Shown one piece after another: positions 1-64,000 of a stretch of DNA of 64,000 nucleotides (the stretch's first letter is position 1; each line of letters begins with the position of its first letter). The notes under the pieces are model-generated. The model made no database searches. It was not told the origin of the DNA and saw only the letters and a list, made by a program, of their open reading frames with translations. Both the position numbers and the translations under genes were made by a program. This DNA is from a virus (taxonomy: Duplodnaviria; Caudoviricetes), in the IMG/VR virus record IMGVR_UViG_3300033073_000492, positions 1 through 64,000 of that record; one strand, 5' to 3'.

Positions 1-1
1 C

Positions 2-751
2 CCATTACCCGTTCAACAATGTCAAGTACATTCACCTTATGGTTTTGCTGATACACAGCGTCAAGCACAACCTATTTGTCGTGAGGGTTATCTAGTCGCT
101 TATGACGCCCCTGTTAAGATTCCAGTCTATGTAGCGTATACTCTCAAACCAGAGAACGCTCTAGGCTGCTTTCCCCGGACAAACGCCTTTGTGGCAGACC
201 AGTCTGTGCAAGGAGGTGCAAGACCTGACGATTATGTTGGAACAGGATACGATAAGGGACACGCTGCGCCTGATGGTGACTTATCATACAATCAAATGGT
301 AGAGTATGAAAGTTTTTTAATGACAAACATGTATCCACAGCATGGAAGTCTAAACCGTGGAATTTGGAAATTACTGGAAACTTCAGTACGTGGCTGGGCA
401 GTACAAACGAACCAAAGCTATACAGTATACGTTGGAGCTATGTATGGCGCTTCTGACGAATCATTCAAAGGTATTATCATTCCTCATGCTTACTACAAGA
501 TTGTAATCAACAATCAAACAGGAGCTGTTGCTGGTTGGAGATTCCCTCATACTAAGCCATATGTTAACCTGGGCAATGACTTAACTAAGTTCAGAGTTTC
601 AATTCAACAGATTCAACAAGAAGCAGGTGTGCAATACAAGTTCCCGGCTAACGCTAGAGAATTGCAACCCGGACAAGAATGGCCAGTGAACTTTGGTGAT
701 TTAACTAAGGCGAAACGTGCTAAGTGCGGAGCTAATGCATCCGCAGAATAA
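2..751 (+). CDS. DNA/RNA non-specific endonuclease (NucA/EndoG-like), 5'-truncated by the window edge
   Basis: The frame is open from nt 2 (PLPVQQC...YLVAYDAPVKIPVYVAYTL). It has the DKGH active-site motif (DRGH-like), FLMTNMYPQ, LNRGIWKLLE and YYKIVI. Confidence 0.85.
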   Translation, partial: PLPVQQCQVHSPYGFADTQRQAQPICREGYLVAYDAPVKIPVYVAYTLKPENALGCFPRTNAFVADQSVQGGARPDDYVGTGYDKGHAAPDGDLSYNQMVEYESFLMTNMYPQHGSLNRGIWKLLETSVRGWAVQTNQSYTVYVGAMYGASDESFKGIIIPHAYYKIVINNQTGAVAGWRFPHTKPYVNLGNDLTKFRVSIQQIQQEAGVQYKFPANARELQPGQEWPVNFGDLTKAKRAKCGANASAE

Positions 752-1018
752 TCACTTGCCGATTTTGTCGTAATTGATTTTGTTAATTTGATACCATTCA
801 ATCCAAGTATCTGTCTTAACTGCACATTCGTAGTAAGTTGAATAGTTGATTGTGATGGTCTTACTAACATCACTTAATTTTGCCCCCTCTTGAATCTTCT
901 TCAAGTCGGGGCATTGTTCCATAGCTCCAGCCTTAACAGGTGCTTCAGGGAACTTAGGGATGACTGGTGGAGTTGTACAGCCTGCTAGTAATAATAGTGA
1001 TAGAATTAGTACTCTCAT
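752..1018 (-). CDS. o-spanin (Rz1-like outer-membrane lipoprotein)
   Basis: Signal peptide II with lipobox LLLLAGC, Pro-rich segment (TTPPVIPKFPEAP), extra Cys residues, and an ATGA overlap with the upstream TM/coiled-coil gene. Confidence 0.7.
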   Translation of the reverse strand: MRVLILSLLLLAGCTTPPVIPKFPEAPVKAGAMEQCPDLKKIQEGAKLSDVSKTITINYSTYYECAVKTDTWIEWYQINKINYDKIGK

Positions 1019-1443
1019 TTTGTTTTCTCCGCTGAATCATTGTGTGCTTTGACAAACTCTTTAGGAATCACACAGGTGTTATCATACTTGGTAACTTCTT
1101 TGTCAATGTATCGAGTAATGTATTCTTTCTTGGTTCTAATCTTCTCTACAGTTTTTGTAGCCTTAGAAGCAAGTTTGTCATTTAACTCTTTGTTCTTTTG
1201 TTCGTACTCGGCTGTTTGTTGTTTAGCTTCTTCGATTCTAGCTTGCATAACACTGTAATCATACAATGCGCCCTCTAAGAACAATGCGACAACTAAACCG
1301 ATGCTACCACCGATTTTTAACAACAATGTATATTGTTTAATTAGCTTGGCTTTGCCAAAAACAAAACCAAGAACCATAGCTGTTACGCTAAGATAGAATA
1401 ATGTATGGAAGATCCAATTGGGGGTAATTTCAAAGATGAACAT
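1015..1443 (-). CDS. i-spanin (Rz-like inner-membrane protein)
   Basis: N-terminal hydrophobic segments, then a coiled coil (QARIEEAKQQTAEYEQKNKELNDKL) and a C-terminal Cys (DNTCVIP). Directly precedes the lipoprotein gene. Confidence 0.65.
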   Translation of the reverse strand: MFIFEITPNWIFHTLFYLSVTAMVLGFVFGKAKLIKQYTLLLKIGGSIGLVVALFLEGALYDYSVMQARIEEAKQQTAEYEQKNKELNDKLASKATKTVEKIRTKKEYITRYIDKEVTKYDNTCVIPKEFVKAHNDSAEKTK

Positions 1444-1448
1444 GCACT

Positions 1449-1455
1449 TATTTAT
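1449..1455 (-). promoter_or_regulatory. T4-like late promoter element ATAAATA
   Basis: ATAAATA lies 5 nt upstream of the ATG at 1443; the same motif recurs before many structural/late genes. Confidence 0.6.
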
Positions 1456-2504
1456 GCATGGAATTCGTGAACCTTGTCAGAAATATACTCAACTTCCGAG
1501 TCTGTAAGTTCCGGATACATAGGCAAGCCCAAAACACCCCTAGAAAGCATCACACTAGTGCTCATCATGTCAGGTTTCGGAAAGTCTTTGCCGCTATCTA
1601 AGTCACCCAAAACATATTCATAGCTGATTTTACTAGTAATCCCATTCAGTACTAGATGTGTGTGCATTGAATTGCGGTCACTCATATAGATAACATACTT
1701 TTGATGTGCGTTGGCGACTGGTGAATCGCTTAAGCAAGTTAGTGGTAAATTTCTAAACGAGTCATTCCAGTATTTGGCTATCTTTTGTCTACGCAGTTGC
1801 CATCTATCTAGGTAACTTACACGAACCATGAGATGAGCGCAGTCTATCTCACTCATCTTGCTATTAGTACCCACTGTTTGAAAGTAGGGTTTAGAGTTAT
1901 CTTTGTAGTTTGATGCGTACATGTATAGGTGTTCATCGTTAGTAACTATTGCACCGCCGTTACCACTACTATTCAAGTTCTTAGTAGGATCGAAACTAAT
2001 TGCCATACCTAGGCCAACTTGACCATCAGCTACTAACCAATGCTGTGCCCCATCAACAATCACGTTATCACTTTTAAACAGTCTTTCAGACCAGGGCTTT
2101 CTTCCATACAATCCTACTATGCATGACAATGCGTTATCATACTCAATAACCCCAAAATTGTCTGTGTCGGCTAGTTCTATATCCCATCCTGCAGTTATAA
2201 ATGCGTTTAATGTTGCAGGGTATGTTAAGTTAGGTACTCTGATTGTAGGCTTAGCAATTTGTGTTCTCAATAGATATGAATGTTTATATCTAGCAATAAT
2301 CTCAAGTGCTTGAGTACCTGAATGCACAGTGATAGCATACCTAGTTTTAGTTTTATGCTTCAACCATTCTTCAAATGAACGAGTAAAATGGCCACCAACT
2401 AGTTGACCATCTTTCATTGCATCGTGAGTTGCGTTTAATAACTCAGCCCCTAGATTTTTATACTGTCTTTGAAGACCAGAATGGGGAACTAGTAAGCCAG
2501 TCAT
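1452..2504 (-). CDS. DegT/DnrJ/EryC1/StrS family PLP-dependent sugar aminotransferase
   Basis: Motifs SGTQALE, TYPATLNA, DGAQ, SFDPTKNL (PLP-binding Lys), GGAIVTND, NSKMSE and LPMYPEL. Confidence 0.92.
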   Translation of the reverse strand: MTGLLVPHSGLQRQYKNLGAELLNATHDAMKDGQLVGGHFTRSFEEWLKHKTKTRYAITVHSGTQALEIIARYKHSYLLRTQIAKPTIRVPNLTYPATLNAFITAGWDIELADTDNFGVIEYDNALSCIVGLYGRKPWSERLFKSDNVIVDGAQHWLVADGQVGLGMAISFDPTKNLNSSGNGGAIVTNDEHLYMYASNYKDNSKPYFQTVGTNSKMSEIDCAHLMVRVSYLDRWQLRRQKIAKYWNDSFRNLPLTCLSDSPVANAHQKYVIYMSDRNSMHTHLVLNGITSKISYEYVLGDLDSGKDFPKPDMMSTSVMLSRGVLGLPMYPELTDSEVEYISDKVHEFHA

Positions 2505-3429
2505 AATATAATTTAAATCCTTCTTCTACGTCTACTTTAGGGTCGAAACCAAAATCTCTACGCGCCGCATCAATGTTTAACGCACCACGACTAGGGAAGT
2601 CTAAGTCTCTGTCGCCCATGATAATCTCACCTTTGCCAACTATCTTCAAAGTAAGATTAGCAGCCTCTGCCAATGTGACTGAGTGGCTTTTGGTGATGTT
2701 GTAGATTCTGTTGTCGGTGTTATCACTGAGGCTGGCTGCAACGATTCCTCTTGCGGCATCTTCAACATACGTGAAGTCGAGCGTTTCGCCGCCGCCGTTA
2801 ACTCTAATCGGTCTTCCTCTGATAGCGTTGAGTAAGAACTTTGATATAACTCTGTCTTCCACGTCAAGTGGGCCATATACAGCAGAGGGGCGTATAATAG
2901 TATAATTGAGATTGTCACGGCGGCTATAATCTTGTACAAGTTTCTCGCCTGCCAACTTGAGTATTCCATATTGTCCTTGAGGTTTACAGTCATAGTCTTC
3001 CTTCACATCATTTTCAAAGTCACCATACACCATTGAACTACTGATGTAAACAAACTTGCGTACATCATAGTTCTTGCTTGCTTCTAGTAAGTTAATCAAG
3101 CCTTCACTCATAACTCTACTACCCCATGCGGGGTTACTATTAACTACCTTCTGTCTTGGGAAACTAGCACAGTGAATAACAATCTCTGGTTGTTCGATGT
3201 TGAATACTTCATCCATGCGTCTTGCATCGCATATGTCGTATTCATAGAGTCCACCAACATCTTCAATCTTCTTTAAACGTTCGTCCATCAAATAGTCTAG
3301 TTCATCTTGTGGGATGATGCCATAGTTTGTTTTGATGTCCATGATAGACACAATATGTCCCATGTCTTGTAGTTGTTTTACTACATTGTGACCTATAAGG
3401 CCAAGTCCGCCTGTTACTAAAATGTTCAT
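2458..3429 (-). CDS. NAD-dependent nucleotide-sugar epimerase/dehydratase (extended SDR)
   Basis: GGLGLIG Rossmann motif, SSSMVYG, YGILK (YxxxK), RPSAVYGP and DFTYVEDAA. Confidence 0.92.
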   Translation of the reverse strand: MNILVTGGLGLIGHNVVKQLQDMGHIVSIMDIKTNYGIIPQDELDYLMDERLKKIEDVGGLYEYDICDARRMDEVFNIEQPEIVIHCASFPRQKVVNSNPAWGSRVMSEGLINLLEASKNYDVRKFVYISSSMVYGDFENDVKEDYDCKPQGQYGILKLAGEKLVQDYSRRDNLNYTIIRPSAVYGPLDVEDRVISKFLLNAIRGRPIRVNGGGETLDFTYVEDAARGIVAASLSDNTDNRIYNITKSHSVTLAEAANLTLKIVGKGEIIMGDRDLDFPSRGALNIDAARRDFGFDPKVDVEEGFKLYYDWLTSSPFWSSKTV

Positions 3430-3662
3430 TCGAATTTCAACTTAAAAAATGTTATTTCTTCTGGAGTAAGATATGCTTTGATTGAATATAAATATCCGTA
3501 TGTACTAGGGTCAATACCCCTAAGCCACATGGGTTCCGGTTTGCTATTCTGCATTACATACTTACCAGCTTCTGTTTGCTGCCACTCATAGATAGGTTGC
3601 GAAACCATTAAGTCAGGATCTTCAACGTCCCCCATTCTAATTTGTTTCACAATGTATTCCAT
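3426..3662 (-). CDS. hypothetical phage protein
   Basis: 78-aa ORF coupled to both neighbours (TAATG and ATGA overlaps). Confidence 0.75.
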   Translation of the reverse strand: MEYIVKQIRMGDVEDPDLMVSQPIYEWQQTEAGKYVMQNSKPEPMWLRGIDPSTYGYLYSIKAYLTPEEITFFKLKFE

Positions 3663-4573
3663 TAGACTGCCATCTTTGCTTTGATTGCATCATAACTCTG
3701 ATAGTTCTCTAGTTGAATATCATCAGGTGTGAACTCATTAATCTTATACTTGTTAGCGTTTAAGACTAGTGTTGGTAATGGTAAGGGTTCCCTAGCTAAC
3801 TGTTCTTTTACCTGTTCAACGTGATCCTTGTAGATGTGCGTGTCACCTGTTGATATAACTAATTCGCCTACTTTCAAATCACACACTTGTGCGATAAGAT
3901 GAGTAAGAAGTGCATAACTAGCAATGTTGAAAGGTAACCCAAGGAAAACGTCAACACTGCGCTGATACATATGGCAAGATAGTTCTCTGTTTTTGTTAAC
4001 ATAAAATTGACTCATAACGTGACACGGTGGCAAAGCCATTTGGTCTAGTTCACCTGCATTCCATGCACTAATGATGTGTCTACGCCCATTAGGGTCAGTC
4101 TTTAACCCTTCAATGAGTTTTGTAACTTGATCCGTTTCTTTGATGTGAATCGCCCCGCCCCTATCGTATTGATTCCCGAAGTCGTCCTTAAACGTTTCTT
4201 GCTTATGCGTAATAGGGGTTTGCCAGTGACGCCACTGTACTCCGTATACACGACCCAAGTCTCCTTCGTATTGTGCTTTGGGCTTCCAATACGGCGCAAG
4301 CGCATTTGGCGTCCAGATTGTAACTGTACCTTCTCTTGTTCCGTGTGTAAGTTCTGCAAGTCGTCTTTCATCACTAGACCCTTCCAGAAACCAAAGAAGT
4401 TCACCCTTACAAGCGCGCCATGCCAACTTCTTAGTAGTGACGGCCGGAAAGCCCCCACGCAAATCAAAGCGAAGATTACGTCCAAAAACACTAATGGTGC
4501 CCACGCCAGTTCTATCATCTTTTATTTCTCCGTTATCTAAAATATCTTGTAGTAGTTCTAAGTATTGCTTCAT
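3662..4573 (-). CDS. thyA: thymidylate synthase
   Basis: DRTGVGT, ELLWFL, RRHIISAWN, LPPCH (catalytic Cys), YQRSVD and GLPFNIASY. Start placed at MKQY (ATGA overlap with the DHFR gene). Confidence 0.97.
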   Translation of the reverse strand: MKQYLELLQDILDNGEIKDDRTGVGTISVFGRNLRFDLRGGFPAVTTKKLAWRACKGELLWFLEGSSDERRLAELTHGTREGTVTIWTPNALAPYWKPKAQYEGDLGRVYGVQWRHWQTPITHKQETFKDDFGNQYDRGGAIHIKETDQVTKLIEGLKTDPNGRRHIISAWNAGELDQMALPPCHVMSQFYVNKNRELSCHMYQRSVDVFLGLPFNIASYALLTHLIAQVCDLKVGELVISTGDTHIYKDHVEQVKEQLAREPLPLPTLVLNANKYKINEFTPDDIQLENYQSYDAIKAKMAV

Positions 4574-5025
4574 TTCTTTTTCCAAATTTGATACACATGG
4601 TCTTCATTAACTTCTGAGTACTCAAGTGTGTAATTACGTTCTAAGTATAACAAATCAATATAGGTATCACAAGTGTATTCGGCAAATGTTTTAGTAAGAT
4701 GTACTTCATCTATCATGTGCCAATTTGTGTTGATTAGTTTTGCACCACCTATCAACCAAGCATTTTTAAACTCAGTGAAATGGTTCAAGTTGTTGACAGA
4801 TATTGCACCTATCGGCAATACTGTATCTCTGCTAGTGACTACGAAATTCAATCTACCTAGTAATGGTTGTTTCGGTAAACTGTCCCAAGTATTACGACCC
4901 ATGACAATAACTTGCCCATCTGTCAAACGTTTGAATCTTGGCAAATCGCCCTGAATTTTACTCCAGGGCAATCTGTTTTCATAGCCTATTCCTCCTTTAG
5001 GATCACAAGCTATAATTGCTTTCAT
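4570..5025 (-). CDS. folA: dihydrofolate reductase
   Basis: GIGYENRLPW, DLPRFKRLT, VMGRNTWDSLP, LLGRLNFVVT, IGGA and CDTY. Confidence 0.95.
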   Translation of the reverse strand: MKAIIACDPKGGIGYENRLPWSKIQGDLPRFKRLTDGQVIVMGRNTWDSLPKQPLLGRLNFVVTSRDTVLPIGAISVNNLNHFTEFKNAWLIGGAKLINTNWHMIDEVHLTKTFAEYTCDTYIDLLYLERNYTLEYSEVNEDHVYQIWKKK

Positions 5026-5321
5026 AATTTATTTAATAACCTATCTGTCTCTGGTTGCACTATTTGTGCAATAGCTTCGATGTTCAGCACAATCTCAAAA
5101 CTAATCATGTCGTCATCTAACTCATTCAAGTTACGTGCAACGACTTCTTCAACTTCTTCTGGTTCCAAACCTTGTTTGAGTAAAAGTTGAACGTTGATTG
5201 TTTTTTGTTTTTTGCCTACCAGTCTTACTACTATCTTTTTTATAAATTGAATGGGAGGAATAGATTTCTTATCCACACCTTCTAAGATGTGCTCCCACTT
5301 CCTTAAGTATTCTGGAGTCAT
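5022..5321 (-). CDS. hypothetical phage protein
   Basis: 99-aa ORF with an ATGA overlap to DHFR. Confidence 0.75.
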   Translation of the reverse strand: MTPEYLRKWEHILEGVDKKSIPPIQFIKKIVVRLVGKKQKTINVQLLLKQGLEPEEVEEVVARNLNELDDDMISFEIVLNIEAIAQIVQPETDRLLNKL

Positions 5322-5325
5322 TTAA

Positions 5326-6018
5326 TTATGCAAATGTTGGTGTCTTTGCCTTTGGTGGTCGACCTCTGCCTCTTTTAACTGGTTCAGTAGTTTGTGTTGT
5401 TACCGGAATACCTAACATTTCGTTGGCTTGTTGCTCTAGTCGTGCGCTTTCTGCTAACAAACCTTTTGCTTCTGCTGCCATTCTTTGTGCTTGCATAATC
5501 AAATTATTTGCTAGTACGTTATCACCTAAAACACCCTGTGGTGCATTAGTTACTGGTGGCAAGTCTCGTGCGGCTTGTTCACCACGCATCTTACGTGCAA
5601 TTTCAGCAGGGTCTTGCATACCACGGCTAGAATCAATTTCTGCTAAACGCTTAACTGCTTCTTCACCTTGTTGCATCTCATCCAAAATCTTATTCAACTC
5701 ATCCAACTTAATGCGTGTAGTTGGGTTTGGTGTGACTACGACTTGTGATGTTTGTACTTTCTTCAACAAACCCTGACTATGCAAAACTTGTAGAATAAAC
5801 TTACCATCTTTAGTATGAGTACGATTCAATGCGTCAGCTAAGTTCTCACTGCTCTGACCGATATCGCTCTCGATACACTTCATCATCGGGTCATGGATGT
5901 GAATGTTCAATGTTTCAGTATATGTAACTAAGCACATGTGTGGCTCATTAGGTACTTCTCTAAAAATGATAGCTACCTTTCTATCACCATGTTTACCGAC
6001 GTGTCTTAAAAAACTCAT
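5326..6018 (-). CDS. hypothetical coiled-coil protein with C-terminal AT-hook-like motif
   Basis: SD AAGGAG; heptad-rich helices; C-terminal KRGRGRPPK. Confidence 0.75.
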   Translation of the reverse strand: MSFLRHVGKHGDRKVAIIFREVPNEPHMCLVTYTETLNIHIHDPMMKCIESDIGQSSENLADALNRTHTKDGKFILQVLHSQGLLKKVQTSQVVVTPNPTTRIKLDELNKILDEMQQGEEAVKRLAEIDSSRGMQDPAEIARKMRGEQAARDLPPVTNAPQGVLGDNVLANNLIMQAQRMAAEAKGLLAESARLEQQANEMLGIPVTTQTTEPVKRGRGRPPKAKTPTFA

Positions 6019-6079
6019 ATTAATCTCCTTATGCCCACTGGGCTAAAGATATTTAATATGATTTAATTTAATTGAAAAA

Positions 6080-6340
6080 TTATTTTGAGCCGCTCCAGCG
6101 CAATTCATACATCATTGCGTCTGCAGGATCTTCAAAGTAGAAGATTTCGGTCAAACCGGTAGACAACACTAAGCCGTCATCAATATCAGCACCAGTCATG
6201 ATACCGAATCTACCGGTTAACTTACATTGAACCCATTCATATGCACCCTCTGTACCGGGTGTGGTCGCTCTTACAAAGTGTTTGGGGATAGGGTTTACTT
6301 GCCTTTTCCCAAACCACACTAACGGACTGATATCTCTCAT
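6080..6340 (-). CDS. hypothetical phage protein
   Basis: 86-aa ORF with an ATGA overlap; ends FEDPADAMMYELRW. Confidence 0.75.
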   Translation of the reverse strand: MRDISPLVWFGKRQVNPIPKHFVRATTPGTEGAYEWVQCKLTGRFGIMTGADIDDGLVLSTGLTEIFYFEDPADAMMYELRWSGSK

Positions 6341-6744
6341 TTTGTAAGTGCGTCCAGCATTTTGTATTTTTCGTATGCTTCTACTACTGCTGGGGTATTA
6401 TTCCAACTCTTAGGCGCAAGTTCAATCCAGTTACCCGAACCACTCATCAACGGATGCACATAGCCGCCGCCGAAATTAGGAAAACATCGAGGTTGGTGAA
6501 TCTTACCAGTGTTGAACAAACGCATAGCCAACTCATTGACTTCTTCAATCGTTTTTGTTCCATCTACACTCAAATCATAGCTACTACCATTGCCACTATA
6601 ATAGTAATGTTCAAGAACCGGCAATAATCTCTCGGCATCAGGTGCCATTGTGCGGGTGATAATCATCACCACATCAGATTCGGACACTTCACCTGACAGG
6701 ATGTCCTTCAAGCATTGACCCAAACTTGTACCAATCAACATCAT
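6337..6744 (-). CDS. hypothetical phage protein
   Basis: 135-aa ORF with overlapping stop/start on both sides. Confidence 0.75.
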   Translation of the reverse strand: MMLIGTSLGQCLKDILSGEVSESDVVMIITRTMAPDAERLLPVLEHYYYSGNGSSYDLSVDGTKTIEEVNELAMRLFNTGKIHQPRCFPNFGGGYVHPLMSGSGNWIELAPKSWNNTPAVVEAYEKYKMLDALTK

Positions 6745-7073
6745 GTTATGATTTGCCTTTTAGTTTCACTTCTGTCAGAATAAATCTTCTCGCCATTCTT
6801 GCGAATAAATTCAACAATAGGCTGTGGATTTTCATTGAACGCATTACGTATACTTTCTTCTGTCACTCCATCGTCTGCGTTGAATGAATAGATTTCATAA
6901 CAACGCTGGCTGTTTACTCTAGCACGTAGCATCATCATTTGAATACTTGGGCCCTGGTCAAAAGATTCATCTTTCAATACTGCCCAAGTTTTCTTCTTAT
7001 GCCAATCAGTGACATTGAACAGGCATTCAAGCCCGTACATGTCCCACATTGCGAGGTAGGTATTAGTCGTCAT
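6741..7073 (-). CDS. hypothetical phage protein
   Basis: ATG at 7073 (MTTNTYLAMWD); overlaps the end of the small upstream ORF. Confidence 0.72.
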   Translation of the reverse strand: MTTNTYLAMWDMYGLECLFNVTDWHKKKTWAVLKDESFDQGPSIQMMMLRARVNSQRCYEIYSFNADDGVTEESIRNAFNENPQPIVEFIRKNGEKIYSDRSETKRQIIT

Positions 7074-7185
7074 GTTGTTTGATACCATCGAACATATATT
7101 TCAGTATCCGATAGAAAGCATACAATACACCACCTACACCTAGTACTAAAATAATTGTACCAATTGTTTCACCTATTAATTCCAT
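7063..7185 (-). CDS. small single-pass membrane protein (40 aa, not in ORF track)
   Basis: SD AAGGAG; translation MELIGETIGTIILVLGVGGVLYAFYRILKYMFDGIKQHDD; fills the gap exactly. Confidence 0.7.
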   Translation of the reverse strand: MELIGETIGTIILVLGVGGVLYAFYRILKYMFDGIKQHDD

Positions 7186-7194
7186 AAGTACTCC

Positions 7195-8496
7195 TTACTT
7201 TTTATGGTCATCATAGATTGCGAACTGACCGAATGGGGGATTCGGATTCGGGTCGCCATGAATGATCCAAGTTGTATCACAGTAGTCAGGGTCACCCCAA
7301 GAACCACAAGGGTAGCCGTCTGTGAAAACAATCAAACGTTTTGGCACGTTACCAACTTCTTTCAAGTAGTCAAAGATAACGTCAAAGTCAGTACCGCCAC
7401 CACCAACAGGTTCATAGTTCTCAATAGAGTCCATGTTCTCGCTAGTGAAGTCAGCTGGGTTGTACCACTTGGTATCAAAACAGAACACGTGAACTCGATA
7501 GCCATCGAACGCTTCCATCATACCTGCGATTTCACCCAAAAACGCTTGTGCTTGTTTGTCACTAATAGAACCTGACATGTCGATTGATACAACAACGTCA
7601 ATTTCCTCACCCGGTGTCATACCAGGCATAACTGCATCCATGTGCCAACCCCGACGACTTGGACGCATCCAAGAATAATCAGTGCGAATAGCACTGGTCA
7701 AGTTAGTCTGAATCAATTCACGCCAGGGCATTACTGGGTCAGTCATTTGACGAACCAAACGTTCTACACTAGCTGGCAACGAACCTGCTTCGGCTGATTG
7801 TGCCGCATTGATAATTGCTTGCTTGACTTCTTGACGAATGCGGTCACGTTCTTCTTGTGACATTTTAGGACGACCCTTGCCCTTCTTTTGGCCATCAGGT
7901 CCTTCACCATCACCGTCGTTACCTTCACCGTCATCTTCACCATCCATGTGGTCGTCAAGCAACATGTCAACGAGTTGGTCGATGTTGATTTTCTGAACGT
8001 TCTTCATCAAGTCATCATAGATTTCCTCAGCAGGCTTGCCGTCATACTTTTGTTCGTACAAGCAAGGTACTGTGGTAATGAACTGACCAACTTTGTGACG
8101 CTTCAAGTCGGCATTAACTGCATAGTCGTCAGCAACGTTCCAGATTTGAGGGTCACGATGATTGCGGCGACCCATATGGTCATAAACAACGTGTAGAACT
8201 TCGTGTGCTACTAAAAATTCAACTTCTTTCGGCTTCAACATCATAATGAAGCGGCTGTTGTAGTAGAATGTTTGACCGTCAGTAGCCGCTGTTGAACACC
8301 ATTCATCAGCATTGACAAGTTTCAAACGTGTGGCAAGATTACCGAAGAATGAATGACGCAACAACAAACCAATACGTGCCGTTACAAGTCGCTCACGTGC
8401 ATCGGTATCAATGCGTGTATCGGTGGGTCCTACTAGATTTTCAAACTTGGAGCTACGCTTTTTCTTAGATTTTGATTTGTCGAGTACTTCACTCAT
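7195..8496 (-). CDS. metallopeptidase-like domain plus C-terminal vWA domain (DUF2201-like), partner of the AAA ATPase
   Basis: TAATDG, HEVLH (HExxH), DYAVN, acidic linker, MIDAS motif DMSGS, GGGTDF and VFTDGY. Confidence 0.85.
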   Translation of the reverse strand: MSEVLDKSKSKKKRSSKFENLVGPTDTRIDTDARERLVTARIGLLLRHSFFGNLATRLKLVNADEWCSTAATDGQTFYYNSRFIMMLKPKEVEFLVAHEVLHVVYDHMGRRNHRDPQIWNVADDYAVNADLKRHKVGQFITTVPCLYEQKYDGKPAEEIYDDLMKNVQKINIDQLVDMLLDDHMDGEDDGEGNDGDGEGPDGQKKGKGRPKMSQEERDRIRQEVKQAIINAAQSAEAGSLPASVERLVRQMTDPVMPWRELIQTNLTSAIRTDYSWMRPSRRGWHMDAVMPGMTPGEEIDVVVSIDMSGSISDKQAQAFLGEIAGMMEAFDGYRVHVFCFDTKWYNPADFTSENMDSIENYEPVGGGGTDFDVIFDYLKEVGNVPKRLIVFTDGYPCGSWGDPDYCDTTWIIHGDPNPNPPFGQFAIYDDHKK

Positions 8497-8523
8497 ACAG
8501 GGTCCTTTTCAATGTAATGTCTT

Positions 8524-8552
8524 ATTATAACAGATTTCAGGATTATTGTCAA
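8524..8552 (-). promoter_or_regulatory. sigma70-type early promoter
   Basis: TTGACA-N17-TATAAT upstream of the vWA gene. Confidence 0.8.
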
Positions 8553-8554
8553 TA

Positions 8555-8788
8555 TCACTGAAGCCTACGGTCTGTGCGGTCTGATTCTTCAAAATGGTCA
8601 AGTAACTCCTGAAGTTCGTCCTCAGGCAAGTCCTCAACAGGAACCGAGTTCTCAAGGAAGTCACCACTTTCAAAAGCGGCTTCGATATCTTTAATCAACT
8701 GATCCAATTCTTCCTGCGTACCATCAAAGTGGTCGAAACATCCAGGTGCAAAAACTAGTTTCAGTTTCTTAGCTTCGTCTGTCATCAT
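8555..8788 (-). CDS. hypothetical acidic protein
   Basis: 77-aa ORF containing FAPGCFDHFDGTQEELD. Confidence 0.72.
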   Translation of the reverse strand: MMTDEAKKLKLVFAPGCFDHFDGTQEELDQLIKDIEAAFESGDFLENSVPVEDLPEDELQELLDHFEESDRTDRRLQ

Positions 8789-8949
8789 AGACCTCGATAG
8801 CCCATATCAAACGCAATACGTGCGTAGTCAGGAGCAGAATCAATACAATAAAGTGTTTCGGCAACACTCTTACTAAGTCCACGTGCGCGGGCACTTTGGC
8901 CACGTGTGTAAAAATACATTTTGCCTGTAAATGACTTATTACGCTTCAT
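8785..8949 (-). CDS. hypothetical protein (54 aa, not in ORF track)
   Basis: SD AAGGA; translation MKRNKSFTGKMYFYTRGQSARARGLSKSVAETLYCIDSAPDYARIAFDMGYRGL; ATGA overlap with the next gene. Confidence 0.7.
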   Translation of the reverse strand: MKRNKSFTGKMYFYTRGQSARARGLSKSVAETLYCIDSAPDYARIAFDMGYRGL

Positions 8950-8960
8950 AACATATCCTT

Positions 8961-8997
8961 AAAAAAAATGGGGTGAGAACATTATATCCTCACCCCC
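8961..8997 (-). terminator. rho-independent terminator downstream of the AAA ATPase
   Basis: Stem GGGGTGAG/CTCACCCC followed on the minus strand by a run of 8 T. Confidence 0.75.
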
Positions 8998-9041
8998 AAA
9001 GTGTCTTTCGACACTAGAGAGTCAACATGAGGTTGACTAGA

Positions 9042-10151
9042 TTAGCTACCTGCATCCACGATGTACTTGCCGTACTTCTTGTGGAATGTGTCAAAGTTTT
9101 TCAACTGACTAGGTTCGATTGGCAACTTGTAAGTTTTCAATGCAATCTTTGCACCCATAACGACCAACTCAGTTTCAAAGTTGTCCATCATGTATTGAAT
9201 GAAGTTAAATGCCATTTCATGGAACTTCTTGTTGTCAACTTTCTTGTTGTCAACCATGTCCTTCAATTCATAGCACATTGAAATTGTCAACGAATACATC
9301 GCTGAGATTTCCTTCACTTGCAAGTCTTTGACTTTGCCTGACAAGATATCTTCTGGTGCGGGCATCTTGCCTGCAACTTTGCGGTGAGCCATAAACTTCA
9401 CAGCAAGACCATCACCAATCGCACCTGCAACCAAGTTGAATTGGGTGTCAGTATCCATGTCCTCGTCATTCAACAAATCACTTACGAAACACCATGAACG
9501 AGGTGTAGCGAATGCACGTGAACTAGACTTAGCATCAAAGTCGTACATGTCGTTCTTGGCGAATGACAAGTAACCAACAACGTCTTTATGAATGCCGTTG
9601 TTCACAGCCCACAACTGCCAAGAAGCAAAGTCAGGACGCATTTCCAAGTGAACGAAACGATTAGCAAGGGGCATTGGCATGCGATATGTCACACCCTTGT
9701 CACTGTCACGATTACCTGCCGCAACGATAACAACGTTATCTGGGAGTTTGTACTTACCTACACGACGGTTCAAGATAAGTTGATAACCAGCCGCTTGTAC
9801 TGCTGGGGGTGCTGAGTTCATTTCGTCCAAGAACAAAACAACTGTCTTGAACTGTGATGCGAATTCTTCGCTTGGCAAATCGACTGGCTCAGCCCAATCC
9901 ATCTTACCATTTTCTTTGTTGAAAAAAGGGATACCACGAATGTCAGTAGGCTCCATTTGTGCCATACGCAAGTCAATCATAGCATCAGGTGAACCACCCA
10001 ACTCAATTGCAAGTTGTTGAACAACATCAGACTTACCGATGCCGGGAGGGCCCCACAAGAATACGGGACGCTTAGATTTCATAGCTTGCTTAAGTGATTT
10101 AGCGGCTTGAATACTAGTGATAGTGTGATTGTCAGAAACGACTGATGCCAT
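9042..10151 (-). CDS. MoxR/dynein-related AAA+ ATPase
   Basis: Walker A GPPGIGKS, Walker B LFLDE, AAGNR, LANRF and TPRSW. Confidence 0.9.
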   Translation of the reverse strand: MASVVSDNHTITSIQAAKSLKQAMKSKRPVFLWGPPGIGKSDVVQQLAIELGGSPDAMIDLRMAQMEPTDIRGIPFFNKENGKMDWAEPVDLPSEEFASQFKTVVLFLDEMNSAPPAVQAAGYQLILNRRVGKYKLPDNVVIVAAGNRDSDKGVTYRMPMPLANRFVHLEMRPDFASWQLWAVNNGIHKDVVGYLSFAKNDMYDFDAKSSSRAFATPRSWCFVSDLLNDEDMDTDTQFNLVAGAIGDGLAVKFMAHRKVAGKMPAPEDILSGKVKDLQVKEISAMYSLTISMCYELKDMVDNKKVDNKKFHEMAFNFIQYMMDNFETELVVMGAKIALKTYKLPIEPSQLKNFDTFHKKYGKYIVDAGS

Positions 10152-10192
10152 TATTAACTCCTGTTGTTGGCTTTTGAAAATTTAGAATACGT

Positions 10193-10221
10193 AGTATATG
10201 ACAGATTGGATTTATTGTCAA
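10193..10221 (-). promoter_or_regulatory. sigma70-type early promoter
   Basis: TTGACA-N17-TATACT upstream of the ATPase. Confidence 0.8.
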
Positions 10222-10676
10222 ACACTTTTTAAAAGTTTTTTAACTCGTTTGCCCATTTCTTTTTCGCAGTATGCGAGGGCACGTGATGCCAAAAGTCGTT
10301 CACGTGCGAACGCTTCTTGTTCCCAAGGACGTTCGTGATAAACTGTGTTGACACGTTGACCCAACCACGTTTGATTTGATTTGGAGTCAAGTTGTAACTG
10401 ACCTTTAGCGATTTGTTTAACGTGAACCATTTCATGTGCGAGACATTGAACGAGGTCAGCTTCACCTAAGCCACCGTCAATCATAATCACAATGTCATGG
10501 TCTGCAACTTCTGAGCATACGCCGTTGAAGCCTTCACGTTTGCGTAGACCTGGGCTGTTGTAAATTGTTAACGCATATTTGCTTTTCTCCAGTTTTAATT
10601 CTTTACGCAAGAATTGGGATGCTAAGTCAAGCATAAGTTTACGCTTGACAGAACGAGTTACAATTTCGATTTCCAT
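10218..10676 (-). CDS. putative zinc metallopeptidase (HExxH)
   Basis: LAHEMVHVKQ and a downstream PWEQEA acidic ligand motif. Confidence 0.75.
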   Translation of the reverse strand: MEIEIVTRSVKRKLMLDLASQFLRKELKLEKSKYALTIYNSPGLRKREGFNGVCSEVADHDIVIMIDGGLGEADLVQCLAHEMVHVKQIAKGQLQLDSKSNQTWLGQRVNTVYHERPWEQEAFARERLLASRALAYCEKEMGKRVKKLLKSV

Positions 10677-10681
10677 AACGT

Positions 10682-10710
10682 AGTATATCAGGAAAGTGAT
10701 TTATCGTCAA
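10682..10710 (-). promoter_or_regulatory. sigma70-type early promoter
   Basis: TTGACG-N17-TATACT, 5 nt before the ATG at 10676. Confidence 0.75.
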
Positions 10711-10735
10711 GTTTTATTTTTATAGTACTAAAGTA

Positions 10736-11134
10736 TTACCAGAAGAAGGGCTCTTTTGCTTCTTCACCCTTGAGAACCTTGATAATTTCATCTTGTTCAC
10801 TATAGATTAGTCTCCGTTGTTCTAAAATCGTGCGGCGTTCTTCTTTTGTCATTGCTAACCATTTGTCAACAACTTCATAAGAGCCATATGCAACACCTTC
10901 AGGAAGTTCGTTCACAATCCAAACTACTACATTTTTCAATGCCGGAACTGTATTAGCTGGATGTGAACGACTAATTGCATCCATAAAGTCATTAGCAAGG
11001 ACACTACGAAAAAATGACCCAGGATCAAACCCATGCACAAGATAATTGTAAATTGGTTCAGCATAGTCCTTGGCAACATCATAGGAACTCAAACTGTTGT
11101 ACAGTTTGTACTTGCTTAATTTTGTAAGTTTCAT
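10736..11134 (-). CDS. hypothetical phage protein
   Basis: 132-aa ORF containing YLVHGFDPGSFFRSVLANDF. Confidence 0.75.
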   Translation of the reverse strand: MKLTKLSKYKLYNSLSSYDVAKDYAEPIYNYLVHGFDPGSFFRSVLANDFMDAISRSHPANTVPALKNVVVWIVNELPEGVAYGSYEVVDKWLAMTKEERRTILEQRRLIYSEQDEIIKVLKGEEAKEPFFW

Positions 11135-11652
11135 ACGAACTCCTTAACTAACATATCGACATAATCATCACTGCATTCACCCAAGTCCTTACCACCGAGT
11201 AAGCACAAACTCACATCACCGAACTTAGCAAGCATACCACCAGCCTTGTCGCCATCACAAACAACAACGACTTTGCGATTCAACATGCTCAACCAGTTAC
11301 GAAAATCTTTTTGCGGGTTGCAAGTTAATGCGGCTACAGCACTAACACCTCGTTGTGTCAATCGTGCGGCATCGAACAAACCCTCAGTCACAAAAACAAC
11401 ATGAGGAGTCAAGTGCAAACTTTCAACACCCCAAACTGTTACCGTGGGTTGATGATGGTAAGTAAAGTACTTACCGAATCTTGGGTTGTTGTTTGGCTTC
11501 TTTTCACCCTCTGGTCTGTATTGTTGATAGCCAACAACTTGTCCACTCAAGTTCCAAAGATAGAATGTGGCGACACGTTCTACATCGTCAACAACTGGCT
11601 GATGTAGTTCTAGGTCTAAATGGCGACTAAGAAGGTGTTCTGTAAGATTCAT
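11131..11652 (-). CDS. stand-alone Toprim-domain (primase-like) protein
   Basis: VTEGLFDA and VVVCDGDKAG Toprim acidic motifs. Start moved to 11652 because a promoter lies inside the longer ORF. Confidence 0.75.
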   Translation of the reverse strand: MNLTEHLLSRHLDLELHQPVVDDVERVATFYLWNLSGQVVGYQQYRPEGEKKPNNNPRFGKYFTYHHQPTVTVWGVESLHLTPHVVFVTEGLFDAARLTQRGVSAVAALTCNPQKDFRNWLSMLNRKVVVVCDGDKAGGMLAKFGDVSLCLLGGKDLGECSDDYVDMLVKEFV

Positions 11653-11658
11653 AATGCT

Positions 11659-11687
11659 ATTATAGCAAAAACGGTTATATCTGTCAA
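11659..11687 (-). promoter_or_regulatory. sigma70-type early promoter
   Basis: TTGACA-N17-TATAAT, 6 nt before the ATG at 11652. Confidence 0.8.
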
Positions 11688-11706
11688 TGTGCATACTAAA
11701 TAACTA

Positions 11707-13188
11707 ATGTTTCTTTCCAACGCAAATGTAGTACTAATTTCTGACAATATATTACCAAGTGATAAACTCTATGGTTGGGCTAGAGCAGCCGGACCCTATC
11801 GTATTGCAACAGAGATTAGAAAGAATGGATACACTTGTCAAGTGATTGATTGTTTTACTTCATTGACAGAGGACGAGAAATCAAAACTACTCAATGAATG
11901 TGTAGGTGATGATACGTTAATGGTTGGTATTAGTAGTACGTTCATTGCCAAAGACGATGATGCGATGTCTCCATATCCATATGACATTGAACAAATGAAA
12001 CAGTACTTTGACACAATCAAACTAAAGAACCCATCTACAAAGATTGTGTACGGCGGGGCTAAAGCAGATTCACGCAATGCACCAGGTGTTGATGCTATTA
12101 TTGTAGGATTGTCAGATAAGGCAATCATCGAGTACTTGAAATTTCTACAAGGAAAGAATCCATTCTTCACATACGAATCGTCTGACGACTTTATGATTGT
12201 AGATGCTGACAATCACAATCAAGGGTTTAACTTTGTTGAGAGTAAGATTCAGTATGAACCAGAAGATAATGTAAAACAACAAGAAGTATTGCCCATTGAG
12301 ATATCACGTGGATGCATCTTCAAGTGTAGCTTCTGTTCGTTTGCATTGAATGGTAAAAAGAAGAACGACCACATAAAGAAGCCAGAAACAATACGTGAAG
12401 AATTCATTCACAATTTTGAGAAGTATGGGGCGACAAAGTATATTTTGTTAGATGACACATTCAATGATAGTATCGACAAATTAGAAATGTTAGCAGACGT
12501 TTCACAGAGCTTGCCATTCAAGTTGCAAGTCAGTGCATACATGCGCTTAGACTTGATTAGAGCACATCCAAGACAATACCAATTACTCAAAGACATAGGT
12601 TTGTATGCTTGCTTCTTTGGCATTGAGACATTGAATTACAAGTCAGCACAAACAATAGGCAAAGGACTACACCCCGACAAAGTAGTAGAAGAACTTCACA
12701 AGTTCAGAGACACAATGCCAGAAGTGGGAACTAGTGCAGGATTTATATGCGGATTGCCCTACGAGACAAAAGATTCAATCATCAAGTGGGGAGCGCAATT
12801 ATACAACGGAGACTTCCCATTAGATGCATTCAGTATGAAGCCATTGTATATCAGTCAGAATCAAAACAAAAAATACAAAAGTGAATTTGAAACTGACTTC
12901 GACAAATGGTACACTTGGAAGCCATCGTCAATAGGTCCCAAGTGGGATAACGGTTCGTTTGATTTACCATGGGCTAAATGGTATGCAGATTATTTCTTAT
13001 TCAAGGCACGACAAGTACAACGTGTGGGCGGATGGCAGTCAATGATGTTAGAGAATGTATTACCCATTGGGTACAATGTACACAGAAGACCATTGATTGA
13101 TATTATGAAAGAAATGGATCCTTCTGTAATAGAACTAGAGAAACGTAGATACGTTGATAGGTTATTTACACAAGTGTGCGATAAGTAA
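11707..13188 (+). CDS. radical SAM protein with N-terminal cobalamin-binding-like domain
   Basis: GPYRIAT...VGISSTF...GGA N-terminal domain; SRGCIFKCSFC (CxxxCxxC); DDTF, FFGIET and FICGLPYET. Confidence 0.85.
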   Translation: MFLSNANVVLISDNILPSDKLYGWARAAGPYRIATEIRKNGYTCQVIDCFTSLTEDEKSKLLNECVGDDTLMVGISSTFIAKDDDAMSPYPYDIEQMKQYFDTIKLKNPSTKIVYGGAKADSRNAPGVDAIIVGLSDKAIIEYLKFLQGKNPFFTYESSDDFMIVDADNHNQGFNFVESKIQYEPEDNVKQQEVLPIEISRGCIFKCSFCSFALNGKKKNDHIKKPETIREEFIHNFEKYGATKYILLDDTFNDSIDKLEMLADVSQSLPFKLQVSAYMRLDLIRAHPRQYQLLKDIGLYACFFGIETLNYKSAQTIGKGLHPDKVVEELHKFRDTMPEVGTSAGFICGLPYETKDSIIKWGAQLYNGDFPLDAFSMKPLYISQNQNKKYKSEFETDFDKWYTWKPSSIGPKWDNGSFDLPWAKWYADYFLFKARQVQRVGGWQSMMLENVLPIGYNVHRRPLIDIMKEMDPSVIELEKRRYVDRLFTQVCDK

Positions 13189-13416
13189 AAACTTCTCTAA
13201 GCGGTCAATCGCTTCGTTTATTTCAACAACCTTATCGTGTGTGTATTCTAATTTGTTTATGCGCCTAGCTTCAACTTCTGCCGAGCTTAACTCAGCAACC
13301 ATATTGCTGATATTGTTCAACATTTTACGCAAGTCTGGATTAAAAGGAACTTGTCCAATCTGAGTTCTTAAATCAGAATGTACATCGTTCCAGTCGAGAG
13401 AAGAATGTATGTGCAT
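13162..13416 (-). CDS. hypothetical helical protein
   Basis: 84-aa ORF with its own promoter. Confidence 0.72.
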   Translation of the reverse strand: MHIHSSLDWNDVHSDLRTQIGQVPFNPDLRKMLNNISNMVAELSSAEVEARRINKLEYTHDKVVEINEAIDRLEKFLLIAHLCK

Positions 13417-13422
13417 ACCCTA

Positions 13423-13452
13423 AGTATATCACAACTTAGGATATGCTGTCAA
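13423..13452 (-). promoter_or_regulatory. sigma70-type early promoter
   Basis: TTGACA-N18-TATACT, 6 nt before the ATG at 13416. Confidence 0.7.
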
Positions 13453-14271
13453 TTAAGCAAAAAGTTCTAAACTTGTTCCGCACTCACTACAAAACTTATT
13501 TGTAGCTTTGTTTTGCTTACCACAAGTATTGCACTTTGGTTTCATTTTGACATTGACAGGTTGTAAGACTGGCTTGTTATCCTCTGTCTCACCTAGCAAC
13601 TTAAAAACAATTGTGTACTTATCAGGTTCCATTACACCCATTGATGTTGTAGTAAACTTTTGGTCGCTTTTACTACCTGGCACAGTGATACCAACATCAT
13701 TGATAGGTGCTGATTGTGCTGACACATTCATTGAGTTTGTAGTTGCACCCGATGCAGTAATCCAGCCAGCATCCATACTTGAACCACCTACTGAACTGTA
13801 TGTAGCACCCATTGGGGCTGCCCAGTCACCAGTAGAACCACTGATACCTGACATTTTACTACCACGCATAATACCACTGTTGTATGTGTTGTGGTTGTTA
13901 ATGAAGAATGAAGTCAAGTCATATGCTTCGAACTGAAACTCAATACGAATCAAACCATCTTCAAGTTTTATCCCTCTGTGTTGTTCCACTGAGCCTGTTC
14001 GCTCGATAAACTTGAAACGATTTCCTGCACTAAGATTACCATTGACAATACTTCGTTCCAAATCCACTTCTTGACCTGCGTTGAGAACCAGACCACCAGG
14101 AACAACGTTATCACCGTCAATATAGACATTTACTAGTGCCCTCTTTGTGTTGAGATTTTTTAACAAGAAACTATATTCGCTCCCGAAGGGGATATAGACT
14201 GTATCTTTAAATTCGCGGAGAATTTTACCATTGGCTTTTAGGCTCGCCACGAGCTTGTTTGCGTACATCAT
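13453..14271 (-). CDS. hypothetical protein with Gly/Ser-rich linker and C-terminal zinc ribbon
   Basis: SD AAGGA; C-terminal CNTCGKQNKATNKFCSECG. Confidence 0.8.
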   Translation of the reverse strand: MMYANKLVASLKANGKILREFKDTVYIPFGSEYSFLLKNLNTKRALVNVYIDGDNVVPGGLVLNAGQEVDLERSIVNGNLSAGNRFKFIERTGSVEQHRGIKLEDGLIRIEFQFEAYDLTSFFINNHNTYNSGIMRGSKMSGISGSTGDWAAPMGATYSSVGGSSMDAGWITASGATTNSMNVSAQSAPINDVGITVPGSKSDQKFTTTSMGVMEPDKYTIVFKLLGETEDNKPVLQPVNVKMKPKCNTCGKQNKATNKFCSECGTSLELFA

Positions 14272-14345
14272 ATTTTCCTTTTACTGCTCACAGACTAAGA
14301 GCATATTGGTTAAAGTCTGTTGAATTGCTAGACCATCTAGCAATG
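14272..14345 (-). promoter_or_regulatory. structured 5' leader (hairpin plus pseudoknot-like element abutting the SD)
   Basis: ATTGCTAGA/TCTAGCAAT hairpin, CAGACT/AGTCTG stem and TGCTC/GAGCA pairing next to AAAAGGA; ATAAATA lies immediately upstream (14346-14352). Confidence 0.45.
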
Positions 14346-14362
14346 TATTTATTATACTGCAA

Positions 14363-14953
14363 TTACTGCAAAAACAAATCTTTTTGGGTGATTTCCATAA
14401 ATTTCATTTGTCCACAAGTGAAGCAACGATTGCATGGCTTAGCATACCCATCTTCGTAAACAGGAGTTCGACATGACCAAAAACAGTCTTTCAATTCTTG
14501 GGGTAACAAATCATAAAGGTCTTTCTTAGAATAGTCTTTGATTGGATACAATTTCTCTACACCCGTGAATAGTTCAAGTATATTGTTTGCTCGTTCAATT
14601 CTATCAGACCATATGTTTTGCATATCTTCTTTATTCGCCCCAACTGCTACACTTTTGATTTTAGGATTTGCGCTACAAATGAAGCCTGCAAAGAAGTTGA
14701 TAGTGTCACTATCATACAAGAACTTACCATTGATTGTAGGACAACTTAACTTACTTGAGTTATACTCAAAGTTTGTTAGACCCACACTAGTAAAATATTC
14801 TAATGTTTTCTTAACTGCAATGTTTTCAACTTGTGCCCTGTTTTCTTCATTATCAATTTCAACATGATGGATGTAAAGATGATGACCTTGTTTCAATAAC
14901 AGATAAGCCATTGCGACACTATCTATGCCGCCACTAAGCATTGTAAGTATCAT
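14363..14953 (-). CDS. QueC-like PP-loop ATPase with C-terminal Cys cluster
   Basis: MLSGGIDS PP-loop; CFWSCRTP...CNRCFTC. Start at 14953 (ATGA overlap). Confidence 0.75.
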   Translation of the reverse strand: MILTMLSGGIDSVAMAYLLLKQGHHLYIHHVEIDNEENRAQVENIAVKKTLEYFTSVGLTNFEYNSSKLSCPTINGKFLYDSDTINFFAGFICSANPKIKSVAVGANKEDMQNIWSDRIERANNILELFTGVEKLYPIKDYSKKDLYDLLPQELKDCFWSCRTPVYEDGYAKPCNRCFTCGQMKFMEITQKDLFLQ

Positions 14954-15393
14954 TTGAAGTTCCAAACAAAATATCTATGTACTCCATCATCGTGAAACAC
15001 ATTTGGTTCGACGGGGAATTCATTTGGTTCAGGGAAATGTTTTGCGTATGTTGTTTCCCAGTTTGGTTTATAGAATGTTCTGATAACTAGTTTAGAGCAA
15101 TTCTGTTGTAGTAACGGGAACAATTGATCCGTTAATTCTTTAGTGAAGTTGAATATCCCGCACCCTATAATAGTATCATATTTGCTATCTATTGATAGCC
15201 AATCTCTATCTTGTATCTTAGGATCATCCCATTTAGGACATAGGTCGTAAGCATCAGTCGCTAGTTCTAACAACATCTTAGTAGAACCTAGCAATAGAAC
15301 ACTATCCCCATCAATGAGATTTCTGAATAGTTCTCTATCCGTTTCAGTTGGGGCGCCAGGTGGATTTCTCCAGAATTCGTAATCGTTGTGCAT
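14950..15393 (-). CDS. possible divergent class I SAM-dependent methyltransferase fold
   Basis: VLLLGST (motif I-like) and KYDTIIGCGIFNF (motif IV-like); weak match. Confidence 0.45.
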   Translation of the reverse strand: MHNDYEFWRNPPGAPTETDRELFRNLIDGDSVLLLGSTKMLLELATDAYDLCPKWDDPKIQDRDWLSIDSKYDTIIGCGIFNFTKELTDQLFPLLQQNCSKLVIRTFYKPNWETTYAKHFPEPNEFPVEPNVFHDDGVHRYFVWNFK

Positions 15394-15397
15394 GAAC

Positions 15398-15418
15398 TAT
15401 TTAAGTCCCTGATAAATA
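15398..15418. promoter_or_regulatory. divergent pair of late-type promoter elements
   Basis: TTAAATA on minus (15404-15398) and ATAAATA on plus (15412-15418) between divergent genes. Confidence 0.55.
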
Positions 15419-15443
15419 CTATATAATTTTTAAGGATTGTAAA

Positions 15444-15866
15444 ATGGCAACAGTAACAAACGTACATGGCTTGAAAGCGGGCACAGGTGGACAAGCGGGT
15501 ACTATGGATATTCAGTTTTTGCTTATCAAAGCATATGACAAAGCATTTAACCTCACACAAACTGCTAACAACGATTATGAATATAGTAGCGATTCAAACG
15601 ACGGTCTTGCTCAAATTGTAGCAATCGTTCAAGATTTTGCTGAAATTTATTATATAGGTGTTCCTGAAGCAAACTCAGGTGGTGAGAACGATTTGACTAG
15701 AGTTATTATTGGTATCAACCCAAACACTGCTAGAGGATTACCTGAGGGTGTAGTACTACCATCAGCAACTGGTAACTGGAGTGAATTAGAATCAGCACTA
15801 GGTGGCGGTTCAGAAGCATGGTTTGCTATCCCAGGTCAAGGCTGGAATTGGTGGTATAACGATTAA
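15444..15866 (+). CDS. hypothetical late (possibly virion) protein
   Basis: SD AAGGA, upstream ATAAATA, Gly-rich N-terminus and Trp-rich C-terminus (WNWWYND). Confidence 0.72.
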   Translation: MATVTNVHGLKAGTGGQAGTMDIQFLLIKAYDKAFNLTQTANNDYEYSSDSNDGLAQIVAIVQDFAEIYYIGVPEANSGGENDLTRVIIGINPNTARGLPEGVVLPSATGNWSELESALGGGSEAWFAIPGQGWNWWYND

Positions 15867-16069
15867 TCAATTTGCTCTAAACCATATTTGAGTATCAGAA
15901 AGGGAACAATTGAATGTTCCTTTTCCAATTCTAGTCTATATCCTATCTTGTTAACATCAACATTATGCCAATATCGTTCAACAGGCCAGTACTTGACGTT
16001 AGACTTCATCATGTGAGCCATAACTTCGGACAACTTGCCTTTAGGACAGAATAGTTTAACTGTATTCAT
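15863..16069 (-). CDS. hypothetical phage protein
   Basis: Start at MNTVKLF gives a short overlap with the upstream stop. Confidence 0.65.
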   Translation of the reverse strand: MNTVKLFCPKGKLSEVMAHMMKSNVKYWPVERYWHNVDVNKIGYRLELEKEHSIVPFLILKYGLEQID

Positions 16070-16637
16070 AGGGTGTGTCAGCCTGTGAGTAGTCAGCTGG
16101 GATCCTAGCTCCTTTAACATTGTCATACTCTTTGTAGTAATGTTCATTTTCTTTTACAATTCTAAAATCATCATACTTCAAACTAGCGAACGTTACTTCC
16201 TCTTTCTTTAACATATCACAGATAATGTATGTTGTTGTACAAGGTGCTGAGATAGTTTTGAATGGACTATGTTTAAACTCGTTCGCTTGCAATGCCTTAT
16301 GCATAGGGCTATTGGGTGAAAATATAATACGGGTTATGCCTAGCTTTTGATTGCGTAGTCGTATTTTATCGTAGATTGTGAGTGTTGTCAAGGTTGCTTC
16401 GTTCTCGTCATTGATGGTGACCAATGCGTTTTTGAACTTGATTGAACCTTTAGTGCTGGGATTGTCAGGAGTTTCTTTTGTACTCCACGGTACTTGTGCG
16501 TCAACGTGATTGACATAGTACGTTTCGCCATGAAATTTTAAGACCCACATGGGAATGGTCTCGTCTTGTAAGTGTGCTTTGTTAAAGTGGAAGACTACCT
16601 CTTTACATGCAAATTCAATCTATTGATTAGTTGTCAT
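16056..16637 (-). CDS. hypothetical phage protein with an in-frame TAG at codon 6 (readthrough gene or pseudogene)
   Basis: AGGAG-N6-ATG ACA ACT AAT CAA TAG ATT GAA TTT GCA TGT..., in frame with the track ORF starting at 16550; TAG at 16620-16622. Confidence 0.65.
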
Positions 16638-16935
16638 AAGTTTCTCCTGTGAAAATATAATCACCTTTCGGTGTGTTGAGTACAGTTTGTAATTGTACTC
16701 TATCTATATATCTCAACTTCAACCACATTTCTTCTTTTGTGGTTTCAGTTTTGATATAAATCTTATGCGAATCTGTGATAACTTCCTGTCCAGTATCGTA
16801 GTCACACCATCCACTGTCGTTTTCATATGTTACATACGGTCTTTCAACATGGCAGAATAGATTAGAACTATCTAGCCATTCGAAATCTTCGTCAGTGTAT
16901 GGTGATGGTAGATACCAGACTTTAGTAGTTATCAT
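16627..16935 (-). CDS. hypothetical phage protein
   Basis: 102-aa ORF with an ATGA overlap. Confidence 0.72.
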   Translation of the reverse strand: MITTKVWYLPSPYTDEDFEWLDSSNLFCHVERPYVTYENDSGWCDYDTGQEVITDSHKIYIKTETTKEEMWLKLRYIDRVQLQTVLNTPKGDYIFTGETYDN

Positions 16936-17177
16936 TTTTGCTTATGCTGTTCGCCACTGACTGGATCCATAGTAGGAGCAACCTTTGCAGCCTCTTCCGG
17001 AGTTGCGAATCTAGGAGGCTCACTAGTCCAATAGTTAGGCATGAAAGTCCATCCAAAACTTTTCCAGAACTTATGAATCAAATTGTTAGCGACAATGGTT
17101 GCCGCTAAGATGATTATTGAACCTAGTGCATATAAGATACTGCCTGCTAAAAAGACAGCCGCATTATCCATATCCAT
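16932..17177 (-). CDS. hypothetical membrane protein
   Basis: N-terminal hydrophobic helix (AAVFLAGSILYALGSIIILAATIVA); TAATG overlap. Confidence 0.72.
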   Translation of the reverse strand: MDMDNAAVFLAGSILYALGSIIILAATIVANNLIHKFWKSFGWTFMPNYWTSEPPRFATPEEAAKVAPTMDPVSGEQHKQK

Positions 17178-17305
17178 TAGATAACCTCGTAATCTTCTTT
17201 ACCTACACCACATTCTGGGCATTCGAATGTGTCAGGTAATTCATCCCACTTACCTTCTGTTGCTTCATCGTGGACGTGGCCACAAACAATACATACGTGT
17301 TCCAT
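17177..17305 (-). CDS. rubredoxin (42 aa, not in ORF track)
   Basis: MEHVCIVCGHVHDEATEGKWDELPDTFECPECGVGKEDYEVI: CxxC...W..LP..F.CPxCG; TAATG-coupled to rubrerythrin. Confidence 0.92.
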   Translation of the reverse strand: MEHVCIVCGHVHDEATEGKWDELPDTFECPECGVGKEDYEVI

Positions 17306-23284: not shown

Positions 23285-24768
23285 TAGGATTTGACACTCA
23301 CATTATATCTAACTTCAAATCTATCTGCATCACTACGGTCATTGACCATTGGCTCCCCACGTATGTTTAAACTTGTGTTCAACAACATGGGGCAACCAGT
23401 TAATACAAACCATTTTTCCAAGAGTTCTCTGATGCCGCTTCCGTCTCTGGGCACAGTTTGTACACGACTAGTCCCGTCATTATGAACGATAGCAGGAAAT
23501 AAGTCAGGGTGCCTACAAGTAGCGATGACTTGCATATACCTACTGTCACTCCAATTATCAGGCATAATAAAATACTGGTCAACCATCTCTTCCAGAATAA
23601 CTGGCGCAAAGGGTCTGAATTGTTGTCTACGTTTAATTTCATTTACAGTCTCCTTAATCTTGCTGCCGCGAGGGTCTGCCAAGAGCGAACGGTTTCCAAG
23701 TGCTCTGGGGCCGAACTCGGCTCGTCCGGATGCCACTCCCACAATAGACCTAACAAGTAAGTCATCAAGGATATCATTAACAGGATAATCACCAGGTATA
23801 TTGTGCCCAAGAAAACTATTGGTAAAGTTAACTCTGCGCCCATAAGCCAAAGCGGCAGCACCAACGCTAGACCCAGCGTCACCGGGATTAGGCATAATCC
23901 ATATTTGTTCAAAATATTCTCCTAACAATCTATTAGCAAGACAGTTTAATGCTACGCCACCACCATACACAAGATTCTTGCTCTTACCAAGTATTCTTGC
24001 TTTAGCCATTACATTCATAATCAAGTGTTCAACTAATAGTTGACTACTTGCGGCAATGTCCATATCATCTACACCCTCTAACAAATTGTCAGGGGTTCCC
24101 AGATGCAAATTGTGTTTAAAGTCTAACTCTTTACTATCTTCAAGTAACTCTAAGTGTAAATCACTATAGTATCTAGTAGACCCATAAGCTGCCATGCCCA
24201 TTAATATATATTCTTCGTCAAGCGGCTTTAAGCCCACTCGTTTAGTCATAGCACTATAGAACAATCCAATACTGTCTGGATACTTTTTACTGTATAACTT
24301 CTTATACTGTGCGTATCCGTTCATATCGTAAGTGGCATCGTATATTGTAATAGTTTCAAACTCTCCGATAGCGTCAATCACTACAACTGTTGCGTCATCG
24401 AAGGGGCTAGTCTGAAACCCTGCAGCCGCATGTGACAAATGATGCCCGTGCGTGTGAATCTTTTTCTTGCCTAGTGCATTATAAGCTGATTGCCCAACAT
24501 GATATTTTGCGCTTAAGCTACCCAACTTAGGACTTTCACCCGAGCGCAATTGACGCAAGAACTTGAGTAATGGCTTCTCATAATAGTGAACTGAATAGTT
24601 ATCTCCCGCATATTGTAATGCATCTTGTACTAACCCAATATCAATATGCTTATCATGCTTGATACCACTATATCTTTCGCTGTGCCCAGCAAAGACTAAG
24701 TTCCCATTGTCGTCAATAACTGACATTGCGGCATCGTGAAAACCACATGATATTCCTATATAACTCAT
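23284..24768 (-). CDS. NodU/CmcH-family O-carbamoyltransferase
   Basis: GFHDAA, HHLSHAAAGF, DAIGE, GGVALN, EFGPRALGNRS, FRPFAP and LLNTSLN. Confidence 0.93.
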   Translation of the reverse strand: MSYIGISCGFHDAAMSVIDDNGNLVFAGHSERYSGIKHDKHIDIGLVQDALQYAGDNYSVHYYEKPLLKFLRQLRSGESPKLGSLSAKYHVGQSAYNALGKKKIHTHGHHLSHAAAGFQTSPFDDATVVVIDAIGEFETITIYDATYDMNGYAQYKKLYSKKYPDSIGLFYSAMTKRVGLKPLDEEYILMGMAAYGSTRYYSDLHLELLEDSKELDFKHNLHLGTPDNLLEGVDDMDIAASSQLLVEHLIMNVMAKARILGKSKNLVYGGGVALNCLANRLLGEYFEQIWIMPNPGDAGSSVGAAALAYGRRVNFTNSFLGHNIPGDYPVNDILDDLLVRSIVGVASGRAEFGPRALGNRSLLADPRGSKIKETVNEIKRRQQFRPFAPVILEEMVDQYFIMPDNWSDSRYMQVIATCRHPDLFPAIVHNDGTSRVQTVPRDGSGIRELLEKWFVLTGCPMLLNTSLNIRGEPMVNDRSDADRFEVRYNVSVKS

Positions 24769-25523
24769 AATCTTTTTGGCTTAAAGTATTTGGTAAAGTC
24801 TGTTTGTTTTGGTACATAAAAGTCTGAGAAGTCTAGCTCTGTACCCATCTTTATCTTATTAATTATCTGATTTGCCAAGAGCCTATGATTTTCTTCGGTC
24901 ATATGATTTCTGCGGATATCATCATATTGTTTACGCATCTCAGCATAGTCACTACCTCTGAAGAATACTTCATTTTCCTTATGGTATATATCATATAATG
25001 ATGTTCCTCTAGAACCATAGAAGTTAAACGTATCAACTAACATTAAATCATCACCCAAAATCTTACGGATCTTGTCTAATAAAGCCCCATGTTTAAACTG
25101 TTCTTCTTTACTATCTTGCATATAAACAAGATAGTCACGGGCACTAACTAATAACCTAGCTTCTTCTTCGTCGGGGTTAGTTCGTATAGACATTTCCCAT
25201 AATTGATGCTCGATTGCGGCTAGAGTAGTGAACTTAATCTTGCCCGCTGATACACTATTAGCAACAAATCTACCCGGGTGAGTTACAAACAATATAACTT
25301 TCGTGCCCGGTTTATATAATTTGTTAATCTTAGTGAACGCATCCCATAAGCTAGTGCCACCTTCCCCATAACTAGTGACACTATTAAACTCCCCGCACTC
25401 ACGCAATAACTTGTGATAGCTTAATAAACTATGTACACTATTATATAAGTAATGACTTGAGGGAAAACCGTCTAAGAACTCTTCGGCAAAACTATCGCCG
25501 AATATTACTACGTCTGGCTTCAT
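24765..25523 (-). CDS. SGNH-hydrolase-like protein
   Basis: IFGDSF block I, GGTS and a C-terminal RNHMT. Confidence 0.55.
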   Translation of the reverse strand: MKPDVVIFGDSFAEEFLDGFPSSHYLYNSVHSLLSYHKLLRECGEFNSVTSYGEGGTSLWDAFTKINKLYKPGTKVILFVTHPGRFVANSVSAGKIKFTTLAAIEHQLWEMSIRTNPDEEEARLLVSARDYLVYMQDSKEEQFKHGALLDKIRKILGDDLMLVDTFNFYGSRGTSLYDIYHKENEVFFRGSDYAEMRKQYDDIRRNHMTEENHRLLANQIINKIKMGTELDFSDFYVPKQTDFTKYFKPKRL

Positions 25524-25524
25524 A

Positions 25525-25620
25525 TCAATAGATAAATGGGTCTCTGCCACGTAGTTCTTTCAAGCGTTTGCGATGCTTGTATTCCCTGATAATTCGTTTG
25601 AAAAAGTTGATAATAAACAT
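25525..25620 (-). CDS. small basic protein (31 aa, not in ORF track)
   Basis: Translation MFIINFFKRIIREYKHRKRLKELRGRDPFIY; perfect TATAAATA 5 nt upstream. Confidence 0.7.
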   Translation of the reverse strand: MFIINFFKRIIREYKHRKRLKELRGRDPFIY

Positions 25621-25624
25621 AGAC

Positions 25625-27127
25625 TTATTTATAGTCATTGCCCACGTACTTAATGAATTCGGGAAATACTTCTAATAGATTTGTATTGTTCCTAGCATCA
25701 TATTGTTTAAAGTATTCAATAAAGTTATTACGGTTTAAGATAGTATTCATACGCTTATCCTGCATGACTGCTAGGTTACGTTCTAATTTGTCTATTTCAA
25801 AGTCATAGAACCCAACAAAGTCACCCTTGTCCATGTTCTCAGCCATGAATACAATAGCTTCCTCAATATAAACATCATACTCTTCAGGAAGTATCTGGAT
25901 ACTTTGCCATTCTGGGTTACGCAATAACGGGATATCGAACCATACACGTTGTCTAGGGTTCACAACATAGTCTGGGTGCTTAGTATATGGGTCAACAATA
26001 GGTATATGTTTAGTCCCTTGATTGTCTCTGCTAAACTCTCTACGTACTTCTAACACATATTGCATGAACTCTTTAATTCTAGGTACGCTTAAACAATTAA
26101 ATGTATTAATGAAGGTTACGTTAGTATTCACAGTACTATTCATAAACTTACTTACATTCGATTTCATTAGTTCAAAGTCTAACCCCTTACGTATATACTC
26201 AGCTTGATTGCCCACACTGTCTACACTAACGAACAAACTAAAGTGTTTCAGTGCCATGTTCACATACCAGTGATTACCCGAGCCAGGGTTAAACTTCTCT
26301 TTGTCTTCCCATATTTGAATTTCTTCTAGTTTCTGAACTTTATCAATGAACTTATCCATTAATTCTGTTCTTGGGGGACACATATTAGTTGTCACGCTCA
26401 TCTCTAATGAACTGTTAGGGTTCTCATAGATATAATCTAACACTTTGAAGGTGTTTACATCCATTAATGGTTCGCCACCAGTCACTCTAAACACTTCAAG
26501 TTTCTTATACAAGTCTGGCCACCATTGCCAGAAAGCATTAACGTAGGGGTTGTCACTTTGTTTAACTTGTAACGGCATCATATCACGTAGATATTCAATA
26601 TCATTGTGCTTAGTCTTTAAGCCATTCTTATCTGTAACTGTGTAGGCTCCGTACTTCATAATATCCTGCTCCCACGTTGTACTTAAATGGGGACTACAGT
26701 ACATACATTTAAAGTTACAGGCTTGATTAAAGTTTACTTCTACATAACGTGGGTCAATATTACCCTTGTCCATTACTTTTAATATATCTTTGCGACTATT
26801 CTGTGCCCAGTCTTCCCCCGAACGATATATTCTATCGCTACGGCCACCCACATCTTCAATACGCCAGCAGTATTCACAGCCCTTGGGTCTTTCCCCATTG
26901 AGCATCATTGTACGTTCTAGTTTCTTTTGCTCTGTATTATGTAAATTGCTAGGGTTATGCTTGATTGAATCTACATCTATCTTATGCAATGGAGGATGGT
27001 AACAACTGTTAGTCATCCCGTTAGTTAAATGTAACGATACTTGCGCCCACTTAGCATAGCACATTGTTTTGCTAATGAACTTTAACTGATGCTCTGCTTT
27101 ATCGGCGTTTTGATTATAATCACTCAT
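25625..27127 (-). CDS. radical SAM protein with N-terminal Twitch/SPASM-like Cys cluster
   Basis: CYAKW...SCYHP...CEYCW auxiliary cysteines; CNFKCMYC; TGGEPLM. Confidence 0.9.
   Translation of the reverse strand: MSDYNQNADKAEHQLKFISKTMCYAKWAQVSLHLTNGMTNSCYHPPLHKIDVDSIKHNPSNLHNTEQKKLERTMMLNGERPKGCEYCWRIEDVGGRSDRIYRSGEDWAQNSRKDILKVMDKGNIDPRYVEVNFNQACNFKCMYCSPHLSTTWEQDIMKYGAYTVTDKNGLKTKHNDIEYLRDMMPLQVKQSDNPYVNAFWQWWPDLYKKLEVFRVTGGEPLMDVNTFKVLDYIYENPNSSLEMSVTTNMCPPRTELMDKFIDKVQKLEEIQIWEDKEKFNPGSGNHWYVNMALKHFSLFVSVDSVGNQAEYIRKGLDFELMKSNVSKFMNSTVNTNVTFINTFNCLSVPRIKEFMQYVLEVRREFSRDNQGTKHIPIVDPYTKHPDYVVNPRQRVWFDIPLLRNPEWQSIQILPEEYDVYIEEAIVFMAENMDKGDFVGFYDFEIDKLERNLAVMQDKRMNTILNRNNFIEYFKQYDARNNTNLLEVFPEFIKYVGNDYK
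25626..25633 (-). promoter_or_regulatory. T4-consensus late promoter TATAAATA
   Basis: Exact T4 gp55-dependent consensus inside the sugar-modification cluster. Confidence 0.7.
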
Positions 27128-28040
27128 CTTTAAACTTATTGTATATGAAGTCAGCGATTTCTATACTATTACCCTCACCTGGGTGTACGCAATCTCTGGC
27201 TTTATTGTCTATTGTAAAGAATTTATCCGACCTTGTATAGTGTGCAGTTAACCCAAAGAAGGATATCTTACTATATTTGGTTCTACCCTCAAACATAGCG
27301 TCAGTATAACTTGACCAATAATAGTTCTTAGCTAGTTCGTTACCCGGATCCATGAACGTCATCTCCCAGTGCTTAACTAAGTCAACATCCCCTGACACTT
27401 TCTCTTTGCTTCTATCTCCCCCTGTCCAAGGGCCCAAGTCACTATAATTATTAGGACTATAGAATCTAAATCTATCAGTAGTAGACCAATTAATAACGAC
27501 TCCATAGGGCATTGGAAAGTTCTTTATTAGTGCCGCACAGTTATTAACGATTAATTCATTAGAACCGCTGGGTACTCCTAGATTAACTACATACTTGCCG
27601 GTCTTTTGTTGTATATGATGTGCAATTGTCTCATCTTCCGCTAAGCCTACACCGAATGTGCAACTGCATCCTAACAATACAATAGAGTTTTCCCAGTCAA
27701 TCTCATCCCATTCTTTGGTTCTATACCCACTACTATTAACAATATACTTTACTCTTTTGGTACGATACTTCCAATCAGGGGGCATTACTTTTAAGTTATT
27801 TTGTAACTCATTGGGACCATCCATACCCGAATAGCTATTAGACCCATGCGTTAAACTGTTCACGTGCGTGAAGGGATATTGTTTATTCTCTATATACCCG
27901 GGGATAGGAATCTGTGAAAACTGTCTAGCAGGCCATTGTACATACTCAAAGTTATACTTGCCATCATCAATATGGTCTCTGCTGATACTAGCCCAATCGG
28001 GTATAGGGGTATTTTGATTATTGTTTAGTGATGAACTCAT
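27120..28040 (-). CDS. SGNH-hydrolase-like protein
   Basis: LGCSCTFGVG, NLGVPSGSN, INWS and DCVHPG. Confidence 0.55.
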   Translation of the reverse strand: MSSSLNNNQNTPIPDWASISRDHIDDGKYNFEYVQWPARQFSQIPIPGYIENKQYPFTHVNSLTHGSNSYSGMDGPNELQNNLKVMPPDWKYRTKRVKYIVNSSGYRTKEWDEIDWENSIVLLGCSCTFGVGLAEDETIAHHIQQKTGKYVVNLGVPSGSNELIVNNCAALIKNFPMPYGVVINWSTTDRFRFYSPNNYSDLGPWTGGDRSKEKVSGDVDLVKHWEMTFMDPGNELAKNYYWSSYTDAMFEGRTKYSKISFFGLTAHYTRSDKFFTIDNKARDCVHPGEGNSIEIADFIYNKFKDE

Positions 28041-29016
28041 ATAGTTTCTTTGCAAATAAGTCATGTCCCTTAGCACTTGGGTGTGCGCAGGATGTTACCC
28101 ACAAGTTGGGGCTGGCTTTTCCTAGATAATTAAAGAAATATTCTGGATTTTCCTCTTGATTAACAACTAAATCAACAAACGTTTCATAGTTATCAGGGTA
28201 GAACATATTGTCCCAAGGCCATAACTCTACTAAACTATCAATATAGGGTTCGTTGACTACTTTTTTAACGTCTATAATCTCTCCTTCCATATTACGCTCA
28301 TACTTCTTCATCAAGCACTCTTTAAAGTATTCACGGGTATATCGTTTGTCGAATGCTGGGGTAATGATTAGTTTAGCATTCTTGTTTTCACACCATGTCT
28401 TTAGTTCTTGTACGTTGCTCAACTGTTCTAATACTTCATGCTTGTCACTAAAGATATGCTCTGCATAACCCTTCCACAATGTATGTCTAGGGCCTTTTGG
28501 AATATCTTTATAATGAGGCCAAATACAACGCCAGTGTGCGTGATCCATCCAATTATCATACGCAAAGTCGAAACGCTCTAGTCCACTGGGGGCAAATATA
28601 ACAATTGTTTCTTTAACCAAGTCCCATTTAACTTCAGGATGAAAGTATAATTCTTTAATAGTTCCTCTGTTACCGTTACCCCGCATGCCCAAGTTAATAT
28701 GAGCATACTCACCCTTAAAGTATTTGTCGGCTAACACTTCCCCGAACGCATTACTATACTCCATGAATGTAAAGTCTAGTTTATCTTGAAACCCTGGCTC
28801 TACGATAGGATACTTTGCTAGTATCTCTTTACGTTGTTCTTTAGTAGGGCGTAGTTCTAATGGAACTCCTAGTCTTTCAAAGTGCCATGTATAGTCTGTG
28901 TATAACTCATCGTTCACAGCACCCTGTCCCTGCACAAAGGAACAGCCCATAGTTATAATAACTTTGCCAGTTTCTTCTATTTTCTTGTTAATCTTTGGTA
29001 TCTGTTGTCTGTACAT
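28018..29016 (-). CDS. SGNH-hydrolase-like protein
   Basis: MGCSFVQGQG, NLGMRGNGN and CAHPSAKGH. Confidence 0.55.
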   Translation of the reverse strand: MYRQQIPKINKKIEETGKVIITMGCSFVQGQGAVNDELYTDYTWHFERLGVPLELRPTKEQRKEILAKYPIVEPGFQDKLDFTFMEYSNAFGEVLADKYFKGEYAHINLGMRGNGNRGTIKELYFHPEVKWDLVKETIVIFAPSGLERFDFAYDNWMDHAHWRCIWPHYKDIPKGPRHTLWKGYAEHIFSDKHEVLEQLSNVQELKTWCENKNAKLIITPAFDKRYTREYFKECLMKKYERNMEGEIIDVKKVVNEPYIDSLVELWPWDNMFYPDNYETFVDLVVNQEENPEYFFNYLGKASPNLWVTSCAHPSAKGHDLFAKKLYEFITKQ

Positions 29017-29017
29017 A

Positions 29018-30352
29018 TTAATCCTTAAAGTAATTACTGATAGTAACCATTGATTTAGGTACTCTCATAATACTATTACGCTTGAGTTTGTCATAATTAA
29101 ACTCTAATATCTCTTTCATCCCGTTAAACCATTCAAGTCTTTCACTAACGGGTATTGCTTTTATCTTCTTTAGACTATCAATGATAGCGTCTAACCGTTC
29201 CCAGCATTCTAGTTCATCGTATGATTCGTCTATATAGGGGTGAAACGTTTTGTATCCTAGCTCTTTTAAATAATGTAGTGAATACTTGTTACCAAAGATA
29301 ATGAATGGATGCATCCCAGCAATGGGTTTAAAAGACTTCTCACTGATAAAGCAAGTATCTTCCCCAAAGCTGGCTTCGCTGATAACTGATACCCAACTAT
29401 CTAACATAATATCTTCGTTGAATCGCATCTGATACTTACCAGAGTCTTGGTCTTCAAAGATAGCTAGTTCTTCATCGTTCTTTTCAGTAGTGGGAGGGAG
29501 CATGGGTAATAGTTTGCTGATATTATCATAGCTAGACTTGTCCATGATTCTACCCATATAATAAGTATTTTCCCAGGGTAAGTCGTTCATACTATTCAAC
29601 CCATCATGTAACAAGTTGTTTTCAACTAGTTCTTTGAACATCCATATACGATGCGCTCTAGGACGCTTCTGCAAACAGTTATATACTTTGATATCTTCCA
29701 AGTGTTCTGTCTTATATTGTAAATGCTCATGGAATCTGGGCAATGCTGGGATATTATCTATTCTAACTCTGTTAATAGCACTATTAAACACAGCATTCTC
29801 AAAATGTGCGTGGCTAATCATGTCTATCTTGTCTGTTACTTGTTTTTCTTCACAGTATATGTTATATTTGCGCCCAATATCCATATCGCCCGTGACATAT
29901 AACACTTGTTTAGGATTAATCTGATAATGTTCTAGTGATTCATGGAACCAATCAAACACCCAGTCATATTGATAGCCCTCATGTGATTGGTCTAACAATA
30001 GAAACGCTTTACCCGAACGTAAATCTCGTAAGTATGTTGGATTCAAGTGTTCAAACACGTTCTTAATATCAAAGTTACATGTGTCTACAAACTTATCTCC
30101 CAGGGGACCGCACCAATCGTATGGGCTATGTGTTACACCCGATGGAATAATATACTTGTCGAACTCAAATGGATTGTCGCTTACTTTAACTGTAGAGAAA
30201 TCTACGTTCATAAACTTATCCTTCACTATATTATAGCGAATCATTGTTGTTACAACAGGGCTAGGGGTAAATCTATAGATACCCGATGGGTTCATGTCCT
30301 TACAGTTAGTAAAGTTCTCATAACTCTCTAATCGTTCAAATACAAAATTCAT
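29018..30352 (-). CDS. putative glycosyltransferase (GT-B-like, SEK-motif C-terminal domain)
   Basis: SVISEASF...FISEKSFKPI...PFIIFG...LKELGYKTF...DESYD is reminiscent of GT10-like nucleotide-sugar-binding motifs; the family is uncertain. Confidence 0.45.
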   Translation of the reverse strand: MNFVFERLESYENFTNCKDMNPSGIYRFTPSPVVTTMIRYNIVKDKFMNVDFSTVKVSDNPFEFDKYIIPSGVTHSPYDWCGPLGDKFVDTCNFDIKNVFEHLNPTYLRDLRSGKAFLLLDQSHEGYQYDWVFDWFHESLEHYQINPKQVLYVTGDMDIGRKYNIYCEEKQVTDKIDMISHAHFENAVFNSAINRVRIDNIPALPRFHEHLQYKTEHLEDIKVYNCLQKRPRAHRIWMFKELVENNLLHDGLNSMNDLPWENTYYMGRIMDKSSYDNISKLLPMLPPTTEKNDEELAIFEDQDSGKYQMRFNEDIMLDSWVSVISEASFGEDTCFISEKSFKPIAGMHPFIIFGNKYSLHYLKELGYKTFHPYIDESYDELECWERLDAIIDSLKKIKAIPVSERLEWFNGMKEILEFNYDKLKRNSIMRVPKSMVTISNYFKD

Positions 30353-31140
30353 TTTCTACTCCATTGTTCGGGGTCTTGCCCACTAACTTGGCTTCTACGC
30401 TCTATTAGTTTCAATACTTCCTCATTGTTTTCCTGCTCTTTGCTGGGACTAAACAATGCTCTGTTTCTATCTGTAGCGGTATTATCTGGCTTTTGTAGAT
30501 AATATACTGCCATGCTTTGTCTACATTCGTTCTGTGGGAACTTGTTGGGTACTTCTAAGCCGTGCCATGAGTTACCCGTAGTATCAAATATAACTGCTCT
30601 ATTGAATAAGGGTTCTACTAACTTAACACAGTCTTTGGGCTTGTTATTCTCACTAGACCATAAGCCTAATTCTCCGCCCCATCCACTCTGATAATTCTCA
30701 TTCAAGTATATAATTAAGTTATATTTACGTTGCAGTTTCAATTTGGGGTGAATAGAATAGTCTAAGTGTACGTTTAACTTGCCCCCGCTAGGATGAATAT
30801 GCCATCCGCCACCGTGCAATCCATTATCATTATATAAAGGACCTGACCCAGTTAATGTGCTAATCAATAACATAAAGTCTTTACTATTAAGATAGTCAAA
30901 GGCTCTATATGTTGTCTCGGGGAAACGGTCCCAGATATTGCACGTTTTCTTGACCTCTATTTCATTAAAGTATTTGCCATTATAAACGTCTGTTTCATAG
31001 TCAGCAAAGTCTCTAGCTAACTGTTTAGCAATATCTAATTCAAAGAAGTTATCAATAACTGCGTGGGGGAACGGACTATTGTCCTTAAAGTTATCAAATG
31101 ATTGTTTTAAATTGTCTATATTAATCAAATCGCTAACCAC
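30349..31140 (-). CDS. 2OG-Fe(II) oxygenase
   Basis: HLD (HxD), WHG distal His, RQS motif, GGELGLW and FNRAVIF. Confidence 0.88.
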   Translation of the reverse strand: MVSDLINIDNLKQSFDNFKDNSPFPHAVIDNFFELDIAKQLARDFADYETDVYNGKYFNEIEVKKTCNIWDRFPETTYRAFDYLNSKDFMLLISTLTGSGPLYNDNGLHGGGWHIHPSGGKLNVHLDYSIHPKLKLQRKYNLIIYLNENYQSGWGGELGLWSSENNKPKDCVKLVEPLFNRAVIFDTTGNSWHGLEVPNKFPQNECRQSMAVYYLQKPDNTATDRNRALFSPSKEQENNEEVLKLIERRSQVSGQDPEQWSRK

Positions 31141-32150
31141 CTATCGTTACGCAATGTCCATTGAATTACTTCTTCTAATCGTTTCTCAATGGGTTGGGGT
31201 GTCCAGCCCATGTCTTTCATCTTAGAACCATCTAGTGCATAACGTAAGTCATGCCCTGGGCGACTGCTATGAAAGTCTTGTAATTCAAAGTTTAAGGGCT
31301 TGTCTTGTACGTCTGCTATGAACTTGGCTAATGATAAGTTATCCATTTCAGTAGAGCCTACAATGTTAAACTTCTGACACTTTGCACCCGTTGGGTCGAT
31401 GGGTAATGAACTAATATTATACTTTAACAAGAACATTAGCGCATCCGCGACATCCTTAGCATGGATATAATGTCTAGAGCCAGCTTTAGTTCGTTCTGGA
31501 TTACTGTGTACAAATATCTTTTGATTGTCTCTGACACGTTTAATACACATGGGAATATACTTTTCTGGGTGTTGTCTTTCCCCGAATACATTCATGGTGT
31601 GAGTAATAATACAAGGTAATTTATATGTATTTTCATACGCTACAACCATTTCTTCTGCGGCTGCTTTACTAGCACTATAAGGGTTTGTACTATTATATCT
31701 GTCGTTTTCTTTATATTTGATATCGTCGGGTGCGGGACCAAAGATTTCGTCTGTACTGAAATAGACAAACCGTTCTAAGTTGTCAATCTTTCTAGCATAG
31801 TCCATTAAGTTAACTGTGCCCACAACGTTATCCATAACGAATTCCATAGGGTAACTGATACTTCTATCAACGTGACTACCCGCGGCTAAGTGAGCAATGA
31901 TATCTACTTTGCCAATATGACTAATGATTTGTGGATTTAATTCTGCTTTTAAGTCGTGATGCACAATGCGTACACGCTTTCTAGTCTTTTCAGGGTAACT
32001 TACTACAACTTCGTGCAGTCTGTTTAAGTTCCCTGAATAGTCTAGTCTGTCTAATGTAACAATATTCCAATCTGTTTCAGCCAGAATAGTGTCGATAACG
32101 TGATGGGCGATAAATCCTGCGCCCCCAGTGATTAATATGGTCTTGCTCAT
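31125..32150 (-). CDS. rfbB: dTDP-glucose 4,6-dehydratase
   Basis: TGGAGFIA, LDRLDYSG, HLAAGSHVDRSI, STDEIFG, YSASK and RPGHDLRY. Confidence 0.9.
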   Translation of the reverse strand: MSKTILITGGAGFIAHHVIDTILAETDWNIVTLDRLDYSGNLNRLHEVVVSYPEKTRKRVRIVHHDLKAELNPQIISHIGKVDIIAHLAAGSHVDRSISYPMEFVMDNVVGTVNLMDYARKIDNLERFVYFSTDEIFGPAPDDIKYKENDRYNSTNPYSASKAAAEEMVVAYENTYKLPCIITHTMNVFGERQHPEKYIPMCIKRVRDNQKIFVHSNPERTKAGSRHYIHAKDVADALMFLLKYNISSLPIDPTGAKCQKFNIVGSTEMDNLSLAKFIADVQDKPLNFELQDFHSSRPGHDLRYALDGSKMKDMGWTPQPIEKRLEEVIQWTLRNDRWLAI

Positions 32151-32158
32151 GCATCTAT

Positions 32159-33535
32159 TTAAGATGCTTTGCACGTTTCCCAAAAGTTTTTCATCTCAGG
32201 GAATGTCTCTAAGAAGTTTACTTTTCTGCGTCTATCATACTCAGTGAACCAATTATAGAAGTCTCTGCGTCCCTCAATTACTTTTTGTTCATCATAATTA
32301 ACCGTAGCAAAGTAATCACGTACACGACGGAAACGTTCATACTCTAAGTCGCTGAACTTAGTTCTGTCGTTCTCGTCACGGTTATCATCAATGAACTTTA
32401 ATATCTCGTCAAAGTAGGGTAAGAACTCATCCTTGGGTAATATCTGCATATCATACTGTAATGGTTCTTTTAAGTATGGGGTATCAAAGCGAACCATTCT
32501 AGTATTGTCACCCTTAGGAAATACATCGTCATACTTCTTACGCCATTCTAATACTTTACCCAAGAAGTCTGTAAAGCTAGTAACAGAGAGGATATTGAAC
32601 GTACACATGAACGCAATAGGGCTTTTAGTTCTAGTAATATATGTGTCAAAGTTCTGTTCCCAAACGTCTAATTTAAGTCCGGTTCTAATATATTCAGCAC
32701 GTTCATACCATGTGTCCATGCTAGTAAACAATTTAAATCGTTTAACTTTATTATTAGCAAGTAAATCATTGACATTATCAGCTAATCGTTCTACTAATTT
32801 AGGCTTTACCCCTAGATTACTATTCAAGTTTAGTTCTAAGTGTGGGCGGGGGTCTTCACGTAATTGGTCGAATAGTTTCCACGTTGTATTGTGCATTAAG
32901 GGTTCGCCACCCGTGACACGTAAGATATTCAATGTCTTTGACATTTCTGGCCACCATTTCCACCATGCATCTACATATGGATTACTATCTTCTTCATAGG
33001 GCTTGAACCAATCAATATCTAGTCTATGATTCTTCACAGTCTCATAGGGGCCATGCATCTTAATCTCAGTTTGAAAGCTGGTACTACTCATTGGGTGACA
33101 GTAACCGCATTTGAAATTACATTCATTACTAAATGCAATCTCAATATACTCTGGGTTAATGTTTGTATTCCATGTACTGTTCTTAATCTGTTCAAATCGT
33201 TCTGGGGTATATATTGACTGGTTGCGGATATGTCTATCTGACACGTGAGTATCGGATAGTGCTTCTACGTTCCAGCAATATTGACAGCCCTCAGGCTTCT
33301 CACCCACTAGCATTTGCGCCCGTTCCTCTTTTTTGTGACGGGTATTATGTAATGCTGAAGGGTCTTTAACTATTTCCTCTAGTTCAATATCATGCGGGCG
33401 TGGGTGATAGCAACTATGTGTCTGCCCCGTATGCAAGTAAATGCTTGTGTGATGCCATTTAGCCAAACAAAATGTTGGGCTAATCTCATTCATAATAGGA
33501 ATGATTTTCTTAATTCTATCTGTTTCTGAATCCAT
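32159..33535 (-). CDS. radical SAM protein, paralogue of 25625-27127
   Basis: CLAKW...SCYHP...CQYCW; CNFKCGYC; TGGEPLM. Confidence 0.9.
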   Translation of the reverse strand: MDSETDRIKKIIPIMNEISPTFCLAKWHHTSIYLHTGQTHSCYHPRPHDIELEEIVKDPSALHNTRHKKEERAQMLVGEKPEGCQYCWNVEALSDTHVSDRHIRNQSIYTPERFEQIKNSTWNTNINPEYIEIAFSNECNFKCGYCHPMSSTSFQTEIKMHGPYETVKNHRLDIDWFKPYEEDSNPYVDAWWKWWPEMSKTLNILRVTGGEPLMHNTTWKLFDQLREDPRPHLELNLNSNLGVKPKLVERLADNVNDLLANNKVKRFKLFTSMDTWYERAEYIRTGLKLDVWEQNFDTYITRTKSPIAFMCTFNILSVTSFTDFLGKVLEWRKKYDDVFPKGDNTRMVRFDTPYLKEPLQYDMQILPKDEFLPYFDEILKFIDDNRDENDRTKFSDLEYERFRRVRDYFATVNYDEQKVIEGRRDFYNWFTEYDRRRKVNFLETFPEMKNFWETCKAS

Positions 33536-34482
33536 TACCAACCTTCAATTTGTCTAATTACTTCCATCTCTGTTACCAGAGGACCTTTATTTCTAAAGTC
33601 TGTTTTATAATGTCTTTTAAAGAACTTGCTCTGCTCACTATTCATATTAAGCATGGGTAAGTCCAGTTTATTTGATAACTCGTTACCAATATGTTGACCA
33701 CTAGCTATAGGGTTATTGTCTTTAACCATGTCCCATAGTGTTTTAATATTCTCAAACCATTGAACGTTTCTAGGGTCCCAGTCTTCTAGCATAGTCATCC
33801 AGGTGCCGTATCTTGCGCCGTATATTGCCCAGTCGCCATTCTCTACGTCTGTTCCTACATTGTGCCATATAGTTAAGTTGTCTAAGTTTCTGCTAGATAC
33901 ACGCTCTTTAAACTCACTGATAGAGGGCTTCATACCTCTATCTAAACTCATCTTTACACCCTCTCTGAATCCAGCACGCCATGCTTGAAATGGGGTATAA
34001 TTAGGGTACGTAGTTGAGTAGCAATCGTGCATACTCCAATAGATATTGTCTGTACTATCTAAGCAAAAGTCTACAGTAGTTGTATTGTCCCCGTCACTAT
34101 GTTCGTGGGTTTTCATATTAGCAACATATTCTTTTGTCCAAGAACTTATTCCACCGTTGCCGTACATTAATCCATTGATTGAATTCTTTGCTCTCCAGCG
34201 ATATTGTGCTTTATGATAGACTTCGCTCTTACCCGTATAGTCTAACTGAAGATTAAAGAAATCTTCGTTAGGCATATTGTCCCCGTCGATTAGAATAAAT
34301 CGTTCAGTATCAGAGGCTTCCCCGGCTGCCTTATGAGCCGCATCAGAGCCCTTAACACCGTCGACACGTCTGGCCCAGGGTACCATGTTCTTAATCTTGA
34401 CCCAAAATTCTTCTTTCTGTGGTTCATCATAGCTCAAGTATATCACATCTAAGTCGGCTATGTCAATAATTTCAGAGGTCAT
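33535..34482 (-). CDS. putative GT-A glycosyltransferase
   Basis: DVIYLSYDE, RVDGVKGSDAAHKAA, FILIDGD (DxD) and AWRAGFREGVK. Confidence 0.6.
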   Translation of the reverse strand: MTSEIIDIADLDVIYLSYDEPQKEEFWVKIKNMVPWARRVDGVKGSDAAHKAAGEASDTERFILIDGDNMPNEDFFNLQLDYTGKSEVYHKAQYRWRAKNSINGLMYGNGGISSWTKEYVANMKTHEHSDGDNTTTVDFCLDSTDNIYWSMHDCYSTTYPNYTPFQAWRAGFREGVKMSLDRGMKPSISEFKERVSSRNLDNLTIWHNVGTDVENGDWAIYGARYGTWMTMLEDWDPRNVQWFENIKTLWDMVKDNNPIASGQHIGNELSNKLDLPMLNMNSEQSKFFKRHYKTDFRNKGPLVTEMEVIRQIEGW

Positions 34483-34813
34483 GTGTTACTAAATCCCATG
34501 TATTTGTTTTACCAGAATAATTACTATTAACTACAATATTGATATCTTCTATTGCGGTAGTTGTCCCTTTATCAGATAATTCAAGTCTGGTAACGTATGT
34601 ACCTGTCTTATCTCTAACGATTTCCCCGTTCATTATCTTCAAGTCCGGTCTGCATTCTACATACGTTTCTCTGTCGATAACAATATACTTGCCCTCAAGT
34701 TTCTCACAAGTATAGCAAATAACATTGCCCTGGTCATCGTAATATAGTCTGAACTCAGGGGGCTGGGGCTGTTGTATCTCTATATAGAAGAATTCTTCAT
34801 TAATAGTATCCAT
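34472..34813 (-). CDS. hypothetical phage protein
   Basis: 113-aa ORF containing FRLYYD...CYTCE. Confidence 0.7.
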   Translation of the reverse strand: MDTINEEFFYIEIQQPQPPEFRLYYDDQGNVICYTCEKLEGKYIVIDRETYVECRPDLKIMNGEIVRDKTGTYVTRLELSDKGTTTAIEDINIVVNSNYSGKTNTWDLVTHDL

Positions 34814-35528
34814 CTAGTACCTTTACAAAGTCTTTAACATGATAGTGAAATGGATACTTTTGAGGGAACCCGTTCACTCTGATTGTATCAGAAACTAACT
34901 CAGTAATCAACTCTTTTGTCCAATCATCGGACATTAAATTGTTGACAAACCGTTTCATATGTACCATACTCATATCAGTGAACGTGGGCAGTGTAGTCAA
35001 TTCTACCCCGATAATATGACAAGCAATACTATATACAAAGTCAGTAGTAGCTGGCTCATCCGTTTCACACTTTAAGATTTTCTTATAGTCTTCCCAGTTT
35101 TGAAAGATATTATCTACTGTGTTAAAGAAATCTTCGGCTAACTCACTCTTTTTAAAGTATGTGATAGCGTTATATACGTCCGGGAGATTGTTATCGTCAA
35201 TGAACTTTCTATATACTCTACAGTCAGATAGTTCACCCTTAAAGTCTCTGATATGAGAACTTACGACCAAGTCACGGTCTTTGAGTATATCCCACCAATA
35301 ACTAATATCACTAGTAATAACCATGTCACTTTCTAGTTTGATTGTATAGTCATAGGGTGACTTATTGTATACCTCTACGTCTGTACTGAAACTGGGTAGT
35401 CCCTCAGTGATAATAGTCACTTGACTATCGGGCATATAATGTAAAATACTGTCACGTAGTTTCTCAGCACACTTAACATAGTCTGTTGTGTCCGAGTTTT
35501 GTGCCATGATTACAAACCCTCTATTCAT
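34800..35528 (-). CDS. nucleotide-diphospho-sugar transferase-like protein (GT8-like)
   Basis: DYVKCA, SPYDYTIKLESDM (ExD) and VYNAITYF; paralogue of the next gene; ATGA overlap. Confidence 0.6.
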   Translation of the reverse strand: MNRGFVIMAQNSDTTDYVKCAEKLRDSILHYMPDSQVTIITEGLPSFSTDVEVYNKSPYDYTIKLESDMVITSDISYWWDILKDRDLVVSSHIRDFKGELSDCRVYRKFIDDNNLPDVYNAITYFKKSELAEDFFNTVDNIFQNWEDYKKILKCETDEPATTDFVYSIACHIIGVELTTLPTFTDMSMVHMKRFVNNLMSDDWTKELITELVSDTIRVNGFPQKYPFHYHVKDFVKVLDGYY

Positions 35529-36328
35529 ATTAATTCCATATAATTCTTCTTGTTTAGCATGTGGAAGTCCATGTCTTTTATAGTTAGATATTCTTTCTTT
35601 ATCTTCCCACGCATCCAATTGTCATAGATTACAGTATATTGTGTATTGAATTCATCATTACTATCTCTGTAAACTGTTGTATTCTGCCCAATATGAACTA
35701 GGTTCCAGGGTAGATAGTCACTATGTTGTTCTAAGTGACCGTTCACTATTCTGTTAGCTATCGTCAATGAATAGTCGTTACGATATAACCCGCCCACGAA
35801 TCCATAGATATTAGCATAGTGATTATAATTCTGTTGAATCATGCCCATGCATTCAAATAACTGTTTACTACGTGATGACTTGTTAAAGCGCATAACTGTA
35901 GCCCATAGTGTAGGAAATGACTTGGAACTAATCATTTCTTGCTCTCTACCGTTAGGAAACATTAGAAAGCTAGTTGTTTTAGGACACACAAAGTCATCGC
36001 CCATTATAAACGTACTGGACAACAAGTTACTGTTAACCATGTAGTCGGTATCAATCACTAGAGTTTCATCGTAGGGTGTTAATTCATACGCACGATATCT
36101 ACCCTTGTTGATCCAAACGTTCTTTTCTTTGATGTTAGATGTGTCGGCTTCTTGTATATAAACGTTGTCGAACTTATACTGATAACTGTCTACATCCGTG
36201 TTCATATCCGTAACTACTGATACGGGTAAGTCTAAGAAATGATTGATTCGTTTCGCTGTTGCTACAGCCATTTTAAAGTAGTCTGTACTTGGACTATTGA
36301 AAGCGAATAATAATGCGCCCTTCTTCAT
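35525..36328 (-). CDS. nucleotide-diphospho-sugar transferase-like protein (GT8-like)
   Basis: DYFKMA, TPYDETLVIDTDY (DxD), WATVMRF and RNDYSLTIA. Confidence 0.65.
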   Translation of the reverse strand: MKKGALLFAFNSPSTDYFKMAVATAKRINHFLDLPVSVVTDMNTDVDSYQYKFDNVYIQEADTSNIKEKNVWINKGRYRAYELTPYDETLVIDTDYMVNSNLLSSTFIMGDDFVCPKTTSFLMFPNGREQEMISSKSFPTLWATVMRFNKSSRSKQLFECMGMIQQNYNHYANIYGFVGGLYRNDYSLTIANRIVNGHLEQHSDYLPWNLVHIGQNTTVYRDSNDEFNTQYTVIYDNWMRGKIKKEYLTIKDMDFHMLNKKNYMELI

Positions 36329-36630
36329 CTTTTGTTCTCTAGTTCCTTGTACTCACTAAACCATAATTGCATTGTGTCATTGTATGTTTTGTACAATACA
36401 TCATGTAGTTTGATTCGATTCACCATGACTGGGTTCTCGAACGTGTCTATTAAGATTATAATTTCGTCAGTACTAGATGCTAAGAACCCGATTAGTTCTG
36501 GGGTAACTTTCCACAAGCCACCTTGTTCGGCTACAGATAGTTTAGCCAAATATTTGTCTTTGAGATATTGTTTTGCTGAGTTGTGGCTAAAACGTGCTTT
36601 AGCCTCTTTGATAAGGTTTTCGGTATCCAT
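36325..36630 (-). CDS. hypothetical phage protein
   Basis: SD AGGAG; CTAAATA upstream at 36646-36652. Confidence 0.75.
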   Translation of the reverse strand: MDTENLIKEAKARFSHNSAKQYLKDKYLAKLSVAEQGGLWKVTPELIGFLASSTDEIIILIDTFENPVMVNRIKLHDVLYKTYNDTMQLWFSEYKELENKR

Positions 36631-36677
36631 AAACACTCCTGAGAGTATTTAGATGGATACCGAGCTGCCCGATTAAA

Positions 36678-37643
36678 TTATGCGCCAGTAACTGAACCAG
36701 ATACTGTGATAGAACCCCAAGTATTTGAGATGTAAGTTGATGCAGGTGGTCTAACTGTTAATGTAACAGTAGTGTTAGCCGCGATAGCTAAGTTGTCTGG
36801 AACTTCGTCTAATAATGTAGTGAATGTTAGTACAGAACCTGTATCACCATTGCCACCAACAGAACCGTTACTGCGTACTTTAACGTTCAAGTATGTAGCC
36901 AAATACTTAGCCAATCCGCTAGCGGCTACTTGGTTAAAGATATCTTGGTTAACTGATGTTAGAGCATAGTAACCCACGTTAGTACCGCGAGTCCAGTTAG
37001 TACCTTCAGTACCTAAACCACCTGTCTTTGTGACACCGTTGAACTGAGTGCCAGCAATGTTAACTGTACCGGAACTTGGTGCAGAGAAGTATACAGTACC
37101 GCATGATGAGCATAGTGTATTAATCAAATCATTGATACCACCTAAGCCAGATGGGTGACTAAATGTTAATGCGATTTGACCGCCTGCGTTAAAGAAATAA
37201 CGTGCGGCGTCACCACTTGCGAACGTAACAGTATGTGTGAAACTTAGATATTGTGTCCAGTTTGCAGTACCGTTAGTAGTTGTAGTTACAGATGTTGAAC
37301 CTTGTGCTGCTGCATTGTTTCTACCGTTATAGATGTTAGTCAAGTTAGTAGGTAGTGCTGACAAATACATGATTGGCTGACCAGTAGATGGTGCAGTAAT
37401 ACTAGTTACAGCAGTACCTTGATGGCTCGCACAGTTAGCAGTAGTGTTGACTAAGTTAGCCCATTCACTTGCTCTAACGGGAGCGTCTTGTACAACTTGT
37501 CCTAAAGCAGTTTGACCATAGCCTTTGTTACTATTACCAGTAGACCAAACGGTGTTTAACACACCAGAAGTTGAACTGGTACTAGTACCGACTAATGTAT
37601 TATAGTCGGATGCTAAGATTGATTGATTGGCTGCGTAAGTCAT
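36678..37643 (-). CDS. virion structural / tail-fibre-associated protein
   Basis: Thr/Ser/Gly-rich beta-type sequence, ARYFFNAGG motif, and position in the tail module. Confidence 0.6.
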   Translation of the reverse strand: MTYAANQSILASDYNTLVGTSTSSTSGVLNTVWSTGNSNKGYGQTALGQVVQDAPVRASEWANLVNTTANCASHQGTAVTSITAPSTGQPIMYLSALPTNLTNIYNGRNNAAAQGSTSVTTTTNGTANWTQYLSFTHTVTFASGDAARYFFNAGGQIALTFSHPSGLGGINDLINTLCSSCGTVYFSAPSSGTVNIAGTQFNGVTKTGGLGTEGTNWTRGTNVGYYALTSVNQDIFNQVAASGLAKYLATYLNVKVRSNGSVGGNGDTGSVLTFTTLLDEVPDNLAIAANTTVTLTVRPPASTYISNTWGSITVSGSVTGA

Positions 37644-37652
37644 TGTCTATCC

Positions 37653-38855
37653 TTACTTAGTGATTGATACCACTGCAAGAACAGTACCTGTAGTTACATC
37701 TGTTTTATCTTCTAATGCTCGTCCGATAACGTTGAACGCTGTCATCTCTGCTTTAGTAGCGGCTCTAGCATAGCCCTTGCCCGCTGAAACTAAACGTTGA
37801 CCCTTCTTAACTTTACCGATAACTTTAACTGGGACACGACCTGACACAGCGATTGCTGGGTGAGTTTTGTCTGAACCTGCTTGACCGTTCATAGTGAAAG
37901 CCGCTGTTGTAGAAACAACACCGAATACTTCTTCACTTAAGTCGTCTTGCACTTGTGTGATTTCTTTGTCGCCGCCGATTTCAACAACTGTGCCGGTATC
38001 ATAGATATCGTCAGCTTCGAAACGTTCTGCTAAGTCAGCGTATGTTGCGTTGATACGAGCACCAGTATCTAATGTCCATGTACCAGAGATTAATCCGCCA
38101 CCAGCTAGATAGTTAGTTGTAACTTTAGTTGGACTGATGTTACCAGTATATGTTGGAAGATAAGCCGCTACGTTAGCGTTTGTGTATGTTCCGGATGGGT
38201 TGAACGGAGCACCGTTTGCGTACATATAGTTGTCGCACTTAACGCCGTTGATACTGTTATGACCAAATTGAATGTTACCTGAACTGATTGATAGTGCGTT
38301 ACCACCGCTTAAGTTGTTACCAACTACTGTCCACTCACCAGTCAATGTACCCGCTGTAGTTGGGGCACCTGTGCTGATAGTTGTAGTATTCAATGATGTG
38401 ATTGTACCAGAAGTGATAGTACCTGAAAGTGCTGTCAATTCTTCTGAAACTGTTGCTAAACGTACAGTGATTGTGTCACCGATAATACCGTGAGCAACTG
38501 TTAAACTGTCGCCAGAAATAGCGCCTGTAGCAGTGATATTTCCTAGTGTTGTGTCGCCACCAGCGTTTGTACTAGCTAATGTCAACCAAGCTGAGGGGCT
38601 TGTTGTACCGTCACTTGGGCAAACGTTTAGAGTACCCTGTGTAGTGTTGTACCAAAGCTGTCCCTTTAGTGGGTTATTTGGGGGTGTTGCACCCGCATAA
38701 CTCTCTAGTTGACGCACAAAGTTAGTGTTTAGTGCTTGTCCGTAACCCGCATAGTTTCTACCAGGAAGACCTAATGAAGTGCTGGTTGTATTAAGTGTAC
38801 CATCTTGGATGGTTGTCAATGTTGTTCCATCGCTTCTTATAATTGTGTATGCCAT
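37653..38855 (-). CDS. tail fibre/spike protein with C-terminal intramolecular-chaperone-like domain
   Basis: N-terminal baseplate-attachment-like LPGRNYAGYG...NFVRQLESYA; C-terminal YADLAERFEAD...VFGVVST...GRVPVKV...GQRLVS. Confidence 0.75.
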   Translation of the reverse strand: MAYTIIRSDGTTLTTIQDGTLNTTSTSLGLPGRNYAGYGQALNTNFVRQLESYAGATPPNNPLKGQLWYNTTQGTLNVCPSDGTTSPSAWLTLASTNAGGDTTLGNITATGAISGDSLTVAHGIIGDTITVRLATVSEELTALSGTITSGTITSLNTTTISTGAPTTAGTLTGEWTVVGNNLSGGNALSISSGNIQFGHNSINGVKCDNYMYANGAPFNPSGTYTNANVAAYLPTYTGNISPTKVTTNYLAGGGLISGTWTLDTGARINATYADLAERFEADDIYDTGTVVEIGGDKEITQVQDDLSEEVFGVVSTTAAFTMNGQAGSDKTHPAIAVSGRVPVKVIGKVKKGQRLVSAGKGYARAATKAEMTAFNVIGRALEDKTDVTTGTVLAVVSITK

Positions 38856-38891
38856 TTAAATGCTCCGCAAATTTCTATTCTAGTATTTATC

Positions 38892-39512
38892 TTAAACCGT
38901 GACTAAGTTAGTTAGCGACTGTATTCTAATCGTGTAATCAATCTGAATCTGACGGTTCAATGCCTTCTGCACTGGGTGGAAAATCACATGGGTAAGCAGT
39001 TTTGTCTGCTGGAAACCCGCTGAGTCAATCCCATAGTCTGCAATTAGACCTATCTCGTCAAAAACGAACTGAGATTGGTTGTTTGTGCTATTATCGAATG
39101 CCATTTGACCGTCGGGTTCACCGTAGTCTAACAAGCACTGGATAATAATATCCGTGTACACTTTACCCGCTGTATGGCTAGGAACCATCTTGTTACGTGA
39201 TGGGTCTGAGTTCAATACGTTTGTATCATCTACGTTCTTAGCATATGTCTCGTTGTACAATGTAGCGTTTTGCCCCGATGTGTTTGGGGGCAAATAAGTG
39301 ATAATACCAGTGTCGTCAATACTTGCGCCGCCGTTTCCGAAAGCCATTTTGAAAATAGAACCGTATCCGCGACTGCTGAGGGTATCAGCAATAGCTACAG
39401 AGATGTTTTCATAGTGGATAGCGTTGTGTCCGTCGTAAAAGACTTCTTGGTTGATAGGATCAAAGACTTTCAAAAAGCCTGTGATTGAAATTGGAATGGA
39501 TGCGTGTGACAT
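38892..39512 (-). CDS. virion structural protein (baseplate/tail associated)
   Basis: Lies between the fibre and the giant baseplate gene; FDEIGL and THVIFHPVQK...IQIDYTIRI. Confidence 0.6.
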   Translation of the reverse strand: MSHASIPISITGFLKVFDPINQEVFYDGHNAIHYENISVAIADTLSSRGYGSIFKMAFGNGGASIDDTGIITYLPPNTSGQNATLYNETYAKNVDDTNVLNSDPSRNKMVPSHTAGKVYTDIIIQCLLDYGEPDGQMAFDNSTNNQSQFVFDEIGLIADYGIDSAGFQQTKLLTHVIFHPVQKALNRQIQIDYTIRIQSLTNLVTV

Positions 39513-39661
39513 TAATTATCGCCTCGTAATTGTACTAAGATTTCCTGTGTATTGGGGTCGTGTATCTTTATAAAAGAACTGAACACGAACCCAGACGTTT
39601 CATCTGGTTTGGGTCCGTATTCCTCGACATTTGCTTCAATATCTTCGGGTTTTTCGTTCAT
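39512..39661 (-). CDS. small acidic protein (49 aa, not in ORF track)
   Basis: Translation MNEKPEDIEANVEEYGPKPDETSGFVFSSFIKIHDPNTQEILVQLRGDN; TAATG overlap; ATAAATA 4 nt upstream. Confidence 0.75.
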   Translation of the reverse strand: MNEKPEDIEANVEEYGPKPDETSGFVFSSFIKIHDPNTQEILVQLRGDN

Positions 39662-39675
39662 AGTTTATTTATCTC

Positions 39676-42600
39676 TCAATAATTTCCAGTATTTAAGAAC
39701 TTGCCCGGAGCGTTTGTACTCAACTGTAGTGGATCTCCGTATGGTAAGAAGTTAGTGCTGTTCCAGACACTTGTGTAGTAGTCTGGGTTCAACATTACTT
39801 TGTCATTTAGTCCGTGTACATAATCATACTGATTGTGGACTTTGACGATACCAGTCATGTTCACACCACGAGTCAATCCAGAGATTGTGTTCGTTGCGTG
39901 GTCAATGTTACGGAATCTAATCTTCTCCCCGTTAACTTCAATCATATGTCCAATTTGTAACGTGACAACTAGTTCATCATTCAATGACACACCTGTTGTG
40001 AATACAACGTGTGGTCTAGAATCGATATTTCTAATCACATATTGTTTTCTGTCTAGTGTAGTCAATGTTGACTTGTTGTACACAACAGCGCCGGACAAAT
40101 CTTCAATCTTGTAAGTTAATGCTGCTACTAACTTATTGTCGTTTGAAGTCACGTACACATCCTCAACTACGTTAGAGACTATTTTTCTACTATCGTTAAC
40201 GTGCATTACATCTTGGTAAGTGTAGAACGGTTCTGTTAACCACACATCTTCCTTGATTCTGTACACTGAACCCATACCGTTCTTATCAACAGAGAGATTG
40301 AATTCCATCATACCGGGCGTAGCTTCTGAAACCATGCTTGTAATGATGATGTTATCTGTTGGAGTAAGTTTGGTCATAATGTTCAACTTGTTAGCTCCAT
40401 GGAAGCGTAAGTTACTTGGGTCAACACGCTGACCGTTGATTGTTACCCATGTTCTATCTCCCGCAGTATATTCAATTGCGTTATTGATAACTTCAACAGT
40501 CTCAGAGTCTTTCCAGATATAACCACCGCTTACATAAGTAGATACTGCGCCACCTTCTACTGGTAGAGCGAACACTGGGTTACCACCGAAGATTTCAAAA
40601 TCCCTATATAGTTCGATTGGGTAGTATGTTTTACCTTCCCAAACATATGAGTCCAGAACCTTAACGTAGTAAACGTCATTATTCAATTGTGTAGAGCCCT
40701 TCAACCCATCGATATGAACTTGGTCAGTATCGACTAATCCATGGTCTTCACTAGCAACAATCATTACTGGAGTAACTGCTCTGTCAACAAAGTGAATTGG
40801 AGCAACACGTAATCCATCAGTAGTGATAGTCTTTAAGTTTTGACGCTTAGTATCATAGAACGTAGTAATTGCAACTAAGTCACCTTCGGACAAACTAGCA
40901 ACAACCGTTAACAGATTGTTTTCTGTATCAATTGTGTAGTCTGCTGAGTTACAACGATACCCATTGATTTCAACGATTGCATTGTCTGCGTTGTCACCGC
41001 CGGTGTAGTTACTTAATGCAAATTCAGTAGAATCAACATATGCAAACACTTCTGTTTCGGGAATACTGTAGCTATACAATAACTCGTTATATTCAGGAAC
41101 AACGGTGTCACTTAAAATTACTAATGAGAAGTAATCAACAGAATCATCATATAATGTTTCAAAGTTAATATATGTGTTACCGTCAATAACGTGTAATGAG
41201 AAGTCAGTACCATATACCAACTTAGTACCATTGTGATAGATTAACGGATCAATGTTGATATTATTAACCGAGAACAATGCTACTGATGGTGTGAATGAGT
41301 ATGGTAGAACAAACATGCTATTACCAAATTCATTTACACGCAATGGTGTAGTTTGTGAGTTAGTTCTAACAATTTGTCTGCCGTTGCCAACTTCATACAC
41401 TTCAACTAAGATTTGTGCGTCAGTCGGGTTATTGAATGTTATTGTCTTTGTAACCCAATTGATTGTGTATGTATAATTTTCATAGACACGTACATAACGT
41501 TCGTTTGAATCTAGTACAAATACGTTGATTTGTGCAGGATTCTCAACTATGTTATCAAATGAGATTTGATTGTATACGTCTAATACACCTCTAGTAGTTT
41601 GCATATTGAACCCGGTGTAACCATACTTGAAGTCTTGTGTGATTTCATCGTTGTCCCAGAATGTTCCAGGCTTAGTACGAACTCTCATACTCAATGAATC
41701 ATTGATGATACCGGCAACTAATTCTTCCGGACCATATCCAGAAACGAAATCGTCACCCTTAATATCATATGATGGGGCCTTAGTTGTAATGTATGATACA
41801 TTCTCCCATGTTGAACCCTGTGTGTTACTACGGATAATGATACCATGACTACCAGCAGCGATAAAGTATTCACCGTCAAATGTGATAGTATTCAAATCGT
41901 GTGTTACGTTTGAAGTAGCAACATCCCAATAGATACCTGTAGTTGATGTCAACACTAGACCATTGTTACCTACTAATACGAATGTACCATCAGCATAGTA
42001 TGCGTCATTGATTGTATCTGTAGGAGATGCATCATTGACTGTACCAACCGTCCATAATGCTGGATCAAGCATGTCAGTAGTAGTCTTGTTATGAGCATAC
42101 ATGATTGTTGCGTTTGAACCAGCGATAACAATCGTGTTTTGTGATGCAGTAATTGCATTCAACTGTTCGTTAGTACCACGAGGTGTTACTGGATTCCATG
42201 TATTTCCATCCATAGACAACAATACTCTACCAACTTGGTCAAGTTGTGGCATGGCTGTACCTGCGCCGCTAGTAACACTAATACCATATCCTACAGCGAT
42301 GAACCCAGCGAAATAGTCAGAATCAATCGCTAATACACTCTTAAGTTCGTTAGGTAACGAGCTACCAAAGTTGTAGATTGATTCCCAAACTAAACCATCA
42401 CGACTTCTAATAATCTCAGTACCAACTGCATAGAACGTTTCATTAACATAAATGATATCGTTCATTGGCTTAGTTGGTGCTTTTAATCCTGTACTGTCGA
42501 ATCCAGAATCACCGAAGATAACAACGTCATATGGAGTAAACTCACCAATTGTTTGCCAGTTAGTTAAGTCAAAACTCAACATCACAGGTGAAACAGACGT

Positions 42601-45600
42601 TGTTGTAGTAATCAAGTATGATGGTGCATTTGTTGTTGCAATGCCAGTCGCATTCAATACCTTGTTAGATAATTTGAATGTGTCCCAATTGATACCGTCA
42701 GTACTTGTCATTACAAGTGAGTGGTCTTTACTGTTTGCAGAAGCAACATAGTATGCACCATCATATGTGATACCAGTGATAGAGATATCTCTAGGATAGA
42801 ATGGTTGATCCTGCAAGATGATATCTAATGGAAGTTCATCTGACGGAGCGAATACATTACCTCTATAGATATTGTATGGATATGTTACACCTTGTAACAC
42901 TTGTAGCCAGTTGCCAGGCATTGTGCTAGTAGGTTTATAGTAACTGATAACTCTATCGATAGCGTTCAGTGAACGGTCGTCACTTGAGACAGGAGTCCAC
43001 TTGTTTGGATCAAATATATAGTCACTGTTACTTTGGATACAACGATATACAACGTCTTGGTAAACAACTGTAGCAGTAACAACATACTTGTAACCCGCAC
43101 TAGTTGTGAATGGTTCAGGAACGAAGATTGAGTCACCTGGCACAAAGTTAAACTTGTTAATTAAGACAGGAATCTTAAACGCTGAATCAGCATAGACTTT
43201 GATTTGGTCTTGTGACACTGGGTTTGCGTAATACATTGTAAACTCACCCTTAGCAACACCAGAAATATCATATATACTGATGCCTTTGAATGCAGTAGTA
43301 TACACAATATCCAAATAGAAATCATTAACGCCATCTCTGCCGCCCAACTCAGTACCAAATACTTTAATTCTATCTCCGTCACTATACTTGAAGCCAGCTT
43401 CTTCCATAATGATATAGTAACTATTAGAAATAGCTGTAGGATCGAAACGAGGTCTATAAATCTTAAACTTGGCACCGCCCAATGTGTTCATCTTAGTTTC
43501 GTTCACACTTTGAACTGAACTAACTGTATAAACACGATATGTTACACCAGTATTAACAACTGTACCATCATCAGAAATGATATAAGTGTCAGGTAGAACA
43601 CCTACACCATACACTCTATCACCGTTCTCTGGATAACTATTACCCGGGAACACTTCAACATACAATTGGTCATCTTCAATATATGCTTTATCAAATGTCG
43701 TACCAGTATCATCATATTGGTACGCAGGGAAAGTCTTGTAGAAGTACATCTTCAAGCCTTTAATCTGCCCTGGTTGTAATCCGTTACTATGACTGTAATC
43801 AACTGTTACAACCGCAGTACCATCAGTACCGTCTACACCAGTGATATCAACGACAGAACCTTGCCAACTAGTTTGTGCAATAGATGCTTCTGGATCATAC
43901 AATCCAGTGTCAGATGATGCATCGTTACCTAACGAGTTGAATGGTGATGGCCAGAACATACCTGGTTGCCATTCTTGAACTGTACTACCATAACTAGTAC
44001 GGTCATACTTCATCACAGTTTTAATTTCACGTGTGAATGCATTCTTAATGATAGGGCTTGCTTTAGCTGCAATTTCTAACGCATATTCCATTTCAGTAAT
44101 TGGCTCAAGTGCTTCTGCAACTGCATCACCTTTATAATACAATTCAACACGATGGTCACCTGACTTAGCTGTTACATAACTTGTGTGAAGTGAAATCAAC
44201 GAATTGATTCCATCATCAAACTTAGAAGCAACATTTACATAGTAGAATGATTCCGGTGTTAGGCCTATCAATTCTTGAGTCAACTCATCTGCATCTTCAG
44301 ATAAAATAACGAAACGAACCAAATCACCTGTCACAAATTCTTGAGTAGGGATAACAATAGTATTGTCACCGAAGTTCATCATTGATTCATTGAATCCAGC
44401 AGAGATAGATGGAGCGATATAGATTTCTGGAACCGCTACATATCCCTCACCTGGATCATTAACTGTTACACCAATCACTTTATCACCTGACATGATAGCA
44501 GTTAATACTGCATCACGTTTTGGTGCAATGTATTTTGTAGTATCAATACGTGCTTCAATTTTAGGAGGGTCAATATAGTCACGTCCAGAGTCGGTGATAA
44601 TTACCCCAGGAAGATCCATAGAAATCTTAACCCCAGGGAAGTGTACACTAACCGTAGTACCTTCTACTCCTCGGTTTAAGTTGTATAATCTACCCTTGAC
44701 ACGGTCTACCTTAGAGTAAGTAATCAATTCATTGTCAATCTTTATTGTACCTTGGACTGGTAATCCGTATGCGTTATCAACATAGATTTGATTATCAGCA
44801 ACAGTAACATACTTTGCAACTAATGCAACTTGTGCTTCCTTCTCACCAGTCAAAGTCATACCAATATGCTGAATCCAGTTATTATACTCTTGGTGATTCC
44901 AAATCGTATTAGATGAATTATATTGATTTGTTTTTTCTGCACCATAAGTCAATTGAGGTGATGCAAATGTCAACAACTCACTAGTGTACAATGAAGGTAA
45001 GTCAAAGTCAGTTATACCACTGTTGTATGTTTCAGTACCTGCATATTGTAAGTAGAAATCTTTGATAACAGCATGGTATGGTTTGACTTCATTGATATAA
45101 CCGTACAACATATCTGTATCATCTTTCTGATACTTTGGAGTAGTAATCAAATCACGTACTTTGTTACCAACATCAATGAATGATGTTTTGTTCAACCATG
45201 GTAGATATTGATTTGAACCAATGTTTTCACTTTGGATATATTCAAAAACTAATATCAAACATTCATTGCGATACTTGAACATTTCACCAACAAAAAGTTG
45301 CTCGTTGATAGCACGAATGATGTGACGAGTTTCTGCTGAAGGATATGTGTCAAAGTTATCAACGTCAAAGAAACTACTTCCTAAACCGATGCCACTTGTG
45401 CCATAGTCCCATAGTTTATTACTAAATTGAATAGTACCGTTCTCTAAACCAACACGAGTCCATGTCGAATTAATGTAAGCATATGTTTCATAACGACCAC
45501 TAGAGTTTGATTGCACACCTGCTATCATACCTTCAACAGCATCAAGTGTATATAACTCTTGATACTTATTGACTTCAATGATTGGTCTAGTGCTATCACT

Positions 45601-48600
45601 ATAGCCGTCAGCCCACCAGTTTACGTAATTCCAGAATGCAGTAGTGTCATAATTTGAACCAGAAGCCATTAAGAATGACGCTTCTTTGAATTCATACACA
45701 GGGTATTGAATCAAGATTTCGTTAACACGTGACAAGTATACAAACAATGCTTGCAATCTGTTTGCAAACAAACTTTGATTTGGATTGTTTGAGATACCTA
45801 CCTTCATCATCTTTGGTAAGTATGGGTTAGGTACTAATGCACCTCTTGCATCTAGACCGGCAAAGCTGTCTAACAACTTTAAGTACAATCCTGTAGGTTC
45901 GCTCAAGCGATTATATGCTACTGGGAATCCAGGCAAGAAATCGTCAGGTGATCCGTCACGAATCAATTCAAACTTAGAATGTGATGGGTTATCTAAATCG
46001 CTACTACTGAATCCCACAAACAAACTAGAATCAAATGACAATGCATCTGATACGTTATGCAAACCAAACACACTTGATGAGTATGGTGCAAAGTAACTGA
46101 TACCTGATTGCTGTGGATTTGAAATATAACTTTCAATTACTGAATCGCTTAGTGTTTTTCCAGATTCAACAAATACTGTGTTAGTATTTCTAACCCAGAA
46201 GTAGTATTTTGAAACTAGTGTGTCAGAAGAATCAACGCCAACTGCGGTTGCATAGCTTTCTAAATCGTAAGGCACGCCAGGACCAGCATAGAATGATGGT
46301 GTAACAAAACTCTCTACCCAAGTATAAACTGTTACAGCACTACCTGGGAATACTTTACCCCAATACTTGCTATTGTACACAACATCATTTTGATGATAGT
46401 TTACAAATCGAGTATTTGAAGGATCAAACCAAATTGATCCAACTTGTTCTTTACCCCAAACAATGTTACCAACATAAACTGCCGGGTTGTTGTACCCTGC
46501 TGGGTCAGCATAACTGATGAAGTCAATGTTCTCACGTACTGCACCTAGTAACTTACCTTGAATTGGATCAATATAGTCCAATGGTGCAATGATTTCATTT
46601 GTATGTGTGTTGTACAATTGAACTTTTTGAACCTTGTTGATATCAACAATTGGGTTAGATTTTCTAAATGTTTGCCAGTTAGAAACACCACTGTTATTCT
46701 CAAACAATGTAACTCTGCCACCAACTTCTGATGGTTTAAACTTAGGTGAACCTACAATAATCTTATTATGTCTAAAGAACAATGATAGACCAAACTGAGG
46801 TTCGACGCCATAGTCTTCTGAGTCGTCAACTAGTATCTGTGAGTACATGAATGTACCTGCATTAGTCAACGATTCGTTATATTCTGCGATATAGTCATAC
46901 AAGTAAACTGCACCAGCGTTTCTATTGCTATCAATGAATTGTGTAAAGTTGTTATCAAATACAGTATCATTGTGATTCAATTCATCGTCAGTAAAGTCGA
47001 TAGTTGTGCCTACATAGCGTGAGCCTTTTGGTGCGCTAATCAACACTGAACCTTGTTCACTGAATTTAACCGCTTGACCAAAATTAGAACCTTTGTCGCC
47101 GTGAGGATTGATAAACGTATCGACTTTAGTATATTCGCTGATACCCAAGTAATACAATACGCTACCATTGAATACGCTCAATGTTAATTTGTCGTTAGCT
47201 GGGCCTAAAGTAGAATCGATTAAACGAATCTGAAGTTTGTCTGAGTTTCTATCTTCTTCAAATCCTGCCATTGGTACAGCGATAGCTTCTACGTTATCGA
47301 TGCTTGTGGCATTGATTGCATCAGCAATATCTTGTGCAGTGCCTGCTGGGATACTTACACGGAATCCATTGATTAAGATATCAACTGCTTGATACAAGTA
47401 CATCTGAACTGATTGTAAGCCGTTGATTACACCGTATTTTTTACCCTCGTTAATGAAACGTGATGCTGTACCTTCTGCATTTGATGCAGGGTCAACATAC
47501 CGTGGCGCACCAATGATTAAGTCAGAACCAAATACATTACAGTCTAAGCCCATACTGAATCGTGCACCAGGTACGATACCGCTTGGGTCATCATATACGT
47601 TTAAGATTTGTTTCTCAACAACACGGGCAGTATCTACCGTAATCTTATCGCCGGCATATACTGATATACCAATCAAGATTGTTGTTTCGCCTACTGTAGG
47701 ATCATCTTCATTAGGGAACGAAAAGATGCGTACATAATCATCAGGTAATCTTTCACCGTTCACTGAAATCACAGCAGACCCAGGAGCATACCCATAGATG
47801 TTTGATGTTGGCCAAGGCAACTTAAATGCTGCGATTGAGTACGGCGGCGAATCAAGTTGAACTTCAAAGTTTTCAACTAAACGTTCAAATACAAACGCCA
47901 TACCCGTATCTTGTTGTTCATAGCTTGCATCAAAGTAAGGTGCACCGATGAAAATCATCTTACCAGTGTAATCAGTAGCAAGGCTTTGTGCGAAACCGTC
48001 GGATGGGTCAGTACCAGCAGTAAACGCACCTACATATGTATAATTGATTGAAGAAGTATATACTTCTGTCAATGCTTCAATATCTAATAAGATAGGGGAA
48101 TCGACAAAGAAGATTGTTGAGTTTGTTCCACTGATATATTTACTTGTTACTATTGCGTATGTTGGTGAATAAGGATCGTTAGCAAATGTCACATCTTCAC
48201 CTACAGGTAAATCAACAACTTTGTTACCAAATACAGTGAACGATGTTGATCCTGATAAGATTTTATCTTTAACTTGAATTGCAGTAGAGTCAATAAACTT
48301 GTTGACGTTCTTTTGGAACGCTACAACGCCACCATATGATGATGCACTAGCATACAAGTAATTTGTATCACCGGATGCAGTCATCACTTCACCGATGCCG
48401 CCACCAGTGACCCATAAGTATTGTTGATATACTGCACGTTGAATCTTGTCAGTAGAAACTAGTTTGTATATCCAAATGAAACTGTTAGTACCTAGTGGGT
48501 CAGGTTGTGATATGAACAACATATCACCTTGAACTACAATATTAGTACCAAATGTGTTAGGAGTTGTTTTGCTAAACAATGGGGCCAATGTTTCTTGCGG

Positions 48601-51600
48601 AGAGGTAGCACCAGTGTCAGAATTATATGTAACTCTATGTACACGTTGTTTTCCCGCATCAGCAATAAAATATCCTAACTTAGGATGGTATGCTACTGAG
48701 TTACCAAATGTAGTTGTAGACCCGTATGAAGGAATATTAACACCACTGTAGTTGATAGACTTTCTATAAACTTCCCAGTTACCATCTGCACCGGTATCAA
48801 CCCACACAGTGTTCTTTCTAAACTCATTGTCTAACAATGGTAGATTTTTAATGTCACTTGGTGTACTGATGCGATGTGACAATAAACCAATCGGCATACC
48901 AAAGCCACTGATATTTGTAGTAGATGGGTCAAGATTTAATACAATGATGATAGTAGTCAATGAAGGTACGTTGATAACTCTGTAGAATCCATCAACTCTG
49001 CTATCAAAATGTGCAATACCAATCATATCATCAACAGAAACACCATGTACATTTGAGTATTGAACTGTTACAGTACCATCAAGGTTATTGATTACGTTGA
49101 TAACATGTGTCGCCGATGAACCACTTACCGATGTAATAGGAGTATATACTCCCCAATCATTTTGGTAATCAGCGATCCAAACATAATCATTCTTATACAA
49201 ATCATCAATTGCAACATTGTTTAAACCGGCAAAGTTGTAGGCTGCAAAACGAACATCATCAAACATGATGTATCCAGCAGACTTTAACACTTCATCATCT
49301 GGGTTAGTTGTTGGAATAGTTGCTAGTATGTCAGGAGTATTAACTACTCTTCCATAGTTAGCAAGTGAATGTATTAATACTTCTTGTTGAACGCCAGGAG
49401 TATCAACACCGTCAGACAACCCAACTACAACTGGGTTGCCGTTGAGTAAATTCTTATCTAATGCAATTTCAACAAAGTTCTGATTAGATACTCCGCCAAA
49501 TTCACCGCTCTTGATAGCCCAGTTTTCATAGATAGTATAGTCTACATCACCTTGAACCAATGATGCACCTTGTAATGCACCCATTGCACCAGTTGTACCC
49601 TTTGATTTAATGATGTTCTTGAAAACATTGAACTGTGACAAGTCTGGAATGTTTGCTTGTGACAAGTAATCTCTAGGACGATAACCAACAAGAGAGAATC
49701 CTAACAAATCAGCATCATTGTTTAAGTTACTACGATTGCTATCATAGTACAATGTACTTTCATACGCACGATTGCTTGCGTTAGGTAACATTCCCTTTGG
49801 AATCTTTTCGTAATCTGTTTTGATCCAGTCTTGTTTACTAAAATCAATACCTGGCTTAATCATACTGTTGGCGACCCAGTAGCTATTCTTGTTATAAACA
49901 ATTTCACCCTTAGTGTACTTTTGATTAGGTACCCAAGCAGTTATATTATCTTGGTTAAGAATAAATCCACCGGTATCAAAAGAACCATCCCAATCAGATG
50001 TTCTTAATCCTCGAACAAACATACGTTGTTGTCGTAATCCAGTTGTTAAGTTGAAGATAGTATCATTAAACACTGTAGTGTTATCGAAGATAACTACATG
50101 TTCCATGTTGCTTAAGTTCGCAACAAAGAAACTAAGAGTATCTTCCTCATTCATCGGAATGAGTCTAAATTCATTTCTATTTCTATAGACACCCAAATCT
50201 TTCATTTGGATTGGAATTAAGTTTTGATCCAATGCATAGTTTTCATAATTTTTTGCAAGTGATTGCACTACTGCATTTTTTCTATTAACTTTTAATTGCT
50301 TAGCCGCTGGGTTAACGTTGATTGTGCTACCAACTTCCCAACCACTTTGAATCCAGTATAACAATTCAGCAACCATTTGCTTCCAGTCAACTAGTAAGTT
50401 GTTCTCAACTAAGTCGAAGACCATACCACTATTTGTCAAGAATCTACCATAGTTGATTAAGAATTCACACAATGCTTGCGGTGTTGAAAACTCGTGTCCA
50501 TACGGATAATAAGTTATTGCGTCGGTGTATTCTTTGGTAATTTTTACAGAAATGTTGTTGACTGTTACTGTCTCGTAGTTACCATTAAACTTAGGTGTGA
50601 ATGCCTTGAAGTATGCCTTATTTTGGCTATTACCGAAGACATTGAATCCATTCTTAGATTTTTGAACAATGATACTTGAATAAGTGATAGTATCAAATGG
50701 TTGGTTGTTGTATAGTAGTACACTATAACTTTCTTCCGGAATCAACAGTGATGAATTAGAACTATTTGGACTTGATTTCTCAACATAGAACTTCAACATT
50801 GATTTGTCAGTAAATCCACCAACACGATATGTCAATGAAACTTTAATATTTTTAATGAAGTCAGCTATGATAGCACTTCCATTTACTCCAAACTGTTGTA
50901 GGTAGTCAACTACCCAAGCGGCGTAACCATGTTGTGCGGTGCTATCAATTTCTGCACGTGTGCCACCACGACCTTGACCATAGATTGTCAAATTGCTAGG
51001 AGCGGCACGTAATCTATTAAAAATTAAGAATTGGTCAAACTCAGAGTTATATCGATATGCGTCTAAGTCAATACCTTGTGTAAAGAATGCTGGTGGTTTC
51101 GTTAATGCATATAGACGCATTAAATCAAACGGCCAAGTAGAACTCTTTTGATAACTGAACTCAGCAGGGCTCATGTCACCTACTTTCCAATCACGGTTGA
51201 TTGAACCGATGTCTGAGAAACCTACAATACTTTTCATAGGTGATACTAAATTACCATATGTATCCACTGGCAACACATCTTTCAATCCAGGGCGTTGGAA
51301 ATATTCTTCAATGTAAGGGTTACCGTCATTCCAGTCTAGCCCCTTTTCTAAATCACCCCATAACAATGTATTATCACTTGTGTAGGGGCCTGTGCCATAG
51401 CGTTTGTCCCACCATGATGGCTTATTAGTATATCCAATCATTTCCCATGGAGACAAGTGAGGACGTGTAGTATCATACAAGTCCATGTAAATGCCTCTCC
51501 AATTGCCGTGATGGAATGGTTGATTGGTTACTTTGTCACGACACTGACCATAGTTCCATGTAAATTCATTAGAGGCATTAAAATACTGACTCTTAAACTC

Positions 51601-54600
51601 TAAACGATTTTGACCCACCCAGTTTAAAAACTGTGTGCTATACATTGATAAAATTTCTTCTTCATTGAAATCATTCGTTCTGAAGAAACCAGGCATAATA
51701 CTTTCACGCACGATTGGTAAGTCGGCTACAACTTTAATGTTGTTGTAAACACGTTGTTCGAATTCTAAGAGAATTCTATCTCGCATATCAGTTAATATAC
51801 CATTGTCATATTCACCAAATAATTTAGTGTGCGATCCATCGTGCCCTACAATAAAGTAAGTAGGTGTTAAGAATGTGTCATCCAAAACAATCTCAGGAAT
51901 TGTCTTTGGATACAATCCCATCTTCGTTGGAGTGTTAGGAACATAACTACCAAATGTTTGGTTGTATTCTTTGATGATAACCTTATCACCTGGTACAAAA
52001 TTATAATTGATAGAAATTTTAGGTTCAGTTTCACTTACTATGTAATCAACATCACGAGTAAGTTGTGCTGTTACTAAGTTACCGTCAATGTTTCTAGTCA
52101 CATAAATCAACACAGAATAATAGTTCGCAACAGAGAAAGAATAGATTCTACTTAGAGGGTATTCTACTGATTTAGTAAATGTGTTAAACGTATATCGTGA
52201 TACTGTTTTAGGAGCCTTAGATGGAATCATATCGCTCCAATAGAATGGAGTAGATTCATTGCGGACATTAGCAATTTGATTCAAAATGTCATCTAAGATA
52301 TCGTCAATAGTATGAATAGGTGTGTAGTCACCGTTGGTAAGGGAGTTAACAATCAGTGACTTGAATTTAATATACTCAGTTGCATTATATGATAAGGCAT
52401 TGAAAATGTTATAATCTTGGTTACGCAAGAACAACGCTGGCATAGCCATTGAACCTGAGTTTTGAATAATACGAGTACCATAGTTCACTACATTTCCTAA
52501 ATCACGGTAGTTATTAGGGCCAAACGCACTTCCTTCTAGTGTGGAAATGTTGTTACAAATGCTCTTGAAGTGACCTCTGATATCCCCGGAACTGATTGTA
52601 GTTACTTGATAGTTGAACGGATTACTATCAATATTCATCGGGATGTCATAATAACCAAACTTACTTACTTGGTCACTATAAATCATAACTTCAACACGTG
52701 AAGTATCCAACACCGTAGGGATATTAATTACAGTTGAGTTGTCGGTAATTGTAGCGGAATAAAGATCCGCACCAATGCGCTCGTTATCTAAATAGACAAC
52801 TAATGTAGGCCAAGGTGTTGATGCAGAATCTTTTGGTGCAATGTCACATGTGAAGGTAGTGATATTAGCGTCAACCCCATCAAACTTGAAAATTTGATAT
52901 TGAAAACTAGGTCCGGCTGCTGTAACCCAACCAAGCTGGCGTTCAAAGTTTGTTCTGTCTGTATACTTATAAACGTATCCATAGTTCACTGGCATGTTAG
53001 TAGAAACACTATCTACTACGAAGTTAAAACTTTGTGTGTTTAATGTTGCTTCAAAAAGAATATCACCGATATTGTTCACTGAACTATATGCTAACGGAAC
53101 ACCCAAGATAGGATCATCAGGTCCAGTGCCTACTGCAAATTGGAACAATGTACAACCAACAAAGTCACTACCACTATAATAATCTTGGTCACCAAAACTG
53201 ATACCATTAGAATCATACACATCAAACAACGGTGGTTGATTGTCGTACAGTTTTTGTTGGCTAAGATTCCAATTAGCGCCATCAAAGTGATATGATTTAC
53301 CTTGACTTACTTGACCTTGAATACAGATAACTTGGTCACCAGCTAACACTTCACCGTCAACAGCGGATGATAATGTAATAGTACTTGGTTTAGTTGAATC
53401 TACAATACTGTTACTTACTACATAAATTTTGTTTCTAACTTGTGGGTTGTTATCATTAGCAAATACAATCCTAGCACCATCAAACAATGTAACAGTTGAG
53501 CCATCAGCATTATATGAATGCTTTCCGGACACATCAGTAAATGCATCAGTAGTAGTAAAGTCAATAAAGTCAATTGGTGCTTTATATGAAGTACCGTGAT
53601 TGAACAATCCTAAATTAGGATAGAATTCGATAATAGGACGTTTAGCACGTGTGTCATTGTTATTCAACGCAGCTTGTGTTATAGGGCTGTTTGGAGTATG
53701 AGCTAATGTAGTGGCTAGTACGTCATAATGAAACCATCTGTTACTACGACTCCATGCGTTGCGGTCATTGCTATTACGATTAATAGTAATATGGTCTTTG
53801 ACTGCAGGGACTGATGTTGAACTACCGTATGCTTCTAAGTCAAATGGTTTAGTTTCATAAGGTGTACTATATGATTGGGTAAATCCTTCCGGCACGATTA
53901 ATTCGTCTACTGGAATGAGGTTGATACTTGTACCAACACCCTCAACATAATAACTTTGACCTTTGTATTCATCTGGATAGATATATCCCACAAATGTGAC
54001 CTTTAGTCCATTGGTGAACTTTACGCCGTTGGGGCTAGTGTATGTTACCTGACCGATGATATCTCGCTGAACGTCAATAACATCATCAGACAGACGGTCA
54101 ACAATTCTAATCTTACCAAATCTACTTGGGTTAACGGTATCTTGATAATACAGTGTATCTAATGGAGCACTGATGAATGGAATCATTATCAAGTCACCGT
54201 AACTTGGTTTCGCAAAGTTACGATGTAAATATTTTACACCATATGTTGCTGTAATTTTAGTGTCATTAGGAATCTTATCGTATTCAGATAACACAACTAC
54301 TGTATCTAGGCCAGTGCCTACATAGTTGATTTGATAGATAGTTTCTGAAACATTTGAATAGAAACCTTCTTCAAACATTTCTGGATTTTCACTTCCAAGA
54401 TTTTCAACAGCAAACGGAACGCTATTATATAACTCACCGATGAAACCTTTATCATCAGATGTTGCTCCGTAGAAAATTAAAGTTCTTCCCTCTAAAGAAT
54501 TGATACCATCAATGTTCTTCAATTGTGACAAAGGCACACCATGAATCTCATTGAACTTTTTGGTAGTTACTAAATCGACTTCAACATCTCCGGGAAATAA

Positions 54601-55347
54601 CAATGATTGTTGGTCGGTTGCGTTAGGTACGTTGAATGTCATTGTACCATGTGTTGAACCGTTATTAGTCACTCCTAAAATATCACGAACACTTATATTA
54701 GTGTGGTTAGGATCAACACCGTCAATGCCGGGATAGCCTTGAATAAAGAATTGTGAATCTTGGTCTGTAGTAAATGTATACTTACCACCTCTCATCAAAG
54801 TGATAGTTGGGTTACCTGTGTTTAGTTTAACTGTATCAGCTTTGATGTCGAATGCATTACCGTTAACAGAAACAGTATAATCCACGTTAAAGAATGCGGC
54901 GGCGTTAGTGATGGTAACTGCTTCAGCCCCGTTAGGCAACCAATAATATTGACCGTAGTTAACCACTTTATCCAAGTCAACAAAGCTATCCCATGAATAG
55001 AACTGTTGCTTGAACAACCTGTTATGGTCTCCGGTAATTGCCCCTTCATTAGCAAGAGTATCAATCATGCCCTTGTATGTTAATAAATCTGTGACTGCGT
55101 TAGTTACTGAGTCACGAAAAACAACTGCCGGTTCTAGTTGATAATCTTCTCTTTCTTTAGACGATTCAGTGACGTATTGGTCTGTGGTTTTTACACCATA
55201 GCCAAACTTACTACCAATATAACCCTGAATCTTTTCAGTTCTAGGTTGTTGAACTAACTGGTCAAGTGTTGCACTTAAAAATTGTTCGTTAGTTTTGGTT
55301 CTAAAAATCTCTGGTAGAAAATCTATCGTTCTAACTTGTGTTACCAT
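39676..55347 (-). CDS. giant 5223-aa baseplate/tail structural protein with beta-propeller modules
   Basis: Uninterrupted 15.7-kb ORF following the gp6-like gene; FG-GAP-like repeats (~46700-48720) and BNR/Asp-box-like repeats (~41800-42800). Confidence 0.8.
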   Translation of the reverse strand: MVTQVRTIDFLPEIFRTKTNEQFLSATLDQLVQQPRTEKIQGYIGSKFGYGVKTTDQYVTESSKEREDYQLEPAVVFRDSVTNAVTDLLTYKGMIDTLANEGAITGDHNRLFKQQFYSWDSFVDLDKVVNYGQYYWLPNGAEAVTITNAAAFFNVDYTVSVNGNAFDIKADTVKLNTGNPTITLMRGGKYTFTTDQDSQFFIQGYPGIDGVDPNHTNISVRDILGVTNNGSTHGTMTFNVPNATDQQSLLFPGDVEVDLVTTKKFNEIHGVPLSQLKNIDGINSLEGRTLIFYGATSDDKGFIGELYNSVPFAVENLGSENPEMFEEGFYSNVSETIYQINYVGTGLDTVVVLSEYDKIPNDTKITATYGVKYLHRNFAKPSYGDLIMIPFISAPLDTLYYQDTVNPSRFGKIRIVDRLSDDVIDVQRDIIGQVTYTSPNGVKFTNGLKVTFVGYIYPDEYKGQSYYVEGVGTSINLIPVDELIVPEGFTQSYSTPYETKPFDLEAYGSSTSVPAVKDHITINRNSNDRNAWSRSNRWFHYDVLATTLAHTPNSPITQAALNNNDTRAKRPIIEFYPNLGLFNHGTSYKAPIDFIDFTTTDAFTDVSGKHSYNADGSTVTLFDGARIVFANDNNPQVRNKIYVVSNSIVDSTKPSTITLSSAVDGEVLAGDQVICIQGQVSQGKSYHFDGANWNLSQQKLYDNQPPLFDVYDSNGISFGDQDYYSGSDFVGCTLFQFAVGTGPDDPILGVPLAYSSVNNIGDILFEATLNTQSFNFVVDSVSTNMPVNYGYVYKYTDRTNFERQLGWVTAAGPSFQYQIFKFDGVDANITTFTCDIAPKDSASTPWPTLVVYLDNERIGADLYSATITDNSTVINIPTVLDTSRVEVMIYSDQVSKFGYYDIPMNIDSNPFNYQVTTISSGDIRGHFKSICNNISTLEGSAFGPNNYRDLGNVVNYGTRIIQNSGSMAMPALFLRNQDYNIFNALSYNATEYIKFKSLIVNSLTNGDYTPIHTIDDILDDILNQIANVRNESTPFYWSDMIPSKAPKTVSRYTFNTFTKSVEYPLSRIYSFSVANYYSVLIYVTRNIDGNLVTAQLTRDVDYIVSETEPKISINYNFVPGDKVIIKEYNQTFGSYVPNTPTKMGLYPKTIPEIVLDDTFLTPTYFIVGHDGSHTKLFGEYDNGILTDMRDRILLEFEQRVYNNIKVVADLPIVRESIMPGFFRTNDFNEEEILSMYSTQFLNWVGQNRLEFKSQYFNASNEFTWNYGQCRDKVTNQPFHHGNWRGIYMDLYDTTRPHLSPWEMIGYTNKPSWWDKRYGTGPYTSDNTLLWGDLEKGLDWNDGNPYIEEYFQRPGLKDVLPVDTYGNLVSPMKSIVGFSDIGSINRDWKVGDMSPAEFSYQKSSTWPFDLMRLYALTKPPAFFTQGIDLDAYRYNSEFDQFLIFNRLRAAPSNLTIYGQGRGGTRAEIDSTAQHGYAAWVVDYLQQFGVNGSAIIADFIKNIKVSLTYRVGGFTDKSMLKFYVEKSSPNSSNSSLLIPEESYSVLLYNNQPFDTITYSSIIVQKSKNGFNVFGNSQNKAYFKAFTPKFNGNYETVTVNNISVKITKEYTDAITYYPYGHEFSTPQALCEFLINYGRFLTNSGMVFDLVENNLLVDWKQMVAELLYWIQSGWEVGSTINVNPAAKQLKVNRKNAVVQSLAKNYENYALDQNLIPIQMKDLGVYRNRNEFRLIPMNEEDTLSFFVANLSNMEHVVIFDNTTVFNDTIFNLTTGLRQQRMFVRGLRTSDWDGSFDTGGFILNQDNITAWVPNQKYTKGEIVYNKNSYWVANSMIKPGIDFSKQDWIKTDYEKIPKGMLPNASNRAYESTLYYDSNRSNLNNDADLLGFSLVGYRPRDYLSQANIPDLSQFNVFKNIIKSKGTTGAMGALQGASLVQGDVDYTIYENWAIKSGEFGGVSNQNFVEIALDKNLLNGNPVVVGLSDGVDTPGVQQEVLIHSLANYGRVVNTPDILATIPTTNPDDEVLKSAGYIMFDDVRFAAYNFAGLNNVAIDDLYKNDYVWIADYQNDWGVYTPITSVSGSSATHVINVINNLDGTVTVQYSNVHGVSVDDMIGIAHFDSRVDGFYRVINVPSLTTIIIVLNLDPSTTNISGFGMPIGLLSHRISTPSDIKNLPLLDNEFRKNTVWVDTGADGNWEVYRKSINYSGVNIPSYGSTTTFGNSVAYHPKLGYFIADAGKQRVHRVTYNSDTGATSPQETLAPLFSKTTPNTFGTNIVVQGDMLFISQPDPLGTNSFIWIYKLVSTDKIQRAVYQQYLWVTGGGIGEVMTASGDTNYLYASASSYGGVVAFQKNVNKFIDSTAIQVKDKILSGSTSFTVFGNKVVDLPVGEDVTFANDPYSPTYAIVTSKYISGTNSTIFFVDSPILLDIEALTEVYTSSINYTYVGAFTAGTDPSDGFAQSLATDYTGKMIFIGAPYFDASYEQQDTGMAFVFERLVENFEVQLDSPPYSIAAFKLPWPTSNIYGYAPGSAVISVNGERLPDDYVRIFSFPNEDDPTVGETTILIGISVYAGDKITVDTARVVEKQILNVYDDPSGIVPGARFSMGLDCNVFGSDLIIGAPRYVDPASNAEGTASRFINEGKKYGVINGLQSVQMYLYQAVDILINGFRVSIPAGTAQDIADAINATSIDNVEAIAVPMAGFEEDRNSDKLQIRLIDSTLGPANDKLTLSVFNGSVLYYLGISEYTKVDTFINPHGDKGSNFGQAVKFSEQGSVLISAPKGSRYVGTTIDFTDDELNHNDTVFDNNFTQFIDSNRNAGAVYLYDYIAEYNESLTNAGTFMYSQILVDDSEDYGVEPQFGLSLFFRHNKIIVGSPKFKPSEVGGRVTLFENNSGVSNWQTFRKSNPIVDINKVQKVQLYNTHTNEIIAPLDYIDPIQGKLLGAVRENIDFISYADPAGYNNPAVYVGNIVWGKEQVGSIWFDPSNTRFVNYHQNDVVYNSKYWGKVFPGSAVTVYTWVESFVTPSFYAGPGVPYDLESYATAVGVDSSDTLVSKYYFWVRNTNTVFVESGKTLSDSVIESYISNPQQSGISYFAPYSSSVFGLHNVSDALSFDSSLFVGFSSSDLDNPSHSKFELIRDGSPDDFLPGFPVAYNRLSEPTGLYLKLLDSFAGLDARGALVPNPYLPKMMKVGISNNPNQSLFANRLQALFVYLSRVNEILIQYPVYEFKEASFLMASGSNYDTTAFWNYVNWWADGYSDSTRPIIEVNKYQELYTLDAVEGMIAGVQSNSSGRYETYAYINSTWTRVGLENGTIQFSNKLWDYGTSGIGLGSSFFDVDNFDTYPSAETRHIIRAINEQLFVGEMFKYRNECLILVFEYIQSENIGSNQYLPWLNKTSFIDVGNKVRDLITTPKYQKDDTDMLYGYINEVKPYHAVIKDFYLQYAGTETYNSGITDFDLPSLYTSELLTFASPQLTYGAEKTNQYNSSNTIWNHQEYNNWIQHIGMTLTGEKEAQVALVAKYVTVADNQIYVDNAYGLPVQGTIKIDNELITYSKVDRVKGRLYNLNRGVEGTTVSVHFPGVKISMDLPGVIITDSGRDYIDPPKIEARIDTTKYIAPKRDAVLTAIMSGDKVIGVTVNDPGEGYVAVPEIYIAPSISAGFNESMMNFGDNTIVIPTQEFVTGDLVRFVILSEDADELTQELIGLTPESFYYVNVASKFDDGINSLISLHTSYVTAKSGDHRVELYYKGDAVAEALEPITEMEYALEIAAKASPIIKNAFTREIKTVMKYDRTSYGSTVQEWQPGMFWPSPFNSLGNDASSDTGLYDPEASIAQTSWQGSVVDITGVDGTDGTAVVTVDYSHSNGLQPGQIKGLKMYFYKTFPAYQYDDTGTTFDKAYIEDDQLYVEVFPGNSYPENGDRVYGVGVLPDTYIISDDGTVVNTGVTYRVYTVSSVQSVNETKMNTLGGAKFKIYRPRFDPTAISNSYYIIMEEAGFKYSDGDRIKVFGTELGGRDGVNDFYLDIVYTTAFKGISIYDISGVAKGEFTMYYANPVSQDQIKVYADSAFKIPVLINKFNFVPGDSIFVPEPFTTSAGYKYVVTATVVYQDVVYRCIQSNSDYIFDPNKWTPVSSDDRSLNAIDRVISYYKPTSTMPGNWLQVLQGVTYPYNIYRGNVFAPSDELPLDIILQDQPFYPRDISITGITYDGAYYVASANSKDHSLVMTSTDGINWDTFKLSNKVLNATGIATTNAPSYLITTTTSVSPVMLSFDLTNWQTIGEFTPYDVVIFGDSGFDSTGLKAPTKPMNDIIYVNETFYAVGTEIIRSRDGLVWESIYNFGSSLPNELKSVLAIDSDYFAGFIAVGYGISVTSGAGTAMPQLDQVGRVLLSMDGNTWNPVTPRGTNEQLNAITASQNTIVIAGSNATIMYAHNKTTTDMLDPALWTVGTVNDASPTDTINDAYYADGTFVLVGNNGLVLTSTTGIYWDVATSNVTHDLNTITFDGEYFIAAGSHGIIIRSNTQGSTWENVSYITTKAPSYDIKGDDFVSGYGPEELVAGIINDSLSMRVRTKPGTFWDNDEITQDFKYGYTGFNMQTTRGVLDVYNQISFDNIVENPAQINVFVLDSNERYVRVYENYTYTINWVTKTITFNNPTDAQILVEVYEVGNGRQIVRTNSQTTPLRVNEFGNSMFVLPYSFTPSVALFSVNNINIDPLIYHNGTKLVYGTDFSLHVIDGNTYINFETLYDDSVDYFSLVILSDTVVPEYNELLYSYSIPETEVFAYVDSTEFALSNYTGGDNADNAIVEINGYRCNSADYTIDTENNLLTVVASLSEGDLVAITTFYDTKRQNLKTITTDGLRVAPIHFVDRAVTPVMIVASEDHGLVDTDQVHIDGLKGSTQLNNDVYYVKVLDSYVWEGKTYYPIELYRDFEIFGGNPVFALPVEGGAVSTYVSGGYIWKDSETVEVINNAIEYTAGDRTWVTINGQRVDPSNLRFHGANKLNIMTKLTPTDNIIITSMVSEATPGMMEFNLSVDKNGMGSVYRIKEDVWLTEPFYTYQDVMHVNDSRKIVSNVVEDVYVTSNDNKLVAALTYKIEDLSGAVVYNKSTLTTLDRKQYVIRNIDSRPHVVFTTGVSLNDELVVTLQIGHMIEVNGEKIRFRNIDHATNTISGLTRGVNMTGIVKVHNQYDYVHGLNDKVMLNPDYYTSVWNSTNFLPYGDPLQLSTNAPGKFLNTGNY

Positions 55348-55366
55348 TATAATTACCTATATTATA

Positions 55367-58300
55367 TTATCTACTTATCTGTAGTTCAGTTGGTGTTAAT
55401 GAAGAAATGACTGTGATATCATTGGCAGTTGCGGCATTAACAAAAATCTCATATGGTGCGCTACGAATCTCATACAATTCACCAAAACTTAATTTTGGAT
55501 CGCTCGGTACTAGAACAACCGAGTTTACTAAATCGCCTATAGTGCTGTGTAAGTATGCACTTAGTTCTGAGAAATAGAATGTGTCACCAAACGTCCAGTT
55601 ATCAATACTGAAATAGTTATTAATCTCTGTGATAACAGACGATTTGATTTCGCTATCACTGGCTGTAGTACCTGATGCTTTAATAACTTTGATAGTTGCA
55701 CGTAGACTAGGATCAGCTTTAGAACCAAACAATGGCTTAAAACGAACACTGTTGAAGATTACGCTATCGGTTACCATCTTGTATTCATTTACTTTACTAT
55801 ATGTTTGATTCAATTCATTGATACTAGGTGCAATTGGTTCTGGTATCACGCCGGTTGAATCATTAATCCAACTTTGATACGCAGTATAATAACTCTGAGT
55901 CAATACATACAAGTCAATAATATTACTTGTTGCTGGATCAACACGTGAAGTGTTTCCAGAAGTATGCTTATACTGGAAGTACAATCCTTGACGACCTGTA
56001 ACTGCTGAATAGTTTGATACTTCAACAATGGACACAATGTTTTCTACCGTTGAACTTTCCACTGAGGTATAGAATTTATTTGTGGCAGGCGTGTAAAATA
56101 CTTGACCTACAGGGTACTCGTACTTGACTACTTCAATACCGGCTACAGTGCTGTATGTGTAAACTACATCTGATGTAGGTAACATTTCATATCTAGATAA
56201 CATGTTTGAATCTGTTATCTGCTTGAAGAATACAAAATATTTTCCATTTACAGTATTGTTGTACCCAGTAATTCTTTGGAAGAAGTCAGGATCCAACAAC
56301 ACATTCTTGTTGTTCAAGTCAGTAGAAGAAACTTCAATTGCATAGTCATCAACAAAACCATCGGTTTCAACATAACGTCCAACTACGTTTAACTTAGTAT
56401 CTGAAATTAATGATGAGTTGCTATCAGGCTTGCTATTTGATTTCAAAACAGTAATAGTATCTTTCATAGCTTTACCTGTCATAGGATCGAACACAACTTT
56501 ATCACCTTCAAATGTGAATCTAATATCTTTTACACTGCCAAAGAAGTATGCAACTGATTTGTACGTTACTAGATAACGGTCAGTACCTATGTTCTTAAAA
56601 TTAACAACGTAGTCAGTGTTTGGATAATCAGTAACACTCCAGCGAACTTGTGTGCTTAATATAGAATTATCAAATACTAAACTGAAACTTTGATTCAATA
56701 TTGTTCGCTGAATACATTCTTGTAAGACTACGTTTGGTATAACGTTACCAAAGCCAGGTATTACTTCTTTTGCAATTGCGCCTTCTGGTACAGGACTGCT
56801 AATAGTAATAGGACCTTTCCCAGTAGTGATGTTTCCTAAACCATTGTTATAACCATCAGTAACCACTCCCAATATAGTTGACCAGATATAAGTCTTATCA
56901 TTCTCGCCGGGGATACCTGAAATTAGTTTATTCTTAGTATTGAAGTAATAACCTGCCGGTGCAACAAACTTAATATGAGCACCTTGCGTGAAATACTTTG
57001 CAGGACTTGCACTATATGCCCCAACAGGAATTGGCAACACTGTTCCATTGTATGTTGTTTTGAAATACCCAGTAGATGATAGTGCGTTCATTGAGGTTTG
57101 ATTCCAAACAACATCAACATATGTGTTTGCGCCATATAGTTGTTTAACTTCATATCTAGGATGATTTTGGATATAATATTGAAGAACTCTGTGTTCTTGT
57201 AATACCTTTGCCAAATCTTGTGTTAAGAATGCGGCAACATCACTAGTTGTGTTAAATGTGAAGTTAAAGTACCCATCATTCTCATCTACATACAATCCAC
57301 CATCCTCGGCAAAATTGTTTGTACTTGAATATTTTGCAGTTGGATCAAGCAAATCTAAGTTACGAGAAACGCCCACTGATGAACGGTTCAATGCTTTTGA
57401 CTTAATGATAGAACTGTACAGTGTATATGGGAAGTTGTTATAATCCTCACCGTTAACCATACGATTTTGTGTGTAGTAACGAGTTGGCGCACGTTCTTTA
57501 ATACTTGCTAAACTCTCACGAGTTTGAGCATTGTTGACTGGTAAAGTTAACTCAAGTGTCAATGTCAATGTTTCGATACGATTGGTTCTACTTACATATG
57601 GGATGTTGATTGTAGTGCCTTGCAGTTCTACAGGATCGATGCTATATGTCATTGCATTACCAGAACGGACAAACGCTCTAAACATTCCGCTAGGAATTTG
57701 ACTGAATACCCCATCGCCGAATGTGTAGCTTACAGTATCGTTAAACCCTGATAACACTGAGAATACCTTTTTACTGCTACTACCTGATTGTAGATATGAA
57801 TTAGCATACACACTATCAACTTGCTGCCAAGGAGATAGATTACCAGTTACCGGATCAATTTCGTATAACCATGTATCGCTATCATTAACAAACTCGATAG
57901 GAATATTAACTAGTTGGTTACTAACTTGTTGAGTCAATGTAAAATCATAAGTCTGCAATGAACCTTGCTTAAAGTATACAAAGAAACCTGTGTTAGGACT
58001 TCCGTAACCCAAGTTATCGTTACGGTATAGCATGTTTAAAACACCATTTGGTGCTGGTGCTTGTTCGTAAATATATTCTTGGTTTAGACTTGAGGTACTA
58101 ACAACTTCAAAGCTAGTCGCTTCACCATTGATGCTAGCGGCAAACGGAATTGCAGGTGAAGTATTTGTAGGTAAGTTAATTGAGTACTCATCAGTTTTCA
58201 CCCCCAGAATCATATTTGAATGTCCCGGACGTCCTATGCGTTGAGTATTAACTAAAGCTGAGTTCAATACAGAATTGAACTGTTCTTGCCAATTTGGGTT

Positions 58301-58744
58301 GGCAGGGTCGTTCCATAGTACATTCACATTGTTAAGATACAATCCGTTGATATCTCTTACTTGTTCTGTTGTTTGGACGCTAGAAATCTTTAAATAACCC
58401 TGCCCAGCAATATTGCGCTTAGGGGTATATCCAACCAAGTTAGCTAACTTCACTACTGAATCTCTACGTTCAGCCGTATCAATGAAGTTTTCACGTGCGT
58501 TTAGGTCATCACGGAACGCAAGTGCTTGTCCCATATATGCAATGATATCCAGCAACGCAATGTATTCTGAACTTTCAGTATAATCGTTGAACGTTTCTGG
58601 ATAATTAATACGCAGATAATCAATGAAACTCTTACGCAGAGTCTCATAATCGTAACTTTGTAGGTCAGCTTGACTGAACGTTTGGTAAATTGCTTTCCAA
58701 TCGTTGACGCCGAAGATTGATGATTGTCGTGAGGATGTAGCCAT
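55367..58744 (-). CDS. baseplate wedge protein, T4 gp6-like
   Basis: QSYDYETLR...FNDYTESSEYIALLDIIAY...ENFIDTAERRDSVVKLANLVGYTPKR, and RYYTQNRMVNGEDY. Confidence 0.85.
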   Translation of the reverse strand: MATSSRQSSIFGVNDWKAIYQTFSQADLQSYDYETLRKSFIDYLRINYPETFNDYTESSEYIALLDIIAYMGQALAFRDDLNARENFIDTAERRDSVVKLANLVGYTPKRNIAGQGYLKISSVQTTEQVRDINGLYLNNVNVLWNDPANPNWQEQFNSVLNSALVNTQRIGRPGHSNMILGVKTDEYSINLPTNTSPAIPFAASINGEATSFEVVSTSSLNQEYIYEQAPAPNGVLNMLYRNDNLGYGSPNTGFFVYFKQGSLQTYDFTLTQQVSNQLVNIPIEFVNDSDTWLYEIDPVTGNLSPWQQVDSVYANSYLQSGSSSKKVFSVLSGFNDTVSYTFGDGVFSQIPSGMFRAFVRSGNAMTYSIDPVELQGTTINIPYVSRTNRIETLTLTLELTLPVNNAQTRESLASIKERAPTRYYTQNRMVNGEDYNNFPYTLYSSIIKSKALNRSSVGVSRNLDLLDPTAKYSSTNNFAEDGGLYVDENDGYFNFTFNTTSDVAAFLTQDLAKVLQEHRVLQYYIQNHPRYEVKQLYGANTYVDVVWNQTSMNALSSTGYFKTTYNGTVLPIPVGAYSASPAKYFTQGAHIKFVAPAGYYFNTKNKLISGIPGENDKTYIWSTILGVVTDGYNNGLGNITTGKGPITISSPVPEGAIAKEVIPGFGNVIPNVVLQECIQRTILNQSFSLVFDNSILSTQVRWSVTDYPNTDYVVNFKNIGTDRYLVTYKSVAYFFGSVKDIRFTFEGDKVVFDPMTGKAMKDTITVLKSNSKPDSNSSLISDTKLNVVGRYVETDGFVDDYAIEVSSTDLNNKNVLLDPDFFQRITGYNNTVNGKYFVFFKQITDSNMLSRYEMLPTSDVVYTYSTVAGIEVVKYEYPVGQVFYTPATNKFYTSVESSTVENIVSIVEVSNYSAVTGRQGLYFQYKHTSGNTSRVDPATSNIIDLYVLTQSYYTAYQSWINDSTGVIPEPIAPSINELNQTYSKVNEYKMVTDSVIFNSVRFKPLFGSKADPSLRATIKVIKASGTTASDSEIKSSVITEINNYFSIDNWTFGDTFYFSELSAYLHSTIGDLVNSVVLVPSDPKLSFGELYEIRSAPYEIFVNAATANDITVISSLTPTELQISR

Positions 58745-58791
58745 ATCTATTCTCTTTTATGTATTTATCATACATAAAAATGGCGTTTTTC

Positions 58792-59241
58792 TTAGATACC
58801 GAATGCTTTACTTGCTTGTTGGTCGAAGTAAATTGAGAGACTCTTGGCCTCGTTGAAGGGTGCTATAGCTAATTCAATTTCTAACAAAATACCGTTATCC
58901 TGAGGATATGCGTTTATTGTATTAAGAATAAGTCTAGAGTCGAGACTTGCAACTCGTCTAATCTCTGCTTGAATTTGAGCTTGGGTATCAGCAACGTTTG
59001 GTTCAAATATAAAAGACCATAATGTTGTTCCGTAACTAGGTTGTCCGGGTTTCTGCCCTACGGGGATATTCAATGCATTGACGAAATCCTGTATCACCAA
59101 TTGCTCGTCGGTTATGTTAAATTTTTTACCAGTGCCAGGTGCGCCCACCAATTGTCCTACACCACCTTCTACACCGGGTTTAACTCTAGGAGGTCTTGGT
59201 TCTCCTGTATGCTGTGTTGAAAATCCGTTGAATGTTGCCAT
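58792..59241 (-). CDS. baseplate wedge subunit, gp25/GPW-like
   Basis: DEQLVIQDFVNALNIPVGQKPGQPSYGTTLWSFIFEP...IRRVASLDSRL. Confidence 0.85.
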   Translation of the reverse strand: MATFNGFSTQHTGEPRPPRVKPGVEGGVGQLVGAPGTGKKFNITDEQLVIQDFVNALNIPVGQKPGQPSYGTTLWSFIFEPNVADTQAQIQAEIRRVASLDSRLILNTINAYPQDNGILLEIELAIAPFNEAKSLSIYFDQQASKAFGI

Positions 59242-59249
59242 AATGATAT

Positions 59250-62200
59250 TTATGCTAATTTAGACATGTCAGATTTGATAGTCTCTAGCTTCTGTGAAGC
59301 TGCCGTGTACGCACTTTGAGCAGACGTTGCTTCAGGACTATCTGGACCGAACTTCATCTTAGCATCCAAAAATTCCTTGCGTGTGGCAAAGTAGTTATCC
59401 TCTTCTGTTGAGTATTCTGCTTTTAGTTTATCATATTGTTGTGCTTCCGCTTGACTCATAATCTTAGGAGTCAATTTACCAAAATTGATTGGTGGAATCT
59501 TCGGATCACCTAATAGTGCTTTGGATTGTGCTACAACACTATCAAAACTACTTGTTGCTTCTGCTACTGTAGGTAATTTGATACCACCGATACCAGGCAA
59601 TGCTGCAATAGAAGCATTTAACTTAGAAATATCAGGTAAGTTCATACCTGCAGTAACTGCGCCCATCAATCCACCTTTTGATAAATCAAGGCTTCCGACT
59701 GCTCCAGTGATGCTGTTAGTAATACCTGATACCGAATCACTAATCTTACTAGATAATCCACTCAAGCTAGGTAGTTTGTCTTTCAATGATGAAGGGTCAA
59801 GAGATGATACCATATTCATCGCAGATGAGGCACCTGCCGGTAATCCAGCTAATCCTGCAGCGGATGCGGCAGCATCTTTACCAGTTTGTAGCATAGAACT
59901 TATACCACTTGACGTTGCTTTGCTTGCTAACATTCCTACTAATGGGTTAGCTCCTTTAGGTATTAATGATGATACTAATTCACCGGTTGCCGCGCCTGCT
60001 AATGATGCTACTGCTGGCATTGCTAATATACTAGAGGCTTTAGCTGATAACGAATCTTTCAATGACGACGGTGACGCTTTTGCAGCCAATTCACTAGCCG
60101 TACCTGCGGCACCGGCTGCCGCGGCTTCTGCGTTATCTTTATTGATAGCAGTTAAGTTCAATGGTACACCGGCTTTTAATGGTTTAAATGAATCAGTGAT
60201 GCTTGCGAATGCCCCGGCAGCAGTACCCTTTAAAGACTCCAATGGGTTTTCAGGAATTGCTGAAGTTAATGAACTTAATCCTCCGGTAACCTTATCTGCA
60301 AGGCCTGCCGCAAACTTACCACCGGCAATCAAATCTCCTGGTGAACCTAGATTCATGTTACTTAAGTCTGGCATGTCAGGTAACTTAATTCCCAACTTAT
60401 CTATTGACGCATTCTTAACCATATTGATAGTTGCGCCGATGCCAGCAGTTGCACCACTCAACACGAGTCCCAATGATTGAGTTGGACTTTCTGTACCTGA
60501 AAGTATACCAGCTGACTTCAATCCTAATTCACTCTTACCTAATAATTCTGTTTGAGCAGATACTTGCGCTCCTATATCTTTTACAAAGCCTTCTACACTC
60601 GTTATACCATCTTTTCCAGTAAACAAGTTTGTAGGAATAGCTTTTGCTAATGACATTCCACTACTAATAGCATTCTCAATAATTTTATTAGAACCCGGCT
60701 TCAATATACCAGCATCAACTAACTGTGCTGGGTTCATTGCAAATTTACCGATAGCCGCAGTTTTTGTTTCGACTACAGATTCTATCCCGCCTGTAATACC
60801 AAAGATAGCTTTTAATCCAGGGCCGCCGGCACCACCGCCTGTTGCAGTTGTTCTAGACACACGATTAGTCACAACGCCAGCACCGTTTTCAACTGCGCTT
60901 GCCGCAGGTCCGGAAGCGGCATTTGTAGCCACTTGACCCAATGCCGCTTGAGTAGTAGTCTTATCGATAGTACTTGATGCTGGGTTAGTTGCAGGAACTG
61001 TAGCTGCGATAGCAGGTGTTACTGGTGTAGTAGGGTTTTTAGGTGCGCTATTGTTTGCTGCCTGTGTAGATGCTGACGGTGCTGAGGGGAACGAGGCATC
61101 AGCACTTAAGTTAACTTTAACGTCCACCCCTTTACCAGCCATTGCCCAAGGAGCATGTGCAGGCGCACGACTTGTAATACTCTTTAGTTTACCTGGTGCT
61201 GACGCATACCCTTTTTGCTTATCGTACAATGTATCTGCATGTGCCGTAAGGTCAATGGATTTTACTGCTGCTGGAGTTAGGCCTGCGGCGCCAGTGTTCA
61301 GATTAATCTTACTACCATTAATGTATGTTGTAGAACCGCTAGCGAATGATGCTTCGCCTCCAGATGACAATGACATACCTCCATCAACTTTCACAGTATG
61401 TTTGCCCATGGTGTAACTTGCAAAGTCTGTTCCTGCTTTATATGAAGTTGTTTCTTCACTTTCTTGTATGATGTTCTTTGCTTTGATGCTTAGATTTTTG
61501 TCAGCGTGAATATTGATATTGTTATCTGCATGAAAATTAATATCACCTTGTGTTCTTACGTTGAATGAATTAGTTGAATATATATCAACAGTGCCCTCAC
61601 TGCCTAATTCGACCCAACTCTGTCCGTTAGCGTGAATGATAAACAACGTATCAGCGGTATCACTCATTAATACTTGATGTCCACCTGCAGTTCGTAAACG
61701 CATCAACTGATCCGCACCTGCTTGGTCGCCGTCATCCATCACAATAGAATGTCCGCCTCTTCTACCTGCAATTTTTAGTTTGTCGGGTGATGCTGTTTCT
61801 GCTTGTTGTTTAATATTATCGTCAGTGAATCCACCTTCATAGATAGGTCTACCCGGAGTACTAATACCAAACACTCTACTAGGACTTTCACGCATAGCAC
61901 TACTGCCAATAGTACCTCTATCCGCATCACGTAATAAACCTTGCTTGTTTAATATCGCTGCCTGATAACTATGCACAGGTCGGGCTTCACTAGAACCTTG
62001 TGTACTACCTGCAAGTTTAGGATTACCTTTGTTAATTTCACTTACTGGTAAGCGATGGGCACCACCGTAACTAGGTGCTTCACCTTCGTTAACAGTAATA
62101 TTACTTGACGCACCTAAGGCAGGGACCATATGATTGTATCCTGATTCAGGCACACAGCCAATATAGTAACCAAAGTTAGCATCACCGTTTACAAAAATAC

Positions 62201-62534
62201 AAATAACTTTTGTGCCTATGTCAGGTGGAGTAGCCCAGAAGCCATACGCATGGGGGTTACCAGTATATGACCCGTTGCCTTTGCTGTCACCTGCAGAAGG
62301 GGAGGTTGCCCCAAAGAATGGGCTCATGTAACTAACAGTTACCCAACTTTTGCTATCGTCAGATGATCCGCCACCGCCCATGTCTTCCACAAACACTTGG
62401 ATTCTACCTGATTTTTCAGGGTCTATGTTGTTTTTAACAATTCCAATCAGAGGATAGTTTCTCGTGACTGCACCACCCTTATCATTCTTAAATGATTGGG
62501 TCGTGCCACGAACTTTTGCGATATCGTCACTCAT
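59250..62534 (-). CDS. central spike protein, gp5/VgrG-like, with long Ala/Gly/Ser-rich C-terminal extension
   Basis: OB-fold N-terminus (GIVKNNIDP...GRIQV...PPDIGTKVICIFVNGD), GHSIVMDDG / RTAGGHQVLMSD, beta-helix repeats, then a ~600-aa low-complexity tail. Confidence 0.8.
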   Translation of the reverse strand: MSDDIAKVRGTTQSFKNDKGGAVTRNYPLIGIVKNNIDPEKSGRIQVFVEDMGGGGSSDDSKSWVTVSYMSPFFGATSPSAGDSKGNGSYTGNPHAYGFWATPPDIGTKVICIFVNGDANFGYYIGCVPESGYNHMVPALGASSNITVNEGEAPSYGGAHRLPVSEINKGNPKLAGSTQGSSEARPVHSYQAAILNKQGLLRDADRGTIGSSAMRESPSRVFGISTPGRPIYEGGFTDDNIKQQAETASPDKLKIAGRRGGHSIVMDDGDQAGADQLMRLRTAGGHQVLMSDTADTLFIIHANGQSWVELGSEGTVDIYSTNSFNVRTQGDINFHADNNINIHADKNLSIKAKNIIQESEETTSYKAGTDFASYTMGKHTVKVDGGMSLSSGGEASFASGSTTYINGSKINLNTGAAGLTPAAVKSIDLTAHADTLYDKQKGYASAPGKLKSITSRAPAHAPWAMAGKGVDVKVNLSADASFPSAPSASTQAANNSAPKNPTTPVTPAIAATVPATNPASSTIDKTTTQAALGQVATNAASGPAASAVENGAGVVTNRVSRTTATGGGAGGPGLKAIFGITGGIESVVETKTAAIGKFAMNPAQLVDAGILKPGSNKIIENAISSGMSLAKAIPTNLFTGKDGITSVEGFVKDIGAQVSAQTELLGKSELGLKSAGILSGTESPTQSLGLVLSGATAGIGATINMVKNASIDKLGIKLPDMPDLSNMNLGSPGDLIAGGKFAAGLADKVTGGLSSLTSAIPENPLESLKGTAAGAFASITDSFKPLKAGVPLNLTAINKDNAEAAAAGAAGTASELAAKASPSSLKDSLSAKASSILAMPAVASLAGAATGELVSSLIPKGANPLVGMLASKATSSGISSMLQTGKDAAASAAGLAGLPAGASSAMNMVSSLDPSSLKDKLPSLSGLSSKISDSVSGITNSITGAVGSLDLSKGGLMGAVTAGMNLPDISKLNASIAALPGIGGIKLPTVAEATSSFDSVVAQSKALLGDPKIPPINFGKLTPKIMSQAEAQQYDKLKAEYSTEEDNYFATRKEFLDAKMKFGPDSPEATSAQSAYTAASQKLETIKSDMSKLA

Positions 62535-62542
62535 AATTTACC

Positions 62543-64000
62543 TTATCTCTTTGGAAGCAGTGTTACTGGATCTCGTTTCCCTGCATCACGATTATATGCT
62601 TCTTGCGAACTCTTTGGCCTATTGTTGTCATCATCTCTGTGCTGTTGTGAAGAATATCCACTGCCACGGCCGCCACCTGCTTTATTGTTTGATAGATTAA
62701 CCCCAGTCCTAGCTTGTGTGTTTGCAGTTTGATTGGGGTTATCTGTTCTTCTTGGGTCATGGTCTGCGTATTCTTTTCTTGTTTTGGATCCGCCGGATTT
62801 ACCATTTTTCTTTTGACCCTTTCCTGCCTCACTGCGATTGCCCTTGTCCTTTGATGGATCTGATTTTGGTTTTTTAGCAAATGAACTCAAGTTGGTTGGC
62901 ATCATATCTAATTCTTGTGTGAATTTACCTTTACTAAATGTACTATGAATCCATTTCAAAATGAAGGTAATGCCTTTTATTGCATCTTTAACACTAGGGT
63001 CATAATCATAGAAACGTATATTTTGATTCAACGACAATGTGCCCGCCGGAGTAGTCTCGTCTCCTGCTGAATTGTAATCTGTAGCAGTCTTAAAGTCCAG
63101 TTCAATAAACACTTGGCCACCAACTGGGTTAATCGTGAAACTTTGATTATCTGTCACCGTTTTAAAAATATCATTCAAAGAAGAACTAATGTTTTGTGCC
63201 AAGTAGTCTGGATCGCCTAGAATAGTCATTTTACTTTGCGCTTGGCTTCCAGGATCATACAAGTCAACAGCTAACGCATTGACTGCTTCTGCCGCTTTAT
63301 TTTGTGCACCTGTTTGATTACCTGGTTGTGGCTTATCAACTTTAGGCAAAGCAGGAGTACTTTGATTGGGGTGTGAGCTTACACCAGTCAAAAAGTACAA
63401 ATTGTTATAGGTTTGTTCATACGATATAACTTCTTTGTTGTTTCCTGTATACCAGTATTCATATTTTTTGTGTGGTCCTGGATAGTTTGAAGTCTTGCTT
63501 ACCATTGCAGTTCTAACGAAGGGAATAGTATATTTTTGAACATAGTATGTTATCTCGTATGCATAATCGTTGAGTAACGAATCTTTACCCAAGACTTGTA
63601 CACCCGGCATAACTGAGAACCAAGAAACTTCCGCTGGATTACCGTTGACTGCTGGATCATCCTCTGACAACGCAGTTTGTATAGTACTCATCATATTCTT
63701 GACATAACTACTTTGCTTAATTATCTGTTCGATAGTTGCAACGATGTGAGTACCTGATGTGATTACTACACTCTTTTTTCCTTTGTCAGTCTTTGCTTTT
63801 GCCTCTTTACTTGGATTAGAATCTTTTGTAGATTTAGCTGTATCCATTGCAATGTTTGTTTTATACTTTGCAAAGTCTTTAGGATCTACCATCAATGCAT
63901 CACCTATTCCAGAATTTTCTTGGAACTTAATATTAAACTTATTTGCTATGATTGTAGCCTGTGTGTTCTTATTCTTAGCGGCTTCTTTCTTTCTCTTTTC
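62543..64000 (-). CDS. probable baseplate hub / tail protein, 5'-truncated by the window edge
   Basis: The frame is open to nt 64000 and directly upstream of the gp5-like gene; ILGDPDYL and HSTFSKGKFTQELDM; basic disordered C-terminus. Confidence 0.6.
   Translation of the reverse strand, partial: EKRKKEAAKNKNTQATIIANKFNIKFQENSGIGDALMVDPKDFAKYKTNIAMDTAKSTKDSNPSKEAKAKTDKGKKSVVITSGTHIVATIEQIIKQSSYVKNMMSTIQTALSEDDPAVNGNPAEVSWFSVMPGVQVLGKDSLLNDYAYEITYYVQKYTIPFVRTAMVSKTSNYPGPHKKYEYWYTGNNKEVISYEQTYNNLYFLTGVSSHPNQSTPALPKVDKPQPGNQTGAQNKAAEAVNALAVDLYDPGSQAQSKMTILGDPDYLAQNISSSLNDIFKTVTDNQSFTINPVGGQVFIELDFKTATDYNSAGDETTPAGTLSLNQNIRFYDYDPSVKDAIKGITFILKWIHSTFSKGKFTQELDMMPTNLSSFAKKPKSDPSKDKGNRSEAGKGQKKNGKSGGSKTRKEYADHDPRRTDNPNQTANTQARTGVNLSNNKAGGGRGSGYSSQQHRDDDNNRPKSSQEAYNRDAGKRDPVTLLPKR

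What the first reader, a model, noticed from the sequence alone, without database searches (positions are those of the whole stretch)
16056..16643. Gene with a strong start and an amber codon at position 6: candidate suppressor-dependent switch
AGGAG-aaactt-ATG (16637) overlaps the upstream gene end as in a coupled operon. It is followed by ACA ACT AAT CAA TAG and then 188 further in-frame codons including the final TAA; the first 23 (IEFACKEVVFHFNKAHLQDETIP) are protein-like and lie upstream of the SD-less ATG used by the ORF track. A CUA-anticodon tRNA lies 1.2 kb upstream on the same strand. The gene could thus be made only when the phage suppressor is active, a timing or host-dependent gate. 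A recent nonsense mutation or base-call error (e.g. AAG to TAG) is the simple alternative.
Basis: partly seen in the sequence, partly recalled or inferred. Interest (0 to 1): 0.8.

Follow-up and report, generated by a model that had tools for sequence, protein, structure and literature searches.

The report
Phage gene gated by own amber tRNA
A large uncultured T4-like phage keeps a UAG stop as the sixth codon of one conserved gene and carries its own UAG-reading tRNA 1.2 kb upstream; 124 of 124 distinct relatives keep the same stop at the same place, so it looks like a natural one-codon translational switch and not an error.

Summary
A tRNA(CUA) lies at 17853-17929 on the same strand.

It is not a sequencing error or a recent nonsense mutation. 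In 124 distinct homologues, including cultured Rhizobium phage RHph_I1_18, the first in-frame stop before the invariant FHFNK motif is always TAG. It follows an SD, an ATG and 0-8 codons. The codons between the TAG and the next Met evolve as protein.

A co-oriented tRNA(CUA) lies in 93 of the 124 loci and in none of the control loci (452 kb). TAG is otherwise a rare but ordinary stop (1 of 66 genes here), so the genome is not recoded.

The best reading is that the gene is translated only when the phage tRNA out-competes RF1. The inserted residue is unknown; the "Q" in database proteins comes from TAG=Q gene calling.

The protein has no recognisable fold. Its N-domain is found fused to, and neighbouring, amber-gated Pth2 peptidyl-tRNA hydrolase genes. 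Nothing here is experimental.

This scan has already found the same pairing on other genomes. I found no description of it in the literature.

The parts
16644..16648 (-). Shine-Dalgarno AGGAG, 6 nt before the ATG
   Evidence: Read directly. An SD-like motif precedes the leader ATG in 116 of 124 distinct homologues.
16623..16637 (-). Leader: ATG plus 4 sense codons (M-T-T-N-Q), overlapping the end of the upstream gene by 11 nt
   Evidence: In relatives the leader is ATG plus 0-8 sense codons, most often 1, and its sequence is not conserved.
16620..16622 (-). In-frame amber codon TAG (codon 6), followed by A
   Evidence: TAG is found at this position in 124 of 124 distinct homologues, never TAA or TGA. 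The next base is A in 111, G in 11, C in 2 and T in 0.
16059..16619 (-). Body of the gated gene: 187 codons (P0001), followed by TAA at 16058-16056
   Evidence: More than 1300 homologues and 153 clusters at 50% identity. No Pfam or PHROG family. AlphaFold model with pLDDT 88.9.
16551..16619 (-). 23 codons between the TAG and the first canonical start; they hold the invariant FHFNK motif and strand 1 of the N-domain
   Evidence: Across 124 sequences the pairwise differences at codon positions 1/2/3 are 0.175/0.116/0.484. 61% of differing codon pairs are synonymous, and F-H-F-N is invariant. The stretch is therefore translated.
16548..16550 (-). Internal ATG (Met24 of the conserved P-M-W motif) used by ORF callers; it has no SD
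   Evidence: Starting here would remove the first strand of a domain modelled with high confidence.
16380..16619 (-). N-terminal all-beta 'FHFNK' domain (residues 1-80), the conserved core of the family
   Evidence: Modelled alone at pLDDT 96.6. No clear PDB match: best Z 3.5, OB-like proteins. It occurs alone, with the C-domain, behind an unrelated N-terminal domain, and fused to Pth2.
16104..16373 (-). C-terminal alpha/beta domain (residues 83-172), ferredoxin-like, followed by an acidic/aromatic tail
   Evidence: Best matches are ACT/RRM-type folds at Z 4-5, which is weak. The acidic tails are visible in alignment A3.
17853..17929 (-). tRNA with anticodon CUA (17895-17893), encoded CCA, A73, acceptor stem G1-C72/C2-G71/G3-C70, and a weak anticodon stem (A27.G43, A31.C39)
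   Evidence: Among 54 distinct relatives, 12 of 15 stem pairs show compensatory changes. Pair 31-39 is non-Watson-Crick in 44 of 54, so the short stem is a trait of this tRNA family.
16627..16935 (-). Upstream 102-codon gene whose TAA overlaps the leader (apparent operon)
   Evidence: No family hit.

Best explanation
The gene at 16056-16637 (minus strand) is a conserved amber-gated gene. Ribosomes start at a strong SD and ATG and meet UAG after five codons. They can then either terminate through host RF1, releasing a useless pentapeptide, or insert an amino acid from the phage's own tRNA(CUA) at 17853-17929 and go on to make the 192-residue protein. Output should therefore follow the ratio of charged phage suppressor tRNA to RF1 activity. 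That makes it a one-codon switch or sensor dedicated, in this contig, to a single gene. Shown here: the anatomy; the strict conservation of TAG; protein-level selection on the codons behind the TAG; the physical linkage and covariation-supported reality of the tRNA; and the otherwise standard genetic code. Inferred: that the tRNA is expressed and charged, that it reads this UAG, and that the purpose is regulatory. The inserted residue is unknown and probably does not matter, because the position lies before the first strand of the fold and is Met, Thr or Asn in TAG-less relatives. The protein probably acts on tRNA, peptidyl-tRNA or stalled ribosomes. The grounds are that its N-domain is fused to Pth2 in some proteins, and that in other phages it sits beside amber-gated Pth2 genes, tRNA(CUA) genes, a release-factor-like gene and a tmRNA.
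For: (1) TAG is the first in-frame stop before the FHFNK motif in 124 of 124 distinct homologues, and is followed by A in 111. TAG-less relatives carry Met, Thr or Asn at that position, so it tolerates several residues. Eight of the nine single-base changes of TAG give a sense codon, so drift would have removed an unselected TAG.
(2) The 20 codons anchored on the FHFNK motif, which lie between the TAG and the next Met, show coding-type constraint. In the window no ATG, GTG or TTG lies in the 23 codons after the TAG. In phage RHph_I1_18 the codon after the TAG is AAC.
(3) A same-strand tRNA(CUA) is present in 93 of 124 loci, at a median of 462 nt upstream. None occurs in 452 kb of control loci from the same phage group, and no UAA- or UGA-reading tRNA was found.
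(4) The tRNA is under selection: 12 of 15 pairs carry compensatory changes, and the acceptor GCG/CGC, A73 and CCA are invariant across the clade.
(5) Stop usage is TAA 41, TGA 24, TAG 1 in this contig and 701, 251, 30 in relatives' loci. The 5223-codon ORF has no TAG. This is standard code with TAG depleted.
(6) Outside this family the SD-ATG-leader-TAG design is at background level: 7 sites, against 7 for TAA and 7 for TGA.
(7) Functional context: Pth2 and the FHFNK domain are fused in P0192. Pth2 is amber-gated in cultured phage Phosso, two genes upstream of its FHFNK-domain gene and near a tRNA(CUA). The order tRNA(CUA), amber-gated Pth2-like gene, FHFNK gene is seen in L262-L266.
Against: There are no expression, charging or proteomic data. 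ARAGORN misses the window's tRNA at default settings, and it scores lower in Rfam than the three relatives scanned (43 against 49-63 bits). It also lies inside an open reading frame (17729-18169). 31 of the 124 loci show no tRNA(CUA) within the 3-6 kb flanks fetched. One gene in this genome, the gp55-like late sigma factor, still ends in TAG and would be read through by an efficient suppressor. Some TAG-less family members still sit next to a tRNA(CUA) (L093; Phosso), so the linkage is not explained by translation dependence alone. The protein's function is unknown, so the benefit of gating is conjecture.
Confidence: 0.75

Rival explanations
1. Minigene plus re-initiation. The short ORF (ATG, a few codons, TAG) is a true leader that terminates. 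The main protein is made by ribosomes that re-initiate at a non-canonical codon right after the stop (ATT here), without the tRNA. The TAG would be kept only because it makes termination depend on RF1.
For: The codon after the TAG is ATT, ATC or ATA in 98 of 124 sequences; AUU is a known rare bacterial start codon (my own knowledge). Rare TAG-less relatives place their ATG exactly where the TAG sits. Six homologues have ATG immediately followed by TAG.
Against: TAA or TGA would serve re-initiation equally well, yet neither occurs in 124 sequences, in genomes where TAG accounts for about 3% of stops. In 26 of 124 the next codon is not an AUH codon (AAT, AAC, GTA, GTT, ACT, AAA, CAA, CCC; AAC in RHph_I1_18). 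The model gives no reason for the tight, co-oriented linkage to a tRNA(CUA).
Confidence: 0.12
2. Frozen accident, or 'addiction'. Once a suppressor tRNA existed, a TAG drifted into an unconstrained N-terminal position. It now merely ties the tRNA gene and this gene together and has no regulatory role.
For: The position tolerates any residue. The tRNA and the gene travel as a pair through a hypervariable region of many phage lineages.
Against: Without selection for TAG itself, reversion to a sense codon would be neutral or beneficial and should be common. It is seen in 0 of 124 members of the clade, and only in a few distant relatives. An unrelated gene family (Pth2) shows the same early-TAG design, which argues for a reused regulatory device.
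Confidence: 0.08
3. Sequencing or assembly error, recent nonsense mutation or pseudogene.
For: A single contig with no reads available. The ORF track starts the gene at an internal ATG.
Against: The same TAG is present in every relative from independent samples and assemblies, including a finished genome of a cultured phage. The codons behind it are under purifying selection.
Confidence: 0.01
4. Genome-wide TAG reassignment (a code-15-type recoded phage), with this gene simply the first example noticed.
For: A phage suppressor tRNA is present and TAG is depleted among stops. Database gene callers translated many homologues with TAG=Q.
Against: Only one gene in 75 kb carries an internal TAG. 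The 5223-, 1125-, 1094- and 1019-codon ORFs are open under the standard code. The gp55-like gene ends at a TAG where 63 of 70 relatives have TAA. About 3% of genes in relatives' loci end in TAG.
Confidence: 0.04

Closest known systems
Stop-codon-recoded phages with their own suppressor tRNAs (TAG read as Gln 'code 15', TGA read as Trp 'code 4': crAss-like, Lak and other gut phages; bioRxiv 10.1101/2021.08.26.457843; PMC7886860)
   Same: A phage-encoded tRNA with a stop anticodon. In-frame stops that make genes translatable only after the phage tRNA is made. Depletion of that stop codon as a terminator. A proposed role as an expression switch.
   Different: There, many late, structural and lysis genes carry many internal stops that align with Gln or Trp. 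Here one conserved early-region gene has one TAG, at codon 2-10, at a residue-indifferent position and physically linked to the tRNA. The rest of the genome uses standard code and still terminates at TAG. The hosts are environmental T4-like and jumbo phages (freshwater, soil, Rhizobium), not gut phages.
prfB (RF2) autoregulation through an early in-frame UGA
   Same: An in-frame stop a few codons into the gene turns decoding efficiency at that stop into gene output.
   Different: prfB needs a +1 frameshift and its product is the factor that reads the stop. Here the frame is unchanged, a dedicated tRNA competes with RF1, and it is not known whether the product acts on UAG decoding.
Laboratory amber suppressors and amber-mutant phages (supE/supF type; T4 psu tRNAs)
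   Same: A tRNA(CUA) decoding UAG in competition with RF1. Suppression is favoured by a purine after UAG (classical context effect, my own knowledge), which matches the A after the TAG in 111 of 124 sequences.
   Different: Those are mutants selected in the laboratory. This is a natural, conserved pairing kept by selection in over a hundred lineages.
Lambda 'bar' minigenes and peptidyl-tRNA drop-off countered by Pth
   Same: A two-to-six-codon ORF behind a strong SD. The same phage group carries Pth2 genes, and in some members Pth2 is fused to this family's N-domain.
   Different: bar minigenes end in any stop and have no in-frame protein behind them. Here the downstream frame is a conserved protein.

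Membership tests
Genome-wide TAG-recoded phage (code 15 type) | Phage-encoded tRNA with anticodon CUA | tested here: met
   Rfam 43.4 bits; ARAGORN anticodon cta; covariation in 54 relatives.
Genome-wide TAG-recoded phage (code 15 type) | Many genes, typically late, structural or lysis genes, carry internal TAG codons | tested here: not met
   One gene in 74,990 bp. The giant structural-size ORFs are open in the standard code. Outside this family the design is at background level.
Genome-wide TAG-recoded phage (code 15 type) | TAG no longer used as a terminator | tested here: not met
   The gp55-like gene ends in TAG where 63 of 70 relatives have TAA. 30 of 982 called genes in relatives' loci end in TAG.
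Genome-wide TAG-recoded phage (code 15 type) | Internal TAG aligns with Gln in standard-code homologues | tested here: not met
   The Q in database proteins comes from TAG=Q gene calling. True TAG-less homologues have Met, Thr or Asn there. The nearest non-CUA tRNAs are scattered over 13 isotypes, and Gln is nearest for 1 of 92.
Elongator tRNA (Rfam RF00005) | Cloverleaf with T-loop GTTCGAnTC, 7-bp acceptor stem, score above the gathering threshold, compensatory changes | tested here: met
Elongator tRNA (Rfam RF00005) | Regular 5-bp anticodon stem | tested here: not met
   The window tRNA has 3 Watson-Crick pairs. Pair 31-39 is C.A, A.C or C.C in 44 of 54 relatives, so the short stem is a family trait.
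Pyrrolysine system (ARAGORN's label 'tRNA-Pyl') | The distinctive tRNA-Pyl architecture, together with pylS and pylBCD genes | tested here: inconclusive
   The label only reflects the CUA anticodon. No pyl genes were searched for specifically. None of the neighbours scanned hit such a family.
prfB-type autoregulatory early stop | Early in-frame stop bypassed by a +1 frameshift, in the gene of the factor that reads that stop | tested here: not met
   The ORF continues in the same frame. The product has no RF domain.
Leader ORF with re-initiation or translational coupling | Any stop codon serves, and the downstream cistron has its own start codon | tested here: not met
   TAG in 124 of 124. There is no ATG, GTG or TTG in the 23 codons after the TAG. 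The codon after the TAG is AAC in RHph_I1_18.
Pth2 peptidyl-tRNA hydrolase (PF01981) | Pth2 domain in the window's protein | tested here: not met
   No Pfam hit for P0001. Pth2 occurs only as a fusion partner (P0192, E 1.6e-7) or as a neighbour in other phages.

The most novel reading that the evidence does not exclude
The tRNA(CUA) and the early UAG form a self-referential sensor of UAG decoding, that is, of phage suppressor tRNA against host RF1. Its outputs are factors that act on tRNA, peptidyl-tRNA or stalled ribosomes: this FHFNK-domain protein here, and Pth2 in other phages. The phage would then make its ribosome-rescue or clean-up kit, together with its own tmRNA 3 kb away, in proportion to the read-through it causes. 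This would be a prfB-like feedback loop built from a tRNA.
Probability: 0.2. Interest if true: 0.9.

Novelty: new variant of a known kind. Interest (0 to 1): 0.78.

Why it matters
This gives the 'orphan' suppressor tRNAs of standard-code phages a concrete, conserved client. It also shows the smallest form of phage stop-codon recoding: one codon, one gene, one tRNA. If the reading is right, it is a natural tRNA-operated translational switch, spread over hundreds of environmental T4-like and jumbo phages. It is testable now in cultured phages (Rhizobium phage RHph_I1_18, Sinorhizobium phage Phosso). There is a practical side too. The gene is mis-annotated everywhere: truncated at an internal Met, missing altogether as in MN988519, or translated with a spurious Gln. 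The link to Pth2, tmRNA and release-factor genes points to an undescribed phage function at the termination and rescue step of translation.

Tried and rejected
- **Error or pseudogene:** rejected.
- **Genome-wide recoding:** rejected.
- **gp55/gp47 read-through fusion:** the gp55-like gene (contig 66860-67753) ends in TAG and is in frame with the gp47-like gene. This is not conserved: TAA in 63 of 70 relatives, and in frame in only 3. I read it as an ordinary stop.
- **Gln at the TAG:** the Q in homologues comes from TAG=Q gene calling.
- **tRNA isotype by similarity to 354 other phage tRNAs:** no consistent nearest isotype. The acceptor GCG/CGC with A73 did not let me name a synthetase.
- **Function of the protein:** Pfam, PHROGs, Foldseek against PDB and VIA-align wide on the whole model and on the N-domain gave nothing clear. 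The best matches were Z 5 (ACT/RRM-like) and Z 3.5 (OB-like). The ESM Atlas gave nothing usable.
- **blastn against phage records:** no match.
- **Promoter and terminator scan between the tRNA and the gene:** not above chance.
- **First fixed-gap DNA pattern for the tRNA:** it failed its positive control and was replaced.
- **Literature:** searches found only the genome-wide recoding papers.
- **The look-up of encoding contigs:** I used related IMG/VR loci instead.

Full report
**Observation.** The minus strand reads AGGAG (16648-16644), six bases, ATG (16637-16635), ACA ACT AAT CAA, then TAG (16622-16620). After the TAG come 187 sense codons and TAA at 16058-16056. The frame is that of the tracked ORF 16056..16550, whose ATG is codon 24 after the TAG. 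The upstream gene 16627..16935 ends in TAA at 16629-16627, so the leader overlaps it by 11 nt.

A tRNA with anticodon CUA lies at 17853-17929 on the same strand. Rfam scores it 43.4 bits against a gathering threshold of 29. ARAGORN finds it only at a relaxed threshold. The fold is a cloverleaf with a weak anticodon stem.

**What the DNA is.** The window is the first 64 kb of a single 74,990-bp contig. The contig carries a gp55-like late sigma factor gene (recognised by eye from the translation, not tested) and a gp47-like gene with phosphoesterase motifs. It also has a 5223-codon ORF and a permuted tmRNA. Related contigs carry ribonucleotide reductase, PAAR and many tRNA genes, and reach 100-500 kb. 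I read it as a fragment of a large uncultured T4-like phage.

**The genetic code is standard.** A crude gene call gives stops TAA 41, TGA 24, TAG 1. The very long ORFs are open under table 11. A scan for an SD, an ATG, up to 15 codons, a stop and then a long ORF finds only this site for TAG; TAA gives 2 sites and TGA gives 0.

The single TAG-terminated gene is the gp55-like gene. It happens to be in frame with the gp47-like gene behind it. Among 70 distinct relatives that stop is TAA in 63, TAG in 5 and TGA in 2, and the in-frame arrangement recurs in only three. So it is an ordinary stop. In relatives' loci TAG ends 30 of 982 called genes. TAG is depleted but not reassigned.

**The TAG is conserved.** The 187-residue body has more than 1300 database homologues. 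Many appear to have Gln where the window has TAG, but the two I traced translate to the record only 'with TAG=Q'. That Gln is therefore an artefact of gene calling.

I then read the DNA of 80 IMG/VR loci found with the full-length protein. I added 80 more found with the short N-domain-only form and several metagenome contigs. Among 124 distinct gene sequences the first in-frame stop upstream of the invariant F-H-F-N-K motif is TAG in all 124. An SD plus ATG precedes it in 116. The leader is ATG plus 0-8 sense codons, most often one. The base after the TAG is A in 111, G in 11, C in 2 and never T.

The cultured Rhizobium phage RHph_I1_18 (MN988519) has the same design in an unannotated 82-codon ORF: ATG, four codons, TAG, AAC and onward. 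Its annotated 'tRNA-Pyl(cta)' starts 12 nt after the ORF's stop.

**The stretch behind the TAG is translated.** In a 20-codon window anchored on the FHFNK motif, which lies between the TAG and the internal Met, mean pairwise differences at codon positions 1/2/3 are 0.175/0.116/0.484. Of differing codon pairs, 61% are synonymous. This stretch forms the first strand of a domain modelled at pLDDT 96.6.

It contains no ATG, GTG or TTG in the window. In 26 of 124 sequences the codon after the TAG is not even a near-cognate AUH codon. Eight of the nine single-base changes of TAG give a sense codon, and rare TAG-less relatives have Met, Thr or Asn at this position. Drift would therefore have removed an unselected TAG. 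Its presence in 124 of 124 sequences means the TAG itself is selected.

**The tRNA.** A tRNA(CUA) lies in 93 of the 124 loci, always on the gene's strand. It is usually upstream, from 21 nt to 5 kb away with a median of 462 nt. In the short forms it abuts or overlaps the end of the gene. The other 31 loci have only 3-6 kb of flank. No tRNA(CUA) occurs in 452 kb of control loci from the same phage group, and no UAA- or UGA-reading tRNA was seen.

In 54 distinct sequences, 12 of 15 stem pairs show compensatory changes. G1-C72, C2-G71, G3-C70, A73, the encoded CCA and the loop YU-CUA-AA are nearly invariant. Pair 31-39 is C.A, A.C or C.C in 44 of 54. The window tRNA's odd anticodon stem is therefore a trait of this tRNA family and not decay. 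Short anticodon stems have been linked to better stop-codon reading (PMC13092985). Similarity to 354 other phage tRNAs gives no consistent isotype, so the inserted residue is unknown.

**Mechanism.** The best reading is competition at codon 6 between host RF1 and the phage tRNA(CUA). Termination gives a pentapeptide; read-through gives the 192-residue protein. The rivals fare as follows.

- Re-initiation after a minigene does not explain the exclusive use of TAG or the linked tRNA.
- A frozen accident does not explain the absence of reversion.
- Error and genome-wide recoding are excluded by the data above.

**What the protein might do.** It has no Pfam or PHROG family. The fold searches gave only weak hits: Z 3.5 to OB-like proteins for the N-domain, and Z 4-5 to ACT/RRM-like ferredoxin folds for residues 83-172. 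Many members end in an acidic tail.

The context is more informative. The family has 153 clusters at 50% identity. Members occur as the N-domain alone, as N plus C domains, or as the N-domain behind another domain. In P0192 that other domain is Pth2 (PF01981, E 1.6e-7).

In cultured Sinorhizobium phage Phosso the annotated 'peptidyl tRNA hydrolase' is itself amber-gated: AGGAG, ATG AAA TAC TAG, then 160 codons, with Pth2 at E 3e-20. The annotated start cuts into the domain. This gene lies two genes upstream of Phosso's FHFNK-domain gene and about 5 kb from one of the phage's two tRNA(CUA) genes. Loci L262-L266 show a tRNA(CUA) followed by an amber-gated Pth2-like gene and an FHFNK gene.

One TAG-less relative follows a release-factor-like gene (L094). 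Another still has a tRNA(CUA) 150 nt upstream (L093). The window itself carries a tmRNA about 3 kb upstream. All this points to the termination and rescue step of translation. It is association only.

**Comparison with what is known.** Phage stop-codon recoding with suppressor tRNAs is established (bioRxiv 10.1101/2021.08.26.457843; PMC7886860). It involves many internal stops in late genes, read as Gln or Trp. Here there is one codon in one gene of an otherwise standard-code phage, at a residue-indifferent position and linked to its tRNA.

My literature searches found no description of this. Earlier notes of this scan report the same family, and Pth2-type amber-gated cassettes, on other genomes. 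My counts were made independently and agree with them. The Pth2 fusion and the Phosso neighbourhood tie the two kinds of cassette together.

**Limits.** Everything rests on sequence. The contig is probably partial. Gene calls are crude.

Noticed in passing
window 17729-18169 (-): A 146-codon ORF runs without a stop straight through the tRNA(CUA) (17853-17929) and ends inside the start of the rubrerythrin-like gene. It is either a chance open frame or dual use of the DNA. Its only Pfam hit is a weak Glyoxalase_8 match below the cut-off.
   Followed up: no
window 19698-20082 (-): Circularly permuted (two-piece) tmRNA, Rfam RF04321 at 129 bits, tag ANDESYALAA. Relative L003 has one too, with tag ANDESFRIAA. 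Notable next to a read-through-causing tRNA.
   Followed up: partly
L001:2860-4827 (contig 66860-68827, outside the window): The gp55-like late sigma factor gene ends in the genome's only terminator TAG. It is in frame with the gp47-like phosphoesterase gene 20 codons on, so an efficient suppressor would make a fusion of about 656 residues. The arrangement is not conserved in relatives.
   Followed up: yes
L087:3977-4225 (Rhizobium phage RHph_I1_18, MN988519): An 82-codon amber-gated homologue is not annotated in the GenBank record. The tRNA annotated as tRNA-Pyl(cta) starts 12 nt after its stop.
   Followed up: yes
L088:1872-2366 (Sinorhizobium phage Phosso, PV764938): The Pth2 peptidyl-tRNA hydrolase gene has TAG as its 4th codon behind a strong SD. 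The annotated start (2034) cuts off the first strand of the domain. Phosso has two tRNA(CUA) genes, one of them annotated tRNA-Undet(nnn).
   Followed up: yes
L094:590-1276: A short release-factor-like gene (PCRF plus RF-1 domains, GGQ present). By eye it has a PPT tripeptide where RF1 has PxT, and an in-frame TGA where RF1 has Trp (my own recollection of the RF1 sequence). This suggests a TGA=Trp phage. It sits directly upstream of a TAG-less member of the family.
   Followed up: partly
L189:~2317-2980 (+): A second ORF with the same 'ATG GCx TAG ATT GAA TA..' opening as the family continues into an unrelated protein of about 219 codons, which looks like a homing endonuclease. It lies just upstream of the true family gene, as if an insertion had captured the gated start.
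   Followed up: no
window 17177-17805 (-) and L003:7269-7846: A rubrerythrin-like gene (PF02915, E 5e-16) followed by a 42-codon rubredoxin-like ORF lies between the tRNA and the gated gene, both here and in a relative.
   Followed up: no
short-form loci, e.g. L190, L195, L199, L218: In the N-domain-only forms the tRNA(CUA) begins about a dozen bases before the end of the gated ORF, so the gene's stop codon lies inside the tRNA gene.
   Followed up: no
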